Positions 1 to 62,014 of a DNA stretch of 62,014 bases are shown piece by piece. The notes under the pieces were generated by a model, which made no database searches, had not been told where the DNA came from, and saw nothing but the letters and a program-made list of their open reading frames with translations. Position 1 is the stretch's first letter. Every line of letters begins with the position of its first letter. The stretch comes from an uncultured Pseudonocardia sp. (lineage in GTDB: Bacteria > Actinomycetota > Actinomycetes > Mycobacteriales > Pseudonocardiaceae), in NCBI GenBank assembly GCA_964247105.1, contig CAXTTN010000003.1, positions 1 through 62,014 on the forward strand, in the 5' to 3' direction. Both the position numbers and the translations under genes were made by a program.

Positions 1-203
1 GTCGAGTTGCCGTCGACGACGATGATCTCGTGGACCGCGGGCCGCACGGCGGCGAGCGCGGGCAGGACGATCTCGAGGTTGCGCGCCTCGTTGTGCGTGG
101 GAACCACGACGCTCACGGTCGGGTACGCGAGGGGACGCGCTCCGGCCCGGACTGTGAGGAGGTGCCCCACGTGATCTGCTACCCGGATCATTCGGTGCTC
201 CAT
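1..203 (-). CDS. Glycosyltransferase family 2, N-terminal part (runs off the window start)
   Basis: Minus-strand translation reads PTVSVVVPTHNEARNLEIVLPAL...HEIIVVDGNST, the classic GT2 N-terminus. Start is ATG 203 or GTG 170. Confidence 0.8.
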   Translation of the reverse strand, partial: MEHRMIRVADHVGHLLTVRAGARPLAYPTVSVVVPTHNEARNLEIVLPALAAVRPAVHEIIVVDGNS

Positions 204-265
204 TCGGTCCGTGGTGGGTGGCCGGCGGCCAGGCGCGGCTACTCCTCGCGGTTGGGTGTCGAGCA

Positions 266-300
266 GACGAGACACCCGGCCGCAGCGGCACACTCAACCC
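266..300 (-). promoter_or_regulatory. MerR-type promoter/operator, copy 1
   Basis: TTGAGT, a 19-bp spacer (GTGCCGCTGCGGCCGGGTG, with dyad), then TCTCGT. Matches 14612-14646 at 33/35 and 9574-9608 at 31/35. Confidence 0.7.
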
Positions 301-347
301 CTCGGCGCCTGTGACTCATGGCACTCGTTCGATTCGGGGTTCGGGGC

Positions 348-378
348 TTGACCTGGCCGCGACGGCACGGTTTCGACT
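348..378 (+). promoter_or_regulatory. MerR-type promoter/operator upstream of the merR operon
   Basis: TTGACC, a 19-bp spacer containing GGCCGCGACGGCA, then TCGACT. Confidence 0.65.
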
Positions 379-433
379 GCAGGTCGTCGGCAGGACCTGC
401 CGCCACCCCCGAACCCGGAGACGAGGTGCCGCC

Positions 434-838
434 GTGGCGTGGAGTACCCGTGAGATCGCCGAGCTCGCCGGCACCAGCCTGCGGGCGGTCCGGCACTACC
501 ACGACGTCGGACTGCTGGAGGAACCCGAACGACGCGGCAACGGCTACAAGCAGTACGGCGTCGCTCACCTCCTGCGGGTGCTGCGGATCAAACGGCTGAG
601 CGACCTGGGATTCTCGTTGCCCCAGATCGCTGCCATGGGCGATGCCGCCGACCACCCGGCCGAGGCACTGCGCACCCTGGATGCCGAGCTCGCCGCCAGC
701 ATCGAGGGTCTGCAACGGGCCCGTGTCGAGCTCGGCCTGATCCTGCGCCAGGCCGCGCCGACCGACATGCCGCCGGAGTTCGCCCCGGTCGTCTCCGACG
801 CCACGCTGTCGGACGCCGACCGCACCGACCGCACCTGA
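434..838 (+). CDS. MerR family regulator, C-terminally truncated
   Basis: WSTREIAELAGTSLRAVRHYHDVGLL...YKQY MerR HTH. Ends at LSDADR, where paralogue 8518-9348 continues. Confidence 0.85.
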   Translation: MAWSTREIAELAGTSLRAVRHYHDVGLLEEPERRGNGYKQYGVAHLLRVLRIKRLSDLGFSLPQIAAMGDAADHPAEALRTLDAELAASIEGLQRARVELGLILRQAAPTDMPPEFAPVVSDATLSDADRTDRT

Positions 839-856
839 CCCCTCCGAAAGGTCGTC

Positions 857-1333
857 ATGGCAACCACCATCGCCCAGCTCCTCGAGTTCATCGCCGGGCT
901 GCATCCCGTCCTGCAGTTCCTCGCCGTGTTCGCCATCGGCGTCGTCCCCTACCTCGAGTCCCACCTCGGAGCATTCATCGGCACGCTCACCGGGATCCCC
1001 GTCGTCCTCGCCGCCCTCGCCGCGATCGCGGGGAACCTGCTCGCCCTCGTCGTCGCGACCCGCGCCGGCGGCGCCGTGCAGCGCCGGGTCTCCGCCCGTC
1101 GTGGCGAACCCAGCAGGCGCAGCCAGAAGGTGCTGGCCAAGGTCGACCAGTTCGGGGTCCCGGTCGCGAGCCTGCTCGGCCCGTTCGTCCTGGCCACCGC
1201 GCTGTCCACGTTCATCATGATCAGTACCGGCCTCGACCGCCGCACGGTGGTCATCTGGCAGTCGATCGCCGTCGTCGTGTGGGGCGTCGTCTTCGCCGGG
1301 CTCGGGCTCGGCGCGCTGGCCGCACTGACCTGA
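857..1333 (+). CDS. Small membrane protein (small multidrug-export-like)
   Basis: About 4 hydrophobic segments and a GVVPYLES motif; lies within the operon. Confidence 0.7.
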   Translation: MATTIAQLLEFIAGLHPVLQFLAVFAIGVVPYLESHLGAFIGTLTGIPVVLAALAAIAGNLLALVVATRAGGAVQRRVSARRGEPSRRSQKVLAKVDQFGVPVASLLGPFVLATALSTFIMISTGLDRRTVVIWQSIAVVVWGVVFAGLGLGALAALT

Positions 1334-1374
1334 TCCTGCCCCCGTCCGAGAAGCCCCGTCCACAGGAGAAGGCC

Positions 1375-1785
1375 ATGCCCACCACCCTCGTCAACCCCGC
1401 CGGCCTGCCCGAGGTCCCGATCTACCGTCACGTGTCGGTCTCGACCGGCTCCGGGCTCGTGTTCATCGCCGGTCAGACCGCCCTCGACGCGGACGGCAAC
1501 ACGGTCGGTGAGGGCGACCTGGCCGCACAGGTCGAGCAGGTGTATCTCAACCTCCACACCGCCCTCACCGAGGTCGGCGCCACCTTCGAGGACGTCGCCA
1601 AGGTGACCGTGTACCTCGTCGACTGGACCGCCGACAAGATGGCCCCGTTCATCGACGGTGTGGCCCGCGCCAGCGCGCGCCTCGGGATCGAACCTCCCGT
1701 CCCGCCGCTGACCGGCATCGGCGTCGCGGCCCTCGCGGAGCCGCACGTCCTCGTCGAGGTCGAGGCCATCGCGGTTCTCGACTGA
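1375..1785 (+). CDS. RidA/YjgF family protein
   Basis: VFIAGQ, NL..AL..VG, LVEVEAIA motifs; AGGAG RBS. Confidence 0.9.
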   Translation: MPTTLVNPAGLPEVPIYRHVSVSTGSGLVFIAGQTALDADGNTVGEGDLAAQVEQVYLNLHTALTEVGATFEDVAKVTVYLVDWTADKMAPFIDGVARASARLGIEPPVPPLTGIGVAALAEPHVLVEVEAIAVLD

Positions 1786-1826
1786 CCGGTACCCCACCCC
1801 CTTCCGCCTCACCCCTGGAGCAGCAC

Positions 1827-3593
1827 GTGAGAACGTCTCGTACATCCACCTGGGCCGCCATCGCTCTCGTCGCCGCCTGCCTGGTGACCGGCACCCTCGC
1901 CGGCTCCGCGGGCGCAGGGGAGCCGGGTCCCGGCCCACCGGCGCCGGGGCCCGGGGCGGTCGCAACCGACACGGTCGCGGTCACACAGGCGCAGAACGAC
2001 CGCGTCCCCGAAGGCGCGGCCTGGACGCAGCACTACTTCCCGTCCTCGGACGGCTCCGACACCGACCTGCACGCCGACGTCCTGAGGCCGGAGGGGCTCC
2101 CTGCGAGCGAGAAGGTCCCGGTCATCCTGGTGGTCAGCTCCTACACCGGGCACTCCGGGCAGATCATTCCCGAGCCGTTCACGCACACCGGTCCCTCGAA
2201 CCGGTTCGCCGACTTCATGACGGGCACCGACCTGTTCGCCCGCGGCTACGCCTTCGTCATGGTGGACTCGCGCGGCCAGGGCGGCTCCAGCGGGTGCCTC
2301 GACTTCATCGGCCCGGGCAAGCAGGCGGATGTCAGGGCAGCGATCGACTGGTCCGCGGGCCAGCCGTGGTCCACCGGCTCCGTGGGGATGTACGGCAAGT
2401 CCTACGACGCGATCACCGGTCTCGTCGGCAACAACCTGAACCAGGACGCGCTCAAGGCCGTAGTCGCCCAGGAACCCATCTGGGACGCGATGAGCAACTT
2501 CCGCTCCAACGGCGTGCCCCGCACGAACATCGTCCAGATACCGGACGCCTACGAGATCACCGCCTCGATACCCCAGATGCCCGACGACGATCCCCGCTAC
2601 CTGGCCAACGCCGCCTACGAGACGACCCACCCGGACTGCCTCCCGCAGTACAAGGCCGGGTTCGGCACGGGTGACCCTCAGTCGGAGTACTGGAAGGCCC
2701 GGGACCTGCTGGGCCAGGCGAAGGGCAGCGACACCCCGCTGTTCGTGACCCAGGGCTTCCTCGAGTGGAACACCGAGGCCGAGGCGGTGCAGGCCTACCT
2801 CGACAACCACCAGGGCCCTGAGCGCGGCTGGCTCGGGCCGTGGGACCACGTGCGCGGCAACGACCGCACCGCCGACGGGCGCCTGAAGATGGGCCGCGAG
2901 GGCTGGTTCGACGAGACGATCTCCTTCTACGACCAGTACCTCAAGGGTATCGCCCCGCCCGTCGAATACCCGGCGTACTCCATCCAGGACAGCACCGGCA
3001 CGTGGCGTGCCCAGGACACCTGGCCGGTCGTGGACGGCTCCGCCACCCTCCTGCTCGGAGACGGATCCTATGTGGACGACAACCGTGCGGCTGCGGCCGG
3101 CAACAGCTTCCTCACCAGGTCCGAGCCGCTCACGCAGGCCATCCGGATCACCGGAACGCCGCGGATCTCCCTCACGTCCGAGCAGCGGGGCAACGTCATG
3201 ATCAAGCTGCACGACGTCGCACCGGACGGCACCGCGGTCATGTTCGACGAGCAGGTCGCCGTGCTGAGCTCGGGCGAAACGGCCTTCGACCTCCGGTCGA
3301 CCGACTGGACGTTGCCGGCCGGTCACTCCCTGGCCGTCGAGATCGGCACCATCTCGCCCGACGCCGGCCCCGTCCCGGCCACGTTCAGCCCCGGCAAGGA
3401 CTGGCTCGCCACGCCGTCACTCGAGACGGTCGAGGTCACCGACGCCACGCTCGCCCTGGCTCTCGACGACCCGGCCGGCGACACCGCCACCGCCGGCGCC
3501 CGCTCGACCTACCTGGACGTCTATCTGGCGCAGCGGACGAAGAAGCTTCCCGCCGGCCCCGCGACGTTCACGGTCCCGTCCACCGACCGCTGA
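1827..3593 (+). CDS. Secreted CocE/NonD family hydrolase (peptidase S15-like)
   Basis: Signal peptide; DSRGQGGS; GKSYD nucleophile; GPWDH. Confidence 0.9.
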   Translation: MRTSRTSTWAAIALVAACLVTGTLAGSAGAGEPGPGPPAPGPGAVATDTVAVTQAQNDRVPEGAAWTQHYFPSSDGSDTDLHADVLRPEGLPASEKVPVILVVSSYTGHSGQIIPEPFTHTGPSNRFADFMTGTDLFARGYAFVMVDSRGQGGSSGCLDFIGPGKQADVRAAIDWSAGQPWSTGSVGMYGKSYDAITGLVGNNLNQDALKAVVAQEPIWDAMSNFRSNGVPRTNIVQIPDAYEITASIPQMPDDDPRYLANAAYETTHPDCLPQYKAGFGTGDPQSEYWKARDLLGQAKGSDTPLFVTQGFLEWNTEAEAVQAYLDNHQGPERGWLGPWDHVRGNDRTADGRLKMGREGWFDETISFYDQYLKGIAPPVEYPAYSIQDSTGTWRAQDTWPVVDGSATLLLGDGSYVDDNRAAAAGNSFLTRSEPLTQAIRITGTPRISLTSEQRGNVMIKLHDVAPDGTAVMFDEQVAVLSSGETAFDLRSTDWTLPAGHSLAVEIGTISPDAGPVPATFSPGKDWLATPSLETVEVTDATLALALDDPAGDTATAGARSTYLDVYLAQRTKKLPAGPATFTVPSTDR

Positions 3594-3634
3594 TCCGGCG
3601 CTGCCGCGTCCGACCCGACAAGGAAGAGTCACCC

Positions 3635-4291
3635 ATGGCTGCCACCGATCTGAATCGTCAACAGCACACGCAATTCCTCCGTAGGCCTTTCGCGATCATC
3701 CGCGCTGATCTCGGCGTCTACCTCGTCACGAACGTGATCGTGTACGGCCTAGTGATCGCCGGCTTCGTCACGGCGCTGATCTTCCCTGAGCTGAACGCCG
3801 CGCAGGTGACATCGCTGAACGACAACGGAACGACGGATCTGGTCGTGTCGCTGCTCGGTAATGTCTGGCTGTTCGCCCTGGTCATCCTGGGGATCAACAC
3901 GCTGACGGTCGGCGCGCTGTCCATCCTGCTGCCCTCGATGATCGTTCCCTTCGCCGGCATCGCCGTCTTCGGCTACCGGGCGTTCACCATCGGGCTGACC
4001 CTTGCCCCGGCCAACGAGGCCGGTTGGATCGGACTGATCCCGCACTCCCTGACGATCCTCATCGAGTTCCAGGCCTACATTCTCCTCGTCTTCGGGGCGT
4101 ACCTTCTCGGCAGGTCCTGGCTCCGTCCCGCGACCATCGGTGCGGGCAACCGGCGTCAGGGGTACCTCCGCGGGTTGCGGCAGGTCGGCTGGTTGAGCCT
4201 GCTCGCGCTGGCGTTGCTCATCGTCGGCGCGATCTACGAGGCGTTCACGCTCCGCTACCTCGTTCCGCAGCTGGTCCGCTGGGTGACCTGA
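3635..4291 (+). CDS. SpoIIM-like membrane protein
   Basis: Multi-TM; IPH...IEFQAY and GAIYEA motifs. Confidence 0.75.
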   Translation: MAATDLNRQQHTQFLRRPFAIIRADLGVYLVTNVIVYGLVIAGFVTALIFPELNAAQVTSLNDNGTTDLVVSLLGNVWLFALVILGINTLTVGALSILLPSMIVPFAGIAVFGYRAFTIGLTLAPANEAGWIGLIPHSLTILIEFQAYILLVFGAYLLGRSWLRPATIGAGNRRQGYLRGLRQVGWLSLLALALLIVGAIYEAFTLRYLVPQLVRWVT

Positions 4292-4323
4292 AGGCCGGCG
4301 CCCTCGACCGGCGGCCTGGCCGT

Positions 4324-4380
4324 GATCACGGGCAGATGGCGGCTGGCGGATCTCCACCGACAACCATCTGCCCGTTGATC
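4324..4380. repeat. Intergenic inverted repeat (hairpin)
   Basis: ACGGGCAGATGG (4328-4339) and CCATCTGCCCGT (4364-4375) are perfect complements, flanked by GATC. Confidence 0.6.
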
Positions 4381-4419
4381 GCCGCGACCTGCTGACAACC
4401 TGCCTCCTGAGGAGACATC

Positions 4420-5985
4420 GTGTTCCGTGTTCTCTCACTGTTCGTCACCCTGGTCGTGGCGTCGTCGGCCCTCCTCGGCGCATGTGCGGCGCAGGCGGTG
4501 TCGTCCGGGTCGGGATCGGGGCCGCCCGGCTCGGCACCCCCGGCCGAGCTGACGCCGTTCTATGACCAGCAGATCGTGTTCGAGCCGTGCGTGCCCTACG
4601 CGACGACGGCCGTCGACGAGAAGCTCTTCGCCAACGAGCGCTTCGACTGCGCGCGGGTGCAGGTCCCGCTGGACTACGCCGACCCGGACGGCGCGCGTGG
4701 GGAGGTCGCGCTACTGCGGGCGAGGGCGAGAGGGCAGAAGATCGGCTCACTGCTGACCAACCCGGGCGGCCCCGGTGCTTCGGGGATGAGCTTCGCCGCC
4801 GCGTTGGGGCCGGTGTGGGACACGGTGACGGTCGGCGAGCGGTTCGACGTGATCGGGTTCGACCCCCGCGGGGTGGGCGCCTCCCTCCCACGGGCTGCCT
4901 GCTACACCGACGCCGAGTACGACCGCGGTGAAGGCTTCTCCGGTGAGCTCGTGCCCGCCATCGCCGATGCGCAGCAGGCCCGGGACGTGGAGCGGCGCTG
5001 CGCGGAGGGGTCCGGCGGCCCGCAGGCACTGGCCGGCTTCGGCACCACCGACGTCGCACGGGACATGGATGTGCTGCGTGCGGTGCTGGGTGACGAGAAG
5101 CTGTCCTATCTCGGTTACAGCTACGGCACCCAGCTGGGCGCGGTCTATGCGGAGGCGTTGCCGCAGAACGTGCGGGCGATGGTGCTCGACGGTGCGATCG
5201 ATCCCGACCTCACCGTGACCGAGTTCCACCTCGCGCAGATGAGGTCGTTCCAGATGGCCTTCGAGCGGTACGCCGCAGATTGCGCCACCAGCAGCGCCTG
5301 CCCGCTGGGCACCGACCCGGCTCGGGCGACCGAGACGTTCCATGCCATCGTGCGACCCCTGCTGGATCGGCCCGCGACCACGACGGACGGTCGGGGTCTC
5401 GACTACGTCGACGCGGTGGGCGGGGTCACGGGCGGGCTGTACTCCCCGGCGCTGTGGCCGGAGATCACCACCGGGCTCGCCGAGGTGGCCGCCGGACGCG
5501 GTGACGTCCTGCAGGCGCGGAACGACGCCGCCCTCGGGCGCGGTCCCGACGGCCGGTACAACGGCCTGATCGACGCGGTCACCTCGATCCGGTGCATGGA
5601 CTCGCCGCGTCGCACACCCGCGGAGCAGACCGACCTGGCCCGGCAGATCGTCGCGGCGGCCCCGATCCTGGACACCGGCCGACCGGTGCCGCAGGCACAC
5701 CACGAGTGCGAGGCCTGGCCGGAGCCGCCGACCCTGCCCCAGCCGTGGCTCACCGAGCCGGTCGGCCTGCCTCCCACGCTGACGGTCTCCACCACCGGCG
5801 ACCCGGCCACCCCCTACCAGGGCGGGGTCAACCTGGCCCGTGTCCTGGGTGGAAGCCTGCTGACCGTGGAGGGCGCCCAGCACGGCGTCGCGATGCTGGG
5901 CCAGAGCGCGTGCGTCGACGGGATCGTCAGCGACCACCTGATCGACCTGAAGGCCCCGCCCGTCGACGCCCGGTGCACGCTGTGA
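4420..5985 (+). CDS. Exported TAP-like alpha/beta hydrolase (tripeptidyl peptidase/Hip1 family)
   Basis: NPGGPG, FDPRGVG, GYSYG, DPATPY, GAQH; N-terminal signal/lipobox. Confidence 0.9.
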   Translation: MFRVLSLFVTLVVASSALLGACAAQAVSSGSGSGPPGSAPPAELTPFYDQQIVFEPCVPYATTAVDEKLFANERFDCARVQVPLDYADPDGARGEVALLRARARGQKIGSLLTNPGGPGASGMSFAAALGPVWDTVTVGERFDVIGFDPRGVGASLPRAACYTDAEYDRGEGFSGELVPAIADAQQARDVERRCAEGSGGPQALAGFGTTDVARDMDVLRAVLGDEKLSYLGYSYGTQLGAVYAEALPQNVRAMVLDGAIDPDLTVTEFHLAQMRSFQMAFERYAADCATSSACPLGTDPARATETFHAIVRPLLDRPATTTDGRGLDYVDAVGGVTGGLYSPALWPEITTGLAEVAAGRGDVLQARNDAALGRGPDGRYNGLIDAVTSIRCMDSPRRTPAEQTDLARQIVAAAPILDTGRPVPQAHHECEAWPEPPTLPQPWLTEPVGLPPTLTVSTTGDPATPYQGGVNLARVLGGSLLTVEGAQHGVAMLGQSACVDGIVSDHLIDLKAPPVDARCTL

Positions 5986-6695
5986 ACCTCCGGGCGCCCG
6001 ACCGCACCATGACGGGACGCACGAGGCCTAAGGCGCCGGGGTGGCCGGAGATACTGGCCGGGGGCGCGATCTACGCCCTGTCGATCGCCGTCGTGGTCGT
6101 GCTGCTTCCGCTCGTCGAGGACGACGCGGTGGCCGGCGTGCTGGGGCTCGTCGTATCGGGCGTGATGGGGCTGATCGCCCTCGCGGCCGCCGTGCTCGTC
6201 CGTATCCGAGGCCTCACGGCGTTCGGATTCCGTAGGCCGAGGCCGCGCCACGTCGCCGTCGCCGCGGTGCTCGGCCTGGTCGCCTACGCGCTCGGCGCGA
6301 TCGTCGCGGTCGCCTACATGGTCGTGAGCGGCGACACGCAGAACGTGCAGACGAGCTACCAGGGGGCTGCCGCCGCCGGCATCGGGTCGCTCGCCCTCAC
6401 GCTCGTCGGGGGAGCGATCATCACCCCGCTGGGCGAGGAGGGGTTCTTCCGCGGTGTGCTCGCGAACGCCCTCCTCGCCCGCTACGGCGCCTGGGTCGGG
6501 GTGATCGTGAGCGCCGCGATCTTCGCGGTGGCCCACGGCATCAACCCGATCCTGCCCGTGGCGTTCGTCGTCGGCGTGCTCACCGCCCTGCTGTTCCGCT
6601 GGTCGGGCTCGGTCTGGCCGGGCGTCGTGCTGCACGGCGTCAACAACGCGACCGCGCTGCTCGTCCCGCTGCTCGTCACGCTCGCCGGGACCTGA
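5982..6695 (+). CDS. CPBP (CAAX/Abi) intramembrane metalloprotease
   Basis: EEGFFRG, FAVAH, HGVNN motifs. Start is GTG 5982 (GTGA overlap) or ATG 6009. Confidence 0.9.
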   Translation: MNLRAPDRTMTGRTRPKAPGWPEILAGGAIYALSIAVVVVLLPLVEDDAVAGVLGLVVSGVMGLIALAAAVLVRIRGLTAFGFRRPRPRHVAVAAVLGLVAYALGAIVAVAYMVVSGDTQNVQTSYQGAAAAGIGSLALTLVGGAIITPLGEEGFFRGVLANALLARYGAWVGVIVSAAIFAVAHGINPILPVAFVVGVLTALLFRWSGSVWPGVVLHGVNNATALLVPLLVTLAGT

Positions 6696-6717
6696 TCGGA
6701 GTCGGACGTCAGGGGGC

Positions 6718-7323
6718 TCAGTGCGCCTGCCGCAATGCCGCGGTGATGTAGGCGTGCAGGAATTCCTGCTTGCGTGCGGCGACCTCGGGGGTGGCGAGGT
6801 TGTGAATGCGGGTGTCGAACGCGCTCAGGGTCAGCGCGCCGGCGGTGAACAGGTAGGCCCAGGCGTGGAAACCCGGCGGATGGTGGGGGAGGACCTCCTC
6901 CAGTTTCGCGATGAACGCGCGTGCCATCGGGTCGAACCGGTCGCCGACCACGGTGCGGGACTGGCTCGACGGGTCGGCGGTCTCGCGCAGGATGAGCCGG
7001 GCGAAGGAGATGTCCTCCGGGTCGTCGTGCAGCGCGAGGACGGGGTCGACGAACGCTGCGACGACCTGCTCGAGCGCGTCCGGCGCGGTCGTGTCGACGG
7101 CCTGCAACCGTGCCACGCGCTCGTCGTTGACGTACTGGCGGGACTCGAAGACCGCGTAGTAGAGCCCGTCCTTGGACGTGAAGTGGTAGACGACCAGCGA
7201 GAGTCCGACGCCTGCCGCCTGGGCGACCTCCCGCATGGTCGTGGCGTGGAATCCCTTCTGGGCGAAGAGCGTCTCCGCGGCACGCAGGATCGCCTGGGCG
7301 CGGGTGCGTGTAGTGGTGGTCAC
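6718..7323 (-). CDS. TetR/AcrR family regulator
   Basis: ILRAAETLFAQKGFHATTMREVAQAAGV...YHFTSK HTH. Confidence 0.92.
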   Translation of the reverse strand: MTTTTRTRAQAILRAAETLFAQKGFHATTMREVAQAAGVGLSLVVYHFTSKDGLYYAVFESRQYVNDERVARLQAVDTTAPDALEQVVAAFVDPVLALHDDPEDISFARLILRETADPSSQSRTVVGDRFDPMARAFIAKLEEVLPHHPPGFHAWAYLFTAGALTLSAFDTRIHNLATPEVAARKQEFLHAYITAALRQAH

Positions 7324-7336
7324 GTCGTGCCTCTCG

Positions 7337-8518
7337 TCATCGGTCCTGGACGAAGCTGATCGGCAGCCGCGCGAAGTTGCGGATCACGCGGCTGGTGGCG
7401 CGGACGGGCGGGCCGGCGAACTCCAACCGGGTCACGTGCTCGGCCAGGTGGGAGAGCAGCTCGAGGGCCTCGAGGCGGGCCACCGGTGCGCCGATGCACA
7501 GGTGCACCGACGCGCCGAACGCGAGGTGCTTGGTGCGGCGCTCGGCGGTGATGTCGAACGTGTCGGGGTCGGTGAACGCGGCGGGGTCGCGGTTGGCGGC
7601 GGGGAAGAGCGCGACCACGTTCGCGTCGGCCGGGATCGTGACGCCCGCCACGTCGGCCTCGGTGGCGGTGCGCCGCAGGAACATGCGGATCGGGGTGTCC
7701 CAGCGCAGCGTCTCCTCCACCGCCGCAGGCAGGAGCGACCGGTCGGCGCGTAGCGCGTCCCACTGCTCGGGGTGCTCGGCGAACGCGTTGATCATGTTGC
7801 TGATGAGGGCGTTCGTGGTGTCGACGCCCGCCAGCCAGATCGATCCGAGCGCCAGGAGACGCTCCTGGCCCTCGTGCAGGCCGCCGGTGGTGCCACCGTT
7901 GTCGAGGATCTCGCGGCCGAGGCTCGCCGTCGGCAGGTCGAGCACGCCGGTGGCGCCGAGCCAGTCGATGACCTCGAGCATGAGGTCGGTGTGGCGCGGC
8001 TCGGGTTCCGGGCCGATCACGTGGAACGCGGCGTCGGCCCAGGCCGCCACCGTCGCGGTGTCGGGCGGGGTGATGCCGGTGAGCCGCCGCATCGTCAGGT
8101 CGGGCAGTCGCTGCGCGATCGCGGCGACGACGTCGGCGGTGCCGTGAGCCAACGGCCCTGCGGTGACCTCCTCGACGAGACCTCGGACCTCGCCGGTCAG
8201 CTTCTCGATCTCGGAGCGGTGGAAACAGCCCTGTACCGAGCGCCGGATGCGGGTGTGGTCCGGCGGGTCGTTGTCGATGAAGGGGGCGCGGAACCCGCTG
8301 TCGGCGACCCGCTCGTACGAGGTGCCCAGACCTGAGCGGAACCTCCTGTGGTCGCGCAGCACCTCCGACACCGCCGCGTAGGTCGAGACCAGCCAGATGT
8401 CACGCTCGGGCACGTAGACGGCGGGGCCGCGCTCGCGCAGCCGTGCGTAGAGCGGGTACGGGTCGTCGAGGTGCTCGGCGCGGAACGGGTCGAGAGCGGC
8501 GGTGCTGGTGGCCGTCAT
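7337..8518 (-). CDS. Cytochrome P450
   Basis: DPPDH, AGVDTT I-helix, EETLR, FGASVHLCIG heme-Cys motif. ATG 8518 overlaps the merR stop. Confidence 0.95.
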   Translation of the reverse strand: MTATSTAALDPFRAEHLDDPYPLYARLRERGPAVYVPERDIWLVSTYAAVSEVLRDHRRFRSGLGTSYERVADSGFRAPFIDNDPPDHTRIRRSVQGCFHRSEIEKLTGEVRGLVEEVTAGPLAHGTADVVAAIAQRLPDLTMRRLTGITPPDTATVAAWADAAFHVIGPEPEPRHTDLMLEVIDWLGATGVLDLPTASLGREILDNGGTTGGLHEGQERLLALGSIWLAGVDTTNALISNMINAFAEHPEQWDALRADRSLLPAAVEETLRWDTPIRMFLRRTATEADVAGVTIPADANVVALFPAANRDPAAFTDPDTFDITAERRTKHLAFGASVHLCIGAPVARLEALELLSHLAEHVTRLEFAGPPVRATSRVIRNFARLPISFVQDR

Positions 8519-9348
8519 CAGAAGATGATCATAGCGATGGAGTGTGCAGGGCCGCCTACGGCGCGGCAGCCCTGTTGACCGTGGGACGACTTCGGCAGGG
8601 CGGTCGGGTCCGGCGGTCTCGGCGTGGGTGGACGTGACCGTCGCAGGCGCCGGATGCGGTGCAGGACGTCGACCTGGGCACGGTTGTAGAGGTCGCCCAG
8701 GGCCATGTCGACCGTGCGTGCCGCGGCGGCGGAGCCGGCGGTGTCCGGTTGGTCGGGGAGCAGGGAGCGGATGTCGAGGGTCAGGGGCAGCAGGCTCGTC
8801 GCGAGGTCCCGGCGGGTGGGTTCGGCGGCGTCGGCGGGCAGGTCGTCGAATGCGCGGTCCGCAGGACTGACGGGACTCGCGGCGAGGGTGTGCAGCATGG
8901 CGGCGAAGGCGTGCAGCGACCCGGGTTGCAGCACCCGGCTCATGACGACCAGCAGGGAGCGGTCGGCATCGGACAGACCCATGTCGGCGATCGCTGCGGC
9001 CAGCTCGGGCGGGAGATCGGTCGGGGCGGTCTGGCTGAGGATCTCGCGCAGGTCCACGCGTGCTCGCTGCACGCGGTCGAGGGTCTGGGCGAGCTCGGTG
9101 TCGAGGCGGCGCAGGGCCTGCTGGGGGTGCTTGTCGGTGTCGCCCATCTCGGCGATCTGGACCAGGGTGAACCCCAGGTCGGTCAGACGCTTGATCCGCA
9201 GCGCCCGCACGAGGTGTGCGACGCCGTACTGCTTGTAGCCGTTGGTGGTGCGCCGCGGTTCGTCGAGCAGGCCGATCTCGTGGTGGTGGCGCACCGCCCG
9301 CACGGTCGTGCCGGCGAGTGTGGCGATCTCCCGCGTGCTCCATGGCAT
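8518..9348 (-). CDS. MerR family regulator (full length)
   Basis: WSTREIATLAGTTVRAVRHHHEIGLL...YKQY; close paralogue of 434-838. Confidence 0.9.
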   Translation of the reverse strand: MPWSTREIATLAGTTVRAVRHHHEIGLLDEPRRTTNGYKQYGVAHLVRALRIKRLTDLGFTLVQIAEMGDTDKHPQQALRRLDTELAQTLDRVQRARVDLREILSQTAPTDLPPELAAAIADMGLSDADRSLLVVMSRVLQPGSLHAFAAMLHTLAASPVSPADRAFDDLPADAAEPTRRDLATSLLPLTLDIRSLLPDQPDTAGSAAAARTVDMALGDLYNRAQVDVLHRIRRLRRSRPPTPRPPDPTALPKSSHGQQGCRAVGGPAHSIAMIIF

Positions 9349-9437
9349 GTCTGCTGCCGCTCCTCGTGGAATCGTGCCCGTGACGTGAATGTCATCGCAC
9401 TGATCGCCACAGCGGTCAGGACCAGGTTTGCTCCTAA

Positions 9438-9455
9438 ACTGTACGTACGTTCAGT
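9438..9455. promoter_or_regulatory. Palindromic operator (TetR-like)
   Basis: ACTGTACGTACGTTCAGT, an 18-bp palindrome with one mismatched pair in a locally AT-richer patch. Confidence 0.5.
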
Positions 9456-9506
9456 CAGTTTCTGCAAGGGGACGCCGAAGGAAGTCGAAGTCCTCGGCGG
9501 TCAGCG

Positions 9507-9537
9507 GGTGCACGCGATGCCGTCGCGGCACGGGCAA
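9507..9537 (-). promoter_or_regulatory. MerR-type operator upstream of the second merR
   Basis: TTGCCC followed by GTGCCGCGACGGCA, near-identical to the dyad in 348-378. The -10 element is weak. Confidence 0.55.
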
Positions 9538-9573
9538 CCGGGCGAGAGGAGTGACCTGGGTTGCCGTCATCGG

Positions 9574-9608
9574 GGGTTGAGTGTGCCGTTACGGCCGGGT
9601 GTTTCCTC
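9574..9608 (+). promoter_or_regulatory. MerR-type promoter/operator, copy 2 (amidase)
   Basis: TTGAGT (9577-9582), 19 bp, TTTCCT (9602-9607); ATG at 9614. Confidence 0.7.
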
Positions 9609-9613
9609 GGTGT

Positions 9614-11134
9614 ATGGATTCCACTGATCTCGTCCGGCTCGACGCGACCGCCCAGGCCGAGCTGGTCCGCCGGGGCGAGGTGACCCCCGTCGAGCTCGTC
9701 GAGGCCGCGATCGAGGCGGTCGAGCGGGTCGACCCGCAACTGGGCGCCGTCTTCATCCCGACGCCGGAGCACGCTCTCGAGCACGCCCGCACGGTGTCGA
9801 TGGACGCGCCGTTCCCGGGGGTCCCGATCCTGGTCAAGGACATCGCGCTGGAGCTTGCGGGCTACCCGTACGGCCACGGCGGGCTGCGCCTGATGCGCGA
9901 CCGCGGCCACGTCTCGGACCGCACGACCTACCTGGCCGCCCGCTTGCGGGAGGCCGGGTTCGCGTTCCTGGGCCGCAGCACGTCGGCACTGCAGGGCGTC
10001 GAGCTGGGCGTCTCCGATCTGGATCTGCACACGATGCCGCGCAACCCGTGGAACACCGACTACGCCACCGGCGGGTCGAGCAGCGGGTCCGCCGCGGCCG
10101 TCGCCGCCGGCCTGGTGCCGCTGGCCCACGGCAACGACGGCGGCGGCTCGCTGCGGATGCCGGCCGCGATCTGCGGGCTGGTCACGCTCAAGCCCACCCG
10201 CGGACGGATGTCCACCGGCCCGCTGATCGGGGCCACGAACTCCGTCGCCCACGCCTGGATCGAGGAGTTCGTCCTCACCCGCACGGTGCGCGACACCGCC
10301 GCGGTGCTGCCGCTGGTCAGTGGCCGCCGCCCCGGCGACCCGTTCGCGCCGACCCCGGCGTTGCGCCCGACCGGCTCCGGCGCACGGCTGCGGATCGGGG
10401 TCACCACCACCCCGTTCATGGAGATCCCCTGGCACGAGACCGATCCGGCGTGCGTCCGCGCCGCGACCGAGACCGCCACCCTGCTGTCGGAGCTCGGCCA
10501 CACCGTCGTCCCGGTGGACGCGCCCCGCTACGACATGGCCGCACACGACTGGCGGTACGGCATGTCCGGGCCCGCGCCGACCATGGTCGCCCGGGACCTC
10601 GACGAGGTCGCGCACATCATCGGCCGCCCGCTCACCCCCGACGACGTCGGACCCGTGCTCTGGTGGCTGGCCGAGCAGGGCCGCACCTTCACCGCGCTGC
10701 AGGCCCTGGAGTTCGCCGAGTTCGTGCACGCGACCTGCGTCACCGTGGACCGGTGGTGGGACGAGCAGAACCTCGACCTGCTGCTCAGTCCCACGATCGC
10801 CCAGCGGACCCCGCCCATCACCGAGTACCTGCCCCCGCCCGCCGGCACCTACGCGCCCAGCCTGGACGACCCCGCCTCGCTCGGGCTGGCCATGCTCGCG
10901 CTGCTCCCGCTCGTGGGCTTCACCCAGCTGTTCAACTGGACCGGCCAGCCCGCGGTCTCCCTGCCACTCGGTGTCGACGACGACGGACTCCCGGTCGGGA
11001 TCCAGCTCGCCGCCCGCCGGCTGCGGGAGGACCACCTCCTCGATGTCGCGGCTGAACTGGAGCTCGCCCGCCCATGGGCTGGGCGTGTTCCCGCCGTACA
11101 TGCGGCCACCGCACTGCGCCCGGCCAGGCGGTGA
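9614..11134 (+). CDS. Amidase signature family protein
   Basis: ILVKD, NPWN...GGSSSGS, GNDGGGSLR, GLPVGIQL. Confidence 0.93.
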   Translation: MDSTDLVRLDATAQAELVRRGEVTPVELVEAAIEAVERVDPQLGAVFIPTPEHALEHARTVSMDAPFPGVPILVKDIALELAGYPYGHGGLRLMRDRGHVSDRTTYLAARLREAGFAFLGRSTSALQGVELGVSDLDLHTMPRNPWNTDYATGGSSSGSAAAVAAGLVPLAHGNDGGGSLRMPAAICGLVTLKPTRGRMSTGPLIGATNSVAHAWIEEFVLTRTVRDTAAVLPLVSGRRPGDPFAPTPALRPTGSGARLRIGVTTTPFMEIPWHETDPACVRAATETATLLSELGHTVVPVDAPRYDMAAHDWRYGMSGPAPTMVARDLDEVAHIIGRPLTPDDVGPVLWWLAEQGRTFTALQALEFAEFVHATCVTVDRWWDEQNLDLLLSPTIAQRTPPITEYLPPPAGTYAPSLDDPASLGLAMLALLPLVGFTQLFNWTGQPAVSLPLGVDDDGLPVGIQLAARRLREDHLLDVAAELELARPWAGRVPAVHAATALRPARR

Positions 11135-11421
11135 CGCCGGTGAGGGCCCCCATCGCGGCGATGTCGTCCCAATCCACGGCGGGGCCGCTCGATCCGACGC
11201 AGCTCGACGTGATCGCGCGCGTGAGATTCGTACCGCCGGACGAGACCGCCACGATCGGCATGATCCGCGCCACACGGGGCAGGACGTCCGGCGCTACAGA
11301 GGTCCGCCATACCCCGGATCTGTGACCTGCACCACTTCGGTGGGGCGCACCGCGGGCCCGCATCCACCTGCCTACGAGGAGCCACCGTGTTCTCAGTTCG
11401 CTCAACCCTCGTCACCCTGGC

Positions 11422-12573
11422 ATGAGTACCGCGTCGCGACCGGTCACCGCCGAGCTGCTGAGGGGAGCGCTGCGCATCGAGCGGACGGCGCTGGGCGTCC
11501 GGCCGCACCGGCTCCCGACCTGGGCGCTCGGGCAGGCCCAGGACGCGCAACTCGCGATGGCACAGGCGCAGCCCTCGGGCGTCCGGATCGCTGTCGTCAC
11601 CGCCGCCACGAGAATCGAGCTGATCGCGCTCGCGACGCGGTACGGCTACCGCGGGGTGCCCCCACGGCCGGCCGGGGTCTTCGATCTCGTCGTCGACGGG
11701 CGGCTCGCCGGTCAGGCGAGGCTCGCCACCGCCACGACGGTCATCATCGACCCGGCGACGGGCGCGGCGGAGACCAGCCGGGCGGAGCCGGACAGCATCG
11801 TGTTCGACGCGTTGCCCAGCGGCACCAAGCGAGTCGAGATCTGGCTGCCGCACACCGAGTCCGTCGAGCTCGTCGCGCTGAGGAGCGACGCGGACCTGCA
11901 CCCGTGCGACGCCCGGCTCCCGGTGTGGCTGCACCACGGCAGCTCGATCAGCCAGGGCTCCGACGCGACCCACCCGACGGGCACCTGGCCCGCCGTGGCG
12001 GCGTCGCTGCGCGGCCTCGACCTGATCAATCTCGGGTTCGGTGGCAGCGCCCTGCTCGACCCGTGCACCGCACGCGTCATCCGGGACACCCCGGCCGATC
12101 TGATCAGCGTGAAGATCGGGATCAACCTCGTGAACACCGACCTCATGCGCCTGCGTGCGTTCGGACCCGCGGTCCACGGCCTCCTGGACACCGTCCGGGA
12201 AGGCCACCCCGACGTCCCCCTGTTCGTGATCTCACCGGTCCACTGCCCGATGCACGAGGACACGCCCGGCCCTATAGCGTTCGATCAGGTCGCGCTCGCG
12301 GCCGGCGAGCTGCGGTTCACCGCGACCGGGGACCCGGCCGAGGTCGCCGCCGGCAAGCTGACACTCGGCGTCGTCCGCGAGCACCTGGCTCGGATCGTCC
12401 GCGAGCGCAGGGTGGACGATCCGCAGCTGCACCACGTCGACGGTCTCGATCTCTACGGCCCCGCCGACGCGCACGGGCTCCCGCTCCCGGACGGACTGCA
12501 CCCCGACGCCGCGACGCACCGCCTCATGGGCGAACGATTCGCCGCTCAGGTCCTGGCCGGCCGGGGCAGGTAG
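11422..12573 (+). CDS. SGNH/GDSL hydrolase (SsfX3-like)
   Basis: HHGSSISQG, NLGFGGSA, GIN, DGLHP. Confidence 0.88.
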   Translation: MSTASRPVTAELLRGALRIERTALGVRPHRLPTWALGQAQDAQLAMAQAQPSGVRIAVVTAATRIELIALATRYGYRGVPPRPAGVFDLVVDGRLAGQARLATATTVIIDPATGAAETSRAEPDSIVFDALPSGTKRVEIWLPHTESVELVALRSDADLHPCDARLPVWLHHGSSISQGSDATHPTGTWPAVAASLRGLDLINLGFGGSALLDPCTARVIRDTPADLISVKIGINLVNTDLMRLRAFGPAVHGLLDTVREGHPDVPLFVISPVHCPMHEDTPGPIAFDQVALAAGELRFTATGDPAEVAAGKLTLGVVREHLARIVRERRVDDPQLHHVDGLDLYGPADAHGLPLPDGLHPDAATHRLMGERFAAQVLAGRGR

Positions 12574-12636
12574 GTCGGTCCGTCCACACGGCTACCTCGC
12601 AGGGAGCCTCCTGACCTCGGGACAACACACATCGAG

Positions 12637-12987
12637 ATGGGAGTGATCATGGGAGTACCGGACGGCAGGGTCGCAGTGGTGACCGGCGGGAGCAGCGGTA
12701 TCGGCCTGGCGATCGCGCGCGCCTACCGCGCCGAGGGCGCACGGGTGTTCGTCACCGGTCGTCGCCGGGCTCAGCTCGACGCGGCAGAAGCCGAGCTCGG
12801 TGCGGGAGTGACCGGTGTGAGCTGCGACGTGAGCCGGCTCGAGCTGCTCTCGCCGGATGAGCTCACCGCCGCGGCTTCCGCGGTCCCCCTCGGTCGGCTC
12901 GCCGAGCCCGAGGAGATCGCCGCAGCAGCGGTGTTCCTCGCATCGGGGGCATCCAGCTTCGCCGGCGGCGGCTACGCCCAGATCTGA
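12637..12987 (+). pseudogene. SDR oxidoreductase with a large internal deletion
   Basis: The N-terminal TGGSSGIG region is joined directly to the C-terminal [12 protein letters not shown]; no NNAG or YxxxK. Confidence 0.8.
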
Positions 12988-13005
12988 CCCACGCACACGA
13001 CACCC

Positions 13006-14556
13006 TCAGAGGGTGCAGCGGGCGTTGTCGGGCGGGGTCCGCAGCGAGATGAGGTAGTCGGCGGTGATGTCGGCGACGCAGGTGTTCTTACCGCCCGCGA
13101 CGACGGTGTGCTGCTCGCCCTCGACGGTCAGCAGGCTGCCCCCGAGCGCCTCGGCCAGGCGGATCCCGGCGTCGTAGGGGGTGGTGGGGTCACCGGTGAT
13201 CGAGATGGTGAGCGTCGGCGGCAGACCGTCGACCCGGTCCGGGAAGGGGTAGGTCGGCTTCGGCGGCGCGGGCCACGCCTCGCAGCTGTCCCGGGCCCCG
13301 TCGACACCGCGGCCGGGGTCCGCGAACGGCGCCACCTGGTAGATCCGGCCCCGGACCTCACGGGCCTGCGGGGCGGTCAGACGGTCCTCGTCCATGCACA
13401 CGATGGCGTAGGCGGCCTCGGCGAAGTTGCTCATGCGGCCGCCGTCGTCCGGTCCGGAGAGCAGCTCCAACAGGCGGACGAGCGTGCCGGGCTTGCCGTC
13501 CCGCAGGTCGGCGAGGCCCTGGATGATGGTCGGCCAGGCCTCCGAGTAGTACAGCCCGCTGATGACGGCGCCGACCGCGGCGTTGTAGGTGAGTCCGGGC
13601 CCGCCGTCGACCGGCGGGTCGAGCAGGGGACGCACGATGTCCTGGAACACGCGGGTCGCGGCGGCCGGGTCGGGGCCGAGTGGGCAGGCCGGTCGGGTCG
13701 CGCAGTCGGCGGCCATCTGGTCGAAGGACCGCTGGAATCCGGCCCACTGGGAGAGCCGACGGTCGACGAGTCCCAGACGGGGGTCGATCGCGCCGTCGAG
13801 CACCATGGCCCGGACGCGCTGCGGGTACTCGGCGGCGTAGAAGGCGCCGACCCGGGTGCCGTAGCTCTGCCCGAAGAAGTTCAGCTGCTCCTCGCCGAGT
13901 GCGGCGCGCAGGACGTCCATGTCGCGGACGGTGTCGCGGGTGGCGATCGCGGCCAGGGCCTGCTCGCCGCCGGAACGCTGTGCGCACGCCTCGACCAGTT
14001 GCCGGGCGCCGTCCTCGCTGAGGGTGCCCGCGGAGACCAGGAACTCGTTCTGCGGCGCGGTACCGGCGCGCAGTTGCTCGTCGCTGTGGCAGTCGACCGC
14101 CGGGGTGGTCGCGCCCACTCCGCGGGGGTCGAAGCCGATCAGGTCGAACCGCTCGGTCACCGGGCTCTGCGCCAGGGCGCCCGCGACGACGGCGGCGAAG
14201 TTCATGCCGGGCCCTCCCGGCCCACCCGAGTTGAGCAGCAGTGACCCCATCGACGCGCCCCGCGCGGGGGCCCGCAGCATCGCGACCTGTGCGGTCGCCC
14301 CGTCGGGGTCGGCGTAGTCCAGCGGCACCTCGAGCCGCGCGCACTCGAACCTCGGGTCACCCGCGAAGAGCTTCTCGTCGGCTCCGGTGGTGGCGTAGCC
14401 CGCACACGGACCGAAGCTCAGCTCCTGGTCGTAGAAGCGCGCCAGCTCCGCCGCGTCCGGAGGCGGTGCAGCAGGCCGAGCACATGCGCCCACTGCGATC
14501 AGCAGTAGCGCGACGATCGCCAGCGACGGCCGGACAACGGTTGAACCGAACGACAC
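13006..14556 (-). CDS. Exported TAP-like alpha/beta hydrolase (paralogue of 4420-5985)
   Basis: GGPGGPG, FDPRGVG, GQSYG, DPTTPY, GEQH; lipobox VGAC. Confidence 0.9.
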   Translation of the reverse strand: MSFGSTVVRPSLAIVALLLIAVGACARPAAPPPDAAELARFYDQELSFGPCAGYATTGADEKLFAGDPRFECARLEVPLDYADPDGATAQVAMLRAPARGASMGSLLLNSGGPGGPGMNFAAVVAGALAQSPVTERFDLIGFDPRGVGATTPAVDCHSDEQLRAGTAPQNEFLVSAGTLSEDGARQLVEACAQRSGGEQALAAIATRDTVRDMDVLRAALGEEQLNFFGQSYGTRVGAFYAAEYPQRVRAMVLDGAIDPRLGLVDRRLSQWAGFQRSFDQMAADCATRPACPLGPDPAAATRVFQDIVRPLLDPPVDGGPGLTYNAAVGAVISGLYYSEAWPTIIQGLADLRDGKPGTLVRLLELLSGPDDGGRMSNFAEAAYAIVCMDEDRLTAPQAREVRGRIYQVAPFADPGRGVDGARDSCEAWPAPPKPTYPFPDRVDGLPPTLTISITGDPTTPYDAGIRLAEALGGSLLTVEGEQHTVVAGGKNTCVADITADYLISLRTPPDNARCTL

Positions 14557-14611
14557 GGGTTCTCCTCACATCGGGAGCCCTCGGGCTCCGGCACACAGCT
14601 CTGTGGGGACC

Positions 14612-14646
14612 GACGAGACACCCGGCCGTGGCGGCACACTCAACCC
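14612..14646 (-). promoter_or_regulatory. MerR-type promoter/operator, copy 3
   Basis: 33/35 identical to 266-300; faces the hydrolase at 13006-14556. Confidence 0.7.
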
Positions 14647-15297
14647 ACGCCGTGGGTGATTCGTGTCACTTCGTGCGGTTCCGGTGGGGCATTGCTCGAC
14701 GGTGCGCGCCGCGGCCGCGTTCGCCCACATCGGGATCGGTGCCGTGCGCTCTCCGGGCGGGGCGCGGTCCGTCCAGGACGACCTCGACCGGGTGTCGGCC
14801 GCTCTCGACCCGTGGAACACCGGCATGACCGTGCCGTCGGTGGTGGAGAACCATGCTGCCGCGCAACGCACCTACGACGACCGGACCGCGCGCGACGGGA
14901 CCGGGTGGCCGTGGTGGCGGCCCGCCCCTGAGGAGGAGGGTCGCGGTCGTCGTGACGCAGCTTCTGGGCAGGGCGGTGGTGTGTTCGGATTAGTCCGAAA
15001 CGCGCACCCGACGGCACAGCGAGGGCGCCGGTCAGGACCGGACCGGTCGTCCCGGGCCATCGGAGTCTTCCGGTGCGGGCCGGTGTCGGTCGCACGGTCA
15101 GAACGCCGTTCGGAAACAGGCCGCGGTGGTCGCGACGTGACCAGGAACGGGGCCGAACGCCTTCTCGAAAGCCGAGTGGTCGACGAGATCGGGATACTCG
15201 GTGTGGAAGTGGATGTCGAGCACTTCGGCCAGGAACGGGTTGTCCGACGAGTACTGTCGCCCCGGTTTCCCCGGTCAGATCACTTCGCGGGCGTGTC

Positions 15298-15339
15298 TGG
15301 CTGTGAAAGGTTCAGGCGTTCGAATCCTCCCAGCTCCGC
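15298..15339 (+). mobile_element. Degenerate tRNA-Ala 3'-half (att-site-like scar)
   Basis: TGGC...GGTTCAGGCGTTCGAATCCTCCCAGCTCCGC resembles the actinobacterial tRNA-Ala 3' end. The T-stem is broken and there is no 5' half. Confidence 0.45.
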
Positions 15340-15393
15340 TCTTGCAGAACCCTCTTCGTGATCTTCCGCAGGCCAGAATCGGTGCGTGAGCCC

Positions 15394-15963
15394 TCAAACC
15401 CAGCCGAGCCGCAGGTCCGCGCCCGTCAGTTTCAGCGACCGGAGTACGAAGTCGTCCTCCAGCGAAGGCAGTCTGCCGACGACTTCGACAACGAGGCGCT
15501 GCGGCTGGTTCGCTCGGACGAACTCACGGGGAATCGTGATCTCGTGTACCTCGGTGTTTCCCGTACCGGTGTCGGCAAGCTGACCGATCTCGAACCCGTC
15601 CAGGAGAACGGAATGCGCCTGCTTGGGCGACAGCGTTTCCAGGTTGGACGTCCGGATCGTCAGCAGGAGCGGCGTGGGAGCAGGCGTCACCTGGAAGATC
15701 CGGATGGGGAGTGTGACGGACAGGCCGACGTACGTCGCATTCTCGAAGTGAAACGAGGCGTTGTCGCCGAGATGGTAGTTGAGGACGTGTTCACTCATCT
15801 GCAGGACTCCAAGTCGGATGTTGCAGCCCGCGCCGAGTCGCGTCAGGCGCTGGACGGCGAAACCTATCATCGTCCTGTCGGGGAGCGGGAGACCCGGTCG
15901 AGTGGGCCTTGCCCTAGCTCCCGTGCATGCGTTGAAGCAGACGGGCATGTGTGCCAGTGTCAA
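15394..15963 (-). CDS. Hypothetical beta-rich protein (start uncertain)
   Basis: Natural globular composition from MSEHVLNYHLGDN onward; codon usage less GC-biased than the flanks. Confidence 0.6.
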   Translation of the reverse strand: MTLAHMPVCFNACTGARARPTRPGLPLPDRTMIGFAVQRLTRLGAGCNIRLGVLQMSEHVLNYHLGDNASFHFENATYVGLSVTLPIRIFQVTPAPTPLLLTIRTSNLETLSPKQAHSVLLDGFEIGQLADTGTGNTEVHEITIPREFVRANQPQRLVVEVVGRLPSLEDDFVLRSLKLTGADLRLGWV

Positions 15964-16349
15964 TCGCCTTTACCGGTCTCGACCCTGCTCATCCCGGCCA
16001 ATTCGATGATCGGACGGTCGTCGTCAACCCGGATCTCCGTAGCGCGGTGCCGGCTTGAACACCGGTGCTGGCCGATGTGATGAGGGTGCTGGCCGCGCTC
16101 GCCGCCCGCGGGCGCATCGGGACCGGGCAGCGGGTGGAGGTCGACATGCTGTCGGTCGTCCACAGGCCCACCATACGGCGGACCCACGGCCCGCGAGAGG
16201 CGTCGTCGGTATCGACGAGTCCGCACCCCGCACGCACCGCACCGGCGGCCGCGATCGAGGAGTTCGGGTCCGCGGGCCGGTTCGGTGCGCGCTACGGCAT
16301 CCCCACCACCGTCGACGACACCGAGATCGCCCGACGGGAAGGAGCCGCG

Positions 16350-16490
16350 GCCCACACGATCGTCGACGACGTCCTCAGTACCGCCTCCACCCGACCCCAG
16401 GTGCGCGTCACGGCGATCCCGGGCACGATCGGACCCGCACTGGTCGAGAAGTCCCGCACGGCCCAACTGCTCGTCGGCGGCACTCGCCCG
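16350..16490 (+). pseudogene. Universal stress protein fragment
   Basis: VRVTAIPGTIGPALVEKSRTAQLLVGGTR resembles the USP C-terminal motif. Limits approximate. Confidence 0.4.
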
Positions 16491-16544
16491 TTCTCGTCGT
16501 CCGCCCCGACGCGCGCCGAGGCCGCTCGTGGGATGCCGTCCGAT

Positions 16545-16860
16545 CGGGGGCTCGCGTCGTCGAGGCCTTCTGGAACGCGTGGCCCGCGGACGCGATCGAG
16601 CGCAGTGCCACGGCCCCGTCCCGGTCCCGGCCGGGGGCGCTGGCACCAGTGACGCACCGCGGCGCGTTCCACGACGTGCGGGCGCACCCGTCTGTTCCGC
16701 CGAGCCCGCAGGCCCGTCCCGTTCCAGACGGGAGAGTCCGACGAGGGCCGCGATTTCGCAGCGCGGCACACCCAGGGGACCTTCTCCCGCTACCCGCAGT
16801 TCGACGCCGCGCTCGAGTTCGCCCGCGACATGCGCCGCCGGCTCGGGGCACCGGTTGCTG
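16545..16860 (+). pseudogene. NtaA/DszA-type flavin monooxygenase fragment
   Basis: VVEAFWNAWPADA...HRGAFHDVR...PSPQARPV, then a frameshift to GESDEGRDFAARH. Limits approximate. Confidence 0.65.
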
Positions 16861-16940
16861 CGTCGTCGCAGACCTTCTGCTGTCCGCACAGGAGTCGGAG
16901 CTCGTGCGGAGACCGCACAACCTCTGCGAGGACCTCCTGC

Positions 16941-17780
16941 CTATTCGCTCGGGCCCTTCCCCGATCCGAGCAGGCCCGCGTGGTGTTCGAGCCAGCGGGC
17001 CGGTGTGCCGGGGTCGTCGAAGGCCTGTGGCCGCAGGACGAGCCGGTCGACGCCGAGCTCGGCGTAGCGCGAGATGTCGACCCGGTCGACGGGGCGCAGG
17101 GGCATCGCGGAGACCTCCAGCCGGCCGAGCCGGGCGGGCCGGTCGACCTCGCCTGCGGCGCGGCGGAGCCCGGCGATGTCGCCGGCGATGTCGTCGGGGG
17201 TCCCGTTGCCGTAGAAGCCGTGGCCTCGGCTCACCGCCCGCCGGTAGGCGCCCGGGCTGCGTCCGCCGACGACCACCCGGAGACCGGTCGGGCGCGGGCG
17301 GGCGTCGACGCCGCCGAAGTCGACGTGCCGGCCGCGGAACTCCGGAGCCGGGTCGTGCCAGAGCGACGTCATCGCGTCGAGGTACTCGTCGGTGCGCCGC
17401 CCCCGTTCCGCCAGGGGGACGCCGACCGCGGTCATCTCGGCGGCGAGCCAGCCGGCGCCCACGCCCAGGACGAACCGCCCGCCGGTGAGTGCGTCCAGGC
17501 TCGCGGCCTGCTTGGCCAGCACGAGCGGGTTGCGCTGGGGCAGGATCAGCACCGCGGTGCCGAGGGTGATCCGGGTGGTGACGGCCGCGACGTGCGCGAG
17601 GTGCACGATCGGCTCGACGGTCGGCGTCTGCGGATCCAACGGCGCGTCCGGGCCGGTGGGTAGCACGACGTGGTCGTGCGCCCACCAGGAGCCGTACCCG
17701 AGCTCCTCGGCGAGGCGGGCCAGCGGGAGCGTGGCGTCGAACGGGGTGACGGAGTTGAGGCCGTGCACACCGAGCTCCAC
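16941..17780 (-). CDS. LLM class F420-dependent oxidoreductase
   Basis: AEELGY...DHVVLP, RNPLVLAKQAASLDALTGGR, GVGAGW. Confidence 0.9.
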   Translation of the reverse strand: MELGVHGLNSVTPFDATLPLARLAEELGYGSWWAHDHVVLPTGPDAPLDPQTPTVEPIVHLAHVAAVTTRITLGTAVLILPQRNPLVLAKQAASLDALTGGRFVLGVGAGWLAAEMTAVGVPLAERGRRTDEYLDAMTSLWHDPAPEFRGRHVDFGGVDARPRPTGLRVVVGGRSPGAYRRAVSRGHGFYGNGTPDDIAGDIAGLRRAAGEVDRPARLGRLEVSAMPLRPVDRVDISRYAELGVDRLVLRPQAFDDPGTPARWLEHHAGLLGSGKGPSE

Positions 17781-17781
17781 G

Positions 17782-18705
17782 TCATGAGCCGATCTCGACG
17801 ACGGCCTTGCCGGCCACCCGCCGCCCGCGCAGCGCGTCGGCGGCCTCGCCGACCCGCTCCCACGGACCGCGCCAGCCGATCTGGGGGTCGAGCCGTCCCG
17901 CGGCGACGAGCCCGAGCAGCTCCTCGATGTCGGGCGCGAACCCTGGACGGCCGGTGCCGACGGTGAACACCTCGACCGCGCGCTGCCCGCCGCGCTGGCG
18001 CTCGGCCTCGAAGTCGATCGTGGTCGGCTCGCCCGACGCCTGCCCCACCGACAGAGCGAGGCCGTCCTCGGCGAGCAGCGCGACCGTGGCCGCGAGCAAC
18101 GACCCGCCGATGTTGTCGATCACGCGGTGCACCGGCGCGACCCCCGCGAGGTCCGTGACCACCTCGGCCGCGCCCAGCTCGCCCAGCCCGGCCCCGCGGC
18201 CGGCCGATCCCACCTGCGCGACGACGTGCGCCCCGGCCGCGGCGGCGAGCTGAACCGCGTACCGGCCCACTCCACCCGACGCCCCGGTCACCAACACGCG
18301 GCGGCCCAGCAGCGAGCCGAGCCGCCGCACCGCCTGCAGCGCGGTCCCCCCCGCGGCTGGCAGCGCGGCCGCGACGGCGAGCTCCACGCCTTCGGGCACC
18401 ACCCCGACGTCCGCCGTCGCGACGCTGCGCAGCGTGGCCAGCGCGCCGCCCATCGCGAACGAGGCGACTCGGGTCCCGGCGGGCGGCCCGGACCCGTCGG
18501 CGGCCGCCGCCAGGACGACGCCGGCGGCATCCACCCCCGGAACGGCGCCGACACCGTGCACGGTGTCCGCGTAGGCCACATCCAGGAAGTTCAACGACGC
18601 CGCGGACACCGCGATCAGCGCCTCGCCGGGTCCCGGGACGGGATCGGGGAGCTCGGTACGGCGCAGGGCGGACGGTGCGGTCGGGTCGTGGACCAGTGCG
18701 TGCAT
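17782..18705 (-). CDS. MDR-family (quinone oxidoreductase-like) dehydrogenase
   Basis: AASLNFLD, VTGASGGVG, GKAVV. Start is ATG 18705 (GTG 18714 possible). Confidence 0.88.
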   Translation of the reverse strand: MHALVHDPTAPSALRRTELPDPVPGPGEALIAVSAASLNFLDVAYADTVHGVGAVPGVDAAGVVLAAAADGSGPPAGTRVASFAMGGALATLRSVATADVGVVPEGVELAVAAALPAAGGTALQAVRRLGSLLGRRVLVTGASGGVGRYAVQLAAAAGAHVVAQVGSAGRGAGLGELGAAEVVTDLAGVAPVHRVIDNIGGSLLAATVALLAEDGLALSVGQASGEPTTIDFEAERQRGGQRAVEVFTVGTGRPGFAPDIEELLGLVAAGRLDPQIGWRGPWERVGEAADALRGRRVAGKAVVEIGS

Positions 18706-18766
18706 GCGCTCCACGCTGCGCCGTTGCGCGGCGGGTGTCGAAGACCTGTACGGATAACCTGATGGA

Positions 18767-19678
18767 ATGCCTGATCCGGGTGATCCGCATGTACGGGACC
18801 TGCGCTACTTCCTCGCCGTCGCCGAGGAGCTGAGCTTCACCCGCGCCGCCGCCCGCCTGCACGTCTCGCAGCCGGCCTTGTCGAAGCAGGTTCGGTTGCT
18901 GGAGACGCGCCTGGGCACCGAGCTCTTCGTGCGCGGGCACCGCGGCATCGAGCTGACCACGGCGGGGGCGACGTTGGTTCCCCGCGCACGGCGGATCGTG
19001 GCGGAGTGGGAGCGCACCGTCGCCGAGATCCGTGCCGTCACCGGCACCGCCCGGCAGGTCGTGACGGTCGGGTTCCACACGCGCATCGGGCGCGGGCTCG
19101 TTCCCGCCATCACGGCGGCGCTGGGCGAGCGGCTGCCCGGGTGGCGGTTACGGTTCCGGCAGGTTCCGTGGGACGACCCGACGGTCGGCCTGCACGACGG
19201 GTCCGTCGACGTGGCGCTGGCCTGGCTGCCGGTGTCGGACGCCGGGATCTCCCACCGGGTGGCCGCCACCGAGGAGCGGTGGGTGGCCCTGCCGGTCGGT
19301 CATCGCCTGAGCGCGCACGACGCCGTCCCGTTCGGCGCGCTGGACGGTGAGCCGTTCATCGCGCTGCCCCGCTCGGCCGGCCCGATGCGCGACTTCTGGC
19401 TGGCTGCCGACCAGCGCGTCACCCCGGCCCGGATCGGTGCCGAGGCCACCACGGCCGACGAGGCCTTCGAGGCGGTCGCGTCCGGGCTCGGTGTCGTGCT
19501 GCTGGCCGCCGGCAACGCCGCCATCTACCGGCGCGACGACGTCGTCTGCCGGCCGGTGCCCGATCTCCCGCCCTGCGAGCTGGCCGTCATGTGGCGCGCC
19601 GACGATCTCCGCGCGGCGACCCGCGTCGTCACCGACGCCTGCTGCGTCTGTGTCGCCGCGGAGCACAGCGCGCCCTGA
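18767..19678 (+). CDS. LysR family regulator
   Basis: LRYFLAVAEELSFTRAAARLHVSQPALSKQVRLLE. Confidence 0.95.
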   Translation: MPDPGDPHVRDLRYFLAVAEELSFTRAAARLHVSQPALSKQVRLLETRLGTELFVRGHRGIELTTAGATLVPRARRIVAEWERTVAEIRAVTGTARQVVTVGFHTRIGRGLVPAITAALGERLPGWRLRFRQVPWDDPTVGLHDGSVDVALAWLPVSDAGISHRVAATEERWVALPVGHRLSAHDAVPFGALDGEPFIALPRSAGPMRDFWLAADQRVTPARIGAEATTADEAFEAVASGLGVVLLAAGNAAIYRRDDVVCRPVPDLPPCELAVMWRADDLRAATRVVTDACCVCVAAEHSAP

Positions 19679-19685
19679 TCCTGCG

Positions 19686-19859
19686 TTACGTGCCTGGCTT
19701 CGAGGCCGTGGCTCCGTTGCGGGCGGCCAGGCGGTGCACGGCCGCGACGAGGGTGTCGACCTCGTCGTGGGTGTTGTACGACGCGAGCGACGGGCGGCCC
19801 GTGGCTTCCAGGCCGTAGCGGCGCAGGATCGGTTGGCGTAGGGCGTCGGAGGAGTTCAT
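19686..19859 (-). pseudogene. Cysteine desulfurase (SufS-type) remnant: start codon region fused to the C-terminus
   Basis: MNSSDALR-QPILRRYGLEATGRPSLASYNTHDEVDTLVAAV; RBS retained. Confidence 0.7.
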
Positions 19860-19887
19860 GGTGCTCTCCCGGGAGGTCCAGCTCGCG

Positions 19888-20781
19888 TCATCCGCCGGGG
19901 AGCATGCGCTGCAGCAGTTCTGCGTGGTCGGCGGCGAACGCGGCGAACGTTCGCGGTGCCCGGCCGGTCAGCTCGGCGACCGCGCCGGTGGTCCCGGTGA
20001 GCGCACCGGTGGCCACATCGGCACAGAGCAGGGCGATGTCGTCGGCGAAGCGGGCCGGCACGCCCCGCTCGATGAGCGCCGCCGTCAGTTGCGCAGGCGG
20101 CAGCTCGACGGCCGGGACGGGCCGGCAGACGACCGCGGCGATGTGCGCTGCGATGTCGGCCGCGGTGAGCGCTTCCGGACCGGTCAGCACGTGTGTCCCG
20201 CCCCGACCCGGACCTCCGTCGAGGACGGCGGCGGCGCAGGCGGCGATGTCGGCGGCGTCGATGTAGGAGACACCGGCGCCGGAGTAGGTGTCGAGGAGCC
20301 CTCCTTCGGGCGTGAAGCCGGCGACGCCGGTCACGAAGTTCTGCATGAACCCGCTCGGCTGCAGGACCGTGGCGGGCACGCCGGACCCGCGCAGCCGGCT
20401 CTCGATCTCGCCGTGCGCCCCCTCGGCGAGCGGTCGCCCCGGTGCCGCCCGCCATACCGACACCTTGACGATGTGCTCGATGCCCGCGGCCCGGGCTGCT
20501 TCGATGGCGGTCGCCTGCTGCCGGACCATCGGTTGTGGGCCCTCGACCGGTACCGCCCCGGCCGTAGTGAGGAACAGCTGGCCGGCGGCCGCGAAGGCGG
20601 CCGGGAGGGATCCCGGTTCGTCGAAGTCGCCGTGGACGATCTCACCGTGGGCGAGCGGGCCGACGACACCCGCCGCCGCGGCCGGGTTGCGCACCACCAG
20701 CCGGTACGGGAGGCCCCGCGCTTCGAGTTCGGCCACCAGCTTCCGCCCGATGGACCCGGTGGCTCCGGTCACGGCGATCAT
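19888..20781 (-). CDS. NmrA-like NAD(P)H-binding protein
   Basis: IAVTGATGSIG, LQPSGFMQN, LTGPEAL. Confidence 0.9.
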   Translation of the reverse strand: MIAVTGATGSIGRKLVAELEARGLPYRLVVRNPAAAAGVVGPLAHGEIVHGDFDEPGSLPAAFAAAGQLFLTTAGAVPVEGPQPMVRQQATAIEAARAAGIEHIVKVSVWRAAPGRPLAEGAHGEIESRLRGSGVPATVLQPSGFMQNFVTGVAGFTPEGGLLDTYSGAGVSYIDAADIAACAAAVLDGGPGRGGTHVLTGPEALTAADIAAHIAAVVCRPVPAVELPPAQLTAALIERGVPARFADDIALLCADVATGALTGTTGAVAELTGRAPRTFAAFAADHAELLQRMLPGG

Positions 20782-20841
20782 CGACTCCTCCTGCCGTTAT
20801 CCTGAGGGGGTCTCGGGAAAATAACATGAGGGGCCCTCGTT

Positions 20842-21477
20842 TTGTCCAGCGACCAACCGGCCGTATCGCGTCGACGTCCACGGGCGGATGCGCTGCGCAA
20901 CAGGGAGCGGCTGCTCGCGGAGGCCGACGCCGTCTTCCGCGAGCACGGCGCCGACGCGTCCCTGGAGAGCGTGGCGCGCCGGGCGGGCGTCGCGATCGGC
21001 ACGCTGTACGGGCACTTCGCGACCCGGCACGTGCTCGTCGCCGTGCTGTTGCGCCGTCGCCACGACCGGTTGTTCGCCTGGGGTGAGGGCCTGCATGCGG
21101 GCCCGGATCCGGGCGCGGCCCTCGACGCCTGGGTGCGCGCCGTGGTCGAGCACGCAGCCACCTATGGCGGGCTGGCCGAGCTGCTCGCCTCGGGGGCCGC
21201 GGACCCGGGGTCCGAGCTGCATGCCGACTGCGCGCGGATGTCGCGGATCGGGGAGGCCCTCGTCGCCGAGGCCAAGGCGGCGGGCGCGGTACGCCCCGAC
21301 CTTCGCGGCGATGACGTCGTCGCCTTGATGAACGCCGGTGCGTGGGCGCGTGCCGGCCTGTCTCCGGAGGTCGCCGACCGCCTGGTGGCCTTCACGCTCG
21401 ACGGATTCCGGGCACGGCCCCCGTCAGCATGTGTTGCCACAGGCACATGTTCCGCCCCGTCCGCCTCAGGATCCTGA
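20842..21477 (+). CDS. TetR family regulator
   Basis: RADALRNRERLL...VARRAGVAIGTLYGHF; divergent from the NmrA gene. Confidence 0.9.
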   Translation: MSSDQPAVSRRRPRADALRNRERLLAEADAVFREHGADASLESVARRAGVAIGTLYGHFATRHVLVAVLLRRRHDRLFAWGEGLHAGPDPGAALDAWVRAVVEHAATYGGLAELLASGAADPGSELHADCARMSRIGEALVAEAKAAGAVRPDLRGDDVVALMNAGAWARAGLSPEVADRLVAFTLDGFRARPPSACVATGTCSAPSASGS

Positions 21478-21649
21478 ACGCACTCGGCCGGGGCGACCCC
21501 TCCGTGCGTTGGTGTCCGCGATGCGCGGGGTCCCGAGGTCGGCCTCGACCCGCAGCGCGTTGACCAGCGTGGGGCACGTCGAGGATTCCTCGACGAGAAC
21601 CGCGTAGTCGCCCGCGCCGCGCTCGAGTGGCTCGGGCGGCTTCCTGCGG

Positions 21650-22090
21650 GCACGGGTGCCGGCGGCGCTGGGCGCCCCGCTGGCCGCGCTGCCGCGCTTC
21701 CGCGCCGCGCTGGGCGAGATCGACGCCGAGCTGAGCGCGGCCGAGGACGTCGTCGCGGCCCTCGCGACCCGGCACGTCGGCGGCGAGGCAGGGTTCGGAC
21801 CGCGTGCGGCGGGGGCCAAGCTCGTCTCGGAGATCCGCCCCGCGTCGGGCCCGGTGATCGACCCCGCCTTCCTCACCCGGTTCGCGCGAGCTCACGAGGA
21901 CGGCGGCTTCGACCGGGTGCTGATCGGGTACGGCTCGGGCGACCCGGAGGCACCCAGGTGGCGGCCCACGTTGCGGCACACACCGAGCGGCTCGGGCTGC
22001 TGATCGCGCACCGTCCCGGTGTCGTCTTCCCGACGCTCGCCGCGCGGACCTTCGCCACGCTCGACCAGCTGTCCGGCGGCCGGGTCGCGA
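21650..22090 (+). pseudogene. Fused fragments: acyl-CoA dehydrogenase-like and SsuD-like LLM monooxygenase
   Basis: LGAPLAALPRFRAALGEI...AKLV joined to FARAHEDGGFDRVLIGY, then a frameshift to LLIAHRPG...AARTFATLDQLSGGRVA, then a break. Confidence 0.7.
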
Positions 22091-22184
22091 ACCCGCCAGC
22101 CTGCGCCGTGCCCGTACCGGGTTCCGCTTGCGGCAACCGGCGCTCGCGATCCGTGGTTCGTCGGGCGATGCGGCGGCCGGTCGG

Positions 22185-23132
22185 TCAGGGATTGCAGTGG
22201 TCGCACCATTGCGGGTCGGCGACGGTGTCGGGGCGTGGGACGGCGTGCTGGTGCCGGCAGGTGGCGCAGCTGTGGATGTCGGCGGTGACGAGGTCGGTGG
22301 GGTGGCCGCAGGCGGAGCAGGGCAGTCCGCGACGGCTGTCATCGCGTCCGTAACCGGGGCTGCCGCAGCTCGGGCATGCGGTGGCCAGCCGGCGGGCGAG
22401 ACGGTCCCCGAGTTTGGTGAGCACGTCGCGGCGGGTGGGGTTGTGGTGGGCGCGCAGGTCGGTCTCGAGCAGGGCGTGCCCGTCCGGCGAGGCGGCTGCC
22501 GCACGGTCGATCGCGGCCCGGAGTGTGGTGTGGTCGGTGATGCCTTTCACGATCCCGGCGGTCTCGCCACTTTCGGCGGGGCGCACGATCACGCCTTGGG
22601 CGCCGAAGTTGATCTGCTCCAGCAGCGGTGCGGCGTCGGTGAGGGTGCGGACTCGCTGCGGAGCGGGCATGGCGGTGAGGTGTCGTTCGCCCTCGATGAT
22701 TTCGATGCCGCGGCTGTCGTCGAGGAAGAGCAGGATCTCCTCGTGGCCGGGCAGCCCGACGCCAGGCAGGGGGCCGTAGCTGGCTTCGCTGGCCAGCCCG
22801 TACGGGGTGTCGGCCGCGGTCATCGCGAGCCGGGCCTTCGCCCGCGCTGCGTCGAGGGGGGCCAGTGTGCGGGCGATGTCGCCGGTGAAGGTGCCGAACT
22901 GGTCGGTGTCGATCCCGGCCGCGGCGATGACCTGCGCGCCGAGACAGCCTGCGAACGCGCGGGCGACCTGATGATGTTTGCCGTGCATCGTGCCGAAGGC
23001 GATGACGCAGTCCCGGTAGGACCCGCGGCCGTGAGCATGACCATCGCCGAGCGCGGCACGGGCGCCGGCACTGCTCGAGGTGATGAATGGTGAACCAGCA
23101 GAAGCCTCGGCCGGTCGTCGCTCGAATGACAC
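22185..23132 (-). CDS. Cys-rich DUF6671-like protein (start uncertain)
   Basis: TMHGK, DTDQFGTFTG, ASEASYGP, ETDLRAHHNPTR, four C-terminal CxxC motifs. Confidence 0.75.
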   Translation of the reverse strand: MSFERRPAEASAGSPFITSSSAGARAALGDGHAHGRGSYRDCVIAFGTMHGKHHQVARAFAGCLGAQVIAAAGIDTDQFGTFTGDIARTLAPLDAARAKARLAMTAADTPYGLASEASYGPLPGVGLPGHEEILLFLDDSRGIEIIEGERHLTAMPAPQRVRTLTDAAPLLEQINFGAQGVIVRPAESGETAGIVKGITDHTTLRAAIDRAAAASPDGHALLETDLRAHHNPTRRDVLTKLGDRLARRLATACPSCGSPGYGRDDSRRGLPCSACGHPTDLVTADIHSCATCRHQHAVPRPDTVADPQWCDHCNP

Positions 23133-23275
23133 GCGGCGTCCTCCGCTCGTTGTGTGTTGGCCGGACGGGTGACGCGGACGCGGACCGGACGTGCCCGGGG
23201 GGACATGAGCTGACCGCGCAGGACGGCCGGTGCGCCAGATCGAGACGCGCTGATGCGGCCGTGCTGCTGTGTCGT

Positions 23276-23605
23276 CTAGACAGGCGCCGGTGCGGTTGCG
23301 GCGTCCGCGCCGGGCCGGGGTGCGGCGAGGCCGGGGCGGGTGAGCACGGCGAGGATCTCCCCGATCTGGTGGTCGTGTTCGAGGGGGTGCCGCAGGGGGA
23401 GTTCGGGGTGCAGCTGGTAGCGGTTACGTCGTCCTTGCCGGGCGACGCTGAGGTAACCGTCCTGCACCAGGTCGGCCACGATGCGTTGCGCGGCGCGTTC
23501 GGTGATCCCGATCCGCTGCGCGAGGTCGCGGTGCCGGATGCCGGGGTCGCGGGCCACACACAGCAGCGCGTGGGCGTGGTTGGTCAGAAACGTCCAGTAC
23601 GCCAT
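23276..23605 (-). CDS. Small winged-HTH regulator
   Basis: WTFLTNHAHALL...LAQRIGITERAAQRIVADL...GRRNRY. Confidence 0.85.
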   Translation of the reverse strand: MAYWTFLTNHAHALLCVARDPGIRHRDLAQRIGITERAAQRIVADLVQDGYLSVARQGRRNRYQLHPELPLRHPLEHDHQIGEILAVLTRPGLAAPRPGADAATAPAPV

Positions 23606-23661
23606 ACCCACGAGCCTACTCGTCACCCGGTACGAGTGACCCTCATCGCAATACGCGTCTG

Positions 23662-23691
23662 TTGACGTACGTCTTTAATGTCGCCTAATCT
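23662..23691 (+). promoter_or_regulatory. Housekeeping-sigma-type promoter of the dab operon
   Basis: TTGACG, 18 bp, TAATCT. A nearby inverted repeat ACTCGT-N8-ACGAGT lies at 23618-23637. Confidence 0.55.
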
Positions 23692-23709
23692 GCGTCGTGT
23701 GTTGCTGAC

Positions 23710-25392
23710 GTGGATCATGGTGGGAGGCGGGCGGCGGCGATGGCCGTGATCGTTGTTGTGCTGCTGCTGCTGCTCCCGGCAATCGGGGCGCTCGCCGCCA
23801 TGGCCACGGCCGCTGCTGGTGCCGGCCCGGCCCGCGGCGCGGCGGTCGCCCGGGTGGGGCTGGCTGCGACCGGGCTGAGCGCGATCGCCGCGGTCGTACT
23901 GCTGGTGCAGGTGGCGGTGTCCGGTCCGGTCACAGCGTCCTGGACCGGGGCGGGTGGCTGGGTGGTGCTCGGGGTGGCGGTGGACCGACTGACCGGGGTC
24001 CTGCTGCTGCTCGTCTGTGGGGTGAGCACGTTGGTGCAGGGGTTCGCGGCCCGCTACCTGGCCGGGGACCAGCGCCAGACGTGGTTTGTCGCCGGGACCG
24101 GCGTGGTTACCGCGGCCTCGGCCGGGTTGATGAGCTCGGTCACCCTGATCGGGCTGGCGATGTGCTGGAGCGCGGCCGGGCTCGGATTGTGGCTGCTGCT
24201 GGGCACCTACCCGGGCCTGCCCGCCGCCCGCGGCGGACAGGCCCGGACCGGGTGGACGTTCCTGATCGGGGACGCGGCACTGTGGGCGGCGGTCGGGATC
24301 GCGACCGCCCGCTGGGGGACGCTGGACCTACGCCACCTCGATCCCCGTTCCCTGCCGGGCTCGGCCGGGCTCCTGCCGGTGCTGGGGTGCCTGGTCGTGG
24401 TAGCCGCGCTGAGCCGCTCGGCACAAATCCCGCTGCAGGCGTGGTTGCCGGCGACCCTGGCCACGCCGACGCCGGTCTCGGCGCTGCTACACGCCGGGGT
24501 GATCAACGCCGGCGGAGTGCTGCTCATCCGCCTCGCCCCCCTGTCCGGCGGGTCCTCGTGGGCCCTGGGCCTCGCCTTCGCCGCCGGCCTCGCCACCGCG
24601 GTCTACGGGACGGCGCTGATGCTGACCAAGACCGACGTGAAGGGCTCATTGGCGCACTCCACGATGGGTCAGATGGGATTCATGATCATGACATGCGGGC
24701 TGGGCCTGTACGCGTCCGCGGTGATCCACCTGGTCCTTCACGGTGTGTACAAGGCAAGCCTGTTCCTGGCCTCCGGCACCGCGATCCACACCCACCTCGC
24801 GGCCGCGGCCGCCCCACCGGCACCCGCACTGTCGCCGCTGGTGCGGCGTGCCATCGCGGCGGGCGCGGTGCTCGCGCCCGGCCTGTTGCTCGGCACCGCC
24901 GTGCGGCTGCTGTACCCGAGTCTGGCCGGGCACGCCGGCGCCGCAGCGCTGCTGCTGTTCGCCTGGGCCACCGCCACCGCCACCGCGCTGGGCTGGCTAC
25001 GCCGCCACCCCACCGCTCGCGGGGTCACCGCCGCGACCGTGACGCTGACGGTCTCCTTGACCGGCTACGTCGCCCTCATCGACGCCGCCAACCGGTGGCT
25101 CGCCCCGGCTCTACCTACCCCGGCCGTCACGCTGCCTGCAACCGGCTGGCTGCTGGTCGCAGCCGTCGCGACGCTGCTCGCGACCGGGCTGCTCGGCCCA
25201 TCCACCCTGCTCCGTGCTGGACGGATGCACGCACCTGCACGGGTTGGACGGCTGCGGCGTCGGCTGTACGTGCTGGCCCTCAACGCCGGACATGTGGGCC
25301 AACCCCGCCCTCGGCCGGCGCTGCGCCGACGTGCCCACCCGGCCGCGCCAACACCGGCCGCGCCACGACAGCCACTGGGAGTCAGCTCGTGA
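23710..25392 (+). CDS. dabB: Inorganic carbon pump membrane subunit DabB (NuoL/MrpA-like)
   Basis: RSAQIPLQAWLP...PTPVSALLHAG, STMGQMGFM, HGVYKASLFL; GTGA-coupled to the DUF2309 gene. Start is 23710 or 23740. Confidence 0.88.
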   Translation: MDHGGRRAAAMAVIVVVLLLLLPAIGALAAMATAAAGAGPARGAAVARVGLAATGLSAIAAVVLLVQVAVSGPVTASWTGAGGWVVLGVAVDRLTGVLLLLVCGVSTLVQGFAARYLAGDQRQTWFVAGTGVVTAASAGLMSSVTLIGLAMCWSAAGLGLWLLLGTYPGLPAARGGQARTGWTFLIGDAALWAAVGIATARWGTLDLRHLDPRSLPGSAGLLPVLGCLVVVAALSRSAQIPLQAWLPATLATPTPVSALLHAGVINAGGVLLIRLAPLSGGSSWALGLAFAAGLATAVYGTALMLTKTDVKGSLAHSTMGQMGFMIMTCGLGLYASAVIHLVLHGVYKASLFLASGTAIHTHLAAAAAPPAPALSPLVRRAIAAGAVLAPGLLLGTAVRLLYPSLAGHAGAAALLLFAWATATATALGWLRRHPTARGVTAATVTLTVSLTGYVALIDAANRWLAPALPTPAVTLPATGWLLVAAVATLLATGLLGPSTLLRAGRMHAPARVGRLRRRLYVLALNAGHVGQPRPRPALRRRAHPAAPTPAAPRQPLGVSS

Positions 25393-28157
25393 CCACCTCC
25401 AAGGCCACCGCCGGCTGCACCTCCACCCCGATCGCCGCGCAGGCCCCAGCCCCGCCCGTTGCCACGGTCCCCCTGGGGGCCCGGCGGGCCCGGCTGCGCA
25501 CCGACATCACGCTGGCCGCTCGTGTCCTGCCCGTCCACTACCCGCTGCAGGCGTTCATCGCCGTCAACCCGCTCAACGGCCTCGTGGAGCAGCCCTTCGC
25601 GCAGGCGCTACGCGTCGCCGGACAGCTGTACGGGGCGCCGGGCACGATGCCCGAACCCTGGTTCCGCGCCGCCCACGCGAGCGGACGGATCACCGACGCC
25701 GACCTGCACGCCGCGCTGCGCCACGACCACGCGGGCCTGCTCGCGACACCTCCACTGGCCATCGGCGGCCAACAGGTCAGCGCGTGGGCGCTACTGCGTG
25801 CCGACCTGCTGCACGGCACCCCCGCAACCGCCCCCGACCGGCATCACCGGACCCTGTCAGAACGCGTCGCGCCGGACCTCGCCCGCACGGTCGATGACCT
25901 GAGCGCCAAGTGGTGCGCCGCGTTCCTCGCTGACGCGGCGTGGCCGATGCCCGACCGTGACCGGGGTTTCCACCCGGCCTGGCGCGCCCTGGCCCGCTAC
26001 GACCGGGCGCTGCCCCGCACCGTCCGAGCCCGGTTGGCCGAGCTGCCCGAGCGCGCCGATGACGCGCTGCTGCACGCCCTGGACCTGCTGGCCGTCGACG
26101 ACACCGCCCGGCAGGCCTACCTGCAGGCAGACCTGACCCGACTGCCCGGCTGGGCCGCCCACGTCCGCTGGCACACCGAGAACCCTCCGCCCCGCGATGG
26201 ATCCCGGGGCGCGCTCACCTTGCTGGACTACCTCGCCGTCCGGCTCAGCTGCGAAGCGCTCCTGCTCGAGCAGGCGAACCTCGAGGTGACCTCCGCGCCC
26301 CCGGCCGACACCGACCCCACGCCCACGCCGCCAACCGAGCCCGACGCCGCCCGAGACGCCCCGCGCACCGACGCACCCGGTGACATCGCTCGGGCGGCGA
26401 CCGCGCTGACCGCGCTCGGCGTCCCCGACGGGCCGGCGCCCGAGGTGGCGGCAGCGGCCGAACTACTCGCCCAGTTACCAGCCTCGGAGCGGGCCCAGGT
26501 GTGGTTGCATGCCTATGAGGGTCATTACCGCGACCAGCTGCTCACCCAGCTTGCCCCCCACCCGGCTCTGCGCGCCGAGACCTCGGTCGAGCGCCCGCGG
26601 GCGCAGGTGGTGTGCTGCATCGATGCCCGCTCCGAAGGCCTGCGCCGCCACCTCGAATCCCTCGACGCAGACCCCGGTGCGGGGGGCGGGTACGAGACGG
26701 TGGGGTTCGCCGGGTTCTTCGCCGTCGCGATCCGCTACACCGACCTCGCCGGCGGCGCCGCGCAGGACCTGTGCCCGGTCCTGATCGCCCCCAGCACCGC
26801 CATCGCCGAAACCCCGACCCTCGACAATGCCGGCCGGGCCGAGCGGCAGATAGCGGGGCTCCGGGTGCTGGCGGGCGGGGCGGATGCCTTCCACACCGCG
26901 AAGGACACCCTGGCATCGCCGTTCACCCTGGCCGAGGCCGGCGGCCTGATCGCCGGACCACTCGCCGCCACGCGCACCGCAGCCCCACGATGGTTCGGCA
27001 CCCTGCGGCAGCGCCTCCACGGCCGGGCAGCGCCGCCAGCGCCCACGACCCTGACCGTCCACGACGCGTTTCCCCTGCCCGAGCGGGTCCTCTACGCCCA
27101 AGTCGCCCTCACCACCATGGGGTTGACCCGCGGCTTCGCCCGCCTGGTCGTGCTGTGCGGGCACGGCTCCACCACCGAGAACAACCCCTACCAGGCCGCG
27201 CTGGACTGCGGCGCCTGCGGCGGGCACCGCGGCGCCCCCAACGCCCGCACCGCCGCCGCCATCCTCAACGACCCCGACGTCCGGACCGCACTGCCCACGC
27301 TGGGCATCAGCATCCCGCCCGACACCGTGTTCGTCGCAGGCGAGCATGACACCGCCACCGACCGGGTCGCCCTCCTCGACCCGCACCTCATCCCGGTCAG
27401 CCACCGACCGGACCTGCAGCAGCTCGCCCGGGACCTGGCCACCGCCGGACAGCGGCTGGCTGCCGAACGGGTCGCCGAGCTGCCCGGCGCCCCGGCACGG
27501 GGCCGCCGCAGCCCCGCCGCGGCAGCCCGGCACACCGCCTCACGCTCCGCCGACTGGGCCCAGGTGTATCCCGAGTGGGGCCTGGCCGGCAACGCCGCGT
27601 TCCTGATCGGCCCCCGCAGCATCAGCCGCGGGCTGAGCCTTCACCGGCGGGTGTTCCTGCACTCCTACGACCCTGACGTCGACCCCGATGGGACCGCGCT
27701 CGAAACCATCCTCACCGCCCCCCTGGTCGTGGCCCAGTGGATCAACGCCCAGTACTACTTCTCCACCGTCGCCCCGCACGTCTTCGGCGCTGGCACCAAA
27801 ACCATCCACAACGTCATCGGCGGTGCTGGGGTGCTGGCCGGGCACACCGGCGACCTGCAACTCGGGCTGCCCTGGCAATCAGTCGCCCTCGGCCGGCGCC
27901 TCGTGCACGAACCCATGCGCCTGCTGACGGTGGCGCAAGCGCCACTGGAGCGGATCGAGGCCATCATCGGGCGCAACCCGATCCTGCAACAGCTGTTCGG
28001 CAACCAGTGGATCAGCCTCACCGCCCGCCCCGACCCCAGCGAGGCGTGGCAGCACTACACCCACCCCGGCTGGCAACCCTGGAGCCCCTCATCCCCGGCA
28101 GCGCCCGTGCCGCCATCTGGTACCGATTCACCTACTCGCCCTGGAGAGCCGTCATGA
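25389..28157 (+). CDS. dabA: Inorganic carbon pump subunit DabA (DUF2309, beta-carbonic-anhydrase-like)
   Basis: FIAVNPL, CIDARSE, GFAGFF, GHGS...NNPY...DCGAC, PEWGLAGNA, FLHSY, QWINAQYY, HEPMRL. Confidence 0.93.
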   Translation: MTTSKATAGCTSTPIAAQAPAPPVATVPLGARRARLRTDITLAARVLPVHYPLQAFIAVNPLNGLVEQPFAQALRVAGQLYGAPGTMPEPWFRAAHASGRITDADLHAALRHDHAGLLATPPLAIGGQQVSAWALLRADLLHGTPATAPDRHHRTLSERVAPDLARTVDDLSAKWCAAFLADAAWPMPDRDRGFHPAWRALARYDRALPRTVRARLAELPERADDALLHALDLLAVDDTARQAYLQADLTRLPGWAAHVRWHTENPPPRDGSRGALTLLDYLAVRLSCEALLLEQANLEVTSAPPADTDPTPTPPTEPDAARDAPRTDAPGDIARAATALTALGVPDGPAPEVAAAAELLAQLPASERAQVWLHAYEGHYRDQLLTQLAPHPALRAETSVERPRAQVVCCIDARSEGLRRHLESLDADPGAGGGYETVGFAGFFAVAIRYTDLAGGAAQDLCPVLIAPSTAIAETPTLDNAGRAERQIAGLRVLAGGADAFHTAKDTLASPFTLAEAGGLIAGPLAATRTAAPRWFGTLRQRLHGRAAPPAPTTLTVHDAFPLPERVLYAQVALTTMGLTRGFARLVVLCGHGSTTENNPYQAALDCGACGGHRGAPNARTAAAILNDPDVRTALPTLGISIPPDTVFVAGEHDTATDRVALLDPHLIPVSHRPDLQQLARDLATAGQRLAAERVAELPGAPARGRRSPAAAARHTASRSADWAQVYPEWGLAGNAAFLIGPRSISRGLSLHRRVFLHSYDPDVDPDGTALETILTAPLVVAQWINAQYYFSTVAPHVFGAGTKTIHNVIGGAGVLAGHTGDLQLGLPWQSVALGRRLVHEPMRLLTVAQAPLERIEAIIGRNPILQQLFGNQWISLTARPDPSEAWQHYTHPGWQPWSPSSPAAPVPPSGTDSPTRPGEPS

Positions 28158-28477
28158 GCCGCGCCGACCTCACCCGCATGACCAAGATCGAAGTCGTCGT
28201 CACCGGCACCGACGCCCCCGCCGCCCGCGACCTCATCCACGCCACCGGCGCCACCGGCTACACCAGCCTGTCCGGCGTCTCCGGCCTCGGACACCACGGC
28301 CAGCACCAAGGCCGGCTGCTGTTCAACCAGCAAGCCACCCTCGAACTGATCATCACCGTCGTTCCCGACGAAGCCGCCGACGACCTCATCGCCGGCCTCC
28401 TGCCCCTGCTCACCGCATCCTCCGGAGTCATGTTCGTCACCGACACCTACGTCAGCCGCCCCGACTACTTCACCTGA
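28154..28477 (+). CDS. PII-like signalling protein (SbtB-like)
   Basis: KIEVVV...GATGYT...VSGLGHHG, 107 aa; ATGA overlap with dabA. Confidence 0.85.
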   Translation: MSRADLTRMTKIEVVVTGTDAPAARDLIHATGATGYTSLSGVSGLGHHGQHQGRLLFNQQATLELIITVVPDEAADDLIAGLLPLLTASSGVMFVTDTYVSRPDYFT

Positions 28478-28556
28478 ACCCGGTCGGAAAGGGCACCGCC
28501 CGCTCACCTACCGCCCCGTCCGCCGCAGTCCTCGTTCCCGAAAGCGATTCCTCACC

Positions 28557-29777
28557 GTGCTCACCGACCTGCTCGCCGACAAGCGGCTCATCCTCACCGG
28601 GGTCGTCCGCACCGACAGCATCGCCCACGCCGTGGCCGCCCACGCCCAACGCGCCGGCGCCGAGGTGCTGCTCACCGCCTTCCCCCGCGACCACGACCTG
28701 ACCGCTGCCGCCGCCGCAGACCTACCCCGTCCGGCAGCGATCGTCGACGTCGACGTCACCGACCCGGCCGACCTCGACGGACTCTCGGAGCACCTGCGTC
28801 AGCACTGGGGGCAGGTGGACGGGGCGTTGCACGCGATCGGCTTCGCACCCCGCAACGCGCTGGGCGGCGACTTCCTCACCGCCCCGTTCGAGCAGGTCAG
28901 CACCGCCTTACACACCAGCGCCTACAGCTACGCCGCGCTAGCCCGGATCGTGCGCGAGTTCGCCCCACCCACCGGGGCCGCGCTGGTCGGTCTGGACTTC
29001 GACGCCGCCGCCGCGTGGCCGGTCTACAACTGGATGGGCGTGGCCAAAGCCGCCCTGGAATCGGTCAACCGCTACCTGGCCCGCGACCTCGGACCGGCCC
29101 GCATCCGCGCGAACCTCATCGCTGCCGGCCCTTTGCACACCCGCGCCGCCGGCGGCATCCCCGACTTCGCCCGCCTACTCGACGCCTGGGACGCCCGAGC
29201 ACCGCTGACCTGGGACTCCCACGACGCCGCCCCCGTCGCCGAGACCGCCTGCTTCCTGCTCTCCGACCACGCCCGCGCCATCACCGGCGAAATCGTGCAC
29301 GTCGACGGCGGCTACCACGCCATGGCCGCCAACCTCCACCACCAGCCCGCGCACCCCAACGCCGCCAGCATCAGCTCCCAGCTCACGACCGGCCCCACCC
29401 GACCACGCCTCATCGCCGCCTTCGACACCCTCACCCGCTACGGCATAACCGCTCTTCCCGCCGTGGGCACCGAACCTTCGACCACCCGAACCCGACTCCG
29501 CGCGGCGATCCTGCAACAGTTCCCGGACGACCTCGGCTCCTACGTCTTCTACACCGCCCCCGAGGACGCCCGATTCGACACCGACGGGAACCTCCGACAC
29601 CCCATCACACTGCATGTCAGCGGCGACGAGGTCATCCGCGCCGTGCACGCCGCCCTCGACCAGGTCGGCCTCCGCGCTGTCCCCGGCGACCACGCCGACA
29701 CCCTCGTCCTCACTACGAACCCGCCCAAGACCTCGCGAGCTGACACCGACCAAACCGTGTTCCGTCAGACGCTCTAA
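28557..29777 (+). CDS. fabI: Enoyl-ACP reductase (FabI/InhA-like) with an extra C-terminal domain
   Basis: DSIA, HAIGFAP, LDFD, YNWMGVAK, AAGP, TGEIVHVDGG, followed by about 145 additional residues. Confidence 0.88.
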   Translation: MLTDLLADKRLILTGVVRTDSIAHAVAAHAQRAGAEVLLTAFPRDHDLTAAAAADLPRPAAIVDVDVTDPADLDGLSEHLRQHWGQVDGALHAIGFAPRNALGGDFLTAPFEQVSTALHTSAYSYAALARIVREFAPPTGAALVGLDFDAAAAWPVYNWMGVAKAALESVNRYLARDLGPARIRANLIAAGPLHTRAAGGIPDFARLLDAWDARAPLTWDSHDAAPVAETACFLLSDHARAITGEIVHVDGGYHAMAANLHHQPAHPNAASISSQLTTGPTRPRLIAAFDTLTRYGITALPAVGTEPSTTRTRLRAAILQQFPDDLGSYVFYTAPEDARFDTDGNLRHPITLHVSGDEVIRAVHAALDQVGLRAVPGDHADTLVLTTNPPKTSRADTDQTVFRQTL

Positions 29778-29907
29778 GAGCGCATCCCGCAGAGGATCCC
29801 CTGACGGCAAACGCGGCGGCGGCGCTCGAGCAGGCCGGGGAAGGACGAGCCGGCGCGCAGCTTCGGGATGCGGGGCCAACCTGCGAAGTCAGGCTGAAAA
29901 GGGCTCA

Positions 29908-29949
29908 CTGCGTCCGCGGGAGCAGGAGTGGTTGCTCCCGCGGACGCAG
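29908..29949. terminator. Perfect 17-bp inverted repeat between convergent genes
   Basis: CTGCGTCCGCGGGAGCA-N8-TGCTCCCGCGGACGCAG. Confidence 0.7.
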
Positions 29950-29965
29950 AATCGGACGGGTGGGA

Positions 29966-30625
29966 TCAGCGGTCGACGGGCTGTAGAGCAACCTGCACGA
30001 ACGGCTCGGGCAGGCCCTCGACGCCGAGCTGGATGAGGCCCCGCGGCCAGTCGAACTGGTCCCAGTGCTCGTACAGCTTCCCGTTGCGGACGGTCCAGAC
30101 GTCGACGAGGTCGAACTCGATCTTCTGTCCTCGGGCTTCGATGCCGAGGAACGGGCCACCGGTCAGTGTGCCGGTGATCGTCGATCGAGTGACCACCCGG
30201 TCGCGGGTGGCGAAGGAATCCCGCACGGTGAAGCACACGTCGGGGAACGACTGGTACAGCCCGCCGAGGAAACCGATGACGCCCTCGGGCCCTTCGGGCA
30301 GCAGCGGGTTGTGCTGGATGTACCCCGGGTCGACGATCCGGTTGATCAGTCTCGTGCGCTCCTCCGCGGACCGGAGGTTCAGCGCGACGCCGCTGAACGT
30401 GCTGCCCAGCCACTGGTTGTACTCCGGGCTGTTGACCCTCCTGGGCGGTTGCTCCAGCCGGGGGGGCCGGCACTCGCCGTCGCGGGGGGCGGCGGACGTG
30501 GCGCCGGGCCGGGAGGCCCCGGCGGTCAGGGTTGGGGCGCCGGTCGCGGCGGCGGAACCGACCGTCAGCACCGTGGCGAGCGCGACCGCGCCAGCCACGG
30601 CAAGGACGCGGGGAAGCAATGCCAT
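29966..30625 (-). CDS. Secreted SnoaL-like ester cyclase family protein
   Basis: Signal peptide; YIQHNP...GPEG...FPD, DRVVTR, GKLYEHWDQFD. Confidence 0.8.
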   Translation of the reverse strand: MALLPRVLAVAGAVALATVLTVGSAAATGAPTLTAGASRPGATSAAPRDGECRPPRLEQPPRRVNSPEYNQWLGSTFSGVALNLRSAEERTRLINRIVDPGYIQHNPLLPEGPEGVIGFLGGLYQSFPDVCFTVRDSFATRDRVVTRSTITGTLTGGPFLGIEARGQKIEFDLVDVWTVRNGKLYEHWDQFDWPRGLIQLGVEGLPEPFVQVALQPVDR

Positions 30626-30683
30626 GTCGTTTCTCCTGATCGAGCGGATTCTCGTGATGGATGGGCGGGACGGGTGGGGCGGG

Positions 30684-31142
30684 TCAGCGCTGCTGGGCGC
30701 GCTTCTCCACCGCTCGGACGGTGCGGCGGAACTCGCCGCCGACGAGCGAGCCACCGACGACGGCGAGGACGGCGGCGAGGACGCGTCCGCGGAGGTTCTT
30801 GCCCTCCCGGACGATGTCGACGCGGATGGTCGTGACACCGTCCTAACCTGGGGTGAAGTGATAGGTGTGGCCGCTGTCACCACCCCACGCGTTGCTGTCC
30901 AGCGTGGTCAACCGGACCACGCCGGGGCGGGACCAGTCGTAGCGCAGGCGCTCCCACACCCCGCCGCCGGCCTTGGAGCCCTCGGTCACATCGGCCCAGT
31001 CGGTCCCGGTGGCGTGCACCTTCAGGAACTCCTCGTGGCTGTTTCCGAAGATCGCCGGGCGGTCCTTCCCGAAGTCGGTCAGGGCGTCGATGAACTGCTG
31101 CTCAGTCGCGGTCGTCGTCTCGGTGAAGTGGAGCGTGGTCAC
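30684..31142 (-). pseudogene. SRPBCC-like protein with an in-frame amber stop
   Basis: The frame continues past TAG (30843-30845) as DGVTTIRVDIVREGKNLRG to TGA at 30684. Confidence 0.7.
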
Positions 31143-31182
31143 GGGATCTTCCTTCGTCGTGGTTCGGTGGCGGGGGTGGAAC

Positions 31183-32196
31183 TCACCGCTGGTCGCGGCG
31201 GGCGGTGTTGAGCAAGGACACGGACACGTCCCACAGCCGCTCGGCTACGACGGGGTCGACGGCGTACTCACGAACACCGCGACCCTCGTGATCGGCAGGG
31301 ACCACCGGGGCTTCCTGGCAGTCGTCGACGTAGCGCCCGCCGACCCCGTCGAAGGCGGGATGGGTGGCGACGAGCACGGACGTGGCTGCTCCCTGCTCGG
31401 GAGTCTTGATCGACAGATCACCCAGGGCTCCGGCCTGTGCGGCTTCCTGCACCGCTGCGCGCTGCTGGTCGGGCCAGTGGCGCTGCAGGCCCGTCCAGAT
31501 CCCCCCGGGCATGACCGCGTTGCCCGTCACCGGCTCCGCGGCCCAGCGCCGGGTCAGGTCCACGGCGAAGAGCACGTTGGCCGTCTTCGACTGCCCGTAG
31601 GCCAGGTTCGGCTCGTAGGGGCGGCGGTCGAAGAACAGGTCGTCGAGGTGGACTGGGGACACGGCGTGGGAGCTGGAGGACAGCGACACCACCCGAGCAC
31701 CGCCTGCGTCGACGAGAGCCCGGTGCAGCCCCAGCGCGAGGGCGAAGTGCCCGAGGTGGTTGGTCGCGAACTGCAGCTCCCAGCCGTTCCGGTTGCGCTG
31801 GTACGGGGTGTCCATCACCCCGGCGTTGTTCACCAGGACGTGCAGCGGACCACGCCACGACGCGGTGAACGCTTCCACCGACGGGAGCTGCGCCAGATCG
31901 AGGTGGGACACCTGCAGGTCGGCGGCGCCGGTGCTCGCGATGATGTCGCGTCGGACGCGGTGCCCCGCCTCGACGTCGCGGACTGCGAGGGTCACCGCCG
32001 CCCCGGCGCTCGCGAACGCACGCGCGGTCTCCACGCCGATCCCCGAGGACGCGCCCGTCACGACAACCTTGCGCCCGGTCAGGTCGATCCCGCGCACCAC
32101 CTCCGCGGCCGTGCTGCTGGCGTCGAACTCGGTGGTGATCAGCGAGGACCTCGCTGCACCACCTGTCGTTCCACCGAGTGATCGCGTCATGGCCAT
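31183..32196 (-). CDS. SDR oxidoreductase (retinol dehydrogenase-like)
   Basis: TGASSGIG, NNAG, NHLGHF, YGQSK. Confidence 0.92.
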   Translation of the reverse strand: MAMTRSLGGTTGGAARSSLITTEFDASSTAAEVVRGIDLTGRKVVVTGASSGIGVETARAFASAGAAVTLAVRDVEAGHRVRRDIIASTGAADLQVSHLDLAQLPSVEAFTASWRGPLHVLVNNAGVMDTPYQRNRNGWELQFATNHLGHFALALGLHRALVDAGGARVVSLSSSSHAVSPVHLDDLFFDRRPYEPNLAYGQSKTANVLFAVDLTRRWAAEPVTGNAVMPGGIWTGLQRHWPDQQRAAVQEAAQAGALGDLSIKTPEQGAATSVLVATHPAFDGVGGRYVDDCQEAPVVPADHEGRGVREYAVDPVVAERLWDVSVSLLNTARRDQR

Positions 32197-32615
32197 GGTG
32201 CTCCTGCCGGGAGGGGAGGTCCGCACCGAAGCGGCGGAACCGGGGTAACGATGACCCCGGTCCCACCACCTCCACAGCCCCCGCTCAGTGCTCCCCCCGC
32301 CAGGGGGTCCCTCAAGAACCGGCTGCGGCTCCGCCCGCCCGCAGCCGACCGCCGTCGCACCAACAAACCCCGCCCCACCGCTTCGAGGGGTGCAGATGCC
32401 CCGGCGGCCGTGGGCGGTCTCGGCGCCTCGGGTAGGTCCGGGAGTGGATCTGCCTGATCGCCCGCACGTCCCCCGCCGAGGTCGGCCTGTCCGGGTTCTC
32501 CACCTGCTCACTGGCCACGCTGCGCGACCACCTGCTCGCCGAGGGACCCCCCTGCTCCGGAGGTACCCCTGCCAGGGGGAGCCACGGCCGGCGCTCGCCG
32601 TGGAACACTGCGACA

Positions 32616-33464
32616 GTGGGCGACCCCGCGGGCAGCAGACTCGGAGCGTTCCTACAGGCCAAACGGGCGATGCGGGACCCGCGCGCAGCGGGGATGCCCG
32701 GCGGAGGACATCGCCGGACGGCAGGACTGCGCCGTGAGGAGCTGGCCGCGCTCGCCGGGGTGTCCATCAAGTACCTGATCCGGCTCGAGCAGGGCCTGCA
32801 CCCCGAGCCCTCGGCCGGCGTGCTCGCGTCCCTGGCCACGGTCCTGGGCCTCTCCCCGGACGAGACGACGCACCTGTTCGCCCTCGCCGGGCGCTCGGAT
32901 CCACGTCTGGTGCAGCCGAGGGTCAGGGAGGTCCCTGCGCCGGTCGCGAGGCTGGTCGAGGCCGCCGGCCGGTCACCCGCAGCGGTGCTCAACCGGCGCC
33001 GCGACGTCCTAGCCCACAACCCGGCCGCAACTGCACTCTTCGGGAGCCTGCCGACGTTTCAGGCGCCCACGCCCAACCTGTTGGAGATGGTGTTCCTCGA
33101 CGCTGCTGCGCCCCGGCTGTGGGCCGAGTGGGCGCTGGTCGCCCGGGACGCCGTCGCGCACCTCCGGGACGTCGCCGCGCGCCCGTCCACTGATCCAACG
33201 GTGACGGCTGTCGTCGAGGAGCTGCGCAGATCCGCTCCCGAGTTCGGGGCCCTCTGGGCCCGCCACGACGTGCGCTGCACATGCGGTCCCACCACCGTTT
33301 TCGACCATCCCCGAGCCGGACGGCTGACCTTCACGATCAGCACGCTCGACGTGTCGGGCGGTGACCTGCAGCTTGTGGTGTACGAACCGGCCACCCCGGA
33401 CACACAGACCAGGTGGGCCGCGCATTTGGCAACCCGGCCCGACACTGCCCTGCACGTCGTCTGA
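32616..33464 (+). CDS. XRE/MmyB family regulator
   Basis: GLRREELAALAGVS..Y..RLEQG; FGALWARHDV; HPRAG. Confidence 0.9.
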   Translation: MGDPAGSRLGAFLQAKRAMRDPRAAGMPGGGHRRTAGLRREELAALAGVSIKYLIRLEQGLHPEPSAGVLASLATVLGLSPDETTHLFALAGRSDPRLVQPRVREVPAPVARLVEAAGRSPAAVLNRRRDVLAHNPAATALFGSLPTFQAPTPNLLEMVFLDAAAPRLWAEWALVARDAVAHLRDVAARPSTDPTVTAVVEELRRSAPEFGALWARHDVRCTCGPTTVFDHPRAGRLTFTISTLDVSGGDLQLVVYEPATPDTQTRWAAHLATRPDTALHVV

Positions 33465-33818
33465 GGCCCGACGGAGGACCGGGAAGATGCGGCCTGCCCG
33501 TACCCGGAAGGCCGTCCTGCTCGACTTCGACCGCGAACCTGGTCCCGAGCTACCAGGAGAGCCGTCGCCAGTGTGCCGGACCTCGCCGGGCCGGATCACC
33601 TACGTGCGCCGCGTCGACGGGCGGTAGCAGCTCAGAAAGGACCGTTCACGAGACACTCCCGCGCACCGCGCTCCTCGCGACGCAGGTGGCCACGCTGGCC
33701 GACTTCTCGCGGCGGCGGGCGCAGGCGGACTCGATGTCGCGTCGACGCAGGACCTGCGCTACCTGGTCTCACTCGCCGGTCAGTCGGGCGCCCCGCTCAC
33801 CTGCAGGCGGACTCCTGA

Positions 33819-35666
33819 TCACCTGGCCGGGCCACCGGTCTCCTCCCCGCCGTCGGATCCGAGCCGCAGGCTCAGCCGGGCCAGCGTGACCTGCGTGATG
33901 TCGTAGGGCTCGTGCAGGTCGACCCCGCAGCGCTCCTCGATCTGGCGCAGGCGGTACTTCAGGGTGTTGGGGTGCATGAACAGAGCTGCCGCCGTGGGCC
34001 CCAGGCGGCAGCCCTGGTCGAGGTAGGCGTTCAGGGTGGACAGCAACTGGCGGCTGTAGGAGGTGTCACGGAGCAGCGGAGCCAGCAGCGCGCGACCGAA
34101 CGTGACGATCTCCTCGGCCCGCTCGGAGTCGAGGAACAGCCCGAGCAGCCCGAGCTCGTCGACGGCCATGTCGACGCCCGACCGGCCGAGCCGGACGAGC
34201 GCCTGCAGGGTTCGCGTGGCGTCGCGGAACGAGCGCGGCAGTTCCTCCCACTCCGCGACGCCGCCGATGCCGCAGGTCACCACCGCCCCGTTCCGGGTGG
34301 CCGCGGCGCTGCGGCGCACCTCGGCGAGCGCTGCGTGCAGGGCGGGCAGGTCGCCTCCGCCTGCCGGCTGCCGGGTCGGCACGAGAATGGTCAACGCATC
34401 GCTCATCCGGCTGAACCGGGCCCCGGGGAGGCGGTGGTTGAGGACCGAGGCCGCGGTCCGTACGGTGTCCTGGCCGGTGCGGCCCACGGTTCGCGGTGCG
34501 CGGTCCGCGGTACTCCCGGCGGCGGCGAGCGACACCAGGAGCACACGATGGGCAACGGTGACGTCGACCCCGTAGTGGCGGGCTCGCTCGCGGAGACGCT
34601 CGGCGGTGTCGCGCCCGTGCACGAGGTCGTAGACGAAATCGGACTCGAGCCGCTCCTCTGTCGCCCGTTCGGCACGAACGCGTGCCTCGTGCACCGCGAG
34701 GACCGTGGCGGCGTGTTCGACGGCGCGGATCAGCAGGGGGTCGGCCGCCGCCTCCGCGATCTCCGCGATCACGTGGCCAACCACCTGCCGGCCGATCCGG
34801 ACATCGCGCCGGACCTCCTCGGGACGGTGCGCACGGGTCGACCCGGGATCGACCCACCCGGCGGGTTCGACGCGGATCGGCGCACGGCCGTCGGCCCCGC
34901 CGACGACGATCGGACGGCCGACGAGATCGCACACCAGCCGTGCGACGACGGCCTCGTCGGCCCCGTCGAGAACCGCGTCGTTCAGCGTGACGTGGATGCG
35001 GTGCGCCTGCTCGAGCACCCGGCTCTGTTCCGCGAGCTCGGTGTTCCTCGCGCGCAGTTCGGCGATGGTGGCCCCTCGGCTCGCGACGAGGACGCTGAGG
35101 CGCAGAGCGAGCGTCGCGTGCTGCGCGAGCACCTGCACCGTGTGCAGGTGCGCGGCCGTGAACGTCCGCGGCTCGATCCCGTACCCGTTGACCACACCGA
35201 CGACCTGGCCGCCGTCGTGCATCGGCGATGACATCAGCGAGCGCCAACCGAAGCGTTCGGCGAGGTAGCGCCAGTTCTCGTACGAGGGATCGGCCAGCGC
35301 GTCCTCGAGCACCACGACCTCGCCCGCCCGCAGGGCTCGCACGGTCGGCGACGTGGTGAACCCGAGGTCGTCGAGCGGACGGTCGAAGACCTCGTCGAGC
35401 TGCGACCGGTAGTTCTCGGGAAGGTTCGCCGAGCCGCCGATGCGGATCCGGCCCCGTCCGGGGGCCACCACGAGGACCGCACAGAAGTCGAAACCGGCCG
35501 AGTCCGCCACCGTGGCGGCGACGGTGTCGAGGATCTCGCCGAGCGGGCGCTCGGCCACGATGCTCTCGATCACCGGCGCGAACGCGAGTTCGGCGCTGGC
35601 CACGGCACCTCCTGCGCATGGTCTGATCGGACGGATCAGGGGACCCGCCGTGGTCTGTTGTGACAT
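33819..35666 (-). CDS. GAF-domain PucR/CdaR family regulator
   Basis: N-terminal GAF (SLMSSPM...GVVN); C-terminal AAALFMHPNTLKYRL. Confidence 0.88.
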   Translation of the reverse strand: MSQQTTAGPLIRPIRPCAGGAVASAELAFAPVIESIVAERPLGEILDTVAATVADSAGFDFCAVLVVAPGRGRIRIGGSANLPENYRSQLDEVFDRPLDDLGFTTSPTVRALRAGEVVVLEDALADPSYENWRYLAERFGWRSLMSSPMHDGGQVVGVVNGYGIEPRTFTAAHLHTVQVLAQHATLALRLSVLVASRGATIAELRARNTELAEQSRVLEQAHRIHVTLNDAVLDGADEAVVARLVCDLVGRPIVVGGADGRAPIRVEPAGWVDPGSTRAHRPEEVRRDVRIGRQVVGHVIAEIAEAAADPLLIRAVEHAATVLAVHEARVRAERATEERLESDFVYDLVHGRDTAERLRERARHYGVDVTVAHRVLLVSLAAAGSTADRAPRTVGRTGQDTVRTAASVLNHRLPGARFSRMSDALTILVPTRQPAGGGDLPALHAALAEVRRSAAATRNGAVVTCGIGGVAEWEELPRSFRDATRTLQALVRLGRSGVDMAVDELGLLGLFLDSERAEEIVTFGRALLAPLLRDTSYSRQLLSTLNAYLDQGCRLGPTAAALFMHPNTLKYRLRQIEERCGVDLHEPYDITQVTLARLSLRLGSDGGEETGGPAR

Positions 35667-35702
35667 TGCCGGGCGTCGCGGGTGCAGGGCAAGCTCTCCG
35701 TG

Positions 35703-36317
35703 ATGGACGTCAGGCACGAGCTCGCACGCCACTCCGCGGCGACCCTGCACGAGGCGGCAGGCAGACGTGGGGCGCTGCCTGCCCGCATCCGGGCGATGTG
35801 GACGCCGCTGCGAACCGTGGGACGGGCCGTCACGGCTGCGGTGCCCAACGGGTCGAACCTCGCGATCCACCAGGCTCTCACCGTGGCGCGGGCCGGTGAC
35901 GTGCTGGTCGTCGCGGTAGAACCCGGGCAGGAGCACGGCTACTGGGGCGACCTGCTCTCCACCAGCGCCGCGGCGCACGGGATCTCAGGCGTGGTTATCG
36001 ACGGCGGTGTCCGCGACCTCGCGGAGCTGCCGTCCCTCGGCGTCCCCGTGCACGCGACGGGACCCGCGCTGCGGGGCACGCTCAAGGAGGCCTCCGACCA
36101 GGCTGCGGTGCAGGAGCCGATCCGGCTCGGTGACGTGACGGTGCGCCCGGGTGACTGGGTGGTCGGTGACGACGACGGCGTGGTGGTGATCGCGGGGGAG
36201 GACGTCGAGGAGGTCCTGGTCCGTGCCGCGGAACGGGAGCGGACGGAGCGGACGGCACGCGCCGCGCTGCGGGCGGGGCAGACGACGCTGGAGGTGTTCG
36301 GGCTTCCCTCGCGGTGA
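35703..36317 (+). CDS. RraA/HMG aldolase family protein
   Basis: ATLHEA, GYWGDL, IDGGVRD, GDDDGVV. Confidence 0.88.
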   Translation: MDVRHELARHSAATLHEAAGRRGALPARIRAMWTPLRTVGRAVTAAVPNGSNLAIHQALTVARAGDVLVVAVEPGQEHGYWGDLLSTSAAAHGISGVVIDGGVRDLAELPSLGVPVHATGPALRGTLKEASDQAAVQEPIRLGDVTVRPGDWVVGDDDGVVVIAGEDVEEVLVRAAERERTERTARAALRAGQTTLEVFGLPSR

Positions 36318-36329
36318 CCGCTCCGGCCG

Positions 36330-37346
36330 TCATCGCGCGCCCGTCGTCGGGTCGACCAGGATCTTCCCCCGCGCTCGACCGGTGGCCAGCGGGCGCAGCG
36401 CCCGCTCGACGACGGACGCCAGCGGGACGACCCGGTCGACAACGGCGTCCCCGATGGTGCCCTCGGCCAGCAGCCGCATGGCCTCGGGCAGGTCCTCGGC
36501 GCAGACGTGCGCCGCGGACGGCACCAGGTCGACCTCCCGGCGCACGACGTCGAGCAGGGCGAGCGGCACCGGACCGGCCGGGAGGCCGACCAGCACGACG
36601 CGGCCACCGCGGCGGGACAGCGCGAGGGCGCTCGCGAGCCCGTCGGTGGTGCCGCTGGTCTCGAACACCACGTCGTGCTCGCCGGACGCGATCGGCCCGG
36701 CCGTCGCGGACGGCACCGACCAGCGCGTCGCGCCGAGGCGGCGGGCGGTCGACTCGCGGGCCGGGTCCACGTCCACCGCGGTCACCGGGCCCCGCCCCCG
36801 ACCGGCCAGTGCCGCGACGATGAGCGACCCGACGGCGCCCGCTCCCACGACGGCCGCCGCCTCCGACCCGACCGCGCTCCGGCGCACCGCGTGCACGGCG
36901 ACGGCGAGCGGTTGGGCCAGCGCCGCGTGCTCGCCGGGGCAGCCCGGCGGCACGACCAGGCAGGTGTCGGCAGGCACGGCGACGTACTCGGCCAACGCTC
37001 CGGGCACCTGGTGGCCGATCGTGACGTAGCGCTCGCACAGGTTGGTCCGGCCCCGCAGGCACTGCGGGCACGTTCCGCACGAGACCCCGCCGCCCGAGAC
37101 GACCCGGTCGCCTTCCCGCAGGTCCGCCACGCCCTCGCCCACGGCAGCCACCAGCCCCACGAGCTCGTGGCCGATGACGAGCGGTGTGACGAAGGCGTTC
37201 GGCCCGTGCCTCCACTCGTGGGCATCGGTCCCGCAGACGCCGCAGAGCAGGACCCTGACCAGCACCCAGCCTGCGGGGGGTGGGGCGGGGTCGGGGACGT
37301 CCTCCACGCGGACATCGCCCCGGCCGTGGAACACCGCCGCCTTCAT
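36330..37346 (-). CDS. Zn-dependent alcohol/polyol dehydrogenase
   Basis: CGTD, GHE, CGTCPQC...C, GAGAVG. Confidence 0.9.
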   Translation of the reverse strand: MKAAVFHGRGDVRVEDVPDPAPPPAGWVLVRVLLCGVCGTDAHEWRHGPNAFVTPLVIGHELVGLVAAVGEGVADLREGDRVVSGGGVSCGTCPQCLRGRTNLCERYVTIGHQVPGALAEYVAVPADTCLVVPPGCPGEHAALAQPLAVAVHAVRRSAVGSEAAAVVGAGAVGSLIVAALAGRGRGPVTAVDVDPARESTARRLGATRWSVPSATAGPIASGEHDVVFETSGTTDGLASALALSRRGGRVVLVGLPAGPVPLALLDVVRREVDLVPSAAHVCAEDLPEAMRLLAEGTIGDAVVDRVVPLASVVERALRPLATGRARGKILVDPTTGAR

Positions 37347-38221
37347 CGCGCACCTGCCGTCGTGCGCAGGAGGGAGAGCAGGATGCCGATGTCGGCGTCC
37401 CCGGCGCCCGCCCCGGCGGCGTCGCGCAGGCGCGTGCGGGCCGCTTCGGCGCACCGGAGCACCACACCGGCTCCGGTCGCAGAGGCGGTGGCGAGGTCCA
37501 GGTCCTTGGCGACCATGGACACCGGCCCGTCGGGTGGGAGGTCGGGCCGGAAGACATGGCCGCGTTTGTAGGCCAGGAACGGAGTGGCCATGACGCTGTG
37601 CTCGAACACGTCATAGGCGGCGGCGAGGTCCACGCCTGCCGCCGTCGCATACGCCAGCGCCTCCGCGACGGCGGTGGCGTAGACCCCGGTCACCGAGTTC
37701 AACGCCAGCTTCGTGGCCGATGCTGCGCCGACGTCGCCGACGCGGAGCCGGTGGGTGGTGAAGGGCAGTAGCACCGCCTCGACCGCGGGCAACAGTTCGG
37801 GTGCGCATCCGATGACCGCGGTCAGTGCGCCCCGCTCGGCGTGCGCCACGCTGCCCGACAGGGGGCAGTCGGCCACGGCGGGCCCCACGGCGGCGACCTG
37901 CAGCACGGTGGCGGGGTCGACGGTTCCCATGTGCACGTGCAGGTGGTCCGGCGCAGCGTGGGTGAGCAGACCGTGCTCCCCGGTCAGCGCCAGCAGGCTG
38001 GCCCGCGGATCGGGCAGGAGGCTCACCGTCACGGCGGCGTCGGCCAACGCGGCGGCGGTCGCCACGGGCCGGGCGCCTGCGCGCACGGCGCGCGACCCCG
38101 CGTCGGCCCGGGGGTCGTAGAACCAGACCTCGTACCCGGACGCCGCGAGTCGGGCGGCGATCGGGTCGCCCATGCGCCCGACGCCCAACAGGCCGATCGG
38201 TCCCACCGTCGGGCTGCTCAC
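37343..38221 (-). CDS. 3-hydroxyisobutyrate dehydrogenase-like oxidoreductase
   Basis: GVGRMG, DCPLSGS, KLALN, KDL. Confidence 0.88.
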   Translation of the reverse strand: MSSPTVGPIGLLGVGRMGDPIAARLAASGYEVWFYDPRADAGSRAVRAGARPVATAAALADAAVTVSLLPDPRASLLALTGEHGLLTHAAPDHLHVHMGTVDPATVLQVAAVGPAVADCPLSGSVAHAERGALTAVIGCAPELLPAVEAVLLPFTTHRLRVGDVGAASATKLALNSVTGVYATAVAEALAYATAAGVDLAAAYDVFEHSVMATPFLAYKRGHVFRPDLPPDGPVSMVAKDLDLATASATGAGVVLRCAEAARTRLRDAAGAGAGDADIGILLSLLRTTAGAR

Positions 38222-38946
38222 GACCCGGTCCCGGCGCCCAGGCGCACGGCGGCGCGCAACAGGACCGGCTCGTAGGCGGGCCACAGCCGTCCGATGACCG
38301 ACAACGCGGTGCCCGCGAGGTGCAGCGCCACCAGCCTGCCCGCACGATCGCCGTCCCCTGCGCGCGCCGCGCGCAAGAGGTCGTGATGGTCCAAGGCGCC
38401 GACCGCGAGGGCGTGCTGCCCACCCGCGAGGTGGATCCGTCGGTAGCGGGCGCTGTGGTCCTGGAGTCGGTTGACATCGTCGAGCACGGTCTTCCCGGCT
38501 CCGGCCGAGAGCACCGCGTGGAAGGCGCGGTGCAGCCGCTCCCACTCGTCCCAGTCGTGCGGACCGGACTCGGCCAGCTGGTCCTGCAGGTGCACGAGCA
38601 GGGCGATCTGCTCCTCCGACAGGCTGGGTACCGTCACGCGCACGGCCAATGACTCGGCCAGCACGCGCAGGGCGTAGATCTGCTCCATGTCCTCCACCGA
38701 GATGGAGGCGACCCGCACCTGACGGCCGGGCTCGGCGTGGACGAGGCCCTCGCGTTCGAGCATCCGCAACGCCTCGCGGACCGGCCCGCGGCTGACCCCG
38801 AGGGTCCGGGCGAGCTCGACCTGCGACAGCGGAGCGCCCGCGTCGACCAACCCGTCCAGGATCCAGCCGCGTACGACGTCGTGGACGGCGTGGCTGCGGT
38901 CGACAGGGCCGCTGCCCTCGGTCGCACCGCCTTCGACCAGACTCAT
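38218..38946 (-). CDS. GntR (FCD) family regulator
   Basis: ELARTLGVSRGPVREALRMLEREGLV; FH. Confidence 0.9.
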   Translation of the reverse strand: MSLVEGGATEGSGPVDRSHAVHDVVRGWILDGLVDAGAPLSQVELARTLGVSRGPVREALRMLEREGLVHAEPGRQVRVASISVEDMEQIYALRVLAESLAVRVTVPSLSEEQIALLVHLQDQLAESGPHDWDEWERLHRAFHAVLSAGAGKTVLDDVNRLQDHSARYRRIHLAGGQHALAVGALDHHDLLRAARAGDGDRAGRLVALHLAGTALSVIGRLWPAYEPVLLRAAVRLGAGTGS

Positions 38947-39878
38947 CGGGCGCCGTCGTGCCCCGTCGCGGCGACGAAGCGGTTGCCGATCCGGCCGATC
39001 CGCTCCACCTCCACCTCCACGACGTCGCCGTCGGTGAGGAAGCGCGGCGGCCGCATGCGTGAGCCGACCCCCGCGGGCGTTCCGGTGGCCACCACGTCCC
39101 CCGGTTCGAGGGTCATGACGCTGCTGATGAACGCCAGCTGCCGTGCGACGCCGAAGACCATGTCGCGGGTGCTGCCGTCCTGGACCAGACCGCCGTTGAC
39201 CCAGGTCCGCACGCGGAGGTCGTCGGGATCGGGCACCTCGTCGGCGGTGACGAGAGCAGGCCCGCACGGCGCGAAGCCGTCGAAGGTCTTGCCCGCGAGC
39301 CACTGCCCGGTCTGCGCCTGCAGGTCGCGGGCACTCACGTCGTTCATGACGGTGTAGCCGGCCACGCACGTGAGGGCGGTCTCCGGGGTCAGCGACCGCG
39401 CGCGCGTCCCGATGACGACGGCGAGCTCGCCCTCGTAGTCCACCTGGCTCGTCAGCGCGGGCGCGGGGAGCACGACGTCGTCCTGCGGACCGGCGAGCGC
39501 GTTGCGGTACTTTGCGAACAGCAGCGGGGCCTCCGGCACCGGCAGGCCCGCCTCGGCCGCGTGATCGCGGTAGTTGAGGCCGAGGCAGACGATCTTGTCG
39601 GGGTCCGGGACCGGCGGACCCACCACGACGCCCGCCGCGTCGAGCAGCGTCTCGGGGTTGTCGGTGACGGTCTTGTCCACGGCGACCGCGACGGCGGCGA
39701 CACCGCCTGGACCGAGCCTCAGCACGTCGCGCACGGTCGCGACGGGCGTGCCGTCGGAGGTGGTCAGTCCGAGGCGCCTGACGTCGACGATCTGCGGCGC
39801 GCCCGACGAAGGATCCTCGACGATGACGCCTGCGCGCAGCCCCCGCTCTTCGCCCTGCTTGAAGCTGATGATCTTCAC
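38943..39878 (-). CDS. Fumarylacetoacetate hydrolase family protein
   Basis: CLGLNYRDH, DYEGEL, NDVSARD, GKTFD, TGTPAGVG. Confidence 0.93.
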   Translation of the reverse strand: MKIISFKQGEERGLRAGVIVEDPSSGAPQIVDVRRLGLTTSDGTPVATVRDVLRLGPGGVAAVAVAVDKTVTDNPETLLDAAGVVVGPPVPDPDKIVCLGLNYRDHAAEAGLPVPEAPLLFAKYRNALAGPQDDVVLPAPALTSQVDYEGELAVVIGTRARSLTPETALTCVAGYTVMNDVSARDLQAQTGQWLAGKTFDGFAPCGPALVTADEVPDPDDLRVRTWVNGGLVQDGSTRDMVFGVARQLAFISSVMTLEPGDVVATGTPAGVGSRMRPPRFLTDGDVVEVEVERIGRIGNRFVAATGHDGAR

Positions 39879-40102
39879 GAGTGCACCCACTGCCTCCGGA
39901 GTCGGTCGGGGTGTCAACAGTCGCGATCTCGATCCCGTCCGTCATCGTCCCGAGAGCCCGAATCACGGCGCACAAACGGTCTCGGGAGACATTGAGGTGG
40001 GCCGTGTGCCTTCCTACCGTGTCGACACCCGACTTCCCGGGCTGCGTCCTCACCTCCGCACGGGCGGAGGGCATCCGCACGGGCGCCTTGATCGGAGGAG
40101 AC

Positions 40103-41230
40103 ATGCGTGGTCTTTCGGCACGGCACTGTCGCCGTGTGTTGGGGCTCGGCGTCGCCGCCGTCCTCGTCGCAGGATGCGGCAGTGGACAGGCGAACCCGGG
40201 CGGGCCCGCCGGGACCGCCGCGGCCAACCCGACGGCAGGCTTCACCGTCGGCATGGTGTCGGTCACCAACTGCGGCAATCCGACGATCTGCGCGGTGACC
40301 CAGGGCTTCCGCGCCGAGGTCGAGGCGCGCGGCGGCCGAGCCGTCGTCCTCGAGTGGGACGGGCAGGGGAGTCCGGTCGACGCGGCCATCCGTGAGATGG
40401 ACCAGCTGATCGCGCAACGGGTGAACGCCATCGCACTGTGGCCCGTCGACGCCAACGCCCTCAAGGCGCCCACCGAACGCGCCTACCGCGCAGGCATCCC
40501 GGTGGTCGCGTTCGACGACTTCGCCGTGGACACCCAGGGCGTGGTCGCGCTCGTCACCCAGGGCCGCGCGCTGCAGGCGCAGCAGGCCGCGCAGGTCTTC
40601 TGCGACCGGCTCCCGCGGGGCAGCACCGTGCTGTACGGCGGCTACGCGCTGCCCATCCCCAGCCTGGAGTTCCTGGCCAAGCAGTTCTCCGCCAGCCTCG
40701 CGGCATGCAGTGCCGGGTCGATCACGATCGCGCAGACCTACCTCAACAAGACCGACGACGTCGCCGGTGCGCTCACCTCGGCGCGGCCCGCGCTGCAGGC
40801 CAACCCGGCCGTGCGTGGCATCGCGTCCTACAACGACCCGACCAGCATCGGGGGTGCCCAGGCCGCGATCGCTCTCGGAGCCCGCGACAAGCTGCTCGTC
40901 CTGGGCTACAACACCGCGCCGGACGGGGTCGCGGCGCTGTCCGACGGCAGGCTGGACTACTCCTGGGACTACCAGCCCGTGGTCGGCGGGCAGATCCTCG
41001 CGCGCACCGCTGTCGACTACGTCACCGGGACGCAGAAGGCCCCGCCGAAGGTCGCGGTCGTCTGGCCCCGCTGCTACAACCGCGCGACGATCGCGAAGCG
41101 CCCGTCCTGGGACGACCAGGTGCGCTCGGTGCGCAAGGGGACCGACCTGGGCGGCACCGTCGGTGCGTTCGTCACCACCGGGGACGCCGTGCCCCCGCCG
41201 CCGGCCGATCTTCCCGGGTGCCCGGCATGA
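40103..41230 (+). CDS. Sugar-type ABC substrate-binding lipoprotein
   Basis: Lipobox LVAGC; RbsB-like GIPVVAFD and ND motifs; GGAGG RBS. Confidence 0.85.
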   Translation: MRGLSARHCRRVLGLGVAAVLVAGCGSGQANPGGPAGTAAANPTAGFTVGMVSVTNCGNPTICAVTQGFRAEVEARGGRAVVLEWDGQGSPVDAAIREMDQLIAQRVNAIALWPVDANALKAPTERAYRAGIPVVAFDDFAVDTQGVVALVTQGRALQAQQAAQVFCDRLPRGSTVLYGGYALPIPSLEFLAKQFSASLAACSAGSITIAQTYLNKTDDVAGALTSARPALQANPAVRGIASYNDPTSIGGAQAAIALGARDKLLVLGYNTAPDGVAALSDGRLDYSWDYQPVVGGQILARTAVDYVTGTQKAPPKVAVVWPRCYNRATIAKRPSWDDQVRSVRKGTDLGGTVGAFVTTGDAVPPPPADLPGCPA

Positions 41231-42759
41231 CGGGGACCGTCGTGGCCGGTGCTCCGGGCGCACCGGTCCTCGCCGTACGTGGCGTGCACAAGCGCTTCGG
41301 CGGCGTACACGCCCTGCGCGGCGTCGACCTCGACGTGCGGGCGGGCGAGGTGATCGGGCTCGTCGGGGAGAACGGCTCGGGCAAGTCGACACTGGCGCGG
41401 TTGATGGCGGGCGCCGCCGCGGCCGACACGGGCAGCCTGTCGGTCCGCGGCCGGGACGTCCGCTGGCGCGGCGCGGCCGACGCCCTGCGCGACGGCGTCG
41501 CCCTCGTCGCCCAGGAGGTCATCGGTGTGCCGACCGTGTCGGTCACCGAGAACCTCCTCACCGGGCGCCTGCCGCTGCGTCACGGCCGGATCTCCTGGTC
41601 CGCCGCCCACGAGACGGCCGCGCGTGTCCTCGCCGACTACGGCGTCGGCGTCGACCCCCGCGAGCGCTTCGGGTCGCTCTCGCTGCAGCAGCGGCAGCTC
41701 GTCGCGGTCGCCTCCGCCGTCGCCCGCACACCCGGGGTGCTCCTCCTCGACGAGCCGACCAGCTCGTTGACCGACGAGCAGGCCGAGCTCGTGCTCGGGC
41801 GGGCGCGCGGGCTCGCCGACAGCGGCAGCGCGGTCGTGCTCGTGACGCACCGGCTCGGCGAGTACCTCGCCTGGTGCGACCGCCTCGTCGTGCTCCGCGA
41901 CGGCACGGTGAGCGCGGTCATGGACGCGGTGGACGCAACGGAGGAACTGCTCGTCCGCTCGATGGTCGGGCGCGACCTCCCGGCGCTGTTCACCCACCGC
42001 CCGCGCCCGCGGGTGTCGCGGGACGGGCGCCGCCTGGCCCTGCACGACGTGTCGTCCGGCCGGCTGCGCGAGGTGTCGCTGCACGTCGACGCCGGCGAGG
42101 TCGTCGGGATCGCCGGTCGCGCCGGGTCGGGCCGCTCCACGCTGGCCCGCACGTTCGTCGGCCTCGAGCCCTACACCGGTGAGATCCGGCTCGACGGCCG
42201 CCGGATCCGGCCGAGGAACCCCCGCGCCGCCATGCAGCACGGGGTCGTGCTCGTGCCCGAGGACCGCAAGGCGCAGGGCCTGGTGCTCTCGGGAACCGTG
42301 CACGACAACCTCAACCTCGCCGTCCACCGCTCCGACGGACGCTTCGGCGTCCGATCCCGCCGGGCCGAGACCCGGCGGGCCCGCCACTGGGCGGAGCGCC
42401 TGCGCATCAGGACCCCGTCGCTGCAGGCCGCAGCGGCCCAGCTCTCGGGCGGCAACCAGCAGAAGGTCGTCTTCGGCAAATGCCTCGCGGTCGCGCCCCG
42501 CTACCTCGTCCTCGACGAACCGACGCGGGGCGTCGACGTCGGTGCCAAGGCCGAGCTGTACGAGGCGGTGGAGGAGGTCGCCGCCGCAGGCACCGGTGTC
42601 ATCGTGGTCTCCTCCGAGCTGCCCGAGCTCCTGCGACTCTGCGACCGCGTCGTCGTGCTGCGGGACGGTCGCGTCGCCGCCGAGATCGACCGTGCCGACA
42701 TCACCGAGGAGCGGACCGCCCGGGTGGCGTTCGCCGAGGAAGGGCAGGCCACCCGATGA
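41227..42759 (+). CDS. Sugar-type ABC ATP-binding protein (RbsA-like)
   Basis: GENGSGKS, LDEPT, LSGGNQQK, DEPTRGVD. Confidence 0.93.
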   Translation: MTGTVVAGAPGAPVLAVRGVHKRFGGVHALRGVDLDVRAGEVIGLVGENGSGKSTLARLMAGAAAADTGSLSVRGRDVRWRGAADALRDGVALVAQEVIGVPTVSVTENLLTGRLPLRHGRISWSAAHETAARVLADYGVGVDPRERFGSLSLQQRQLVAVASAVARTPGVLLLDEPTSSLTDEQAELVLGRARGLADSGSAVVLVTHRLGEYLAWCDRLVVLRDGTVSAVMDAVDATEELLVRSMVGRDLPALFTHRPRPRVSRDGRRLALHDVSSGRLREVSLHVDAGEVVGIAGRAGSGRSTLARTFVGLEPYTGEIRLDGRRIRPRNPRAAMQHGVVLVPEDRKAQGLVLSGTVHDNLNLAVHRSDGRFGVRSRRAETRRARHWAERLRIRTPSLQAAAAQLSGGNQQKVVFGKCLAVAPRYLVLDEPTRGVDVGAKAELYEAVEEVAAAGTGVIVVSSELPELLRLCDRVVVLRDGRVAAEIDRADITEERTARVAFAEEGQATR

Positions 42760-43793
42760 CGCTGCAGCAGCTCCGCCCCCCACCCGCCCCCGCGGCCACC
42801 GGACTCGTCCGGCGGCTTCTCGCGGGCCACGGGACGCTCGTCGCCCTCGGCGCCGTGCTGGTACTCCTCGTCGTCGTCGAGGCTCTCCGGGATCCGGCGT
42901 TCGCGACCACGACCAACCTCACCAGCATCATGCGGGCCGCGGCCGTGCCGGTGGTGCTCGCGCTGGGCATGACGATCGTGCTGCTCACCGGCGGCGTCGA
43001 CCTGTCGATCGGCTCGATGCTGGCCCTGACCGGAACGATCTACGCCACCCTCGTGACCGCCGGGACGCCCGGGCAGCTCGCGCTGCCCCTCACCGTCGTG
43101 TCGGGCGCCGTCGTCGGCTTCCTGATCAACGGCGTCCTCATCGGCGTCTACCGGGTGTCGTTCTTCGTCGTGACCCTCGGCACGCTGTCGGTGCTGCGAG
43201 GGGTGGTCTACTTCTGGACCGATTCGCGGACCGTCGACATGTACGCGGACCGGGTGTCCTCGTGGTTGGGCAACGACGTGGTGGCGGACGGGCTCGTCCC
43301 CGTGGGGCTCGTCGCGGCCCTCGCGCTCGGCGTCGTGCTGCACCTCGTGCTGAGGTACACGACGTACGGCAGGTCGCTCTACGCCGTCGGCGGCAACCGG
43401 GAGGCCGCCGAGCTCTCCGGTGTGCGGGCCGGATGGGTCGTCGCCAGCGCCTACGCCGTGAGCGGCGCGGCGGCGGGTCTCGCGGCCGTCCTCACCATCG
43501 GGGGCGCCACGATCGCCGACCCGAACATGGGCAGCGGAGCGGAGCTCCAGGCCGTGGCCGCGGCGCTGCTCGGCGGTGTCGCGCTCTCCGGGGGCGCGGG
43601 ATCGGTGTGGGGAGCGCTGCTGGGCGTCGCGTTCTTCGAGGTCATGTCCAACGCGCTCGCGCTCGCGGGCGCCTCCGCGGCGTGGCAGCTCATCGTCACC
43701 GGCTCGGTGCTGGTCATCGCCATCACCGTCGACCGCGCCCGCCAGGGCGCGCGGCGTCGCCGCCGGCCCGACCAGCCCCGGGCGTCGCGGTGA
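42756..43793 (+). CDS. Sugar-type ABC permease (RbsC-like)
   Basis: GGVDLSIG, GRSLYAVGGN.EAA.LSG. Confidence 0.92.
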   Translation: MTLQQLRPPPAPAATGLVRRLLAGHGTLVALGAVLVLLVVVEALRDPAFATTTNLTSIMRAAAVPVVLALGMTIVLLTGGVDLSIGSMLALTGTIYATLVTAGTPGQLALPLTVVSGAVVGFLINGVLIGVYRVSFFVVTLGTLSVLRGVVYFWTDSRTVDMYADRVSSWLGNDVVADGLVPVGLVAALALGVVLHLVLRYTTYGRSLYAVGGNREAAELSGVRAGWVVASAYAVSGAAAGLAAVLTIGGATIADPNMGSGAELQAVAAALLGGVALSGGAGSVWGALLGVAFFEVMSNALALAGASAAWQLIVTGSVLVIAITVDRARQGARRRRRPDQPRASR

Positions 43794-45121
43794 CCGCGCC
43801 GGGACCGCGCCTGCTGCTCGCGGGCGGGACCGTGCTCACGATGGACGCCGAGCAGGGCGATCTCGGGGTCGGTGACGTCCTCGTCGTCGACGACCGGATC
43901 GCGGCCGTCGGGGCCGACCTGGGCGTCGAGGCGGCCGTCCCGGGCACGGAGGTGCTCGACGTCTCCGGGCAGATCGTGCTGCCGGGCCTGCAGGACACCC
44001 ACCGGCACTGCTGGCAGACCTCGTTGCGCCGCACGCTGCCCGACGCGGGCATCGACGAGTACTTCGACAGGGTGCACCGCCGGATCGGTCCGGTCTGCAG
44101 CCCCGACGACCTGCACGTCGGGACGCTGCTGGGCCTGCTGGGTGCGATCGACAGCGGGGTCACCACCGTGCTGGACTTCGCCCACAACTGCCGCTCCGAC
44201 GAGCACGCCGACGCCGTTCTGCAGGCCCACGCCGCGTCGGGTGCGCGCTCGGTGTTCGCCTACGGGCCGCCGCTGCACGGGACCTGGGCGGGACAGTGGC
44301 CCGCGGACGTGGCGCGGCTGCGGGATGCGGCAGGCGGCGGTCGGACCAGCGTCAGCATGGCGGTGCTGGGCGACGACGGCACGGCAGGCGCCGATTTCGC
44401 TCTGTCGGAACGCACGCTCGCGCAGGCTCGCGAGATGGGTGTCCCCGTCGTCGCCGACGCCGTGATCGGGTCGGCGCCCAGCCAGGTGCTCGTCGGCCTC
44501 GACAAGGCAGGCCTCCTCGGACCGGACGTCACCGCCATCCACGCCACCGCCCTGACCGACGACGCGTGGGCGGCGATCGCGGGTGCAGGCGTCCGGGTCG
44601 CGCTGTGCCCGACCTCCGATGCCCAGGTCGGGCTCGCGGACGGGACGACCCCGGTGCAGCGGGCCCTCGACGAGGGTGTCGTCGCAGGCCTGAGCGTGGA
44701 CGTCGAGTGCTGCCTGAGCACCACCATGTTCGCCCAGATGCAGGCGGTGCTGACGATCCAGCGCATCGGCGCTGCCCGGGCGCGGCATGTGGGGCTCCCG
44801 CAGCCGTCACCGCTGAGGGTTCGCGATGTCCTGCGCTTGGCGACCGTCGGTGGAGCACAGGTCAACGGCCTGAAGGATGCAGGCGTGCTGAGGCCGGGCT
44901 TCCTGGCCGATCTCGTCGTGGTCGATCCGCGGGCTGTCGGCGTTGCGCCGGTCGGCGACGCCACCGCGACGATCGTGCTCGCCACCGAGACCGCACACGT
45001 CCGCCACGTGCTCGTCGGAGGTCGCTTCCGCAAGCGCGACGGGGCCCTGGTCGGAGTTGACGTCGAACAGCTGCTGCGGGCCGCAGCGCGATCGAAGGAC
45101 CGCCTGCTTGCCGCGTGGTGA
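43790..45121 (+). CDS. Amidohydrolase (SAH/MTA deaminase-like)
   Basis: PGLQDTHRH, SGVTT, LSVD, ATVGGA, ADLVV. Confidence 0.88.
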   Translation: MTAPGPRLLLAGGTVLTMDAEQGDLGVGDVLVVDDRIAAVGADLGVEAAVPGTEVLDVSGQIVLPGLQDTHRHCWQTSLRRTLPDAGIDEYFDRVHRRIGPVCSPDDLHVGTLLGLLGAIDSGVTTVLDFAHNCRSDEHADAVLQAHAASGARSVFAYGPPLHGTWAGQWPADVARLRDAAGGGRTSVSMAVLGDDGTAGADFALSERTLAQAREMGVPVVADAVIGSAPSQVLVGLDKAGLLGPDVTAIHATALTDDAWAAIAGAGVRVALCPTSDAQVGLADGTTPVQRALDEGVVAGLSVDVECCLSTTMFAQMQAVLTIQRIGAARARHVGLPQPSPLRVRDVLRLATVGGAQVNGLKDAGVLRPGFLADLVVVDPRAVGVAPVGDATATIVLATETAHVRHVLVGGRFRKRDGALVGVDVEQLLRAAARSKDRLLAAW

Positions 45122-45386
45122 GGCGGTCCGGCCGCCACCTGGCCGCGGCCGAGAACGGCGCGCAGCGCACGGGGGACCAGGCGAGCCCGGGCGGACGGAC
45201 ACCATCGCCGCCCGTCATGTGCGCACGGTCGAGGGCCGCACCCACAGGAGCTCGCGCGCATCGAGCGGGACAGGATGCAGCTGACCCGGGTCGGGTGTCT
45301 CCGCCAGGTGCGCGTTTCCAGGGTCAGATCGGGGAAGCTGATCTTGTGAACATCGGCGGAGGCACAGTGATCGGTGGCAGTACCGG

Positions 45387-45515
45387 ATCGTCGCTGGTCG
45401 TGCCGGGTACCTGCCCGGTGTCGATCCGGTGTTACCTGGCCCACCCGCGCAGCGTGTCCGCGATGATCCCGACCCGCGGGCCGATCCGTTTGACCGCCGC
45501 GTTCAACGACAACAA
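45387..45515 (-). mobile_element. IS3-family OrfA remnant
   Basis: SLNAAVKRIGPRVGIIADTLRGWAR, a stop/frameshift, then RIDTGQVPGTTSD. Confidence 0.55.
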
Positions 45516-45519
45516 GGTT

Positions 45520-46764
45520 CTACTTGCTCCCGGGCGTCAGCTTGCCAACTGCCTCAGCCACAGTCGAGGCCGTGATCTGGAACGCCAGACCATAGATGCC
45601 GAGCGCCAGCCACGAGCCCAAGTCGTCGCTGACGTCCACCGCGTCCAGATACTGGGTCTTGAGACCGGACACTGTCACGACCACGACGATCAGTGCTGTC
45701 GACAAGAGCCAGTAGTGCTCCACGAACCACGGCACCGTGCGCAGACGTGACAATTGCTGGGCTTCGGGCCGTCGCCTGATCGAGAGCTGGGCGGCCGCGA
45801 TCTCGGCGGCTTTCGCATCGTGAGGGTCGAGGATCTGCTCCAACTTGTCGAGCCGGGCCGCGGCGTCGGTGACGTCGAAGGTGGCCATGGCGTCGTCGAC
45901 GTCTTCGAGCCCGATCCGCAGTTCCTCCCAGTGGGGCTCGGTCTTCGACAGCGCGGCAAATCGGCGCTGTATGCTGCGTTGCCGGCGCCGGACCGGTATC
46001 AGGGTCGCGATCTGGTCATTGGCCATGCGGACGGCGATACCGAGGACCGATCCCAGTACGAGGAACCAGATGGCCGTGGCGAGCGGGAGGGAATCGCCGC
46101 GATCGCCGAGTACGATACGGACGCCGTGGGGGATGGTGGCGCTGTTCTCCCGGCTGACGTCCAAGTATCCGCAGTACACCCCCGGTGGCACGACCTCCGC
46201 CCCTCGTGGATTCGCTACGAAGGTTATCTTGAGTCCTGTTTGCCCGACGAGCTCGGCGGCCACGGTTACTTGAGCTGCGGGGAACTGTCCAGACGCCGAT
46301 CGCGTCGTACCGGACGAGGGGTTCTTGCCGCCATCGGCGATGCGCTGGCACGTCACGGCGTCGAGATCGCTGACGAACTCGGTCGACCTGATGGCCGGCC
46401 GTCCCGCCGGGACTGGGCCCGCGACTGAGCTCGGGTCGGCGGCCGTCTTATCGGTGCAGTTCTCCGCGACGCCGATGAAGCGACATACCGAGATGACGCT
46501 CGTCCGCGTGAGCGGGGACCGGTCAAGGGCGAACTGAATGTCGGTGGTGTTGTCCAGCGGGACAAGGGGCGGTGTGGGCCGCATCTGTTCGGCGCTCCGG
46601 ACGGTGAAGACGATGAGAGCGGCGAGCACGACCAGCAGGAAGATCGCGCCGAATGGAGGCACCCTGCTCCACGCCCGCTTCGCGGCCGCTCCGACTCTTC
46701 CCATCCGGTCCTCCCTCGATGTTCCAGGCAGTGAGTCGCGCGTAGTGACAAGCCTGTTACTCAT
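45520..46764 (-). CDS. Hypothetical membrane protein
   Basis: N-terminal TM, a Cys-containing extracytoplasmic domain, further TMs and a helical region. Start is 46764 or 46704. Confidence 0.7.
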   Translation of the reverse strand: MSNRLVTTRDSLPGTSREDRMGRVGAAAKRAWSRVPPFGAIFLLVVLAALIVFTVRSAEQMRPTPPLVPLDNTTDIQFALDRSPLTRTSVISVCRFIGVAENCTDKTAADPSSVAGPVPAGRPAIRSTEFVSDLDAVTCQRIADGGKNPSSGTTRSASGQFPAAQVTVAAELVGQTGLKITFVANPRGAEVVPPGVYCGYLDVSRENSATIPHGVRIVLGDRGDSLPLATAIWFLVLGSVLGIAVRMANDQIATLIPVRRRQRSIQRRFAALSKTEPHWEELRIGLEDVDDAMATFDVTDAAARLDKLEQILDPHDAKAAEIAAAQLSIRRRPEAQQLSRLRTVPWFVEHYWLLSTALIVVVVTVSGLKTQYLDAVDVSDDLGSWLALGIYGLAFQITASTVAEAVGKLTPGSK

Positions 46765-46965
46765 CGTCCGAGCTCGGCGGCACGGTGGGTTGCTGCTTCG
46801 GTTCCCTGGCCCCGGTTCTTCATGGGTGTGTCGGAGCCCGGATAGACGAAAATGCCCCGCTACCGGGGCAAACTGTGTTTGCCCTTACCCGCGCCACCCA
46901 ACGGCTCGGCGTCCTCCGCCGGCGCCCGCTGCCGCAGGCACCGACCGGACTCGCCGGGTTGACGG

Positions 46966-47622
46966 CTATCGGGGTCGGGGCCTCCGTCCGACGGCGGTCA
47001 GCGCACACGCCGCGCCGGCGAGTGCGAGTCCGAGCACGGCGTCGAGAGCAACGATGGGCAGCGCGACAGGCACGGTCTCCAGCGCCCGCACCGCGGTGCC
47101 GACCGGTGGCAACCACGGCGTCACCCCGGTGATCACCACGACCGTGACGGCGGCCAGCAGCGACCAGCCGATCCGCGTGATCACCGGCCGGGCGCACAGC
47201 AGGCCGACGGCCGTGCCCGCGGCGGCGGTGGCCAGATGGGCCAGGAACCCGCCCACCAGCTCGCCGGCCGAGTACGGGTAGACGTGCGTGATCACCGGCA
47301 CGAGCGGGCGGACGGTGGCCAGCGCGGCGAGCAGCATGTCCGCGGCCAGGCAGGCCAGGAGCACCCCGCGCGCGACCGCCCCCGGCCCGCCCGCGGCGGC
47401 GACGGTGACCTGGCGCTGCACCGGGTCCTCGGTGTTGGCGGTGGTGATCGCGAGCCATGCGCCGACCGCGTAGAGCGCGAGCGCCGAGGCCGGCCAGCCG
47501 CCCGGCGCAGGCCCGGGATCGCCGCCGAACAGCACGCCCAGGAGCGCGACGTAACCGAAGACCGGCACCAGGAAACGTTGGGAGCGCAGGAGGTCGTCGA
47601 GGATGTAGCGGGCGACGATCAC
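46966..47622 (-). CDS. Putative ABC permease
   Basis: About 6 TMs; GTGA-coupled to the ATPase gene. Confidence 0.7.
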   Translation of the reverse strand: MIVARYILDDLLRSQRFLVPVFGYVALLGVLFGGDPGPAPGGWPASALALYAVGAWLAITTANTEDPVQRQVTVAAAGGPGAVARGVLLACLAADMLLAALATVRPLVPVITHVYPYSAGELVGGFLAHLATAAAGTAVGLLCARPVITRIGWSLLAAVTVVVITGVTPWLPPVGTAVRALETVPVALPIVALDAVLGLALAGAACALTAVGRRPRPR

Positions 47623-48416
47623 CACAACGGCTCCACGGCGTGGATGCCGCAGCCCCACGACAGCGCCACGCGGAGCAGCTCGTCGCGCTGCGCGACGGGC
47701 ACGTGCACCGTGATCCGGTCACCCTCCACGGTCGCCGGCACGCCGGTCAGTCGCCCGACCACCGCCTGCGGGTCGCGGGCGGTCAGGGTGACCACGACGG
47801 CAGGCCCGGACACCGGGTTGCCCGGGACGAGTCGGCCGTCGACGAGGTCGAGGACATCGCGGCAGGCCAGGCCGGCGGCCGTTCCGGTGTGGTCGGTGAC
47901 CAGCACCGCCGCGCCGTCGGCGGCCGCCCTGTCGATCTGGTCGGTGACCGCCCCCGCCGCGCCGGTGTCGAGCCCGGACCACGGCTCGTCGAGCGCGAGC
48001 AGCGCGGCACCGCTGCACAGCGCCTGCGCCAGCGCCACCTTCTGCGCGTTGCCCTTCGACAGCCGCGCCATCGGAACGCCCAGCCCCCCGGTGAACCCCA
48101 GCGTCGCCAGCAGGTCGACGGCGGGTGCGGCCGCAGTCCGGTGCAGTGCGGCCATGTGCCGCAGGTAGCTCGACGCCGGCATGCGCAGCTGCGACGGGAA
48201 CCGGTCCGGGACGTAGCCGACGCGGCGCGGACGGCCGAGCACCCGCCCCGCAGTCGGCGTCGCGCAGCCCGCCGCCACCCGCAGCAGCGTCGACTTGCCC
48301 GAGCCGTTCGAACCGAGGACGACGACCGGACACCCGGGGGAGAGCCGCAGGTCCAGGTCGTGCAGTACCGGGTCGGCCCGGCCGTATCGGACCTCGATGC
48401 CGAGCAGTTCCACCAT
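47619..48416 (-). CDS. ABC ATP-binding protein
   Basis: GSNGSGKS, LSKGN, ALDEPWSGLD. Confidence 0.9.
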   Translation of the reverse strand: MVELLGIEVRYGRADPVLHDLDLRLSPGCPVVVLGSNGSGKSTLLRVAAGCATPTAGRVLGRPRRVGYVPDRFPSQLRMPASSYLRHMAALHRTAAAPAVDLLATLGFTGGLGVPMARLSKGNAQKVALAQALCSGAALLALDEPWSGLDTGAAGAVTDQIDRAAADGAAVLVTDHTGTAAGLACRDVLDLVDGRLVPGNPVSGPAVVVTLTARDPQAVVGRLTGVPATVEGDRITVHVPVAQRDELLRVALSWGCGIHAVEPLW

Positions 48417-48775
48417 CAGCGCCTCCGGAGCGCGAGGGACCAGCAGGTGACCGCGCACGCGGGCAGGCCGATCAGGAACCCCCGCACCTGATGACGCCGC
48501 TCCGGGCCGCCCCCGGCGGCGTGCAGGACAGCTCGTACCTCGGCGCGCCAGCTCTCGCGGTCGGCCGCGGGGAGCAGGACGGCCGAGGGGAGCAGGACCG
48601 CCGCCCAGGTGCAGCCCGGCAGCCACCGGGCTCCGGCCGCCACGACCAGCGTCGCGACGGCGAGGGCCGTCGTGGCCGCCAGCAGCTCGGCCGTCGGTAT
48701 CGCGCAGGCGGCCGCCACCAGCATCGCGACGCAGGCGGCTCGGCGGGTCCACGGCCGTGCCTCCAGAACCGTCAC
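48416..48775 (-). CDS. Small membrane protein
   Basis: Hydrophobic; LLPAADRESWRAE motif of the type found next to PadR genes. Confidence 0.6.
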   Translation of the reverse strand: MTVLEARPWTRRAACVAMLVAAACAIPTAELLAATTALAVATLVVAAGARWLPGCTWAAVLLPSAVLLPAADRESWRAEVRAVLHAAGGGPERRHQVRGFLIGLPACAVTCWSLALRRR

Positions 48776-48809
48776 GGTGCTGCCTCCGCGGGACGGAGCA
48801 CGTCGGCGG

Positions 48810-49148
48810 TCACGTTGCCCCCTCGGCGTCCGGACGGCGCCGGTCGAGCAGCCGCGCCAGGCCGGCCCGCTGCGCCGCCGTCGCGGCGAGCGCGTGCACG
48901 GCGCGGGTGCGGCCCTCGATCGTCAGCCGGTAGTAGCGCCGCGGCGGCCGGCTCTCGGTCTCGGCGACGGACGGATCCTCGCCGCGCGGGACGATCCAGC
49001 CTGCGGCGGTGAGGCGGTGCAGGATCGGGTACATCGTGCCGGCCGCCAGGCCCGTGAGCCTGCTGAGCTCGAAGCCCCACAGCTCGTCGCCGTCCAGTAG
49101 CGCCGCGAGCACCAGCTCGGTCTGGACCGTCATCCGCGGCGGCTTCAT
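48810..49148 (-). CDS. PadR family regulator
   Basis: WGFEL...GTMYPILHRL...RRYYRLT..G. Confidence 0.9.
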   Translation of the reverse strand: MKPPRMTVQTELVLAALLDGDELWGFELSRLTGLAAGTMYPILHRLTAAGWIVPRGEDPSVAETESRPPRRYYRLTIEGRTRAVHALAATAAQRAGLARLLDRRRPDAEGAT

Positions 49149-49254
49149 GCATAGAAGTCTATACAGGTCCATGAAAGAGAGGTGTCACGTTCGGCTCGGC
49201 CGACTGTGCCCAGCCACGTGGTCGTTGCAGGCTTCGTGGTCACCCGTTCGCGCG

Positions 49255-49538
49255 GTCCGTGGCGGACCCCGCGGCGCTGGCGCGGGTCGGCCACCCTGCC
49301 CAGCACCTCGCGCAGGGTCGGCACCGACCTCACCGGATCGGGTAGGGCTACCGCGCCCAGCTGGTCGACGACAGCGGCGATGGACAAGGATGCAGACGGG
49401 GCACTGCACTCGTTTCAGGGATCGCGCCCGGTGTGAGAACCGCAAGATCACCACAGGTGCGGTGCCCGCACCTCCGACCTCAACCCGCGTGTCGCCGCAG
49501 CTCAGCGCCAACTCCCTGCGACTTTGCCGACCCCCCGG
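49255..49538 (-). mobile_element. ISAs1-family left end and transposase N-terminal fragment
   Basis: LREVLGRVADPRQRRGVRH; terminal-IR-like GGGGTCGGCAAAGTC near 49520-49536. Confidence 0.65.
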
Positions 49539-49789
49539 GTACTCACCGTCGGTAAACGCCGCTGACAAGAGGGGCTACTCGGCCATATCCGCCCGATTCT
49601 CGGCACGTACTACGGCGACCCGTGGTTGCGTGCCAAACGCCACCCGTGTAGCTTTAGTTGTCGACAGCAGTAAGAATACAACATCGTTACCAATGATCAG
49701 CAGGGTTGCCCAAACGCCCTGACTGGCGGCGATCCCCAGGACGTCCCTACCGTTGCCCCCATGCATGAACAACTCGCCATGGAGCGGAC

Positions 49790-50536
49790 ATGAATGATGT
49801 GCTACGGTGGCCCCACTCAATGCTGAACAACTCGAACCGGGAATGCCGGTGTACGGAGCGTGGATGCGTTCGAGGAACACGCGGCGAGCGCGATCGACAC
49901 GAGCGAGGTCGGCGACCGTGTCGCCCTGCACCGGACACGTTCCGACAACGTGACGTTCCTGAGCGCGGATCGCTGGGGCCTCCTCCTGGCCGAGATCTTC
50001 GACTGCGCGCTGATCGGCGAGGGGATTCTCCCGTCCCTGAGGCGCGCTCGCAATTCGCTCCTGACCGACGTGTACGAGTCCATTCCCAGGCCGCGGCGCT
50101 CTTCGGAGCGCTGGTGGTGGCCCCGGAGATCCGGGCCCTGAACGAGGTGTCGGACGCGTACGGGGTCGACGTGTCACGGCCGAACCGGCTGCAGACGAGG
50201 GGCCACTTCCCGGTACGGCTCACCACGTGGTCGCACCGGGTGGTCGGGGAGGAACGGTCGTTGTTCCCTTGTGACCTGCGTGAGGAGTCGACCCACGACG
50301 ACGGGTGGGACGTCGAGTTCCACCCCGCCGAGGCGGCAACCGCGGACGGTATCGTCGCGCGGCCCTCCCTCGACCTCGGCGGTGGCGGGGAGATCGGCAC
50401 CCATCACCCCGAGGCGTCGCACTGGATTCAGACGTTCATCCCGTTCCGCGAGCCGGTGCAGGTCGATGCCGCCCGGCCGCTGATCGTGCGACTCGCCATC
50501 ACCGACGACGTCGCCCTCACGGCGAGCCTCAGCTGA
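49790..50536 (+). pseudogene. PRMT-like arginine N-methyltransferase (SznE-like), frameshifted and deleted
   Basis: RWPHSMLN..NR, LLAEIFDCALIGEG (double-E loop) and SHWIQ (THW loop) lie in different frames. SAM motif I is absent. Confidence 0.75.
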
Positions 50537-50567
50537 ACGGAGTGACCTGATAGACGCCGACGACGCC

Positions 50568-51235
50568 ATGCTGCAGTACGCCCAACGGCCATTGTTCCGA
50601 TGATGGAGAACGTGCTGGGTGTGTACGGGCCGGTGCAATCCGAGTGGTTCACGATACTGATCGACGAGTACGGTTACGGTGTGCACGACCAGAAGCACTC
50701 GACGCTTTACACGTTGCGGAGCGTCGGCCTGAACACCGAGCCGCACCATTACTGGGAGTACTGCCGAGCGTCCGCTCTGGCCGCCAACAACTACTTCCAC
50801 CACCTCGGTTCCGAGCGCCGCTTCTTTTTCCACCACGTCGGCGCCCTGATCCACAGCGAGGCCGGGCCGGTGGACTTCTGCCGGCGCGCGGTGTCGGTAC
50901 CCGCGGACGTCTTCGACGGCGAGTGCGACGACGGCTACAGGACGATCATGAGCAACTTCGACGTCCAGTTCCCGGCCCAGATCGAGTGGACGGACGGGAA
51001 GGAGGCGATGTCGAAGCTCCACTGCCACTGCCACAACCAGGACGAACTGTGCCACATCGTCGCCGGTCAGATGGACTTCTTCTCCAGCCCCGATTCGCAC
51101 GTGATCCTGAACCCCGGTGACGGTGCGCGATCGCGCCGCTCGCCCTTCGTCTTCGTCCGGGTGGGCGACCGGTTGACGCTCGCCGACCCGGCGATCGAGA
51201 ACTCCTATCGCCTGCCGACCCTGAAGTGGGAGTAA
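50568..51235 (+). pseudogene. sznF: SznF-like HO-like diiron oxidase/cupin, internally deleted
   Basis: MMENVLGVYGPVQSEWF.ILIDEYGYGVHDQKHSTL, NNYFH.LG, VDFCRR, HCH..DELCHIV.G match SznF as recalled. Several blocks are missing. Confidence 0.8.
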
Positions 51236-51239
51236 CCGC

Positions 51240-52517
51240 GTGGATCACAAGACGCAGCCAACGGCCGAGCGCGACGACGAGCCCGCCGCCGGCAGGGACT
51301 TCGGGCTGCTCTGGACCGGGCAGTCGGTCAGCCTGCTGGGCGATCAGGTCATGGTGGTGGCGCTGCCGCTCGCGGCGGTGACCGTGCTGGGCACCTCCGT
51401 CGCGGAGGCCGCGCTGCTGCCGTTCGCGTTCAAGCTGCCTTTCCTCGTCCTGGGTCTCCCGGTGGGGGCGTTCCTGGATCGCGTCCGCAGGCGCCCGGTG
51501 CTGATCGCCAGCGAGATCGCGCAGCTGGTCTGCTTCGTGCTCATCGGCGCGCTCGCGATCGGTGGACTCCTGCCGTTCTGGCTGCTCATGGTTCTCATGG
51601 CGGTGAGCGGCGTGGCAACCGTCTTCTTCCAGGTCGCCTACATGTCCTACCTGCCGTCGCTGGTCCCGCCAGGGGGGATGCTGCACCGGGCCAACGCGCG
51701 GCTGCAGCTCTCGGAGTCGGTGTCGCGTTCGCTGGGGCCGGCGCTGGCCGGTCCGGTCATCGCGATCGCGGGGCCCGTGGGGGCCGCGTTCGCCAACGCG
51801 GGCACGTTCCTCGTCTCCGTCGGGGCGCTCGCCGGGATCCGGCACCGCGAGCCGAAGCCGGAGCCGGCCCAGCGGTCGAAGGGCTGGCTCGTGCGCGAGA
51901 TCAAGGAGGGCCTCGCCTTCGTCGTGCGGCACCCGGTACTCGAGCCGATCCTGCTGTGTGGCGCCGTCTACGTGCTGTTCCAGGGCATCGTGATCACGAT
52001 CATCGTCCTGTACTGCCTGGAGGTGCTGCACCTCGGATCGGTCGCCATCGGCCTCGTCGTCGGCGCGGCCGCCCTGGGCTACCCGATCGGCAACCTCGTC
52101 TGCACGCGCATCGCGGCCCGGATCGGGACGCTGCGCACAGTGGTCCTGGGGGCGACGACCTCGGTGGTCGGCTTCGCGATCATGCCGCTGGCCGGCAGCG
52201 CCGGATGGGTGGTCGGCCTGGTCGCGGGCAGCATCGTGCACGGCATCGGCGAGGGACTGTTCGGTCCCACCTGGACCACGCTCCGCCAGAGCGTCACACC
52301 GCCCGCCCTGCTGGGCCGGGTCAACTCCGTCGAGCGGTTCGTGCTGTGGGGAGCGGTACCGCTCTCCAGCCTGCTGGCCGCCGCACTGATCGCACTGGTG
52401 GGCCTCCCCGCGACCCTGTGGATCGGGGCCCTGGGCACGGCCGCGTGCCTCCCGCCGCTGTTGCGGCGAGGCGTCCTCCAAGGATTGCGCACCCCCGAAA
52501 CATCGTCGAAGGGATGA
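51240..52517 (+). CDS. MFS transporter (macrolide-efflux/DHA3-like)
   Basis: FGLLWTGQSVSLLGDQ, DRVRRR, LLGRVNS; about 12 TMs. Confidence 0.92.
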   Translation: MDHKTQPTAERDDEPAAGRDFGLLWTGQSVSLLGDQVMVVALPLAAVTVLGTSVAEAALLPFAFKLPFLVLGLPVGAFLDRVRRRPVLIASEIAQLVCFVLIGALAIGGLLPFWLLMVLMAVSGVATVFFQVAYMSYLPSLVPPGGMLHRANARLQLSESVSRSLGPALAGPVIAIAGPVGAAFANAGTFLVSVGALAGIRHREPKPEPAQRSKGWLVREIKEGLAFVVRHPVLEPILLCGAVYVLFQGIVITIIVLYCLEVLHLGSVAIGLVVGAAALGYPIGNLVCTRIAARIGTLRTVVLGATTSVVGFAIMPLAGSAGWVVGLVAGSIVHGIGEGLFGPTWTTLRQSVTPPALLGRVNSVERFVLWGAVPLSSLLAAALIALVGLPATLWIGALGTAACLPPLLRRGVLQGLRTPETSSKG

Positions 52518-53446
52518 TCCGCATGAAGCTCGCACCCGGAACCGACGAGTTCCTCGCCAGGTACCACGCGGCCATGCCGCAGGACTTCTTCGCACAGAGC
52601 GTCGCCGAGCAACGCCGGCTGTACCTCTCGCTGTCGGAGGTGTTCCCCTACCCCGTCCCGTCCGGTGTCACCGTCGCCGACCACGAGATCGCCGGCTCCG
52701 GCGGGACTCTCGCCTTCCGCTCCTACCGGCCCGCGCGGCGTGCCGGTGAGGGCACGATCGTCTACTTCCACGGTGGGGGCTTCGTCCTCGGCTCCGTCGA
52801 GAGCCACAACACGCTGGCCGCGGAGCTGGCGGCCGCCACTGGGCTGCTCACGATCTCGGTGGATTTCCCGCTCGCCCCCGAGCACCCGTTCCCCGAGATT
52901 CCCGAGGCCTGTTACGAGGTGCTGTGCGCCCTGGCGGACGGGCCGTTCGCCGGCGAGGCGGACACCGCGGCACCGGTGCTGTGCGGGGACAGCTCGGGGG
53001 CCAACCTCGCGGTGGCGCTGTCCATGATGTGCCGCGACCGCGGCGGCCCCCGGCCGCGCGGCCAGGGGCTCATCGGCCCGGTGCTCGACTTCGCGCGCTG
53101 GTTCGAGCCCAACCCGGCGGAGCCGTTCGGGGGCGAGATGCTGCACTACACCCGCGCCTACTGCCCGCGGCGCGAGCTGGCCGATCACCGCTACGCCTCG
53201 CCACTGGTCTCCGGGACGTTCGAGGACCTTCCCCCGGCGTACATCATGTCCACCGAGTACGACGACCTGCGCGACGACGCCGTCCGCTACGCCCGGCATC
53301 TCGAGGAGCAGGGCACACCGGTTCGGCTCGTCGTGGAACCCGGGCTGGTGCACGCCCCCGTTCGGGGGCGGTCGCTGATCCCCCAGGTCGCGGACGCCTG
53401 GAAGCGGTTCTGCTCCGCGGTGGGCGGGCTTGCGGAGGCTGCGTGA
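52514..53446 (+). CDS. Alpha/beta hydrolase (HSL family esterase)
   Basis: HGGG, GDSSG, D.LRDD, GLVH. ATG 52514 (ATGA overlap) or 52523. Confidence 0.92.
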   Translation: MIRMKLAPGTDEFLARYHAAMPQDFFAQSVAEQRRLYLSLSEVFPYPVPSGVTVADHEIAGSGGTLAFRSYRPARRAGEGTIVYFHGGGFVLGSVESHNTLAAELAAATGLLTISVDFPLAPEHPFPEIPEACYEVLCALADGPFAGEADTAAPVLCGDSSGANLAVALSMMCRDRGGPRPRGQGLIGPVLDFARWFEPNPAEPFGGEMLHYTRAYCPRRELADHRYASPLVSGTFEDLPPAYIMSTEYDDLRDDAVRYARHLEEQGTPVRLVVEPGLVHAPVRGRSLIPQVADAWKRFCSAVGGLAEAA

Positions 53447-53523
53447 CGTGCCGCCGCGTGATCCGCGGCCGGCGGCCGTCGGCGTGGACCCCTCGTGTTC
53501 GGGCCTGTCGTCCGTGTCGGCCG

Positions 53524-54426
53524 CTACGTCGGCTTCGTCGCCTGGCCCGTCCGGCCCGGTGTCTCGGCACGTCCGCCGGTGGCAAGCAGTGAGCCGACGA
53601 CGATCAGGACGACGCCCAGGACGATGGCGACGGTCAGCGGCTCGCCGAGCAGGACGACCCCCGTGGCCACGGTGATGACTGGTGCGACGTAGAAGACGAC
53701 GGTGGCCGGTCCCGGGCCCGTCTCCGCGATGAGGGCGAAGTACGCCACGAACGCGGCGGCCGTGCAGGCCAGTGCGAGACCGACCAGGCTTCCCACGACC
53801 TCGGGAGCCGGCAGCGGATCGGGCAGGGCGGGCACCGCCACCGGGGCCAGTAGCACGGTGTTGACCAGCAGGACGGCGGTGATCACGCCGATCGGGTCGG
53901 TGTTGGCCGGGATGCGCCGGACGAGCAGGGCGGCACCCGCGTACAGGAGCGTGGCGAGCAGGACCATGGCCCCACCGAGGAGCTGCGGGCCGAGAGCGCT
54001 GACGTCCAGGCCCAGCAGGACGGCCACCCCGGCCAGGCCGACGACCAGGCCGGTCGTGCGCACCCGTCCGATGCGTGCGGCGGGCTCGATCACGCGGATC
54101 AGGAGGGCGACGAACAGCGGCTCCGCGGCGACCAGCAACCCGGCGAGCGAGCTGGTGATGCGCTGCTCGCCGTAGGTGATGAGCAGGAACGGGGCCGTGA
54201 CCTGCAGCACGGTCAGGCCGAGGACGAGCCGCCACCGCCCCGCTATCCCGCGCAGTGCTCCCCGCCACAGCGCCAGCGGTACCAGGACGAGCACGGCTAC
54301 GCCGGTACGCGTCCAGACGACGACGACCGGGTCGATCCCGGCCTCCACCGCGATGCGGATGAACAGGTAGGGAAGTCCCCACAGCACCGCGACCACCGCG
54401 AAGAGCCACCGCGCCCGCGCGCTCAC
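53524..54426 (-). CDS. DMT/EamA family transporter
   Basis: LWG.PY.FIR, 10 TMs, LLGEPLT. Confidence 0.9.
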   Translation of the reverse strand: MSARARWLFAVVAVLWGLPYLFIRIAVEAGIDPVVVVWTRTGVAVLVLVPLALWRGALRGIAGRWRLVLGLTVLQVTAPFLLITYGEQRITSSLAGLLVAAEPLFVALLIRVIEPAARIGRVRTTGLVVGLAGVAVLLGLDVSALGPQLLGGAMVLLATLLYAGAALLVRRIPANTDPIGVITAVLLVNTVLLAPVAVPALPDPLPAPEVVGSLVGLALACTAAAFVAYFALIAETGPGPATVVFYVAPVITVATGVVLLGEPLTVAIVLGVVLIVVGSLLATGGRAETPGRTGQATKPT

Positions 54427-54524
54427 GACCTCGTCACCTCCCGTTCTCCGACCGCTGCTGATCCTCGACGAGGCGGTGGCGCCGTGTGCGCTCCTGCGAT
54501 GCCACGAACCGGTACCTTTCGGCC

Positions 54525-55499
54525 ATGGCCGGCAGGGGCGCGTCGTCGCATCGCGTCGCGGTGCTCGTCGCGGACGGGGTCAGCCTGGCCGAGCTGGGAC
54601 AGGCCGGTGACGTCCTCCGCGCCGCGAACGACCACCTGCCGGATCGCCTCCGCTACGAGGTGGTCGTGTGCACCGCCCGGCCGGGGTCGGTCCGCACGCG
54701 CGAGGGCCACGAACTCGACGTCCCGACCGGCCTGGACGCCATCGCCCGGGCTCGCACGCTGCTTCTGCCGGGGTGCTGGCCGGTGGCTACGAGACCAGCA
54801 GCCGCGGTGCTCGACGCCGTCGTGAACGCCCACCGGCGCGGCGCCCGAATCGTTGCGACCTGCACGGGGGTCGCGGTGGTTGCGGCCGCGGGCCTGGTGG
54901 ACGGGCGAACCGCCACCACGCACTGGTGGCACGTCGAGGGAGTCCGCCGGGCCTACCCGAGGGTCGATTTCGTCCCGGACGTGCTCCATGTCGACCACGG
55001 CGACGTCGTCACCGGCGCCGGCAACGCGGCCGGCCTGGACCTTTACCTCCACCTCGTCGAGGTCGACCACGGTGCGGAGGTCGCGACCGGCGCCGCGCGA
55101 TTGCTCGTCGGCCCGCACGTCCGCGCAGGTGATCGCCCGCAGCTGCTCGCCCGGCCGATCACGAGCGCGGCGGACGACGCGGTCGCCGTCGTGGTGGCCC
55201 GTCTGTCCGCGACCCTCCACCACCGCGAGCCGCTGGCCACCGCGGCCCGCTCCGTCGGGCTGAGCGAACGCACGCTGCGCCGCCGCTTCCACGAGCAGCT
55301 CGGCACCACGCCCGGGAAGTGGCTGATGGCCGAGCGCCTACGCCACGCCCGTCGACTGCTCGAAGCCACCAACCTGCCCGTCGACGCCGTCGCACAGCGC
55401 GTCGGCCTGATGTCGGCCACCGCCCTGCGCCGTCAGTTCCACCGGACGCTCGCGCTCACCCCCTCCGCCTACCGGTCGCTCCACCGGGCACGGTCCTGA
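54525..55499 (+). CDS. GlxA-type AraC regulator with DJ-1/PfpI domain
   Basis: CTG, ATTHW, SERTLRRRF, TPSAYR. Confidence 0.92.
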   Translation: MAGRGASSHRVAVLVADGVSLAELGQAGDVLRAANDHLPDRLRYEVVVCTARPGSVRTREGHELDVPTGLDAIARARTLLLPGCWPVATRPAAAVLDAVVNAHRRGARIVATCTGVAVVAAAGLVDGRTATTHWWHVEGVRRAYPRVDFVPDVLHVDHGDVVTGAGNAAGLDLYLHLVEVDHGAEVATGAARLLVGPHVRAGDRPQLLARPITSAADDAVAVVVARLSATLHHREPLATAARSVGLSERTLRRRFHEQLGTTPGKWLMAERLRHARRLLEATNLPVDAVAQRVGLMSATALRRQFHRTLALTPSAYRSLHRARS

Positions 55500-55573
55500 G
55501 GGCCGCCGAGCCGAACGACCGTGGCAGGTACTTTCGTCGAGCGCGCCAACGCGGGCGGTGGTGAACTCGGGAC

Positions 55574-57416
55574 TCAGCCCTCGTCGACGACGACGCCGTA
55601 GCGGACGGCGAGTTCGGCGAGGCCGTCGTCGTAGCCCTGCCCGATGGTGCGCAGTCGCCAGGAGCCGTCGCGGCGGTAGATCTCCGCGAGCAGCAGGGTG
55701 CGCTCGGTGGTGGCGGCGTCGAGGGTGGCGGTGGCGGCGGTGACGAGGTCGCCATCGACAGCGAGGGTGACGGCGCCCAGGCCGCCGAACGTCGCCTCGC
55801 CGGCGAGCGCAGCCGCGACGACGATCTTGGTGTGCTGCTCCTCGAGCAGGGACAGGTCGATGCGGATGCTCTGCTCGCTGTCGCCGTCCAGTGACAGTGC
55901 TACGGCGCCGTGCTCGCTGACGGGGGCGTTGTAGAAGACGAAGTCCTCGTCGGCGACCACGCGCTCGTTCGCGTCGACGAGGAACGCGACGACGTCGACC
56001 TCGGTCCCGTCGGCGAGAGCGTCGGCGCGCCACGCGGCATTGACCGTCCATGCGCCGGCCTCGGGCAGGTCGATGACCTCGCCGCGGACCATGACCGGCA
56101 CCCCGGGCCCGGTGTTGTCGCTGCGGTGGCGCCCGACGTACTTCGCGAGTTCGGTGTCGGTGACCACCGCGAGGGCGGTCTCCGTCGCGGGGGCGGGCAG
56201 CGCGATCCCGAGGGCCACGGAACCGGTGTGCACCGGCAGGCCCGTCTCGCGGATGCGATCGAGCCGCCGGTCGGACTCGCCGCCCGCCATCAGCACCACG
56301 TCGGTCACGGCGGCGGTGAAGTTGACCGCGCCGTTCCCGCCCTGCGCGGCGATCTCTGCGCGTACGTCGGCTGCCTGTTCGTGGGTGCCCCCGATGATGA
56401 GTACGCGACGACCGTGCAGCGGACCACGTCGGGATGTCGTGATCCGCGGGCGAGGCGTGGTCGGTCGCCTGCTCGCGCTGCTCACCGGCTCGCCTGGCCC
56501 GGACATCGGCGAGCAGGCGCCGCAGTGTGGTCTCGTCGATGACCGGGATGCCCTCGGCGCGGGCCCGCTCGGCCTTGCGGGTACGGTACTGCGCGTTGTT
56601 GGTGACGAGTGCGCTGGTCAGGCTGCTCACCGAGCGGCTGACATCGAGCCCGGCCGCGACGAGTTGCTCGACGAGCTGCTCACGCGGCACGCTCACCGCC
56701 CCGGTGACCGCGAGGCGCATCCCCTGCACGAGCGGACCGCCGGGGTGGAGCCGGCCGGGGTTGCGCCACGGGCTCCGCGGCGTGGTCGGTCGTGTGGGGC
56801 CGCCGCTGGTCTCGCCCTTGCCGTCACAGCCGACGAGGGGGAGTGGCAGGTCCAACCGGGCAGCGAGCAACAGGCTGTGGGTGAGGATGCGAGCCAGTAC
56901 CTCGACGTCGTCGAGTGCGTCATGTGCGTGCTTCTGAGGTACTCCCCAGTACCCGGCGAGGGTGCCCAGCTTGTGGTCGGGCACCGCCAGCCCGAGCCGG
57001 CGGCTCAGCGCGAGCGTGCACAGCCGCTGCTCGACGGGCAGCTTCCGCCCGGTCCGCTCGACTTCCGCCGCGAGGAACCGGTGGTCGAACGCCGCGTTGT
57101 GGGCAACGAGGATTCGCCCCTCCAGCATCTCGAGCAGCTCGGGTGCGACCTGCTCGAAACTCGGCGCTCCCGCCAGCCGCTCGCGGGTCAGGCCGTGGAC
57201 ATGCACCGGTCCCGGATCCACACCGGCATCGACGAGCGTATGGAACCGACGCTCAGGACGCCCTGCGGCATCCAGGGCCAGCGCGGCCACGCTCAGCACG
57301 CGTCCCGTGTCGGGCTGGAAGCCGGAGGTCTCGACGTCGACGACCGCCCAGGAGTGGTCCAGTTCGAGCACCGGCTCGATGGGCGCGGTCGGCACGGCGG
57401 CACCTCGCTGTTGCAT
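55574..57416 (-). pseudogene. DEDDh exonuclease-BRCT-BRCT-TerD fusion with one frameshift near 56498-56501
   Basis: DVETSG, HNAAFD, HDALDD and a BRCT lie in one frame. A second BRCT and TerD (DFVFYN, EIYRR..WR) lie in another. Confidence 0.8.
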
Positions 57417-57540
57417 GTCGAGTGATGGGTCCGCCGGGCAGGGGAACGTGCGGTCCGTGATCGGATCGTCGCTCGGGGGAGCAGATCCGTTAGCCGATCC
57501 GCGGCTTCCGGTGTCCGATCGCCCCGGGCGAATCCGGCTC

Positions 57541-58023
57541 CTACCGTCCCATCTCGATCTGCGGTCGGTGTGCTGCTGCGGGTTCTGGCATCGACGGTGA
57601 GGTCGTGCGGGGCCAGGTCCAGGCGGAGCGCAGGACGAAGGCCAGGAGCAGCACCTCGAGTCCGATGGAAAGGCCGTAGAAGTACGTCCAGGACTCCCCG
57701 ACCGCGTTGAATATCGAGACGGGGACGTAGAGCGTTGCCACGACGAGGTTGGTGGCGCGGTTGATGCGGGCGGGCAGCGTCATGGAGAACACCACCATGA
57801 GGATCGGGATCGCCACGAGCGCGAGGAACGCGGTCAACAACGTCTGGCTGATGTCGAACTCCCAGACGACGCCGACCAGGATGTCACCGACTACGCCCGG
57901 CTTGTACAGGGCGTAGTAGTCGACGTAGATCTAGAGGAACGTGAAGCTGGTCCAGGCGGCAGCGAGCTTCGCTTGCACGGGAACCTGCGGGTCGTCCAGC
58001 GGGCGTTGTGCACGCGTTCTCAT
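57541..58023 (-). pseudogene. DUF6326-like membrane protein with an in-frame amber stop
   Basis: KLAAAWTSFTFL*IYVD: TAG at 57931-57933, with the frame open on both sides. Confidence 0.7.
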
Positions 58024-58095
58024 GTTGTTGGTCATCGGCTCTTCCTTCGAGATGAGTGGTCCGTCCGCCGGAGTGGCGGCAGGTCTGTCTGGTCG

Positions 58096-59136
58096 TCAGA
58101 CGGTGACGACGACCTTCCCTCGGGTGTGGCCGGCCGCGACGTAGCGGAGGGCGTCGGCTGCGTCGTCGAGGGGGTAGGCGCGGTCGATGACCGGCGTGAC
58201 CTGCCCGGTCACGAGGAGGTCGGACAGGGCGAGCAGGTCCTGGCGCTTCTCGACCGACAGGAACGGCTTCAGCTGCTGACAGGTGAACGCGGACAGCACG
58301 CGCGCTCTGACGATCCGACCGAGGGGGCCGAGCCAGCGGCCGCCGCGTCCGCTGTTGGGGATGAGGGTGCCGGAGGGCGTCAGCGCTCGGCGGACGGCCG
58401 CCAGGGGCTGGGCCTCCACGTTGTCGAGGATGACGTCGTAGCGCTTCCCGGTGCGAGTGAAGTCGGTCCTCGTGTAGTCGACGACGTGGTCGGCACCGAG
58501 CGACCGGACCAGGTCGACGTTGCGGGTGCTGCACACCCCCGTCACCTCGGTGCCGAACGTCTTGGCGATCTGCACGGCGAAGGAGCCCACGCCGCCCGAC
58601 GCGCCCGTGACCAGCACCGTCTGACCCGGTCGAACGTTCGCGATCTCGCGCAGCGCCTGAAACGCCGCGATGGCCGACGTGGGCACCGCTGCCGCGTCCA
58701 CGACCGACAGGTTGGCAGGCACGCACACGAGGTTCCCTGCCGGGACGCAGGCGTACTCCGCGAGCGTTCCAGCGGTGCTCCAGCCGAACACCTCGTCACC
58801 GGGGCGGAGAGCGGTGACGTCCTTCCCGACCGCAGCCACCACGCCGGCGAGGTCCCTGCCGGGGATGCCGTGGCGCGGCCGGCGGAGCCCGAACGCCAGA
58901 CGCACCACATACGGCTCACCGGTCACGACGAAGTAGTCGCCGGGATGTAGCGAGGCCGCGCCCACCCGGACGAGCACATCACCTCGACCGGGCAGCGGTC
59001 GCCCGACCTCCCGCGCCTCGAGCACGGAGGGCGGGCCGTAGCGGTGCTGGACGACGGCCCGCATCGTCGCCGTGCGGGCCGGACTCGCCCCTGGCGCCAG
59101 GCGTGCGGAGGCGTTCGATGGCTGTTCGGTTCCCAT
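58096..59136 (-). CDS. NAD(P)-dependent MDR-family oxidoreductase
   Basis: PGRDLAG, TGASGGVG, LGADHVVDY, GKVVV. Confidence 0.9.
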   Translation of the reverse strand: MGTEQPSNASARLAPGASPARTATMRAVVQHRYGPPSVLEAREVGRPLPGRGDVLVRVGAASLHPGDYFVVTGEPYVVRLAFGLRRPRHGIPGRDLAGVVAAVGKDVTALRPGDEVFGWSTAGTLAEYACVPAGNLVCVPANLSVVDAAAVPTSAIAAFQALREIANVRPGQTVLVTGASGGVGSFAVQIAKTFGTEVTGVCSTRNVDLVRSLGADHVVDYTRTDFTRTGKRYDVILDNVEAQPLAAVRRALTPSGTLIPNSGRGGRWLGPLGRIVRARVLSAFTCQQLKPFLSVEKRQDLLALSDLLVTGQVTPVIDRAYPLDDAADALRYVAAGHTRGKVVVTV

Positions 59137-59174
59137 AGGAGCCTCCTCACGTCCGAGCCCGCGACCCTCGCCTG

Positions 59175-59230
59175 CTCGTACACCGTACGTCGTACGCCGT
59201 ACGCCGTACTATGCTCGTACGCTGTACGAT
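59175..59230. promoter_or_regulatory. TetR operator array with promoter
   Basis: Repeated CGTAC-N3-GTACG dyads (59177, 59191, 59216); TACTAT at 59207-59212. Confidence 0.7.
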
Positions 59231-59264
59231 CGTCAAGCCGTTCGAGGGAGCGAGGAGATGATCT

Positions 59265-59939
59265 GTGTCCGCGAGGGAACGACGCCAGGTCGCGTCAGAA
59301 ACCGTGCTGAGCAAGCAGCTGGTGGTGGTCGAGGCGGTCCGGCTCGCCGACCGTGACGGGGTCGACGGCCTGAGCATGCGCCGGTTGGCCGGCGCACTCG
59401 GCGCGGGCGCGATGTCGCTCTACCACTACGTGGCGAACAAGGAGGAGTTGCTGGACGCCATGATCGACGTCGTGTTCGAGGAGATCGAGCTCCCACCGGA
59501 GGAGACCGACTGGCAGTCGGCGATGCGACAGCGGACGGCATCTGCCCGAGAGGTTCTCGCACTCCACCCGTGGGCGATCGGCCTGATGGAGTCGCGGACA
59601 TCACCGGGGCCCGCGAACCTCCGCCACCGCGAAGCGGTAACCGCCTGCCTGCGAAGGGCCGGCTTCTCGGTCGTGATGGCGACGCACGCCAACTGGTTGC
59701 TCGACAGCTACGTCTACGGGTTCGCCCTGCAGGAAGCCGGTCTGCCGTTCGACACCGCCGATGAACTCGCGGGCATGACCGAGGACGTCTTCCTGCCCCA
59801 GCTTCCTCCTGACGAGTTCCCCTACCTCAACGAGTCCGCCACGGTGCTCGTCGCCGACGGCTACGACCCGGCGGAGGAATTCACCTTCGGCCTCGACCTC
59901 GTCCTGGCCGCCCTGGAGCCCCTGAGGGACTCCGCCTAG
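59265..59939 (+). CDS. TetR family regulator (TetR_C type)
   Basis: LSMRRLAGALG...MSLYHYVANKEEL; YVYGFALQE. Confidence 0.92.
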   Translation: MSARERRQVASETVLSKQLVVVEAVRLADRDGVDGLSMRRLAGALGAGAMSLYHYVANKEELLDAMIDVVFEEIELPPEETDWQSAMRQRTASAREVLALHPWAIGLMESRTSPGPANLRHREAVTACLRRAGFSVVMATHANWLLDSYVYGFALQEAGLPFDTADELAGMTEDVFLPQLPPDEFPYLNESATVLVADGYDPAEEFTFGLDLVLAALEPLRDSA

Positions 59940-59957
59940 CACGGTGTGGTGCGGCAT

Positions 59958-60794
59958 TCACGATCGCGCACCCTCGCCCGAGCGTTCTTCGCGTACCCGG
60001 TGTCCAACCCGGAGCAGGCGGACCGCGGTGACCAGGACGAGACCGCCGACCAGGTTGCCCAGCGCCGACCAGCCCAGCGCCCCGAGCCATTCGAACGGTC
60101 CGTAGGGGGCGGAGCCGGTGAGCATCCCGGCGAAGATGAAGATCGAGTCGAGGACGCAGTGGAAGAGCTGCGCACCGACCAGGACGAACGACAGCAGGAC
60201 GGCGGGAACGACCTTCAGGCCGAGGCTGTCGGTGGCGTGCTGCATCCGGGTCAGAGTGGTGATGACCAGGCCGGCGAGCACCGCGAGGAAGAACGACTCC
60301 CAGCTGACGCCCAGGTTCACGTAGTGCGCGCCCGTCGTCCGGGCGAGCTCGCGGACGTCCGGCAGTGCGATCACGATCATCGCTGCCATGACGAAGCCGC
60401 CCGCCAGGTTCGCGAGCAGGCTCACGATCCACAATCGCAGCAGCTGTGCCACGGTGCCCTTCCTGGCCACCACCGCGGTGACGGGCACCAGGAAGTTCTC
60501 GGTGAACAGCTCGCTGCGGGCGAGCAGAAGCGCCACGAACCCGATGCCGAACGCCGCTGCGGCCAGCAGGGGGCTGCCGGTGCGCTGCTCGACGACAAGG
60601 AAGATCAGCACGCCGATCCCGACGTCGATCCCGCCGACGAAGCCGGTGGTCACCAGCGGCAGCAACGGCCGGTTGAGCCGATCGTGCCCTTCCGAGACGA
60701 GCCGGTCGAAGGCCTCCTCGACCTCAGGTTCCTCCCTGGCGCCGGGAGCGGACGTGAGATCGGTGGAGTCACCGTCGGATCGCTGCTCGGTCAT
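59958..60794 (-). CDS. Formate/nitrite transporter family protein
   Basis: SELFTEN, NLAGG, FHCV, GNLVGG. Confidence 0.88.
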   Translation of the reverse strand: MTEQRSDGDSTDLTSAPGAREEPEVEEAFDRLVSEGHDRLNRPLLPLVTTGFVGGIDVGIGVLIFLVVEQRTGSPLLAAAAFGIGFVALLLARSELFTENFLVPVTAVVARKGTVAQLLRLWIVSLLANLAGGFVMAAMIVIALPDVRELARTTGAHYVNLGVSWESFFLAVLAGLVITTLTRMQHATDSLGLKVVPAVLLSFVLVGAQLFHCVLDSIFIFAGMLTGSAPYGPFEWLGALGWSALGNLVGGLVLVTAVRLLRVGHRVREERSGEGARS

Positions 60795-60959
60795 GTGGTC
60801 ACGGCGCCGGCGTCCGGGGCCGGCCCCTTGGCGGTCATGTTGATCGGCGGTCTCCTTCTCGTCGTTCCCGCTCCGTCGGGACACGGTTACCCATCGGCAC
60901 CCGATGCATGCCGGCGACCGTCTGCGGTGTTGCGGCGAAGGTTCACGCCGTCGACGACA

Positions 60960-61745
60960 TCACGATCTGCGGCGGCTCTCGGACGACTCGTCGGCCCAGA
61001 CCTCGAACTTCCGTAGCACGTCGCTCTCGGTATCGGTCGAGATCACGCGGGCCAGATCGCTGAGCCTCACGCTGTGGGCGCGCGCGTAGGTGCGCAGCAG
61101 GCTGAAGGCGGCATCGAGGGGGATGCCGCGACGCTCGGCCAGTCTCGCCTTCGCCTGCTCGATGACCAACCGGCTGGTCAGCGCTCGCTGGAGCTGCTCG
61201 ACAACGTGGTTGTGGTCGGCGATGGAGCGCTGCTGGAGGATCGCGATCGTGGCCGTGTCGGCCAGCGCCTGACCAATCCGAAGGTCGGACGGTGACATCG
61301 CCGTCGCCGTGGTGGCGAAAAGCGTCAGGGCGCCGAGGGACGACGTGCGCAGCCGCAACGGGAGGGAGTGCGCGGCCTGGAAGCCGTGGGCCTGCGCGAC
61401 CTCGACGAAGTGCGGCCACCGCCGTCTGATCGGCTGCTCCTCGAGGTCGGAGACCAGTACCGGTCGCCGGAGCCGGAAACAGTCCAGACTCGGACCTTCG
61501 ACCGCCTGGACGGCGAACAGCCCGGCCAAGCTCGATTGCTCCGTCGAGGCCGCGACGACGTTCAGGCGACCTCGTCGATCGGTCAGGAGCAGTCCGGCGG
61601 CGTCGACATCGAGGAACTCGATGCAGTGCCTGGTGAGCTCGTCGAGCAACTCGATGACGTCGAACCCCTCGACCAGGGAATCTGCGAGCCAGACAAACGC
61701 CTCTGCCAACTGAGCCTCGCGGTTGTGAGCTGATGTGGCGGGCAC
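60960..61745 (-). CDS. GAF and ANTAR domain protein
   Basis: LADSLVEGFDV, GAF region, ALTSRLVIEQAK...AFSLLR.YAR. Confidence 0.92.
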   Translation of the reverse strand: MPATSAHNREAQLAEAFVWLADSLVEGFDVIELLDELTRHCIEFLDVDAAGLLLTDRRGRLNVVAASTEQSSLAGLFAVQAVEGPSLDCFRLRRPVLVSDLEEQPIRRRWPHFVEVAQAHGFQAAHSLPLRLRTSSLGALTLFATTATAMSPSDLRIGQALADTATIAILQQRSIADHNHVVEQLQRALTSRLVIEQAKARLAERRGIPLDAAFSLLRTYARAHSVRLSDLARVISTDTESDVLRKFEVWADESSESRRRS

Positions 61746-62014
61746 CGATCGTCTCCTTGCTTGCTAGCGTCCAACGCAGTGGCAGGCGATGCGCTCAAGT
61801 ACCCTAAACTCTGCCTTCGGCGCGGCAACGGGCAGCACCGCGTAGTTGCGCCATCGCTCCCCGCAACGAGTCGATCGGTCGATCACCGCTGGCGAGGTGA
61901 TCGGACCGATCGAACTGGGCGCTCTCAGGTTCGTGGCGGGCGTCATCCGGTCGAGTTCGCGGTGACGGTGGTGCCGGCCTTGCCGTCGAGGATGTCGGTG
62001 GCGTCGGTGAGCGT

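What the first reader, a model, noticed from the sequence alone, without database searches (positions are those of the whole stretch)
49790..53446. Relic of an SznE/SznF-type N-nitroso biosynthetic cluster with a different gene context
Seen: a broken PRMT-like methyltransferase directly followed by a broken protein with HO-like diiron motifs (DEYGYGVHDQKH, SE) and a cupin motif (HCH..DELCHIV), an unrelated 36-aa tail, then intact coupled MFS and HSL-family hydrolase genes. Known: in streptozotocin biosynthesis SznE methylates L-arginine and SznF converts the product to an N-nitrosourea. Relative to SznF as I recall it, the N-terminal domain, the EHxHIDxHH helix and the last cupin His are deleted, so this copy should be inactive. 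Inference: it is the footprint of an N-nitroso pathway with an MFS/esterase context, and intact versions in related strains may make an undescribed DNA-alkylating or NO-releasing metabolite.
Basis: partly seen in the sequence, partly recalled or inferred. Interest (0 to 1): 0.85.

Follow-up and report, generated by a model that had tools for sequence, protein, structure and literature searches.

The report
Decayed streptozotocin-type gene cluster remnant
This is a mostly ordinary find: the deletion-riddled remains of a streptozotocin-type gene cluster in which only the transporter and hydrolase genes stayed intact, likely because they still serve an intact sister cluster elsewhere in the same genome.

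Summary
The relic is real; the 'different gene context' is not. Window 49790-51235 holds remnants of sznE, sznF and the Rieske gene that follows sznF. About 1.1 kb is missing in eight deletions relative to the closest intact locus, and five of SznF's ten iron ligands are gone. The 'unrelated' 36-aa tail is the C-terminal third of that Rieske gene. A likely ATP-grasp stub follows the hydrolase. The order E-F-Rieske-MFS-hydrolase-ATP-grasp is the order of the cluster whose SznF is identical to crystallised SznF, less one ATP-grasp gene. The hydrolase is 50% identical to the one there, and 38 of 66 full-length sznF loci carry an MFS plus this hydrolase. The MFS is of another subfamily, and the relic SznF belongs to an uncharacterised subclade. 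MFS and hydrolase look conserved (2% versus 15% of invariant residues changed). The genome has a second, intact szn-type cluster on contig C1, with genes resembling aminohydroxybenzoate synthesis; it is a better discovery target than the relic. Side leads: the same MFS-hydrolase pair stands alone in other sznEF-bearing genomes, and the relic keeps almost unbroken open frames up to the MFS (simulated chance 1-26%). The deletions could not be checked in reads.

The parts
49257..49535 (-). 5' stub of a transposase gene (ISAs1-like by a recalled motif), directly upstream of the relic; context only
   Evidence: 77.5% over 285 nt to a broken transposase-like frame on G000:C46; the same stretch hits many genus genomes; no Pfam hit for the stub
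49790..50536 (+). sznE-like arginine methyltransferase pseudogene. Deletions of about 98 nt (SAM-binding motif), 18 nt and 1 nt; the -98 and -1 changes compensate, so a 248-codon frame stays open
   Evidence: profile hits to E 6.5e-19
50568..50603 (+). Stub of the sznF 5' end (11 codons from this ATG); its stop overlaps the ATG at 50600
   Evidence: sequence directly; aligns to the start of intact sznF
50597..51125 (+). sznF remnant (part of the diiron domain and part of the cupin). Deletions of about 481, 6, 126, 81 and 293 nt. Keeps E215, H225, E281, H407, H409; lacks E189, H311, D315, H318, H448 and Y459 (SznF numbering)
   Evidence: ligand list from PMC11705231 and bioRxiv 2020.07.29.227702
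51126..51235 (+). C-terminal third of the small Rieske-type gene that follows sznF, fused in its own frame to the sznF remnant
   Evidence: 58% over 33 aa to L087 and L088; Rieske Pfam on the intact gene
51240..52517 (+). Intact MFS transporter in the slot of the szn-cluster MFS, but of a different MFS subfamily
   Evidence: Pfam MFS_1 1e-41; homologs at 45% or more together with the hydrolase in 21 of 112 sznF loci; not alignable to the L067 MFS
52514..53446 (+). Intact HSL-family alpha/beta hydrolase, homolog of the hydrolase in the streptozotocin-type cluster (SznJ by position, inferred)
   Evidence: 50% to the L067 hydrolase; HGGG and GDSSG motifs present; 2 of about 112 invariant residues changed
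53466..53504 (+). Likely N-terminal stub of the ATP-grasp gene that follows the hydrolase in intact clusters
   Evidence: top of 123,946 six-frame positions for a 13-aa profile, 9th of 123,916 for an 18-aa profile; 37-nt offset from the hydrolase stop is the commonest offset in intact loci, 14 of 56; not found by the full-length HMM

Best explanation
This is a pseudogenised streptozotocin (szn)-type cluster whose biosynthetic genes (sznE, sznF, Rieske gene, likely an ATP-grasp gene) are broken, so it is predicted to make nothing, while its MFS transporter and hydrolase are intact and likely retained as an export or self-protection module for the intact szn-type cluster on contig C1. Shown: homology, deletions relative to the closest intact locus, loss of half the iron ligands, canonical gene order, and an intact second cluster that is not the parent of the relic. 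From established SznE/SznF chemistry: the ancestor would have methylated L-arginine, N-hydroxylated it twice and rearranged it to an N-methyl-N-nitrosourea. Inferred: ATP-grasp enzymes and the hydrolase would have handed that group to an acceptor, and the MFS would have exported the product. Also inferred: redundancy with C1 relaxed selection on the synthetic genes, and the two surviving genes are still expressed from the old operon start. My odds: pseudogene of the known layout 0.92; MFS-hydrolase kept by selection 0.75; kept specifically to serve the C1 pathway about 0.45.
For: SznF is the only PDB match. Eight deletions, about 1,104 nt, against L087. The relic changes about 12 of 83 clade-invariant residues (15%) versus 0-7% in 13 intact members; the hydrolase changes about 2 of 112 (2%) versus 0-6% in 13 relatives. 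The relic has a 0.65 end branch against a median of 0.17 in a quick tree. Short contigs of a near relative in run X1 show 5 non-synonymous of 6 listed differences in the sznE piece but 3 of 12 in MFS and hydrolase (Fisher p 0.043). At 4 of those 5 sites X1 has the residue of intact L087, and it carries extra letters at the 18-nt deletion. Canonical order in L067. MFS plus hydrolase in 38 of 66 full-length loci. C1 SznF keeps all ten ligands, is 52% identical to the relic and falls outside its clade. All 7 of 400 family genomes with this hydrolase at E<=1e-75 also hold sznF; sznF background was 6 of 400 in an order-wide draw.
Against: No raw reads for this genome, so the deletions are unverified. 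The assembly is 84% complete in 464 contigs, and a nearby gene carries a 1-nt insertion relative to two relatives. No intact locus combining the relic's SznF clade with this MFS-hydrolase pair was found: L087 and L088 have a different MFS upstream of sznE and no hydrolase of this family within the contig. No expression data. C1 has its own MFS and hydrolase, so the window pair could be dispensable. The in-trans argument rests on 2 independently drawn genomes (G564, G735); L045 and L112 were found through sznF. X1 contigs are short, at depth 2-4.
Confidence: 0.75

Rival explanations
1. Neutral lag: the whole island is decaying, and the MFS and hydrolase have simply not been hit yet.
For: GC3 of the broken pieces is still 0.85-0.94, so decay is recent. 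No expression data. C1 has its own MFS and hydrolase.
Against: Eight deletions in 1.45 kb and a truncated ATP-grasp gene on the far side, against none of consequence in the 2.2 kb between them. Invariant-residue loss is 15% versus 2%. X1 differences in the pair are mostly synonymous.
Confidence: 0.13
2. One reading: footprint of a distinct N-nitroso pathway defined by an MFS/esterase context without ATP-grasp enzymes.
For: The MFS subfamily differs from the streptozotocin-type one. The SznF subclade is distinct and uncharacterised. No ATP-grasp trace lies between the Rieske tail and the MFS, and the MFS start follows the tail stop by 4 nt.
Against: MFS and hydrolase occupy these slots in the authentic layout. 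A likely ATP-grasp stub follows the hydrolase. The closest intact loci have an ATP-grasp gene after the Rieske gene.
Confidence: 0.06
3. The breaks are assembly errors in an intact cluster.
For: Fragmented assembly; no confirming reads; a related strain in X1 lacks at least the 18-nt deletion; another frameshift lies nearby.
Against: The breaks are eight separate deletions of 1-481 nt with no long repeat in the region. Point changes at invariant residues are raised as well. The window has no N.
Confidence: 0.03
4. The open 211-codon frame (50600-51235) is a new, functional minimal protein.
For: All four junctions inside it keep the frame, and it still scores above the PF14518 cut-off.
Against: It lacks three ligands of the diiron helix, E189, H448 and Y459; alanine substitution of any of the six listed diiron-domain ligands abolishes SznF activity (PMC11705231). 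It shows excess change at invariant sites. No other protein with this architecture was seen, although the 'near' and 'shorter' length classes were not searched with it.
Confidence: 0.03

Closest known systems
Streptozotocin (szn/stz) biosynthetic gene cluster, represented here by L067 (Streptomyces sp. NPDC038707), whose SznF is identical to PDB 6m9r
   Same: sznE-sznF-Rieske order, then MFS, HSL hydrolase (50% identity) and ATP-grasp.
   Different: E, F, Rieske and the last ATP-grasp are broken. The first ATP-grasp, LysE, sigma factor and DNA-repair genes are absent at this locus. The MFS is of another subfamily, and SznF is of a separate subclade.
Uncharacterised SznF subclade (P0001-P0015, P0176, P0177; includes proteins named from Kineosporia sp. 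J2-2, Mycolicibacterium doricum, Janibacter sp. G368, Luteipulveratus halotolerans), loci L087 and L088
   Same: Closest intact SznE, SznF and Rieske: 57-71% identity over the columns the relic keeps.
   Different: L087 is intact and has the order MFS-E-F-Rieske-ATP-grasp with AGT, oxygenase and sigma genes upstream. Its MFS is only 37% identical, and no hydrolase of this family is in the contig. Gene context of the other members was not seen.
szn-type clusters with the window's MFS subfamily (L033, L046, L050, L065, L077, L094-L096, L113-L115)
   Same: MFS (50-63%) directly followed by the hydrolase (50-56%) and an ATP-grasp gene, downstream of E-F-Rieske.
   Different: Intact; they add a second alpha/beta hydrolase; their SznF belongs to other clades.
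ChmM and GrbD (SznF homologs with a degenerate diiron domain, chalkophomycin and gramibactin)
   Same: SznF homologs lacking diiron ligands (PMC11177257).
   Different: Per that paper the ChmM group keeps all three cupin histidines and sits with NRPS/PKS genes and a heme N-oxygenase. The relic has lost H448 and whole helices, and no such partner was seen among the neighbouring genes I annotated.

Membership tests
SznF family (descent) | Sequence homology to the SznF diiron and cupin domains | tested here: met
   E 1.4e-48 to PDB SznF; nested in a SznF subclade, SH-aLRT 96
Functional SznF N-nitrosourea synthase | Seven diiron ligands E189, E215, H225, E281, H311, D315, H318 | tested here: not met
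   3 of 7 remain
Functional SznF N-nitrosourea synthase | Three cupin histidines H407, H409, H448, plus Y459 | tested here: not met
   H448 and Y459 are deleted
Functional SznF N-nitrosourea synthase | N-terminal dimerisation domain | tested here: not met
   481-nt deletion
Functional SznE arginine methyltransferase | Intact SAM-binding motif and PRMT-like C-terminal domain in one frame | tested here: not met
   Motif region deleted and middle segment out of frame; no Pfam hit
szn-type cluster (layout) | sznE-sznF-Rieske followed by MFS and HSL hydrolase | tested here: met
szn-type cluster (layout) | ATP-grasp ligases | tested here: inconclusive
   Only a 13-codon motif stub after the hydrolase; none between Rieske and MFS
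szn-type cluster (layout) | Adjacent DNA-alkylation repair genes (AGT, Ada, AlkB-like) | tested here: not met
   No hit on contig C3; an Ada/AGT gene is on C1
szn-type cluster (function) | Production of an N-nitroso metabolite | not testable with these tools
   Needs culture and LC-MS; predicted absent for this locus
HSL-family serine hydrolase | HGGG oxyanion motif, GDSxG serine, conserved Asp and His, full length | tested here: met
   the motif names are recalled
ChmM/GrbD-type cupin-only N-nitrosating enzymes | All three cupin histidines kept, NRPS/PKS context | tested here: not met

The most novel reading that the evidence does not exclude
The MFS-hydrolase pair is a portable nitrosourea export or detoxification cassette that outlives its biosynthetic genes and works in trans. 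It stands alone, away from sznEF, in G564 and G735 and about 3 kb from it in G535, and each of these genomes holds an intact sznEF cluster. In this genome the operon head was eroded only in ways that keep ribosomes moving to the MFS: two frameshifts compensate, four junctions are in frame, and one out-of-frame deletion ends in an ATGA overlap. The locus would then be a natural record of non-polar operon decay and would point to an unrecognised self-protection role for SznJ-like hydrolases.
Probability: 0.3. Interest if true: 0.6.

Novelty: new member of a known kind. Interest (0 to 1): 0.27.

Why it matters
The relic opens no new chemistry: it is a dead copy of a cluster type with hundreds of known cryptic members. 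Its value is indirect. First, it is a natural deletion experiment suggesting that the MFS and the SznJ-position hydrolase are useful without the local nitrosourea synthase; the one review passage I found assigns SznJ only a 'likely' role. Second, it may show selection against polarity during operon decay. Third, it led to an intact szn-type cluster on C1 with aldolase, dehydroquinate-synthase-II-like, N-acetyltransferase, P450 and amidase genes, a better candidate for an undescribed N-nitroso metabolite.

Tried and rejected
Direct genome-collection scan with the relic ORF: 30 pattern hits, none confirmed. No close ortholog of the relic among 40 relatives, 136 other genus genomes (best other hit 37%), a 400-genome order draw (best 56%), 77 genomes of one other genus or plasmids (4 records, all under 42%). 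The window hydrolase had no hit at E<=1e-75 in a 400-genome class draw and no window-type hit in 24 genomes of genus g18. A genus-wide DNA search of 45-57.5 kb found flanking genes but no listed match over 49.8-53.4 kb; only 2 candidates per genome were scored, so this is weak. Reads: one run (X1, share 0.11), contigs only, none bridging an sznF junction; I draw no habitat claim from it. Full-length HMMs of ATP-grasp, Rieske and LysE genes found nothing significant in the window, so the generic Rieske HMM missed even the tail. No sigma-70-type promoter or intrinsic terminator and no meaningful repeat. Relic as a duplicate of the C1 cluster: rejected (52% identity, different clade). Self-mutagenesis by a methylating product: not supported by the little data; 4 of 6 listed differences from X1 are G in the window against A in X1, the opposite of the G:C-to-A:T pattern I recall for O6-methylguanine. 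Contig-length matching by eye between the hydrolase and SznF hit lists found no intact ortholog. Ng et al. 2019 is not held and opened an unrelated paper, so the letters I, J and K are assigned by position; that paper's supplements may already tabulate these neighbourhoods. Three look-ups of earlier findings returned nothing. No fold or complex prediction was run.
Full report
Observation. The window is contig C3 of G000, a 6.1-Mb assembly in 464 contigs, 84% complete. G000 shares a family with genomes whose loci match named Actinokineospora and Solihabitans records, so it is likely Pseudonocardiaceae (inference). Frame 50555-51232 matches only SznF in the PDB (3 sequences, E 1.4e-48) and Pfam PF14518. 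The upstream region matches SznE-type methyltransferases in pieces. The MFS and HSL-family hydrolase are full length and overlap by ATGA at 52514-52517.

Anatomy of the damage. The closest intact locus retrieved is L087. A DNA alignment to it shows deletions of about 98 nt (the aligner splits it into 70+28; it removes the SAM-binding motif), 18 nt (49879/80), 1 nt (50086/7), 481 nt (50596/7), 6 nt, 126 nt (50928/9), 81 nt (24+57) and 293 nt (51125/6), about 1,104 nt in all. I left out a further length difference at the end of sznE because it may be natural. Lengths are relative to a homolog 62-83% identical in the main aligned blocks, so they are approximate. In SznF numbering the relic keeps E215, H225, E281, H407 and H409 and lacks E189, H311, D315, H318, H448 and Y459. 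The ligand list comes from passages of PMC11705231 and bioRxiv 10.1101/2020.07.29.227702. The first says alanine substitution of any of six diiron ligands abolishes activity. The 293-nt deletion joins sznF to the last third of the next gene, a small Rieske-type protein (58% over 33 aa; Pfam).

Pseudogene, not a variant enzyme. Over the 176 columns the relic keeps, it changes about 12 of 83 residues invariant in its clade (15%); 13 intact members, each left out in turn, change 0-7%. The same test on the hydrolase gives 2% against 0-6%. In a quick tree of 30 rows the relic has a 0.65 end branch (median 0.17) inside a 17-row subclade with SH-aLRT 96. One public run, X1, holds short low-depth contigs of a near relative. 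In the sznE piece 5 of 6 listed differences are non-synonymous, against 3 of 12 in MFS and hydrolase (Fisher p 0.043). At 4 of the 5 sites X1 has the residue of intact L087, and its contig runs on into letters that fit the 18-nt gap. X1 does not span any sznF junction, so the deletions are not verified in reads.

The context is the usual one. I fetched 112 sznF loci (80 of 101 from genomes; 32 from metagenomes). Among the 66 with at least 21 kb, all 66 have sznE and the Rieske gene, 41 have a hydrolase at least 40% identical to the window's, and 38 have both an MFS and that hydrolase. Across all 112, 21 have the window's MFS subfamily plus the hydrolase. Locus L067 has an SznF 471/471 identical to PDB 6m9r and reads sigma factor, Ada, AGT, alkylation-repair oxygenase, E, F, Rieske, ATP-grasp, MFS, HSL hydrolase, ATP-grasp, LysE. 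Counting letters puts E and F in fifth and sixth place and makes H an ATP-grasp, I the MFS, J the hydrolase and K an ATP-grasp. This fits the review statement that SznH, SznJ and SznK likely finish streptozotocin. The lettering is my inference, because Ng et al. 2019 is not held. The window hydrolase is 50% identical to the L067 one; the MFS is not alignable to the L067 MFS. Just after the hydrolase stop lies a decayed match to the N-terminal motif of the K-type ATP-grasp. It ranks first of 123,946 positions with a 13-aa profile and ninth with an 18-aa profile, at the commonest offset seen in intact loci. I saw the site before choosing the profile length, and a full-length HMM misses it, so I call it likely. 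The window therefore reads E', F', Rieske', MFS, hydrolase, K'. No trace of the H-type ATP-grasp or of repair genes remains; a transposase stub lies upstream.

A second, intact cluster. G000 contig C1 (about 23.9-41.5 kb) carries ATP-grasp, MFS, sigma factor, Ada/AGT, sznE, sznF with all ten ligands, Rieske, hydrolase, ATP-grasp, LysE, a dehydroquinate-synthase-II-like gene, a third ATP-grasp, a DhnA-type aldolase, an N-acetyltransferase, a P450 and an amidase. Its SznF is 52% identical to the relic and lies in another clade, so the two clusters were likely acquired separately. The synthase-like gene hits the BagC/FevH 3,4-AHBA synthase model, and the L045 aldolase (65% identical to C1's) hits BagB/FevI, both below their cut-offs. 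An aminohydroxybenzoate branch is thus a lead, not a result. Twelve of the 66 full loci have the dehydroquinate-synthase-like gene. One literature search for SznF with 3-amino-4-hydroxybenzoic listed no title describing such a cluster (25 of 39 listings seen).

Why MFS and hydrolase survive (inferred). Both nest among szn-linked homologs, nearest L112 and L045 (the hydrolase tree was the quick version). The same pair, 63-69% identical, stands as a two-gene module away from sznEF in G564 and G735 and about 3 kb from it in G535, and each genome has an intact sznEF cluster. In a 400-genome family draw all 7 genomes with this hydrolase family also hold sznF, against 6 of 400 in an order draw. Only two of these are independent observations of the window-type pair, and C1 has its own MFS and hydrolase, so action in trans is plausible but unproven. 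Separately, the relic leaves only 35 untranslated bases between 49790 and the MFS start. The -98 and -1 changes compensate, a short frame ends in an ATGA overlap at 50600, and four later junctions are in frame. In simulations on L087 this happened in 0.7-1.4% of runs if only ATG restarts count and 13-26% if GTG and TTG count. The test was devised after seeing the pattern. One paper search on the idea returned no title on it (15 of 19 listings seen).

Against my reading. No intact locus with both the relic's SznF clade and this MFS-hydrolase pair was found, so the ancestral layout is reconstructed from remnants. There are no expression data. A neighbouring exonuclease-TerD gene has a 1-nt insertion relative to two relatives, so single-base breaks in this assembly may include errors.

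Comparison and verdict. By descent and layout it is an szn-type cluster; it fails every test for a functional SznE or SznF. PMC11177257 (passages seen) reports over 400 cryptic clusters with SznF homologs, 136 of them in szn-type clusters. PMC8264950, PMC9570651 and PMC13755311 (passages only) added nothing on genes G-L, and searches for those gene names found only the one review. The finding is a new, dead member of a known kind. Interest 0.27, carried mainly by the retained-cassette idea and by the intact C1 cluster outside the window.

Noticed in passing
G000:C1:23945-41470 (L175): Intact szn-type cluster: three ATP-grasps, MFS, sigma, Ada/AGT, sznE, sznF with all ten ligands, Rieske, hydrolase, LysE, plus dehydroquinate-synthase-II-like and aldolase genes (AHBA-synthase-like, below cut-off), N-acetyltransferase, P450 and amidase. 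L045 and L051 have the same order from sznE onward. Candidate for an undescribed aromatic N-nitroso product.
   Followed up: partly
L167:10934-13247, L168:9876-12052, L174:7186-9369: The window-type MFS-hydrolase pair stands as a two-gene module without adjacent sznEF in three other genomes, all of which hold an intact sznEF cluster.
   Followed up: partly
window 49790-51240: Despite eight deletions, open frames cover all but 35 nt from the sznE start to the MFS start; simulated chance 0.7-1.4% or 13-26% depending on allowed restart codons.
   Followed up: partly
L169:7332-13549 (G564): Module of ATP-grasp, MFS, hydrolase, ATP-grasp and second hydrolase with no sznE or sznF in the 20 kb fetched; the genome's sznEF lies on another contig.
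   Followed up: no
L017, L024, L026-L028, L030, L032, L039, L044, L084: sznEF clusters in Streptomyces and a Frankiaceae MAG with adjacent amidase, dehydroquinate-synthase-II-like and aldolase genes: a second recurring layout with possible aromatic chemistry.
   Followed up: no
window 49257-49535: 5' stub of a transposase gene (ISAs1-like by a recalled motif), 77.5% identical to a broken copy on C46, directly upstream of the relic.
   Followed up: partly
window 55552-57395, around 56500: Exonuclease-BRCT-TerD gene split by a 1-nt insertion relative to G122 and G019 (86% identical); real frameshift or assembly error.
   Followed up: partly
L088:5508-6869: The sznF of this metagenome contig is frameshifted, although the locus looks nearly identical to intact L087.
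   Followed up: no
L173 (G113:C199): A divergent SznF homolog (34-37%) in the same genus with the order F, Rieske, E instead of E, F, Rieske.
   Followed up: no
window 45523-46764 (minus strand): 414-aa ORF with a probable N-terminal membrane anchor and no Pfam or NCBIfam hit.
   Followed up: no
L052 (CAVPCF010000199.1): An actinobacterial-type szn cluster in a MAG labelled Candidatus Melainabacteria. A contig of the same length (77,415) belongs to G735, which the tool places in the window's family, so the label is doubtful.
   Followed up: no
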